Source: an uncultured virus (IMG/VR IMGVR_UViG_3300035428_000406) (Duplodnaviria > Heunggongvirae > Uroviricota > Caudoviricetes). From it: a DNA stretch of 20,000 nucleotides. The stretch is taken from the IMG/VR virus record IMGVR_UViG_3300035428_000406, one strand, 5' to 3'. Made by a program: the position numbers and the translations under genes. The notes under the pieces were generated by a model, which did not search any database, was not told the DNA's origin, and saw only the letters and a list, made by a program, of their open reading frames with translations. Numbering within the stretch: the stretch's first letter is position 1; every line of letters starts with the position of its first letter. Shown here one piece after another: positions 1 to 20,000 of this stretch.

Positions 1-313
1 TCCCGGGGTGTTGTAAGTTCATTACCCAGAAATATTCATCGTGATAGTGTTCGCAAGGCATCAACGCCCACGACATCTTATCCCAAAGGACAACACGAGG
101 ATAACGTCCATTTACTGTGATAATATCTCCCTCGTATATCTCCTTGCCGTTGAGGTCGAGCAGGCCTGTGAATTGGCCGACGGTCTCAGCTTGCACCCAC
201 GGTTGAGATTTGCTATTGCGGATGGCGAATGTGTTATCGCCATAGTCTATCAGGCTGCCATAGACCCAGTGGCCGTTAGCCGTTGTCTTGCCCCTAAATT
301 TAATCGTTCTCAT
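1..313 (-). CDS. YopX family phage protein (partial; runs off the window)
   Basis: Own translation from ATG 313: MRTIKFRGKTTANGHWVYGSL...ETVGQFTGLLDLNGKEIYEGDII, the YopX signature. ATGA overlap with the upstream gene. Not in the ORF track. Confidence 0.9.
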   Translation of the reverse strand, partial: MRTIKFRGKTTANGHWVYGSLIDYGDNTFAIRNSKSQPWVQAETVGQFTGLLDLNGKEIYEGDIITVNGRYPRVVLWDKMSWALMPCEHYHDEYFWVMNLQHPG

Positions 314-495
314 AACTTTTTGATTTTGTCTGTTAATTCTTGGGAGAAGCGGAAATATCCTAAAAAGGGTGATTGCTTGCAAATTCCTCTCAATCTACCA
401 CACATCCAACCAAGATGACACTCACTACATTTCGGCAGGGAAATATGTGGCGGTATAATCTCATAGACCTTGCCGTCAATTATTATTCCGTTCAT
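310..495 (-). CDS. small Cys-rich hypothetical phage protein (61 aa)
   Basis: MNGIIIDGKVYE...CSECHL...C...C; ATGA overlaps at both ends. Confidence 0.75.
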   Translation of the reverse strand: MNGIIIDGKVYEIIPPHISLPKCSECHLGWMCGRLRGICKQSPFLGYFRFSQELTDKIKKL

Positions 496-920
496 AGTCG
501 TTTGATTTTATCGGGGAAACACTCTTGTACTTCTTTGAGGGCTTTGAATGCTGCTTCCATCGGGGTCTTGCCCCATGATATTCCACAGCACAAAGTGCGC
601 TCAAGTGTTGCCAATCCTACCAATCGCTCATAAGCACACTCCCATGGCGTTATCTCTAATGGCTGATCGAGGAAAGTGTCAGGCTTGTTTGCAATTGTTT
701 CGTTGTAGGTTATATCTGCTTCAAGTTTGCAGATTATATCCTCCAAGGTATAGGCCGGAGTACTCGCAAGATTATCGGGGATAATACCTCCAGCGACACT
801 CAGCCGAGTTTTGCCGTCGGACAAGCGTACCAACCACACCATACTCGCGTCCGAGCAATCCAAACCGAGGGATTGAAGCTCGCGCATATGGTCTACACTT
901 AGGGCTATTTGTGGTTTCAT
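492..920 (-). CDS. hypothetical phage protein (142 aa), apparent paralog of 1128..1493
   Basis: Coupled ORF with LSVDHMRELQSLGLDCSDAS...PAYTLEDIICKL...PMEAAFKAL. Confidence 0.8.
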   Translation of the reverse strand: MKPQIALSVDHMRELQSLGLDCSDASMVWLVRLSDGKTRLSVAGGIIPDNLASTPAYTLEDIICKLEADITYNETIANKPDTFLDQPLEITPWECAYERLVGLATLERTLCCGISWGKTPMEAAFKALKEVQECFPDKIKRL

Positions 921-1144
921 CTCATTTCTATTGTTTTAGTTGTTGGCAATCCATCTTGCCAAGTGGGATGTCTATGCCCATATAATACTTGACATAAATT
1001 CCTGGCAAGTCTTTCTGCCTGTCGACATTCCGCGTTGAAATCTTCATCTAATGTCCCACACATAGAAGAAAGCGACTCAAGCAATTCTCTAATATCATCA
1101 GCTTCTTTCAGAGTTAATGATATTCTACTATTCTCTCTTTTCAT
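917..1144 (-). CDS. hypothetical phage protein (75 aa)
   Basis: ORF fills the operon gap; its TGA overlaps the next ATG. Confidence 0.7.
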   Translation of the reverse strand: MKRENSRISLTLKEADDIRELLESLSSMCGTLDEDFNAECRQAERLARNLCQVLYGHRHPTWQDGLPTTKTIEMR

Positions 1145-1493
1145 TCTTACTTCTCGTTAAAGTCAAATATAATAGCTCGAATAGCGCGTCGATGAGTTCG
1201 GGTGCGATAAAGTGTGTCATATTCTTATACCTGACTACCCATACCTTATTTCTTATATCCCATTCCATTGATAGCGGACAAACTAAAATAAAGTAGCCGT
1301 TTTGCTCGCTCGCTGGTATCTCTTTAGGCAGGAGCGAGAGAATGTCGGCAATATTGAAGATTTTTTCATGGCAAATCATATTACCACATGGCACTTCAAC
1401 ACATTCGCTTGCGTTGCTTGGGCTGACACCAAGCTCTATGAGGCGTTGTGATTGTTCGGGGGTTAGTTTAGCCTTCATTTTAATTTCAGTCAT
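1128..1493 (-). CDS. hypothetical phage protein (start likely ATG 1493 or 1478)
   Basis: KLTPEQSQRLIELGVSPSNAS...IFNIADILSLLPKEI...ELIDALFELL. Start shortened from the track's 1601 to avoid overlapping 1486..1716. Confidence 0.75.
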   Translation of the reverse strand: MTEIKMKAKLTPEQSQRLIELGVSPSNASECVEVPCGNMICHEKIFNIADILSLLPKEIPASEQNGYFILVCPLSMEWDIRNKVWVVRYKNMTHFIAPELIDALFELLYLTLTRSKNEKRE

Positions 1494-1716
1494 ATTTGTG
1501 CCAATTACGAAATGATAGACGACTAACTTGTAACCACGTTTTGGAATTGCCGCCGCTTGATGTTCCTTGTGCGCAGATTTGCCCCAAGACACGCTTTCCA
1601 TTCACATTAAGCACAGGATAGACCAAAGGGCTTCCGTCTATCTCCGAGAATGTGATATACAAGTCGGATAGGCCGTCAACACCGGATAGGTCGGTGAGTT
1701 TGTCGTAGTCAATCAT
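1486..1716 (-). CDS. hypothetical phage protein (76 aa)
   Basis: ATG ORF that fits the operon packing. Confidence 0.65.
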   Translation of the reverse strand: MIDYDKLTDLSGVDGLSDLYITFSEIDGSPLVYPVLNVNGKRVLGQICAQGTSSGGNSKTWLQVSRLSFRNWHKYD

Positions 1717-1739
1717 AGTTTGTCAAATTAGGGCTATGC

Positions 1740-2036
1740 TCATTCGTTTTTCCATACAATTTCAAGCGGTCGGTCAAAGTAAATCCACTCCCAACGGATA
1801 TTGAGCCATGCAATATCCAACGACTTGGAATACTTGGAGTAGTACCACCACCAGTACCGCTTACCAAGGGTCAAGCTGATTCTAAACGCTCCTTTCTTGC
1901 GGTAGGTGCTGACTATGACGTAACCCTTGCGGCAATATCGCTTGCATGTTTCAAGATCGCGGTGTTCAAATGATATGCCAGTCATGTCAGCCGACCTCAC
2001 CTGATACCCGCTTATAGCTTTTTGTTTCGCTTTCAT
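1740..2036 (-). CDS. hypothetical phage protein (98 aa, Trp/Tyr-rich)
   Basis: ATGA overlap with the ASCH gene. Confidence 0.7.
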   Translation of the reverse strand: MKAKQKAISGYQVRSADMTGISFEHRDLETCKRYCRKGYVIVSTYRKKGAFRISLTLGKRYWWWYYSKYSKSLDIAWLNIRWEWIYFDRPLEIVWKNE

Positions 2037-2371
2037 ATTTGTTTACCGAGTTTGATGATGAATACCTCCATATCTTCGGGCGCACCCCATTCGGGATTGC
2101 CTTTACCGATTGTGAAACCCTCAATCTCGAAGATCATTGTTGTTGAAGTGTAGCCACGATGAAAGCAGACGTGTGAGTAGTCTTTGAAATTTATTATCCG
2201 CTCTTGCTCCAATCGTCCAAAATAGTGGCATATTTTTTCTCCGTCCTTTGTCAGTATCAGCAATCGTTTTATCCAATACTCGGTGAGGTCACGATATTCC
2301 TCCGGCTTAACACCCGAAGCAATCATGTCGTACCACTTGCCTTTGAGAATTAGGTGTAACTGATTTTCCAT
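2033..2371 (-). CDS. ASCH (PUA-like) domain protein
   Basis: LHLILKGKWYDMIASGVKPEEYRD matches the ASCH GxKxxExR motif; C-terminal GNPEWGAP...FIIKLG. Confidence 0.85.
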   Translation of the reverse strand: MENQLHLILKGKWYDMIASGVKPEEYRDLTEYWIKRLLILTKDGEKICHYFGRLEQERIINFKDYSHVCFHRGYTSTTMIFEIEGFTIGKGNPEWGAPEDMEVFIIKLGKQI

Positions 2372-2380
2372 AATCAATTA

Positions 2381-3055
2381 TCAGGTTTTTAATGTCCGAG
2401 ACAAGGAGATTGATCTATACGGATTTATGCTGAAAATCGGCATAATGATTATGTCGATGTCGTCATTTAGATTGAATAGTGTGGCGCGTGTGCTACCACC
2501 AAAAGTGACAGTACATTCAGCACAATCGCAGAATCTCATTGCCTCAAGAAGCAACTGTAATAGTGAGGCCCTAAAATTTAGCAACCCTATTCGCACAGCG
2601 GCATCAGGGGCTATAACTTTTCGTCCAGAGGGTTCAGATTTTGACAACGACATATAACCGCTGCCGTCGCATACCGGACACTCGAAAACCCTTGTCCAGT
2701 GCCTGTATTCCCAATCAACTCTACCGTCTCCGTTACATTCTTTACAATCCACATCTTCTCCGACAGTAATCATTTCATCTATTAGCGGAGCATAGGAGAT
2801 AGCATTTTCAAGCGTCAACGCCGTAAGTATCCCGTTGGGAGTACATGTCGGGAACAGCTTGTTGGTGTTATCGCTATTGTATTGAGGATAATCGGCGGTT
2901 GTAAGATACCCGTTGACACGGATAAGTATATGGGTTTCCGTGGCAAACACTTGGTTTCGTTCACGCCACGGCTTCATGAACTTTGCTCGATCTTCGTCGG
3001 TGCTGACAAACATCTGCAATAGTTCATCTATGGATTTGATTTTATTTTCGCTCAT
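2381..3055 (-). CDS. protein with DnaJ-type CxxCxGxG zinc finger and beta-clamp-like flanks (224 aa)
   Basis: CKECNGDG and CPVCDGSG. Flanking VFATETHIL, NFRASLL and IIIMPI resemble DnaN motifs ATDGHRL, FNxxYL and VMPM. Confidence 0.7.
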   Translation of the reverse strand: MSENKIKSIDELLQMFVSTDEDRAKFMKPWRERNQVFATETHILIRVNGYLTTADYPQYNSDNTNKLFPTCTPNGILTALTLENAISYAPLIDEMITVGEDVDCKECNGDGRVDWEYRHWTRVFECPVCDGSGYMSLSKSEPSGRKVIAPDAAVRIGLLNFRASLLQLLLEAMRFCDCAECTVTFGGSTRATLFNLNDDIDIIIMPIFSINPYRSISLSRTLKT

Positions 3056-3106
3056 GTTATATAATGCTTTTGAGAAATTGTATATAATTTTCCGAGAAAA
3101 TTGTAT

Positions 3107-3286
3107 TTAGGTAATGATGAATTGAATATTGAAGTAGTATTCCTGATTGAGACGGCGCACCTGCGGAAACCGCCACGGGCTATCTCCATAAGGAATGAAG
3201 ATAACCCGCTGTTTTGTATCGACGGTTATTCCGTGGCGGCGCAGCCGGTAGAGCAAGTTGGCTCTACGCTTTAGCGGCGGTGTCAT
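3107..3286 (-). CDS. small basic hypothetical phage protein (59 aa)
   Basis: Own translation MTPPLKRRANLLYRLRRHGITVDTKQRVIFIPYGDSPWRFPQVRRLNQEYYFNIQFIIT; ATGA overlap with the dUTPase stop. Confidence 0.75.
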   Translation of the reverse strand: MTPPLKRRANLLYRLRRHGITVDTKQRVIFIPYGDSPWRFPQVRRLNQEYYFNIQFIIT

Positions 3287-3822
3287 GCTCCTGTGTGTCC
3301 AAAGCCGCCAGTGCCTCGTTTAGTCTCGGACAATTCCTCGACAACTTCAAAATGATCGACACTGGCGACGTTATAAAACGTCATTTGCGCAATGCGAGTA
3401 CCGGCTTTAATCAGGAATGGTTTTCCCGGTTCATGGTTGAGTATGATAACACCACACTCGCCCCGATAGTCGGGGTCAATCTTGCCGACGATAACATCAG
3501 CGTTAAAGTAGTCGGCCATGTCTACACGGCTGAATAGAGGGCCGTCGTAGTCCTCTTCGTCTCGTTGAAGTTTTGATGGAGACGGAGACCCCGGCTTGAT
3601 AAGTTCAAACCCCTCGATACCTTTGGAAGAAAAGCCGGAACGTGGCTCAACTTTAGCCTCGACACCTTTCGGAAGTTCCAGAGCGAATCCGAGAGGAATA
3701 ACCTGTCGTTTACGCTCAATGCAGATGTCACAAGGGACGGCAAGGTCATAGCCGATTGCGTCCTCGGTCTTTTTGACGGGAAGAAGTGCGTCGTTACGCA
3801 GTTTTTTAATTTTGATGTTCAT
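3283..3822 (-). CDS. dut: trimeric dUTPase with an insertion between motifs II and III
   Basis: Motifs IGYDL, PRSGFS, GKIDPDYRGE, GTRIAQ and RGTGGFGHTG; likely start MNIKIKKL at 3822. Confidence 0.93.
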   Translation of the reverse strand: MNIKIKKLRNDALLPVKKTEDAIGYDLAVPCDICIERKRQVIPLGFALELPKGVEAKVEPRSGFSSKGIEGFELIKPGSPSPSKLQRDEEDYDGPLFSRVDMADYFNADVIVGKIDPDYRGECGVIILNHEPGKPFLIKAGTRIAQMTFYNVASVDHFEVVEELSETKRGTGGFGHTGA

Positions 3823-3829
3823 ACGACGA

Positions 3830-4195
3830 TTATTTAGAGTTGAGAATTTCGCAAAGCTCATCGGCTTCACGACGGTTAAATTCCTCGTCTTCATCATCGA
3901 AGCCTTTGATGAATGTATGGTATTCCGAGCCGTTGATAAAGCAGCGGCGGAGTACGACCCAACGAGAGCCGCTTGTGCATGGAGAAGCGTAGTATGTCAC
4001 ATCTTCATGGTTCATTACGGAACAGATTTTGTCAAGGCTGGACTTCAAAGTCTCTTTATCGCCGAAAAGTTCCAGATTATTTAACTTTAAGTCTTTGACT
4101 TTGTGACGCAGCCTGCCGTTGATGTAGACACAGCGACCAAGCAGAAATGCCAGCACAACAGTGAGGCATATTGCGATTGTTGATACGATTGTCAT
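3830..4195 (-). CDS. hypothetical protein with N-terminal transmembrane helix
   Basis: Hydrophobic IVSTIAICLTVVLAFLLG segment; coupled to the upstream gene. Confidence 0.75.
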   Translation of the reverse strand: MTIVSTIAICLTVVLAFLLGRCVYINGRLRHKVKDLKLNNLELFGDKETLKSSLDKICSVMNHEDVTYYASPCTSGSRWVVLRRCFINGSEYHTFIKGFDDEDEEFNRREADELCEILNSK

Positions 4196-4482
4196 TTTGA
4201 TGAGGTATTTGATTTTTGAACTGACTTCAAAGCGTTGTAGACATTTTCTGCATTAGTAATTGCCAATGTTAGAACTTTACAAACGGATTCGGTAACTTGC
4301 TTAACCTTCGCCCAGTCCATGTCTGAATCGAAGCAGCTATTGGTGATATGTGTGGCAAGTGCCGAGGTTAGGAGCGAAAGTGCTTCGCCGGACGGGAGTG
4401 GCTCAATTGCCTTTTCAACTTCTTCCAATGCCTTTTTATAGGCAGGATTGTCCATTACAGATTTATTCATCTTATTAGCCAA
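4192..4482 (-). CDS. hypothetical phage protein (start may be ATG 4470)
   Basis: ORF fills the gap; its TGA overlaps the next ATG. Confidence 0.7.
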   Translation of the reverse strand: MANKMNKSVMDNPAYKKALEEVEKAIEPLPSGEALSLLTSALATHITNSCFDSDMDWAKVKQVTESVCKVLTLAITNAENVYNALKSVQKSNTSSK

Positions 4483-4496
4483 AATTTAATGTTGGT

Positions 4497-5357
4497 TTAT
4501 CGGCGAGACTCGCCGGTTAGAGGTATGACGTTATAAGTTTTGAAGCGATCTACCAAACGGCCATAAGCGTCTTTGGCGTTGAACATGGCCGTCAGTTTGG
4601 CGTTGTCGAGGTTAGTCGTAAGGTGGGCGAACTTGCGGTCCGATATAGCCATAGTCCACAGTTCATTACGAGCGTGCAGGAAGTCGGAAACAATCGTAAG
4701 CGTATCTATGCCGTAGAATGGTCGGTTTTCCACTCCAATATCGTTGAGACATAGATGTATGGGCTTAATCTGAAACCCGGTCGAGCCTTCCTCGTTGTAT
4801 GTGTAGAGGTCGATATTGTTATGCAACGAAAAGTGATTGACCATTTGCGTGACAGACACATTCAGGAAGTATCGAGGATTTTTCGTGCGCTTTAGATACT
4901 CACTGAAAATTTGCATCATCAGCGTTTTGCCTGTGCCTTTCTTTCCTTGAAGCATAATGTTCTTATGCAGCTTATAGCCACGGTCGGGGAAGACTTCTTC
5001 AGCAAGTGGGCAACCGTTGAAATAAAGCAACAGAAAGCGTATCACATCTTTGTTGTGCTCGTCTATCTCGAAGCGTCGGTTTTGAGGCTTCAGGACAATC
5101 TCATTGGCGACGTAGATAAGGAAATTCGCGTGTGCGTTGTAGATGTTCTGGTCGGCGAGATTGTTAGCTTCAAGCCTCGCTTTCTCGTTTTCTTTTTGTG
5201 ACAAGATGACGAGCTTGTCTATTTCATGCCACGGGGCTTCTTTCTTACTGTCGCGGCAACGCAGCGTGTGCAACATCGCCTGATCCCATTCGAGGTTACC
5301 TGTCGGCTTCTTGCCGTATTTGGCAAGTTCGGTAATTAGAGTTTGTGGATATGCCAT
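4497..5357 (-). CDS. P-loop ATPase, DnaC/IstB-like helicase loader
   Basis: Walker A GKKGTGKT, Walker B LCLNDIG, HLTTNL, YGRLVDRF and terminal GESRR; directly follows the initiator gene. Confidence 0.85.
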   Translation of the reverse strand: MAYPQTLITELAKYGKKPTGNLEWDQAMLHTLRCRDSKKEAPWHEIDKLVILSQKENEKARLEANNLADQNIYNAHANFLIYVANEIVLKPQNRRFEIDEHNKDVIRFLLLYFNGCPLAEEVFPDRGYKLHKNIMLQGKKGTGKTLMMQIFSEYLKRTKNPRYFLNVSVTQMVNHFSLHNNIDLYTYNEEGSTGFQIKPIHLCLNDIGVENRPFYGIDTLTIVSDFLHARNELWTMAISDRKFAHLTTNLDNAKLTAMFNAKDAYGRLVDRFKTYNVIPLTGESRR

Positions 5358-5359
5358 TG

Positions 5360-6163
5360 TTAAATGTCTTTACTGCCGAAGCCGCCTGAATAGGTGTAGT
5401 CAGTCGGCGAGTTGTCGGCGATAGTTGCAGAAACGTCGTTGAGCTTGCCTTGCGATAGCAGGTTGCAGAAATGCCGTTTTGCGTCGGTCACATCGTCATG
5501 CTCACGCTTTTCTCGTGACAGACAGTGGAGCTTGAAGTTTGCGACCTTATGCTTGAATTGTTCTGAAGTTAGGTTATATCTCATGCAGACCGGCTCGCTC
5601 CATATTGTGTCGGACAGCATAGCAGCGATGGAGTCGTCGAGCGGAACAGGCGCGCTCTTTTGCTTGAATACAGGCGCGGGAGCGTCGGCCACCGGCGGCG
5701 CAGGTTGAGTGACGACTTTCGGAGCTTTGGGAGAGGGCGGGGACGGTGGAGTTTGCTTCGCCGGAGCAGGTACTGGGTTATCGAGTAGACAATACTCCGT
5801 AATAGCATTTTTGCGGTGCATTTTCGTGCTGATAGCTTGGTATCTGCGTTGAATACCTTTGCTCGTCAATATGGAAGCCGAATCAAACAGGTCCTTATTG
5901 AAGAAATCCCACTTAACCAAGCGTTTTATAATCTGGTCGAGCAAGTCAGCAGAGACGCCCGGCAACTCTTTGAGCAGTTTGAATTTCAACATTTCAGTCC
6001 ACTCTATGTAGTAACCGTTGCGATATACCGCACAGAGCAGCTTGATTGTCGTAATCTCGCCTTTGATACCAAACTCGCCGCTTATGGCATACAACTTTTC
6101 ATCGGAAAAGAAGTCAACATCAAACGGAAAGTAATCAAGACCATGCTTTATTGGACGTGCCAT
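5360..6163 (-). CDS. DUF4373-type phage replication initiator
   Basis: MARPIKHGLDYFPFDVDFFSDEK...LTSKGIQRRY N-terminal domain, Pro-rich linker and C-terminal domain. Confidence 0.85.
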   Translation of the reverse strand: MARPIKHGLDYFPFDVDFFSDEKLYAISGEFGIKGEITTIKLLCAVYRNGYYIEWTEMLKFKLLKELPGVSADLLDQIIKRLVKWDFFNKDLFDSASILTSKGIQRRYQAISTKMHRKNAITEYCLLDNPVPAPAKQTPPSPPSPKAPKVVTQPAPPVADAPAPVFKQKSAPVPLDDSIAAMLSDTIWSEPVCMRYNLTSEQFKHKVANFKLHCLSREKREHDDVTDAKRHFCNLLSQGKLNDVSATIADNSPTDYTYSGGFGSKDI

Positions 6164-6165
6164 AA

Positions 6166-6561
6166 CTAAATCTCTTTTATTGTGATACCATGCACCAACA
6201 ACATCAACTTACGTTTGATGATGTATTCGGGAGTGTGAAAGCCTTTTGTGTCCTCGACTACGGTTTGCCCGGTGGCATTGTCGATATACACGAAGTCAGC
6301 CTTATACCGTACAGGCTTTTCCTCTATCCCCTCGCAGTTGATCTGCGAGGGGATAAGGAGATAAACCACCTGTTCGCGTAAGTCAGAAATCAGGCCGGCT
6401 TTGAGCAGCAGCTTCAACTGTTGTGCGCGGTAATACTCTTTCTTTGAGTCGTAGCCGTTGCACTTTTCAGCATGATACTTGCTTTTCTTCTTGCCGGTTC
6501 CTGATTTTTGTTTCTCTGCGAGAGCACGGAATTGTTCAACCGTCAGCTTTTCCCGTTCCAT
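6166..6561 (-). CDS. DUF1064 family PD-(D/E)XK nuclease
   Basis: SKYHA...YDSKKE...LREQV...YKADFVY...VVEDTKG...YIIKRKLM. Confidence 0.88.
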   Translation of the reverse strand: MEREKLTVEQFRALAEKQKSGTGKKKSKYHAEKCNGYDSKKEYYRAQQLKLLLKAGLISDLREQVVYLLIPSQINCEGIEEKPVRYKADFVYIDNATGQTVVEDTKGFHTPEYIIKRKLMLLVHGITIKEI

Positions 6562-6997
6562 TTGTTGAAGACAGCTTTGCCGGATAAATATCTATGATTT
6601 TTGTCTCGGCAACCTTTTCGATCTCGAAGTCGGCCATAGTTCCCTTCATGCCTTTGTTGAAAGTGTCGGTAGCTTCCTGTTGGCTGTCGGCCTGTACCAT
6701 GACATAAACAGCCGTCCGGCGTTCCTTTGCCGACTTTTCATCAACAGTGATGATGTTATACTTGACAGACCACCATTTATCGGCGCAGTTGTTGAAGAAA
6801 ATCTCCGCGATATTGGTTTTCTTAATCGCTGGTATGCTGAAATCGCCGCTGATGTAGGGCTTGCACTCTTCGATTATGCGTGCTTCTGCCTCGGTGAAGC
6901 TGAGGGCATCGACAAGGTAAGATTCGGTTACTTTTTTTACGGAGCCGTTCTCCATCATCTTGTCGAAGCGTACTTTACATTCAAACCACAGTGCCAT
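6536..6997 (-). CDS. DUF4494 family protein
   Basis: WFECKVRFDKMMENG...YLVDALSFTEAEARIIEE, a Bacteroidetes-specific family. Confidence 0.88.
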   Translation of the reverse strand: MALWFECKVRFDKMMENGSVKKVTESYLVDALSFTEAEARIIEECKPYISGDFSIPAIKKTNIAEIFFNNCADKWWSVKYNIITVDEKSAKERRTAVYVMVQADSQQEATDTFNKGMKGTMADFEIEKVAETKIIDIYPAKLSSTNGTGKADG

Positions 6998-6999
6998 AG

Positions 7000-7281
7000 T
7001 TATGCCTTGGAATTAAGTTTGTCTTTGAGTTCTTTGGAAAGCACGAGTTTGGCGGAGCGGTGGGCCGGTATAACCATAGGTTTGTCAGCACCGATGTCGC
7101 GGCCAATCTTCTCGGCCTTTACAACAGGTTTGATTGTGGCAAACCCACGGAGTGTTACCGCCTCGCCACGAGCGAGAGAGTCGGATATTGTGCTGATAAC
7201 GCCCTCGACGGCACGAATGGCCGATGAACGATGAAGGCCACAGTTGTTAGTCAAGTGGTCGATGATGTCTTGCTTTGTCAT
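7000..7281 (-). CDS. HU/IHF-family DNA-binding protein
   Basis: MTKQDII...LARGEAVTLRGFATI...GRDI...IPAHRSAKL. Confidence 0.9.
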   Translation of the reverse strand: MTKQDIIDHLTNNCGLHRSSAIRAVEGVISTISDSLARGEAVTLRGFATIKPVVKAEKIGRDIGADKPMVIPAHRSAKLVLSKELKDKLNSKA

Positions 7282-7448
7282 TTTTCTGATTGTTGTTTTT
7301 TAAGTTTACGGTTTATCTTTTCTTTAAGCTGATTGATAGCCCATGCGTGTGTGCTATTACGCAGTCCTTTCTTGGACTTGTATTGCTCGATAGCAATATC
7401 AAGGCATGTCAGGATACGTTCAATATCTGCATTGCTAATTTCAACCAT
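7278..7448 (-). CDS. small hypothetical protein (56 aa)
   Basis: Own translation MVEISNADIERILTCLDIAIEQYKSKKGLRNSTHAWAINQLKEKINRKLKKQQSEK; overlaps both neighbours in coupled fashion. Confidence 0.7.
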   Translation of the reverse strand: MVEISNADIERILTCLDIAIEQYKSKKGLRNSTHAWAINQLKEKINRKLKKQQSEK

Positions 7449-8844
7449 AGTCCATGAACATGTTTACCAACTCATCGAAATACAGTTGGTCGGTTGGTAC
7501 GTCGTCGTCAGTGCCTAATATCTGATTGGCGATTGACTTTTTATCGTGGATAATCCGGTAGAGTTTATGGTCGATAGTATGCTCACCGAGCAAGTAATAA
7601 CACGTCACGTTCTCTTTTTGGCCTATGCGGTGACAGCGGTCCTCGCACTGACAGCAGTCGGCATAAGTCCACGGAAATTCCACAAAAGCCACGGAAGACG
7701 AGGCCGTCAGGGTCAAGCCGACACCTGCGGCCTTGATAGAACAGATAGCGAGTTTGGAGTGTCCGCCCTGAAAGCTATCCACAGCCGCCTGTTTCTCGAC
7801 AAGGCTTTCACGGCCTGTAATAGTGACGGCTTTTGGAAATTGTTTTTTGAGAGCGTCCACAATATCGTGATAGGAGCAGAAGACAACCAGTGGCTTGTCG
7901 TTGGCAAGATGTGTCTTGATGAAGTCCACGGCCTGTTTAACTTTGCCTTTGGCGGACAAGGAGCGCAGAGTCATGAACTTTACCAACGCTTTCATACGCA
8001 TTTTGCGGCGTATCTCCACGTCGGTACACTCGGTGTATTCTTCGAGATAGCGGCGCAGATCGTTCTCTGCAACGTCGTATTCCTCGCGGTTGCTGATGTC
8101 AACGTATAGATCGACGCGTGTCTTGTCGGGCAAGTCGGTCAATACCGTTTTCTTTTCGCGGCGTATCATGCACTTGTCGTAGAGTTGACGCGATAATTCC
8201 GAGAGGTCACTGTCTTTATCGCCGTAGTCGGTCAGGAACTTGCCACGACCGCCAAACTCCGTCAGCCGCTCCATAATCGAGAGCTGCGCAACGAGGTCGT
8301 GCGGACGGTTGACGACAGGAGTTCCGGAGAGCAGCACGATATACGGTTTGCCGGTGGTTATGCCTTTTGTGAATATTGTTTGCTGTGCGCCGGGGTCTTT
8401 GACGCGGTGGCTCTCGTCGATGATAACGGAGCGGAAGCGTTTTATATCAGGGCAGAAAACAACATCTTTCAATCGGAATGTGCCGTTGGCCTTAATATCC
8501 CACACGAAGTATTTGCGTAGGCTCTCGTAGTTGACAATGGCAACCTGATACATTCCCATTTGAAGCAGGTATGGCCACGTCGTTCTTGTGGAATTATCAA
8601 GGACTAACGCTTTCTTATCGGTAAACTTTTCAAACTCGCGTTGCCAATTTATCTTCAACGAGGCAGGGCAGATAACCAAACAGGGGTAGGCATTGGCGCA
8701 GTCGGCAATACCTATGCTCTGCAAGGTCTTTCCAAGCCCCGGCTCGTCGCCGATTATCAATCGCTTTTTTTGCAAACCGAAAAGAATACCGTCGCGCTGA
8801 TAGGGGTAAGGCTCGACACGGAGATTATGTTTTAGTTCGGGCAT
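7441..8844 (-). CDS. SNF2-family (HARP/SMARCAL1-like) helicase
   Basis: GDEPGLGKT, ICPASLKINW, IIDESH, LSGTP, AAGVGLTL and QCEDRCHRIGQ. Confidence 0.93.
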   Translation of the reverse strand: MPELKHNLRVEPYPYQRDGILFGLQKKRLIIGDEPGLGKTLQSIGIADCANAYPCLVICPASLKINWQREFEKFTDKKALVLDNSTRTTWPYLLQMGMYQVAIVNYESLRKYFVWDIKANGTFRLKDVVFCPDIKRFRSVIIDESHRVKDPGAQQTIFTKGITTGKPYIVLLSGTPVVNRPHDLVAQLSIMERLTEFGGRGKFLTDYGDKDSDLSELSRQLYDKCMIRREKKTVLTDLPDKTRVDLYVDISNREEYDVAENDLRRYLEEYTECTDVEIRRKMRMKALVKFMTLRSLSAKGKVKQAVDFIKTHLANDKPLVVFCSYHDIVDALKKQFPKAVTITGRESLVEKQAAVDSFQGGHSKLAICSIKAAGVGLTLTASSSVAFVEFPWTYADCCQCEDRCHRIGQKENVTCYYLLGEHTIDHKLYRIIHDKKSIANQILGTDDDVPTDQLYFDELVNMFMDYG

Positions 8845-9023
8845 AGTCGATAATCCTTTCCTTTGAGCGTTGGCAGACGGCTCTCGACGTGCCGTTTAAT
8901 CTTTGAAAGAGAGAAAACAGGCACACCGAAAGCGTCTATACTGTCGGCCAACAAGGTTGACACACGCATGGTATGGACAAACTTGTCGCCGAGCATGATG
9001 TCAAATTCAATATACTTTCGCAT
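8832..9023 (-). CDS. small hypothetical protein (63 aa)
   Basis: MRKYIEFDIMLGDKFVHTMR...VESRLPTLKGKDY; ATG lies just after the nuclease stop. Confidence 0.75.
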   Translation of the reverse strand: MRKYIEFDIMLGDKFVHTMRVSTLLADSIDAFGVPVFSLSKIKRHVESRLPTLKGKDYRLCPN

Positions 9024-9025
9024 AG

Positions 9026-9688
9026 TCAATAGAGATTGAAGCACCAATACTGAAATGCAAGCTCCTCGTATTTCTCGCGGCCACGATTGTATATCTCATC
9101 GCCTCGCTCGATGAATTTTTTGAATATCCGGCAGTTCTTTTTGCTGATAGCATAGATAAAATCGCGGTTTGACCGTGCGATGTCCATGTACCATGCACGG
9201 GAGCGATCCCAGTCGAAATAATCAACGGCCTCATCAAATTCGGCCTGTGAAGCGGCAAAGGTGGTTTTGAGGTCTCCACCGAAGTGAAACATTTTCAACC
9301 ACCAATCCCACTTACAGCGAGTATCGAGAGTGAAGGGGAAGTCGCCATACTCAAATTGCTGGTCATGATTTACCATGAAGCATTGAGTGTCGGATTCTGC
9401 CAACACCTTTGCGAGAAACGGGTCCCGACGAGCTTCCATGCGCAAAGCCTTGTGCATTTCGCGAGCGTGGCGAAACTCGTCCTCGTTATACTGAACATCA
9501 TCGACAGTCAGGCGGTAGTAGTTAACGCGTGACGGTTCGGTGATAATAGCGTCGACGAGATTGCCGAAACGGAAAGCAGCCTCTTTATTCCCGAATTGGA
9601 TACGGGGGTGGAGAATGTTTTTCAGTTCGGTAAGGTCAGAGTTGGAAACCTCGCTACGATTGTAGTATTCATCGGGGTTGTGGTTCAT
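9026..9688 (-). CDS. RecE/ExoVIII-like PD-(D/E)XK exonuclease (DUF3799-like)
   Basis: VSNSDL, FRFGNLVD, RCKWDW and GDLKTT; near RecT. Confidence 0.8.
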   Translation of the reverse strand: MNHNPDEYYNRSEVSNSDLTELKNILHPRIQFGNKEAAFRFGNLVDAIITEPSRVNYYRLTVDDVQYNEDEFRHAREMHKALRMEARRDPFLAKVLAESDTQCFMVNHDQQFEYGDFPFTLDTRCKWDWWLKMFHFGGDLKTTFAASQAEFDEAVDYFDWDRSRAWYMDIARSNRDFIYAISKKNCRIFKKFIERGDEIYNRGREKYEELAFQYWCFNLY

Positions 9689-9689
9689 A

Positions 9690-10895
9690 TCACTGTGCCT
9701 TTACGTCGTCGTAATATTCGAGGCCGGCATTTTCTACGAATACGCTTTCTTTGCTCGCGAGCTTCTCGCAGAAAGTAACTTGCTTTTTGAAAATCTTGGC
9801 AAGTTCTTCGACGGACAGGGTGCAACCCTCGCGCTGCCACCACAGCGAAACAATGCCGAGAAATGCGGACGGGTCGTTAACCTTGATTTTCTTGCTTACC
9901 TTGGCTTTTGGAGTGTAGACCTGTTCGGCTTTTGCCATGCCGAAAAGCCCTGCCATTTCAGCGTTGGACTTGTCGAGTTCGGCTTTTTGCTTGGCCTCGG
10001 CTTCTGCTCGCTGTCGCTCCTGTTCCTTTCGTGCAGCTTCCTCGGCCTCACGCTTCGCCATTTCGGCCTTGAGTTGGGCAGCCTCGGCAGCATCAGCAGC
10101 AGCCATGCGCTCAAGTTCTATTTTCTTTGAGGGTAGTTTGTCAAGTATCTCGCGGCGGTATTCGTCCACCTCGAACACAAATTGTTCCTCAAAGCTGGGT
10201 AGCAGTTTTCGGAATACTTCGTTGCGAATAGCCTTTGCCTCGTCGGGCGATATGTTATAGGGCAGACGCACGGCCGACGGCGGACACCAGTCGGCAGGGA
10301 GCGTGGACTGATAGCCCGTAACGGTATCGAACACGGCTGTATAGTTGTCGAGGTTTACCTCGCTGTTCATCTTGGTAAGCTCATTGATAGAGCCGGTGAC
10401 AAGATTGTTGAACGAGCGTCGGTAGTCCTCCTCGACGTCGGCGCGATAGCCCTCTTTGGCTCTGATAAGCTCCTGTGCGGCGAGTTCGGCCTGACGGCGG
10501 CGTTCCTCTTCCTCGCGTTTCTTGGCGGCATAGGCGTTGCGGTATTGCGCGATACGATAGGGAACAGTATCTTTCTTTGTCGGGTCGATAGAGTTTTCGA
10601 GTATGGTAAACTCGGAGCGCACCTGATCGAACAGTTTTGTTACAGGCGAGCGACGTTCGTTCATGGCTTTTACCGTGCGGCGTGTTTTCTCGATAAAGAC
10701 AGCGAGACGGCGGTCGAGGTCGTCACTCATGCCGCAACGCTCAATCTCGTCGAGCAGTTGTTGGCCGGCCTCGGCGCAACGCTGACTTGACAGGGCGTTG
10801 GTTTGGTACGACTGTGGACCGGCCTGAACAATCGTAGCGATGTTTTCCTGACGCACGATAACAGCGTCGGGAACAGGAATAAGTTGGTTGCTCAT
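9690..10895 (-). CDS. coiled-coil phage protein (401 aa) between RecT and the exonuclease
   Basis: Long Glu/Ala/Lys/Arg-rich ORF. Start set to MSNQ (10895) because the upstream in-frame segment lies in a hairpin. Confidence 0.85.
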   Translation of the reverse strand: MSNQLIPVPDAVIVRQENIATIVQAGPQSYQTNALSSQRCAEAGQQLLDEIERCGMSDDLDRRLAVFIEKTRRTVKAMNERRSPVTKLFDQVRSEFTILENSIDPTKKDTVPYRIAQYRNAYAAKKREEEERRRQAELAAQELIRAKEGYRADVEEDYRRSFNNLVTGSINELTKMNSEVNLDNYTAVFDTVTGYQSTLPADWCPPSAVRLPYNISPDEAKAIRNEVFRKLLPSFEEQFVFEVDEYRREILDKLPSKKIELERMAAADAAEAAQLKAEMAKREAEEAARKEQERQRAEAEAKQKAELDKSNAEMAGLFGMAKAEQVYTPKAKVSKKIKVNDPSAFLGIVSLWWQREGCTLSVEELAKIFKKQVTFCEKLASKESVFVENAGLEYYDDVKAQ

Positions 10896-10910
10896 GTTGG
10901 TTGGATTTAG

Positions 10911-10941
10911 GCCGTGCCTACCCACGAGAGGCAGACACGGC
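10911..10941 (-). promoter_or_regulatory. 12-bp intergenic RNA hairpin
   Basis: Minus strand GCCGTGTCTGCC-TCTCGTG-GGTAGGCACGGC; fully paired only on this strand (two G:U pairs); no U-tract. Confidence 0.65.
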
Positions 10942-10948
10942 AGGGTTT

Positions 10949-11911
10949 TTAAAATGTTTCGTCGTCGTTGTCGGACTGTGAGGGGTCAACGGTAACACCT
11001 GCCGACGTGTCGGGCGCAGGTGCAAAGCTTTCGGTGGGCGCAGATGCGGGGTACTGTTGTTGGTCGTCGCCTGTCATGCCATAGAAGTCATCGTCCTGTC
11101 GGGGTGCTTCGTCAGCCTCGTATGTTGTACCCCTGCCGATACGCAGTTTCGGGTAGGTCTTGAAAGCGTGTTTGATACACTTGGCCATAAGGAAGCCACT
11201 GTCGATACGGTTGCCTTCGCCCGATGAATACAGGGCGTTGGGCACTTCGACGTAAGCCCTTGCGTTGTTATCCCACTTCTTGTTGGCCTTGCCCGAATAA
11301 CCGGCGAGGCGTCGCCAATCTTCTTCGAGCATGACAGCGTAGTCAATCGAGCCGTCGGCGCGAGTAATGCGCATGAAGCAAGCGACGGGACGTTCGGAGT
11401 TGTGGTTGATGTTGAGGGTGTATTCTACCGACTTCGTGCCGTTGTGGTCGGTAAAGCTGAATCCGTCGCCCTCGTAGACAATAACGGGGTTGTCGGCATG
11501 GCGTATCTGCCCTGCGCGTGTGCGCTGTATCAATTCGCCGTAGCCGGAGATTGTAAGAGTGCAGCGTTGCTCATAGATGTCTTTGCCGTTAGCGTCCTTT
11601 GCGCCGGTCTTGTAGCCTCGTGGCTGGAGATAGGCAAGGGCACGCGTTCCCGGCTCGACCGAGAGGCCGCAGACGGCGAGGTCGATAAACGCGATGAATA
11701 TAGACACCGGCGTACAGGCTTTGAGGTTTGCACTGTCGGCCAGTAGTCGGTTGAAGTGGATTGCTTCGCGCTCATAGGTTGCTTCGGCGTTAGCTTCGCC
11801 CCACAGCGCACCGTAAAGGTCGATGAAGCGTTGGCGCACAAGATCGTCCTTGACGATTTCCATCGGCTTCAGAGAAGCGACGTGTTGTGCAGAAACATTT
11901 ACTTTGCTCAT
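10949..11911 (-). CDS. recT: RecT-family single-strand annealing recombinase
   Basis: CTPVSIFIAFIDLAVCGLS...AYLQPR...LTISGYGEL...VIVYEGDGF...MAKCIKHAFKTYP and an acidic C-terminal tail. Confidence 0.88.
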   Translation of the reverse strand: MSKVNVSAQHVASLKPMEIVKDDLVRQRFIDLYGALWGEANAEATYEREAIHFNRLLADSANLKACTPVSIFIAFIDLAVCGLSVEPGTRALAYLQPRGYKTGAKDANGKDIYEQRCTLTISGYGELIQRTRAGQIRHADNPVIVYEGDGFSFTDHNGTKSVEYTLNINHNSERPVACFMRITRADGSIDYAVMLEEDWRRLAGYSGKANKKWDNNARAYVEVPNALYSSGEGNRIDSGFLMAKCIKHAFKTYPKLRIGRGTTYEADEAPRQDDDFYGMTGDDQQQYPASAPTESFAPAPDTSAGVTVDPSQSDNDDETF

Positions 11912-11967
11912 GTTGAGTGTTATTTAGTTAAAAAATCGGGTTGTCTGTTCGGAAGTATCACGTTTAG

Positions 11968-11999
11968 AAAAAAAGCCGGCCCCAACTCGTGAGGCCGGC
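11968..11999 (-). terminator. intrinsic terminator-like hairpin upstream of recT
   Basis: Minus strand GCCGGCCTC-ACGAGTT-GGGGCCGGC-TTTTTTT. Confidence 0.8.
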
Positions 12000-12037
12000 A
12001 TTACCTAAACATGAGCAGAATTGAAATAATCCTACTG
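11968..12037 (-). ncRNA. candidate antisense sRNA complementary to phage start-codon regions
   Basis: Lies between tRNA-like 1 and the terminator. Contains UGCUCAUGUUUAGGUA and GUAGGAUUAUUU, complementary to leaders at 14041-14064, 14384-14412, 14568-14580, 11905-11914 and 10889-10898. Confidence 0.55.
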
Positions 12038-12115
12038 TGGACGGTGCCGGAGTCGAACCAGCCTCTCTGCGTCAGCGCGCCTCAGCAGTGTTTCAGCCAA
12101 GAATACTAACCGCCC
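12038..12115 (-). tRNA. tRNA-like element 1 (atypical; no assignable anticodon)
   Basis: Acceptor GGGCGGT/ACCGTCC+A, T-arm GCTGG-TTCGACT-CCGGC, weak D-arm; anticodon arm CTGC/GCAG with a 14-nt loop. Confidence 0.6.
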
Positions 12116-12117
12116 GG

Positions 12118-12148
12118 AAAAACCGTCCACGCTTCACAGCGGAGACGG
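12118..12148 (-). terminator. GNRA-capped hairpin plus U5, terminator-like
   Basis: Minus strand CCGTCTC-CGCT-GTGA-AGCG-TGGACGG-TTTTT. Confidence 0.55.
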
Positions 12149-12195
12149 CAAGAACATTGATTGAATGTGGTTAGGAATTGATACCTATTGTGGAT

Positions 12196-12277
12196 TGGGA
12201 CAACAGGCAGGGGTCGAACCTGCGCATGTGACACTCAATTACCTGTTGAGCCGCTCTACCAACTGAGCTACTGTTGT
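12196..12277 (-). tRNA. tRNA-like element 2 (GGT at loop centre, encoded CCA, atypical)
   Basis: ACAACAG TA GCTC-AGTTGGTA-GAGC G GCTCAA-CAGGTAA-TTGAGT GTCACATGC GCAGG-TTCGACC-CCTGC CTGTTGT C CCA. Confidence 0.75.
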
Positions 12278-12472
12278 CTGGGTCAATATGTAGGGCAGCG
12301 ACTTAACGCTGCATTAAAAGTCATACTTGCTACTCACGCTCATAGCGTCCGTTCATGTGTATCGCATCGGGTATTTTATCCCCCAGATTAGCTACCGTCT
12401 CGCTATGTATGAGTTGAGGTACGCGTACCTTGCGAGGTCAGGCCACCCGCTATGGGCCGTTTTTATTGAGTG

Positions 12473-12551
12473 TGGACGGAGCAGGACTCGAACCTGCAAC
12501 CACCGGCTTTCGTTAACCGGCCTCTATCCGATTGAGTTTATGTACCCGTCC
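12473..12551 (-). tRNA. tRNA-like element 3 (ACG within an expanded loop, atypical)
   Basis: Acceptor GGACGGG/TCCGTCC+A, D-arm CTC-AATCGGATA-GAG with extra bases before it, GCCGG-TTAACGAAAG-CCGGT, T-arm GCAGG-TTCGAGT-CCTGC. Confidence 0.65.
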
Positions 12552-12558
12552 GGGCTGA

Positions 12559-12822
12559 CTATCTGAAATAGTCCTGTTTGTTATCTTTGAGCCTTTGAAG
12601 TTCTGAAACCTTGTATTCCAACTTTTGTATGCGCTTACAAGGCTCAATTTTTCCTGTATCTCGCCACCGCTCGACGTTCGATCGACCGAAGCGGCGAAAT
12701 GCCTCATTTTGGCAGATGTATTCCGGCTCTTCCTTTTTGCGTATCCGCTCTGCAAGAGCGTCGGCAAGGTCGTTGAGGAATACCGCATAGGGCACGGCTC
12801 TATCGCTAAACTGTATTGTCAT
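12559..12822 (-). CDS. Xis/MerR-like winged HTH DNA-binding protein
   Basis: YICQNEAFRRFGRSNVERWRDTGKIEP...LEYKVSEL. Confidence 0.75.
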   Translation of the reverse strand: MTIQFSDRAVPYAVFLNDLADALAERIRKKEEPEYICQNEAFRRFGRSNVERWRDTGKIEPCKRIQKLEYKVSELQRLKDNKQDYFR

Positions 12823-12967
12823 ATCCTATTTGCTCTTTGGTTATCTTCCACTTCAGGCCGGTGACCGTCTGCAAATGTGCCTTAATCTCCTTTGCTTTGG
12901 CGAGAGTGTCGGCCCATGCTTCAGTGTGATTGTCACGGCCAACCGGCCTGATGTAGTATCGTATCAT
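12806..12967 (-). CDS. small hypothetical protein (53 aa)
   Basis: MIRYYIRPVG...; ATG 12967 overlaps the upstream TGA. The longer track ORF overlaps 12964..13194. Confidence 0.7.
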   Translation of the reverse strand: MIRYYIRPVGRDNHTEAWADTLAKAKEIKAHLQTVTGLKWKITKEQIGYDNTV

Positions 12968-13194
12968 GATTTTACCCTTACTTGTTTGGCATTGTGTTCG
13001 CGCAGCTCCTTGAGTGAAGCCCGGAAAAACATTAGATAGCCACTGACATAGCCGATAATCGCGAAGCACACGGCGCAGAAGATTTGCCCTGCGAATAGGC
13101 AACGAAGGCTGTATGAAGCACCAAACAGGATAACCAACACGGAGAAGACGACCTGACCGACGTAGAATATTTTTGCTAATGTTCGCATAGTCAT
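12964..13194 (-). CDS. small membrane protein (2 TM)
   Basis: Two hydrophobic segments and a basic C-terminal tail. Confidence 0.75.
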   Translation of the reverse strand: MTMRTLAKIFYVGQVVFSVLVILFGASYSLRCLFAGQIFCAVCFAIIGYVSGYLMFFRASLKELREHNAKQVRVKS

Positions 13195-13200
13195 TATCGT

Positions 13201-13365
13201 TTAGAGTGTTTCTTGTACGGAGTCGTAGAGTTCCCAACGCAGGTCGGTCAATCGTTCGCGAGCTTCCTCTGTGTCGGCGTAATGGATAAGAATGTCGATG
13301 TCGCGGTAACGCCAGCGGCTGATATTCTCGGCTTTCTTGATGAGTTCTTTGTCGAAGTCGGTCAT
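13201..13365 (-). CDS. small hypothetical protein (54 aa)
   Basis: Own translation MTDFDKELIKKAENISRWRYRDIDILIHYADTEEARERLTDLRWELYDSVQETL; fills the gap exactly. Confidence 0.75.
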   Translation of the reverse strand: MTDFDKELIKKAENISRWRYRDIDILIHYADTEEARERLTDLRWELYDSVQETL

Positions 13366-13376
13366 GGCATTAGGTT

Positions 13377-13610
13377 TTAATAGGGTTCAACTCCGGCAGC
13401 GATAAAGGCGGCTTCTTCATCGACCGAGCCACACCATGTGTCGAGATATTCGTTGGTGGCCTGATAGGTGTTGTCGTCGTGGGCATAGCCACGAGCGGCG
13501 CAGAAAGCCGACCATGATATTTCGGCGCGCATTTCATCGAGTGCTACCTGATTGGACTTGCAGCCGGAGAGAGCGGCCATGATTGCGAGAGTGAGAATTA
13601 TTTTCTTCAT
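13377..13610 (-). CDS. small acidic lipoprotein
   Basis: Signal peptide II MKKIILTLAIMAALSG-C with LSGC lipobox. Confidence 0.8.
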   Translation of the reverse strand: MKKIILTLAIMAALSGCKSNQVALDEMRAEISWSAFCAARGYAHDDNTYQATNEYLDTWCGSVDEEAAFIAAGVEPY

Positions 13611-13622
13611 GTTTGTAGATGT

Positions 13623-14045
13623 TTATGCGGTAGCAACTCCGCGTTTTACAAGATTCTTTGATACTTTGGGGTCTTCAAGTTGCTCACAGATTGCAACTCT
13701 TTTGCCGGCTCTGACGAGTTTCGGAAGGTAGGTGTCGAGTGCGTGTTGAGGGAAACCTGCGAGATAGACCGGATTTGCTTTAGTGCTGCCGCAACGGCGC
13801 GTGAGCGTGATTTTCAGTATTTCTGACGCGAGTTGGGCATCTTCAGCAAAGGTTTCGTAGAAGTCGCCTACACGGAATAGGAGAATTGCGTCCGGGTGTT
13901 TGCGCTTCATTTCGTGATACTGTGCAATTAACGGAGTATCGGTCACTCGCTTTGTGGCGGTACTTGGCTCCACCTTTACTTCGATTGTTGAGTCCGCCCA
14001 ATCAAACAGGCTGGGTTGATTGACGAATGTGGTTGCTTTTCTCAT
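13623..14045 (-). CDS. stand-alone MutS domain I (mismatch-binding) protein
   Basis: [30 protein letters not shown]...TLTRR...[31 protein letters not shown]...LVKRGV, then stop. Confidence 0.92.
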
Positions 14046-14066
14046 GTTCAGGTAGGGATTATTTGG

Positions 14067-14387
14067 TTAAACTAATTCTGCGTCTTCGCCCTCAAACCAT
14101 TGGTCGAAGCCGTCCGCATAGCAGTATCCGGCAAGTGCTTTGAGTAAATCCCATGCCATTTCGTCAATCTTCTCGTCGGCGTCGCTAACATAGGTATCTC
14201 TGTGGCCGCCTTTTCTATACTCGACAACGACATTGGCCGTTAGAGCCTGTTTGAAGTGCTCACGTCCGGCAGGGGTCATTTTGACGGGTGGGCATACTGC
14301 GATTGAATCTATGCCGTCGACACAAACATCACGGTCTTCGCCGAGGATGTTGATTGCGTGCAGGAGGTCTTCTAATGTTACGTTCAT
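14067..14387 (-). CDS. acidic hypothetical protein (106 aa)
   Basis: ATG within the start-associated repeat. Confidence 0.8.
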   Translation of the reverse strand: MNVTLEDLLHAINILGEDRDVCVDGIDSIAVCPPVKMTPAGREHFKQALTANVVVEYRKGGHRDTYVSDADEKIDEMAWDLLKALAGYCYADGFDQWFEGEDAELV

Positions 14388-14406
14388 GTTCAGGTATGTT
14401 TTAGGA

Positions 14407-14571
14407 TTATTTGATTTTTTCTATTCCACCCTCTGCCCAACGGTTGATTGCTCTACGAGCATGGGCAAGGGATTTGTAAATTGTCTTGCGCCATTTGGCG
14501 GTTCCGTCTTTGCGCTCTTTGACTACGAATGTGTAGCCGAGGGCATCTTGGAATACGTGGGTCGTTGTCAT
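14407..14571 (-). CDS. small basic hypothetical protein (54 aa)
   Basis: Own translation MTTTHVFQDALGYTFVVKERKDGTAKWRKTIYKSLAHARRAINRWAEGGIEKIK; ATG within the repeat. Confidence 0.75.
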   Translation of the reverse strand: MTTTHVFQDALGYTFVVKERKDGTAKWRKTIYKSLAHARRAINRWAEGGIEKIK

Positions 14572-14589
14572 GTTTAGGTACTTTAGGGG

Positions 14590-14793
14590 TTATGCTATCC
14601 GGGTGATTGTGATTACACCCTTGTTACGGTCTACTTCAGTTGTTAGCGATTTACAGCCTCGCATAGTGTTGATGTTACTCGCAGCAGTGCGGACTGAAAA
14701 AAGTGCGTCGAGCGAAAATGCGACACTATCGCCAATATTGAGAGCCTTAATTGCTCCCAAGCGGTTGATTTTGTTGCCTTTTTCTTTTGTCAT
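14590..14793 (-). CDS. first early gene (cro position), small putative DNA-binding protein
   Basis: 67-aa basic ORF divergent from the repressor, just downstream of the promoter. Confidence 0.75.
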   Translation of the reverse strand: MTKEKGNKINRLGAIKALNIGDSVAFSLDALFSVRTAASNINTMRGCKSLTTEVDRNKGVITITRIA

Positions 14794-14821
14794 TTGTTAT
14801 TTATTTACTAACTTAGTGCTG

Positions 14822-14877
14822 CAAAGGTAACATATTTAACTGACAAGCCTATCATATTTGACAGTTAAATAATGTTA
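14822..14877 (-). promoter_or_regulatory. early promoter (-7 TACCTTTG) and overlapping inverted-repeat operator
   Basis: Minus-strand TACCTTTG at 14822-14829 fits Bacteroidetes TAnnTTTG. Imperfect inverted repeat TAACATATTTAACTGACAA (14828-14846) / TTGACAGTTAAATAATGTTA (14858-14877). Confidence 0.7.
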
Positions 14878-14925
14878 ATGACACGCAGATTTTTTAGACC
14901 AACTTTAATAAACTATTGATTATCA

Positions 14926-15327
14926 ATGAATTTGCAGTTGATTAAAAATTATTGTGAACGACGACCCGGCGGGCTTCGACAGCTCGCGGAAGAAGCGGAT
15001 ATGTCGGAAGCAAATCTGCACAGATGTATCCGAAACAATAAAATCCAAGCGTCTGACTTGGAAAAATTAGCGATACTTCTGCAAGTGCCTATTAACGTTT
15101 TCTTCGATGAGGCAGAGAGCACATGTATGCACATAGAAGCCCACGACCATGCACAGGCGGCTGGCCGTGATATTCTCAACGGAACAAACAAGGCAGAATT
15201 AACGAGGCTCAGAGACAAGATTGTTTACCTTGAGCAGCGCATAAAGGACAAAGACGCAACGATCGCCGAGAAAGACAAGCGTATCGCTGACAAAGACGAA
15301 CTAATTAAAGTCCTGAAAGGAGAATGA
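14926..15327 (+). CDS. XRE-family HTH repressor with C-terminal coiled coil
   Basis: LRQLAEEADMSEANLHRCIRNN...LEKLAILLQVPINVFF; divergent from the early operon. Confidence 0.88.
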   Translation: MNLQLIKNYCERRPGGLRQLAEEADMSEANLHRCIRNNKIQASDLEKLAILLQVPINVFFDEAESTCMHIEAHDHAQAAGRDILNGTNKAELTRLRDKIVYLEQRIKDKDATIAEKDKRIADKDELIKVLKGE

Positions 15328-15575
15328 AATGGGCGGTTACCTGTGTGATACTATTGGCAATACTCGGCTACGTCGCCGGCGCGATAGTCTATGCTTTCAC
15401 AGAGGCGAAGGGCAAACCGCTCCCGAATAAATACCGTTATCCGGCAGTGATAATAACAACGGCAATACTTTTTAGCCTCATGGCCCTTTGGGCTAAAAGT
15501 TGCCCAAGCACAAACGAAGAATTAACCGCCCCAAATGGGCAAACAACGACAGAACACTATGAACCAAGATACTAA
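15324..15575 (+). CDS. small 2-TM membrane protein co-transcribed with the repressor
   Basis: ATGA overlap with the repressor; two hydrophobic helices. Confidence 0.75.
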   Translation: MKWAVTCVILLAILGYVAGAIVYAFTEAKGKPLPNKYRYPAVIITTAILFSLMALWAKSCPSTNEELTAPNGQTTTEHYEPRY

Positions 15576-15654
15576 ATATTACTTTCCCAATTTTGGGAAA
15601 ATGACTGAGAATGAGGCCAATCGATTAGCGGCGCAGGCTGCCATCGAAGAGTAA
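15559..15654 (+). CDS. 31-aa ORF, possibly a gene truncated at the element junction
   Basis: Own translation MNQDTKYYFPNFGKMTENEANRLAAQAAIEE; overlaps the upstream stop. Confidence 0.4.
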   Translation: MNQDTKYYFPNFGKMTENEANRLAAQAAIEE

Positions 15655-15699
15655 GGAACAGTCAATAAAATTAGTCTTAAGGCTAATATCCAATAAGTT

Positions 15700-15734
15700 A
15701 AAGAGGTATCCCCAATCTCGGGGATGCCTCTTTT
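15700..15734 (+). terminator. intrinsic terminator
   Basis: AAAGAGGTATCCCC-AATCTC-GGGGATGCCTC-TTTT. Confidence 0.8.
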
Positions 15735-15763
15735 ATTGTGTCTCTTTTGCTGTTTTCAGTATG

Positions 15764-15807
15764 ATGTTTGATGCTATGTTTGATAAAGATTTACTCTATG
15801 TTTGATA
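15764..15807 (+). repeat. three ATGTTTGAT direct repeats (integrase arm-type sites and/or promoter)
   Basis: Copies at 15764-15772, 15776-15784 and 15798-15806; TATGTTTG also fits TAnnTTTG. Confidence 0.6.
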
Positions 15808-15845
15808 TTCAAATCAATAGATAAATCACTTTTAATTAATCAAAT

Positions 15846-17042
15846 ATGGCAACTTTCAAAGCCTGTGTGAGAACACCGAGGAATGATGGTCTATACTCAG
15901 TGTTTATCAGAGTCACACATAACAGAGTGGCACGATACATAGCCACAAACAAGACTATAGACAAAGGAAAGTTAAGAAAAGGAGAGATAAGAGACCCTGT
16001 AATCCTTTCCTACTGTTCAACTCTCATAAGGCAGTATGCCGAAAGGCTTAATGCAGTGGATATATCTTCGTGGGATATTAATGAGGTTGTAAGATACCTT
16101 ACTAATATCGACGGAGATATTTCTTTCTCCAAGTATGCCATAAAGTACATATTCAGAATGGCAGATGATTGGGGAATGAAAAGAAACTCCAAGAATTATC
16201 ATTGGGCTTTACTCTCCTTGCAGAAGTATCTCGGCAAAAGTGATGTGATGTTTTCAGACCTTACCACCAAAACTATTCAGAACTAGATTAACTCACTTTC
16301 TGCAACAAGCAGGGCTAAGGAAATGTACCCTGATTGCATAAGGATGATATATAATGCAGCTATGAATGAGTTTAATGATGAAGAAAAGAATATCATCAGA
16401 ATAAAGCACAATCCTTTCAAGAAGATAATTATTCCCAAGGCAGATGTGCCGGAGAAAAGGGCTGTATCAGTTGGAGCTTTACAGCAGTTCTTCAATGCGC
16501 CTGTACCTGAAAGCAAGATGAAAGAATCTTTGTCAGAGTTAGGTAGAGATGTGGCTGAAATGGTATTCTGTCTTGCAGGGATGAACACAGCTGATTTGTT
16601 TGAACTGAGGAAAGAAAACCTAAAGGATGAAACTTTATGCTATCATCGTCAGAAGACAAAGAAATTCAGACGTGACGGGGCTTATATAGAGGTTAAGATA
16701 CCTCAAAGGCTCATGCCTCTGTTTGAAAAGTACAGGTCTGACAATGATTATCTTCTCAACTTCAACCTCAGATACCAAGACAGCAACAGCTTCAATGTTA
16801 ATGTCAATAATGGTATCAAGAAATTCTGCAAGGCAAATAGTTTACCAAGTCTTTGTGTCTATACATTCCGGCATTCATGGGCTACAATAGCTCAAAATGA
16901 ATGTGGGGCATCAACCGCAGAAGTAGGCTTTGCCTTAAACCACTCATCGGCTCACAGGGTAACAGAGGGATATATTAGAAAGGACTATTCCCCTATAAGC
17001 ATCCTAAATAAGAAAGTCATTGATGTGGTATTTATGTCTTGA
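15846..17042 (+). pseudogene. int: tyrosine recombinase/integrase with in-frame TAG at 16284-16286
   Basis: The two track ORFs share one frame: TIQN*INSLSATSRAKEMYP. Arm-binding N-terminus (VFIRVTHNR), GMNTADL, RQKT, YTFRHSWAT, LNH and TEGYI. Confidence 0.88.
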
Positions 17043-17081
17043 AAAACAGCCTGTAACCCATTGGGTTATGGGCTGTTTTTT
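17042..17081. terminator. bidirectional intrinsic terminator
   Basis: AAAAACAGCCTGTAACCC...GGGTTATGGGCTGTTTTTT. Confidence 0.85.
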
Positions 17082-17116
17082 ATAATTTTGTGTATGGAAT
17101 AAAATTCCCCACCATA

Positions 17117-18707
17117 ATGGAGAAAGAAATAGAAAAGTGGAATGAATTAATTCAAAGAGATAGTTGGATTAGAAGTAAGCATGAGAGAGAAGTATTTTTG
17201 GCTTCACTCCCTCTTACTCACAGTATAATAAGCTCTCTGCCTATACCATATAAGTATGCTGGAGCTTATGCACTTATTCCAAGTAATTGGGATTATGAAA
17301 GACATATAGCTGAATATCCATTAACAGACTATCTATTTGTTAAAATACCTAATGGTAGAATTAAGACTATCAATAGAAATGGTGCAGTACAGAGCTATTT
17401 TGATAAGGATAGGCTGATGTATGTTATTGGATTGATTAGTTCTATTCCAGCGAAGAACAAAGACTCTATTACAGAAGATGGCTTTGTACTGATTAACTCA
17501 AAGTTACTACGTGATTTCTTTAAAGACTATCTGAGTTATTTGGATTATCTCCTTCAAACCCATGTGCTTATAACTGATGGAGAATACATTTCAGGAAAGA
17601 AATCTTTAGGCTATAAGTTTTCAGAACAATATAGTAATGTTCCGTTAACAGATTACCAATTTAACAATATTCCCCAACAAGAAAATTCGGGCATAAATCA
17701 AGAAATTTATGATGCTGAAAGTAGCTCTTTTGTTGCAAATCCTGTGCTTGAGTTCCCTTATTTATCTTATTGGTACTTCACTAAAGGATTGACAATACAA
17801 AAAAATGAAGCCATTGAATTTGCTGAATGTGAAAAGCAAAGAAAACTTGCATTGGGTAGAGAGTATTGGGATATTAATAAGGACTTATCTACTTCTAGCA
17901 GGATTGTTTATAAAAATCCCATAACCCAATATAATGCAGCCATCCATAATATCATTGCAATAGATTTATGCCAATATAATATCCAGATAGATAGTAATGT
18001 ACACAGACTGCATTCTGTCATTACTAATATTCAAAAATCATATCGTAAATTTTTGAGATATGGAGAGAATCAATTAGTTGGGATTGACATATCTAATAGC
18101 CAACCATATATTCTTTGCTTACTTCTCAATCCATCATTTTGGGAAAGACATAGCAACAATAATATAACTTTATGGCATCTTCCATCTAATATCCAACAAT
18201 ACTTTAGTGATGATAAGATAACAGAAATAATCGGCTACTTGCATACTTTAGACAATCAAAGTCTGAACGACTATATAATTAAAGGCATCGAATGGTCAAG
18301 TGTATGAATATATGAGGGATACTATAAATGGTACTGGATATTCCCTGTCACGAGACGATGTAAAAACAATGATGATGACTGTTTTATTCTCTGACAATAG
18401 GTATCTTCCACCACTTAAAAGACTATTCCGCCAAAACTTTCCTGCTATATATGGTTTAATAAAAATAATTAAACGAAGAGAACATAGAGCATTAGCTTGT
18501 CTTTTACAAAGCATTGAAAGTGAGATTGTATTACATAGATGTTGTAAAAGAATTTGGGATGAGTATAATCAAGAAATCCCTGTATTTACAATTCATGACT
18601 CAATTTGTACCACTCCTCAATATGTTGAGGTTGTCAGGAGCATTATGGGTAATGAATTTGAAAAGTCAATAGGACTAAGACCACATCTAAAGATTGAGAA
18701 TTATTAA
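17117..18707 (+). pseudogene. family-A-like (TV-Pol-like) polymerase/primase split by a +1 frameshift near 18281
   Basis: RLHS...IDISNSQP (motif A) in ORF1; RDDVK...VLF, LQSIES and TIHDSI (motifs B/C) in ORF2. The second frame opens at 18279. TAATTTTG promoter-like box at 17083-17090. Confidence 0.65.
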
Positions 18708-19120
18708 TCTCCACAAATAAGAACTTATCCAAAATCCCAAGATTTATGTTCATATTTTAGGGGATTAGGGCATGTGTAGATATTAAATAGTATAACTAAA
18801 TTTACTGTTTTAGCCATCTTGAACATGGAGGGCAAATGGCTTTCTGTGTGGTTTTGTCTGCATAAAAAGGTGCTACAGAGAGATAATTTTTGATTTTTTG
18901 ATTTTTTTTTTGCAAGTCTTACAATTTCTACAAGCATAGGGTAATCAGAGTAAATCCCCCCGTCAATATTGTTGTTGGGGTTGTCCCCCTGTGGGGTGTA
19001 GCATGGATTTCTAATTACCACTGCTCCCATTCTCTTTCCTAATTACCCCTCCTATTCCCATGACAACATCAATGCAGGGGAATAGTCCGTTGCATAATCC
19101 AACAATAAATCAACACAAGT

Positions 19121-19390
19121 ATGGAAAGACTACATTTCGTTGAAACCCTCTCAATAGAGGATTTCAAGACCCGACAGAAAGTCGAGAAGATTGAGGTAAA
19201 ACAGAATCCTCAGACTGGTAAGTGCTTCTTTGTCTATGGCATGCAGACAGGAGCAGTATCAGACAAATTCCTCAATGGTGGCATAACCTGTCCTGTAATC
19301 TCGCAGGTATGCTCCCCCGAAACAGGTGACATGTTCTATATGCTCCATCAGAAAGGAGATGGAGGTGCGCCTGTATTGGCAACTCTCTAA
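19121..19390 (+). CDS. small hypothetical protein (89 aa)
   Basis: ATG ORF with an A-rich leader, followed by a hairpin. Confidence 0.8.
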   Translation: MERLHFVETLSIEDFKTRQKVEKIEVKQNPQTGKCFFVYGMQTGAVSDKFLNGGITCPVISQVCSPETGDMFYMLHQKGDGGAPVLATL

Positions 19391-19404
19391 AAAAGGACCT
19401 TATA

Positions 19405-19445
19405 AGACAGGCAGTAGGAGTGAAATCTTGCTGCCTGTTTTATTT
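19405..19445 (+). terminator. terminator-like hairpin
   Basis: AGACAGGCAGTAGGA-GTGAAA-TCTTGCTGCCTGTTT-TATTT. Confidence 0.7.
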
Positions 19446-19487
19446 CGGTCTATCTGTATCAAGCAACTAACTAATACAAATAAGAAT

Positions 19488-20000
19488 ATGCAGTTAAGAA
19501 AATCATCCAAGAAGCAAGCAAAGATAAAGCTTGCAATGCAAGGACCTGCGGGCAGTGGTAAGACGATGAGTGCCTTATTATTAGCCTATGGGCTATGTGG
19601 CGATTGGACTAAGATTGCAGTTATAGACAGCGAGAATAACTCTGCTGATCTATATGCTCACTTAGGACAATACAATGTACTCCCTCTTGAGGGAAAGTAT
19701 GCCCCCGAAACATACATTGATGCCATCAAGGTATGTGAAAAGGCTGGTATGGAAGTTATCATCATTGATTCCATGAGTCAGTGTTGGGATAATCTGCTTG
19801 AATATCATGCCTGTCTCCCCGGCAATTCTTTCACAAACTGGCAAAAGGTCACTCCGAGAATGACATCACTTATTCAGATGATACTTGGAGTGAACTGCCA
19901 TGTAATCTCTACAATGAGGTGCAAGCAGGATTATGTCATGTCAGAGAAGAACGGCAAAATGGTTCCTGAGAAAGTAGGCTTAAATGGAAAAGGCGCGTGA
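19488..20000 (+). CDS. AAA_24/Sak4-like P-loop ATPase, apparently truncated
   Basis: MQLRKS..., Walker A GPAGSGKT, IAVIDSEN, Walker B IIIDS; stop at 19998-20000 soon after PEKVGL. Confidence 0.8.
   Translation: MQLRKSSKKQAKIKLAMQGPAGSGKTMSALLLAYGLCGDWTKIAVIDSENNSADLYAHLGQYNVLPLEGKYAPETYIDAIKVCEKAGMEVIIIDSMSQCWDNLLEYHACLPGNSFTNWQKVTPRMTSLIQMILGVNCHVISTMRCKQDYVMSEKNGKMVPEKVGLNGKGA

What the first reader, a model, noticed from the sequence alone, without database searches (positions are those of the whole stretch)
11968..12037. Candidate multi-target antisense sRNA released from a tRNA-like cassette
Seen: on the minus-strand transcript, the ~38 nt between the 3' end of tRNA-like 1 and a strong terminator read GUAGGAUUAUUU-CAAUUC-UGCUCAUGUUUAGGUA. 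The second box complements the start-codon region of the 54-aa gene (13/13 nt), the 106-aa gene (13 nt, one G:U), MutS-I (14 nt, one G:U), recT and the 401-aa gene (10/10 each), and the Zn-finger gene (9 nt, 3050-3058). The first box complements AAAUAAUCC(UA) in two of those leaders (11 and 9 nt). Known: P1/P7 c4 and P4 CI RNAs are RNase P-processed antisense RNAs acting on repeated short targets in their own operon. Inference: host tRNA-processing nucleases cut out a ~70-nt terminator-capped RNA that silences several early genes. I do not know of such a system described in Bacteroidales phages. Caveat: the two boxes are not collinear with their order in a single target.
Basis: partly seen in the sequence, partly recalled or inferred. 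Interest (0 to 1): 0.9.

Follow-up and report, generated by a model that had tools for sequence, protein, structure and literature searches.

The report
Phage small RNA mirroring gene starts
A temperate phage of mouse-gut Bacteroidales carries, behind a worn-down tRNA and in front of a terminator, a short RNA whose exposed stretch is the mirror image of the start-codon regions of several of its own early genes. Related phages keep the same layout with different, matching mirror and target sequences, so it is very probably a phage-made brake on early protein synthesis, though no transcript has been seen.

Summary
On the minus strand, 12036-11968 holds a 5' hairpin, a 14-nt single-stranded stretch (CAUGUUUAGGUAAU), a strong terminator and a U-tract, directly behind a tRNA-like element. 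The stretch complements six start-codon regions of the same operon by 10-14 nt. It is the only same-strand 22-mer in the window that complements four of them.

Comparison with relatives settles most of it. Of 42 non-identical related recT loci, 20 carry at least 10 nt of perfect complementarity to their own recT start region 36-170 nt upstream. The controls gave 0 of 42 and a mean of 0.34 of 42. At least five seed/target variants exist, with both-sided changes at four positions and G:U wobbles that fit RNA pairing on this strand only. A tRNA of changing identity, or a degenerate one, usually precedes the seed.

In 14 of 21 loci a copy of the target follows the terminator and is predicted to sequester the seed in read-through RNA. 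Box 1 is mainly a hairpin arm, and its leader matches are not conserved. No transcript data cover the RNA, so processing, trans action and repression are inferred. The Rfam scans returned no C4 or IsrK match. I found no published description. I rate it a new variant of a known kind, interest 0.7.

The parts
12038..12115 (-). tRNA-like element 1, directly 5' of the small RNA. It has a canonical acceptor stem and T arm, but a 14-nt loop where the 7-nt anticodon loop should be.
   Evidence: Rfam tRNA model 27.1 bits, below the gathering score of 29. Aragorn calls 12037-12128 as 'Ala ggc', 92 nt. The same position holds tRNA-Leu in L001, L002 and L070.
11968..12036 (-). Candidate small RNA of about 69 nt: 5' hairpin 12036-12014, single-stranded seed 12013-12000, terminator 11999-11975 and U-tract 11974-11968.
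   Evidence: MFE -27.2 kcal/mol, z -4.68, and 0 of 200 shuffles fold as well. Terminator scan.
12002..12017 (-). AAUUCUGCUCAUGUUUAGGUA is identical in WIN, L001, L002, L003 and L070.
12024..12035 (-). Box 1, GUAGGAUUAUUU. It is the 5' arm and loop of the hairpin, and only GUAGGAUU is conserved.
11958..11968 (-). Anti-seed UCUAAACGUGA just 3' of the U-tract. It pairs with the seed (11 nt, 2 G:U) in read-through RNA.
14568..14580 (-). Target: start region of the 54-aa gene, UACCUAAACAUGA (13/13).
14384..14396 (-). Target: start region of the 106-aa gene, UACCUGAACAUGA (13 nt, 1 G:U).
14041..14054 (-). Target: start region of the 140-aa MutS-domain-I gene (14 nt, 1 G:U).
11905..11914 (-). Target: recT start region, AACAUGAGCA (10/10). 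This is the target conserved in all clades.
10889..10898 (-). Target: start region of the ~401-aa gene after recT (10/10; 14 nt in L070).
3049..3058 (-). Target: start region of the Zn-finger gene with a weak Q-like antiterminator hit (10 nt, 1 G:U).
14402..14412 (-). Leader site AAAUAAUCCUA complementary to box 1. Found in this window only, not in L001 or L070.
14056..14064 (-). Leader site AAAUAAUCC complementary to box 1. Found in this window only.
12123..12148 (-). Internal hairpin followed by U5, closing a first tRNA-spacer-hairpin module behind tRNA 2. No start-region targets were found for its spacer (12149-12197).
12199..12277 (-). tRNA 2 (Thr-GGU type, A at position 33).
   Evidence: Rfam 45.7 bits. 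Aragorn.
12473..12547 (-). tRNA-like element 3 (8-nt anticodon loop, broken acceptor pairs), starting 12 nt after the stop of the 87-aa gene.
   Evidence: Rfam 24.9 bits, below the gathering score.
14822..14829 (-). TACCTTTG, the only minus-strand match to the Bacteroidetes -7 promoter motif between 14829 and 1171. It is the likely early leftward promoter that would also drive the RNA cassette.
   Evidence: The consensus TAnnTTTG is recalled, not taken from a call.

Best explanation
A temperate Bacteroidales phage encodes a tRNA-anchored, terminator-capped small RNA of about 65-70 nt inside its early leftward operon.

Proposed working:
- The operon transcript runs through a tRNA-like element.
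- tRNA 3'-end processing, or cleavage at the tRNA-like fold, would set the RNA's 5' end, and the intrinsic terminator sets its 3' end.
- A short 5' hairpin and the terminator leave about 14 nt single-stranded. This seed contains the anti-start codon CAU.
- The seed pairs across the AUG and the bases around it in recT, in the ~400-aa gene behind recT and in several small early genes. That would block 30S binding, in a host phylum that largely lacks Shine-Dalgarno pairing.
- The result would be delayed negative feedback, or a threshold, on a subset of early proteins.
- When RNA polymerase reads through the terminator, a copy of the target placed right after the U-tract pairs with the seed. The seed carried by read-through mRNA is then masked.

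Shown: the complementarity, its uniqueness in the window, its conservation and covariation, the predicted fold, and the tRNA-seed-terminator layout.

Inferred: the existence of a discrete RNA, processing by tRNA nucleases, action in trans, and repression.
For: (1) Uniqueness in the window. It is the only same-strand 22-mer complementary (9 nt or more) to 4 start regions, among 39,913 windows.

(2) Position-specific conservation.
- 20 of 42 non-identical related loci have at least 10 nt of perfect complementarity between -170..-36 and their own recT start region.
- The same-size control inside recT gave 0 of 42 (longest run 7).
- Shuffled upstream regions gave a mean of 0.34 of 42 (maximum 3).
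- In 8 of 10 loci tested the seed is the only same-strand window that reaches its own hit count.

(3) Covariation.
- The seed-by-locus matrix is block-diagonal by clade.
- Five seed/target variants were seen: UGCUCAUGUU/AACAUGAGCA; CAUGAUUGAU(A)/(U)AUCAAUCAUG; CGUGAUUGUUGA/UCAACAAUCAUG; UUAUUCAUGAU/AUCAUGAGUAA; AUGGUUUGAG/CUCAAACCAU.
- In the start-codon register, both-sided changes occur at -8 (C:G in 3 loci, U:A in 3), -6 (A:U in 2, U:A in 11), -2 (A:U in 4, U:A in 15) and +5 (C:G in 4, U:A in 1).
- One-sided changes give G:U wobbles: L026 CAUGGUUGAU, L010/L038 CGUG, L056 target AUCAGUCAUG, and the window targets UACCUGAACAUGA. These would be C-A mismatches on the other strand, which points to RNA pairing on this strand.

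(4) Several targets up to 2.5 kb away on both sides of the seed. There are 2-4 per locus, always including recT (21 of 21 loci, runs of 9-13 nt) and usually the next gene. This fits a diffusible RNA better than one cis fold.

(5) Typical small-RNA anatomy: hairpin, single-stranded seed and terminator, with z -4.68. Within clade E, 98.6% of hairpin cells and 100% of terminator cells are paired, against 26-61% when the partners are slid.

(6) A tRNA directly 5' of the seed.
- It reaches the Rfam gathering score in 7 of 10 relatives scanned.
- Its identity changes: Leu-CAA, Leu-UAA, Gln-UUG, Arg-CCG, Ala-CGC, Met-CAU.
- It is degenerate in the window (27.1 bits, 14-nt loop) and in L003, L037 and L038.
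- So the acceptor and T arms are what is kept, as expected of a processing handle.

(7) The target motif is multiplied only where the RNA exists. CATGATTGAT occurs as 3 start regions plus 1 seed in two sRNA-bearing records of 22-24 kb. It occurs 1, 1 and 0 times in three relatives of 47-66 kb without the RNA, two of them 100% complete.

(8) The motif is phage-restricted. In a 2.9-Mb host MAG, CCTAAACATGA occurs 3 times, and 2 of those are in the prophage (a target and the seed).

(9) Start-region-blocking small RNAs are established in Bacteroides: FopS represses translation initiation of susC mRNAs (PMC11697453, abstract read).
Against: - No transcript evidence for the RNA itself.
- Duplex energies do not single it out from other natural 37-mers of the strand (14% do as well).
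- The pairings are short: 10 nt for recT and the 401-aa gene. In the window those two need UGCU, which lies in the 3' arm of the predicted hairpin.
- 22 of 42 related loci lack the element. One clade has the AUCAAUCAUG recT start without any seed, so the motif does not depend on the RNA.
- tRNA-like 1 scores below the Rfam threshold, so recognition by RNase P or Z is an assumption.
- A terminator in front of recT and the replication genes needs read-through or a downstream promoter, and I could show neither.
- Within clade E there is almost no both-sided variation. The covariation rests on about five lineages.
Confidence: 0.6

Rival explanations
1. A cis-only element. No free small RNA acts. 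The seed works inside the polycistronic mRNA, folding onto the site after the terminator or onto the recT start about 95 nt downstream. That would couple recT translation to read-through or to processing, for example through an RNase III-type long stem.
For: The seed pairs with a complement right after the U-tract in the MFE folds of 3 of 3 clade representatives. That complement is at least 8 nt in 14 of 21 loci and changes with the clade. The recT start is the one universal partner (21 of 21) and always lies within about 135 nt.
Against: One cis seed cannot occupy 3-6 sites at once, and some sites lie 1-2.5 kb away on either side. The strong terminator and U-tract directly after the seed predict that many transcripts end there. 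The anti-seed is weak or missing in 7 of 21 loci, while start-region complementarity never is.
Confidence: 0.2
2. An RNA immunity or exclusion determinant. The same RNA is made in lysogens and blocks the early genes of leaky or superinfecting phages of the same seed/target type. The clade-specific pairs would then define heteroimmune groups, as recalled for c4 in P1 versus P7. This differs from the best explanation in timing and purpose, not in chemistry.
For: Seed/target pairs are clade-specific. The phage is temperate: integrase hit at 16323-17042 and an HTH regulator at 14926-15327. In one metatranscriptome the repressor side is covered by a contig of depth 92, and RNA contigs also cover part of the tRNA cassette. 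This is a weak hint only, because contigs cannot rank expression.
Against: No promoter motif was found in front of the cassette. In clade E the tRNA starts right after the stop codon of the upstream gene, which argues for co-transcription with the early operon. A protein repressor candidate is already present.
Confidence: 0.12
3. The repeated start-region motif is an operator for a translational repressor protein (RegA-like) or another RNA-binding protein. The inverted copy would be a by-product or a decoy.
For: T4 RegA binds AU-rich sites that overlap the AUG of about 30 mRNAs (PMC3014915, passages read). The AUCAAUCAUG recT start exists in phages without the seed.
Against: A protein site does not explain a reverse-complement copy at a fixed place between a tRNA and a terminator. 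Nor does it explain why that copy changes in step with the targets, or why the changes tolerate G:U but not C-A.
Confidence: 0.04
4. Chance, a plus-strand micro-ORF (32 aa from 12011), or a tRNA-gene remnant of an attachment site.
For: The plus strand reads like a start region (ACCTAAACATGAGC). Phage att sites often hold tRNA 3' parts.
Against: The ORF is not conserved: 14 codons in L002, and ATG followed at once by TAG in clade E. Chance is excluded. In 7 of 10 relatives the tRNA is full-length, and the element sits about 4 kb from the integrase, inside the early operon.
Confidence: 0.02

Closest known systems
P1/P7 c4 RNA and P4 CI RNA (Rfam C4 family)
   Same: Phage-encoded antisense RNA cut out of the same operon transcript that carries its short, repeated targets. 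Targets lie on both sides of the RNA gene. tRNA-processing enzymes are used for maturation. P1 versus P7 differ in specificity. A passage in PMC3632133 links C4/CI and IsrK/seqA, and the title 'processed 77 base antisense RNA' was seen in a reference list. All other details are recalled.
   Different: No sequence or structure match to C4 or IsrK. Here a separate tRNA or tRNA-like gene precedes the RNA, whereas c4/CI is itself the RNase P substrate. The 3' end is an intrinsic terminator. The targets are start codons of up to six genes, not two sites in one leader. The host is Bacteroidales, not an enterobacterium.
[quoted passage not shown]
   Same: The regulatory RNA is the tRNA 3' trailer up to and including the operon's Rho-independent terminator (PMC6191717, passages read).
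   Different: 3'ETS-leuZ is a sponge for other small RNAs and is chromosomal. This element is phage-borne and its seed mirrors mRNA start regions.
FopS and GibS small RNAs of Bacteroides thetaiotaomicron
   Same: Small RNAs of the same phylum that repress translation initiation by pairing at the start region (PMC11697453, abstract read).
   Different: Those are host chromosomal, not tRNA-linked, and target glycan-uptake genes. No homology was detected or tested beyond the Rfam scan.
T4 RegA translational repressor
   Same: One phage factor shuts off many early mRNAs by occupying sites that overlap the AUG (PMC3014915).
   Different: RegA is a protein with loose AU-rich specificity. Here recognition is by Watson-Crick pairing of an RNA.
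DicF of the Qin prophage (recalled, no call)
   Same: A prophage small RNA processed from a polycistronic transcript, ending in an intrinsic terminator and pairing at start regions.
   Different: DicF targets host genes and has no tRNA anchor.

Membership tests
C4 / CI antisense RNA family (P1, P7, P4) | Sequence and structure match to the Rfam C4 model (and to IsrK/seqA for the target element) | tested here: not met
   cmscan of the window at E up to 1 and of 11900-12600 at E up to 10 lists neither family.
C4 / CI antisense RNA family (P1, P7, P4) | Encoded on the same strand and in the same operon as its short repeated targets | tested here: met
   Six same-strand targets lie upstream and downstream of the seed.
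C4 / CI antisense RNA family (P1, P7, P4) | 5' end made by RNase P acting on the RNA itself | not testable with these tools
   Here a separate tRNA-like fold precedes the RNA. No end-mapping data.
tRNA 3'ETS-derived small RNA (3'ETS-leuZ type) | Lies directly 3' of a tRNA in one transcription unit | tested here: met
   The seed unit starts 1 nt after tRNA-like 1. A tRNA at or above the Rfam gathering score directly precedes it in 7 of 10 relatives.
tRNA 3'ETS-derived small RNA (3'ETS-leuZ type) | Ends at an intrinsic terminator | tested here: met
   10-pair stem plus U7. Equivalent hairpins in the relatives.
tRNA 3'ETS-derived small RNA (3'ETS-leuZ type) | Released as a stable RNA by an endonuclease | not testable with these tools
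   The RNA contigs do not inform on this stretch.
Trans-acting start-region-blocking small RNA (as FopS/GibS in Bacteroides) | Single-stranded seed complementary to the start region of several mRNAs | tested here: met
Trans-acting start-region-blocking small RNA (as FopS/GibS in Bacteroides) | Seed and targets co-vary in relatives | tested here: met
Trans-acting start-region-blocking small RNA (as FopS/GibS in Bacteroides) | Detected transcript and a measured effect on translation | not testable with these tools
   No data.
Functional tRNA (for tRNA-like 1) | Rfam tRNA score at or above gathering, and a 7-nt anticodon loop | tested here: not met
   27.1 bits against 29, and a 14-nt loop. tRNA 2 (12199-12277) does pass at 45.7 bits.

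The most novel reading that the evidence does not exclude
Anti-start-codon RNAs may be a general, so far undescribed control layer of Bacteroidota phages. In this phylum translation starts without Shine-Dalgarno pairing. A phage could therefore silence a chosen set of its own genes, or a rival's, simply by giving them a private start-region 'address' and encoding its mirror image behind a tRNA.

In this family the clade-specific address/mirror pairs would act as RNA immunity types. The target copy behind the terminator would make the system a read-through sensor: terminated transcripts arm the silencer, and read-through transcripts disarm their own copy.

Two unchecked AI notes of this scan report look-alike layouts in crAss-like phages and in a 154-kb Bacteroidota phage, which is what generality would predict.
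Probability: 0.25. Interest if true: 0.85.

Novelty: new variant of a known kind. Interest (0 to 1): 0.7.

Why it matters
Very little is known about how phages of gut Bacteroidales time their gene expression, and no phage-encoded regulatory RNA of this kind turned up in my full-text searches. This element gives a concrete, testable regulator with named targets: recT, its ~400-aa neighbour, small early genes and a Q-like protein.

It also shows a simple design rule (tRNA handle, seed, terminator, masking copy) that could be searched for in other phages. The rule could be reused as a programmable translational switch in Bacteroides, where genetic tools are scarce.

The drifting anticodon arms of the anchoring tRNAs suggest that some 'phage tRNAs' in metagenomes are processing handles rather than decoders.

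Tried and rejected
- Transcript evidence. Three metatranscriptome runs (two studies) and one run of unknown kind were laid as contigs on 10900-14900. No RNA contig covers 11972-12105.
- GenBank phage collection, distant blastn of 11900-12900: no match.
I used the search for related loci instead.
- Energy-based target ranking with duplexfold: better than shuffled seeds (1% reach it) but not better than other natural 37-mers (14%). I dropped it as a test.
- Second module. The spacer behind tRNA 2 (12149-12197) has no conserved start-region complementarity in WIN, L001, L002 or L003.
- Promoter in front of the cassette. The full two-box Bacteroidetes pattern gives 0 matches in the window, and the -7 box alone is not enriched (18 found, 14.8 expected). 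The only minus-strand copy upstream of the operon is at 14829-14822.
- The sigma-70 scan is irrelevant for this phylum and not enriched.
- Upstream ORF after the terminator: 13 codons from GTG in the window, but there is no start codon in L041 or L035 and the frame is not kept. Rejected.
- Other same-strand windows with 3 hits elsewhere (L025, L026, L028 at about +3.4 kb; L009; L015; L031) are coding-sequence coincidences on inspection.
- The 195-nt inter-tRNA element does not fold better than shuffles (z -0.46) and has no Rfam match.
- Papers on c4 (PMC312442) and on the P4 targets (PMC176756) are not held. Statements on them are recalled, or come from titles and one passage.
Full report
SETTING

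The window is part of a virus record.

Pfam and PHROG hits show a temperate phage:
- An integrase hit at 16323-17042 and an HTH regulator at 14926-15327 on the plus strand.
- A long leftward (minus-strand) early operon. It holds small ORFs, a MutS-domain-I protein (14045-13623), a lipoprotein and an 87-aa ORF. An RNA cassette follows.
- Behind the cassette come RecT (11911-10949), a ~401-aa protein, a DUF3799/exonuclease, an SNF2 helicase, a replisome organizer, a DnaC-like loader and dUTPase. Last is a Zn-finger protein with a weak Q-like hit (3055-2381).

A prophage with the identical seed lies in a MAG titled 'uncultured Porphyromonadaceae bacterium', so the host is in the Bacteroidales.

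Reading the minus strand, tRNA-like 1 ends at 12037/12038. The sequence then runs A-GUAGGAUUAUUU-CAAUUC-UGCUCAUGUUUAGGUA-AU, followed by a 10-pair, 8 G-C hairpin (11999-11975) and U7.

I scored all 39,913 other 22-nt windows of both strands against 52 first-ATG start regions. Only three clusters reach the seed's four hits. All three are on the opposite strand, so they are the start regions themselves read backwards. The seed is therefore unique on the transcribed strand.

An energy-only test was less convincing. The five best duplexes are the five best sequence matches (-21.8 to -17.3 kcal/mol). But 14% of other natural 37-mers of the strand reach as many start regions at -12 kcal/mol or lower, against 1% of shuffled seeds. 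G+C-rich stretches score well without specificity.

ANATOMY

Folded alone, the 69-nt unit gives three parts:
- a 9-pair 5' hairpin, AGUAGGAUU with AAUUCUGCU;
- 14 unpaired bases, CAUGUUUAGGUAAU;
- the terminator.

The fold has z -4.68, and 0 of 200 shuffles fold as well.

Box 1 is thus mainly a hairpin arm. In the close relatives L001, L002, L003 and L070 only GUAGGAUU is kept. L003 has GUAGAAUU, which turns a G:U pair into A:U. L002 and L003 carry an extra hairpin inserted in the loop. The stretch AAUUCUGCUCAUGUUUAGGUA is identical in all five sequences. The AAAUAAUCC leader sites that match box 1 are not found in L001 or L070, so I do not count box 1 as a conserved second seed.

tRNA-like 1 scores 27.1 bits against the Rfam tRNA model (gathering score 29). 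Its acceptor and T arm are good, but it has a 14-nt loop in place of the anticodon loop.

Two more tRNA-type elements lie upstream: 12277-12199 (45.7 bits) and 12547-12473 (24.9 bits). A second hairpin with a U-run lies at 12148-12123.

RELATIVES

A RecT-based search of IMG/VR returned 68 loci. Of these, 57 plus the window contain the recT start with at least 170 nt upstream, which makes 42 non-identical sequences.

- In 20 of the 42, the region -170..-36 contains at least 10 nt of perfect complementarity to the locus's own recT start region (-16..+9).
- A same-size control inside recT gives 0 of 42 (longest run 7).
- Shuffled upstream regions give a mean of 0.34 of 42 (maximum 3).
- With G:U pairs allowed, L006, L012, L016, L026 and L056 join.

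In these loci the order is the same: a tRNA or tRNA-like 3' end, a short hairpin, the seed, a G+C-rich hairpin with a U-run, 40-65 nt, and then recT.

An unbiased scan for same-strand windows that complement two or more start regions finds this position (-85 to -138 from recT) in 24 of 58 loci. Most windows elsewhere reach only two hits; the six loci with a three-hit window elsewhere were inspected and put down to coincidence.

COVARIATION

The seeds differ between clades, and each matches its own clade's start regions:
- Clade A (window, L001-3, L070): UGCUCAUGUUUAGGUA, with (U)ACCUAAACAUGA and AACAUGAGCA.
- Clade E (14 distinct sequences): CAUGAUUGAU(A), with (U)AUCAAUCAUG.
- Clade C (L010, L036, L038): (C/G)(G/A)UGAUUGUUGA, with UCAACAAUCAUG.
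- L006/L007: UUAUUCAUGAU, with AUCAUGAGUAA.
- L015: AUGGUUUGAG, with CUCAAACCAU.

The seed-by-locus matrix is block-diagonal: own clade 2-4 start regions, clade A against clade C or E mostly 0.

Aligned on the start codon, both-sided changes occur at four positions:
- -8: C:G in 3 loci, U:A in 3.
- -6: A:U in 2 loci, U:A in 11.
- -2: A:U in 4 loci, U:A in 15.
- +5: C:G in 4 loci, U:A in 1.

One-sided changes are transitions that give G:U pairs. Examples are L026 CAUGGUUGAU, L010/L038 CGUG opposite AUG, the L056 target AUCAGUCAUG, and the window targets UACCUGAACAUGA. On the other strand these would be C-A mismatches, so the constraint is on RNA of this strand, not on duplex DNA.

Within clade E there is little variation. 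Seed:recT pairs are 92.9% paired, with one both-sided change (A:U in 3 sequences, G:C in 1). The hairpin is 98.6% paired and the terminator 100%, against 26-61% when partners are slid. The covariation argument therefore rests on about five lineages, not on dozens of events.

TARGETS

- recT is a partner in 21 of 21 loci examined, with runs of 9-13 nt.
- The ~400-aa gene behind recT is a partner in most.
- Further partners are small upstream genes, for example a ~78-aa lipoprotein in clade E.

The motif is multiplied only where the seed exists. CATGATTGAT occurs as three start regions plus the seed in two sRNA-bearing records of 22-24 kb. It occurs once, once and not at all in three relatives of 47-66 kb without the element, two of them rated complete. 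So the recT start sequence is older than the RNA, and the regulon seems to have grown around it.

In the 2.9-Mb host MAG, CCTAAACATGA occurs three times, and two of those are in the prophage. That gives no sign of a host regulon at this stringency.

THE tRNA ANCHOR

Directly before the seed unit, 7 of 10 relatives scanned have a tRNA at or above the Rfam gathering score. Its identity varies: Leu-CAA, Leu-UAA, Gln-UUG (8 clade-E loci), Arg-CCG (L033, same gene with the anticodon changed), Ala-CGC and Met-CAU.

It is degenerate or undetected in the window, L003, L026, L037 and L038. L006 has none nearby.

What is kept is an acceptor and T-arm fold right in front of the RNA. That is what RNase P and RNase Z recognise (established knowledge, not tested here). 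It fits a processing or stabilising handle better than a decoding function.

In clade E the tRNA begins 1-3 nt after the stop codon of the upstream gene. In the window, tRNA-like 3 starts 12 nt after a stop codon. The only minus-strand match to the recalled Bacteroidetes -7 motif between 14829 and 1171 is at 14829-14822. Co-transcription with the early operon is therefore the simplest reading.

A MASKING COPY BEHIND THE TERMINATOR

Right after the U-tract lies a copy of the target:
- Window: UCUAAACGUGA, 11 nt with 2 G:U.
- Clade E: UCAAUCAUG.
- L010: GCAAUCAC.

This copy is at least 8 nt in 14 of 21 loci and changes with the clade. In MFE folds of read-through RNA from three clades the seed is paired with it, enclosing the terminator.

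It is not a conserved upstream ORF, since L041 and L035 lack a start codon there.

I read it as a device that masks the seed on read-through mRNA. It could instead create a long stem for processing. It is also the main support for the cis-only rival.

MECHANISM AND RIVALS

My best reading (0.6) is a discrete, trans-acting, start-region-blocking small RNA made from the early transcript. It would give delayed negative feedback, or a threshold, on RecT and a set of early proteins.

- The cis-only model (0.2) is weakened by the number and distance of the targets and by the strong terminator.
- An immunity or exclusion role in lysogens (0.12) is the same chemistry with different timing. It is attractive because the pairs are clade-specific, but no promoter is evident.
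- A protein-operator explanation (0.04) does not account for a covarying mirror copy.
- Chance, the plus-strand ORF or an att remnant (0.02) are excluded.

COMPARISON WITH KNOWN SYSTEMS

- It works like P1/P7 c4 and P4 CI, in that an RNA is cut from the operon that carries its targets. It is not a member of that family.
- Its biogenesis layout is that of 3'ETS-leuZ (PMC6191717).
- Its presumed action is that of Bacteroides FopS (PMC11697453).
- Its biological role resembles T4 RegA (PMC3014915).

Full-text searches for such an element in Bacteroides or crAss-type phages found nothing. Subscription journals are mostly not covered.

Two unchecked notes of this scan describe look-alike layouts in other Bacteroidota phages. 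I did not test them.

VERDICT

The feature is real, conserved and covarying. It is a new variant of a known kind. Interest is 0.7. The function is inferred and not yet shown.

Noticed in passing
window 12278-12472 (-): A 195-nt stretch between tRNA-like 3 and tRNA 2 is about 95% conserved in L001 and L002. In L002 it is flanked by tRNA-Gln and tRNA-Phe. RNA contigs of two metatranscriptome runs of one study end inside or near it (12228-12449 and 12258-12443; depth 15.5 against 3-7 for neighbouring contigs). It has no Rfam match and folds no better than shuffles (z -0.46). It may be a second RNA released by tRNA punctuation.
   Followed up: partly
window 12123-12198 (-): Behind tRNA 2 lies a first tRNA-spacer-hairpin-U5 module. 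The hairpin is conserved, with one compensatory change between WIN/L003 and L001/L002. The spacer shares UAGGUA with the seed but has no conserved start-region targets.
   Followed up: partly
loci L033, L037 compared with L041 (alignment A1): Orthologous anchor tRNAs change anticodon (UUG to CCG in L033) or lose a recognisable anticodon arm (L037), while the acceptor and T arms stay the same. Some phage 'tRNAs' may be processing handles.
   Followed up: partly
window about 11935-11920 (-), and the same place in most loci: An A/T-rich motif close to TTAACAATTTAA lies 10-25 nt before the recT ATG in nearly all clades, including those without the small RNA. Its function is unknown; it could be a promoter element, an operator or a translation enhancer.
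   Followed up: no
window 15846-16286 and 16323-17042 (+): Weak integrase N-terminal (Arm/SAM-like) hits and the catalytic part fall in two adjacent ORFs. The integrase may be split, or the start may be mis-called.
   Followed up: no
window 14835-14900 and beyond: In one metatranscriptome an 823-nt contig of depth 92 covers the divergent promoter and repressor side. That is far above the contigs on the early operon and is consistent with lysogens dominating that sample.
   Followed up: no
window 13623-14045 (-): A stand-alone 140-aa protein consisting of MutS domain I only (Pfam E 1e-35) lies in the early operon, and its start region is the best predicted target. It is a possible mismatch-repair decoy.
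   Followed up: no
L015 about 4900-4960: This locus has a different seed (AUGGUUUGAG) but nearly the same hairpin as the window's terminator (GGCCGGCCCCACGGGUUGGGGCUGACC), without a U-tract. The hairpin module may move between seeds.
   Followed up: no
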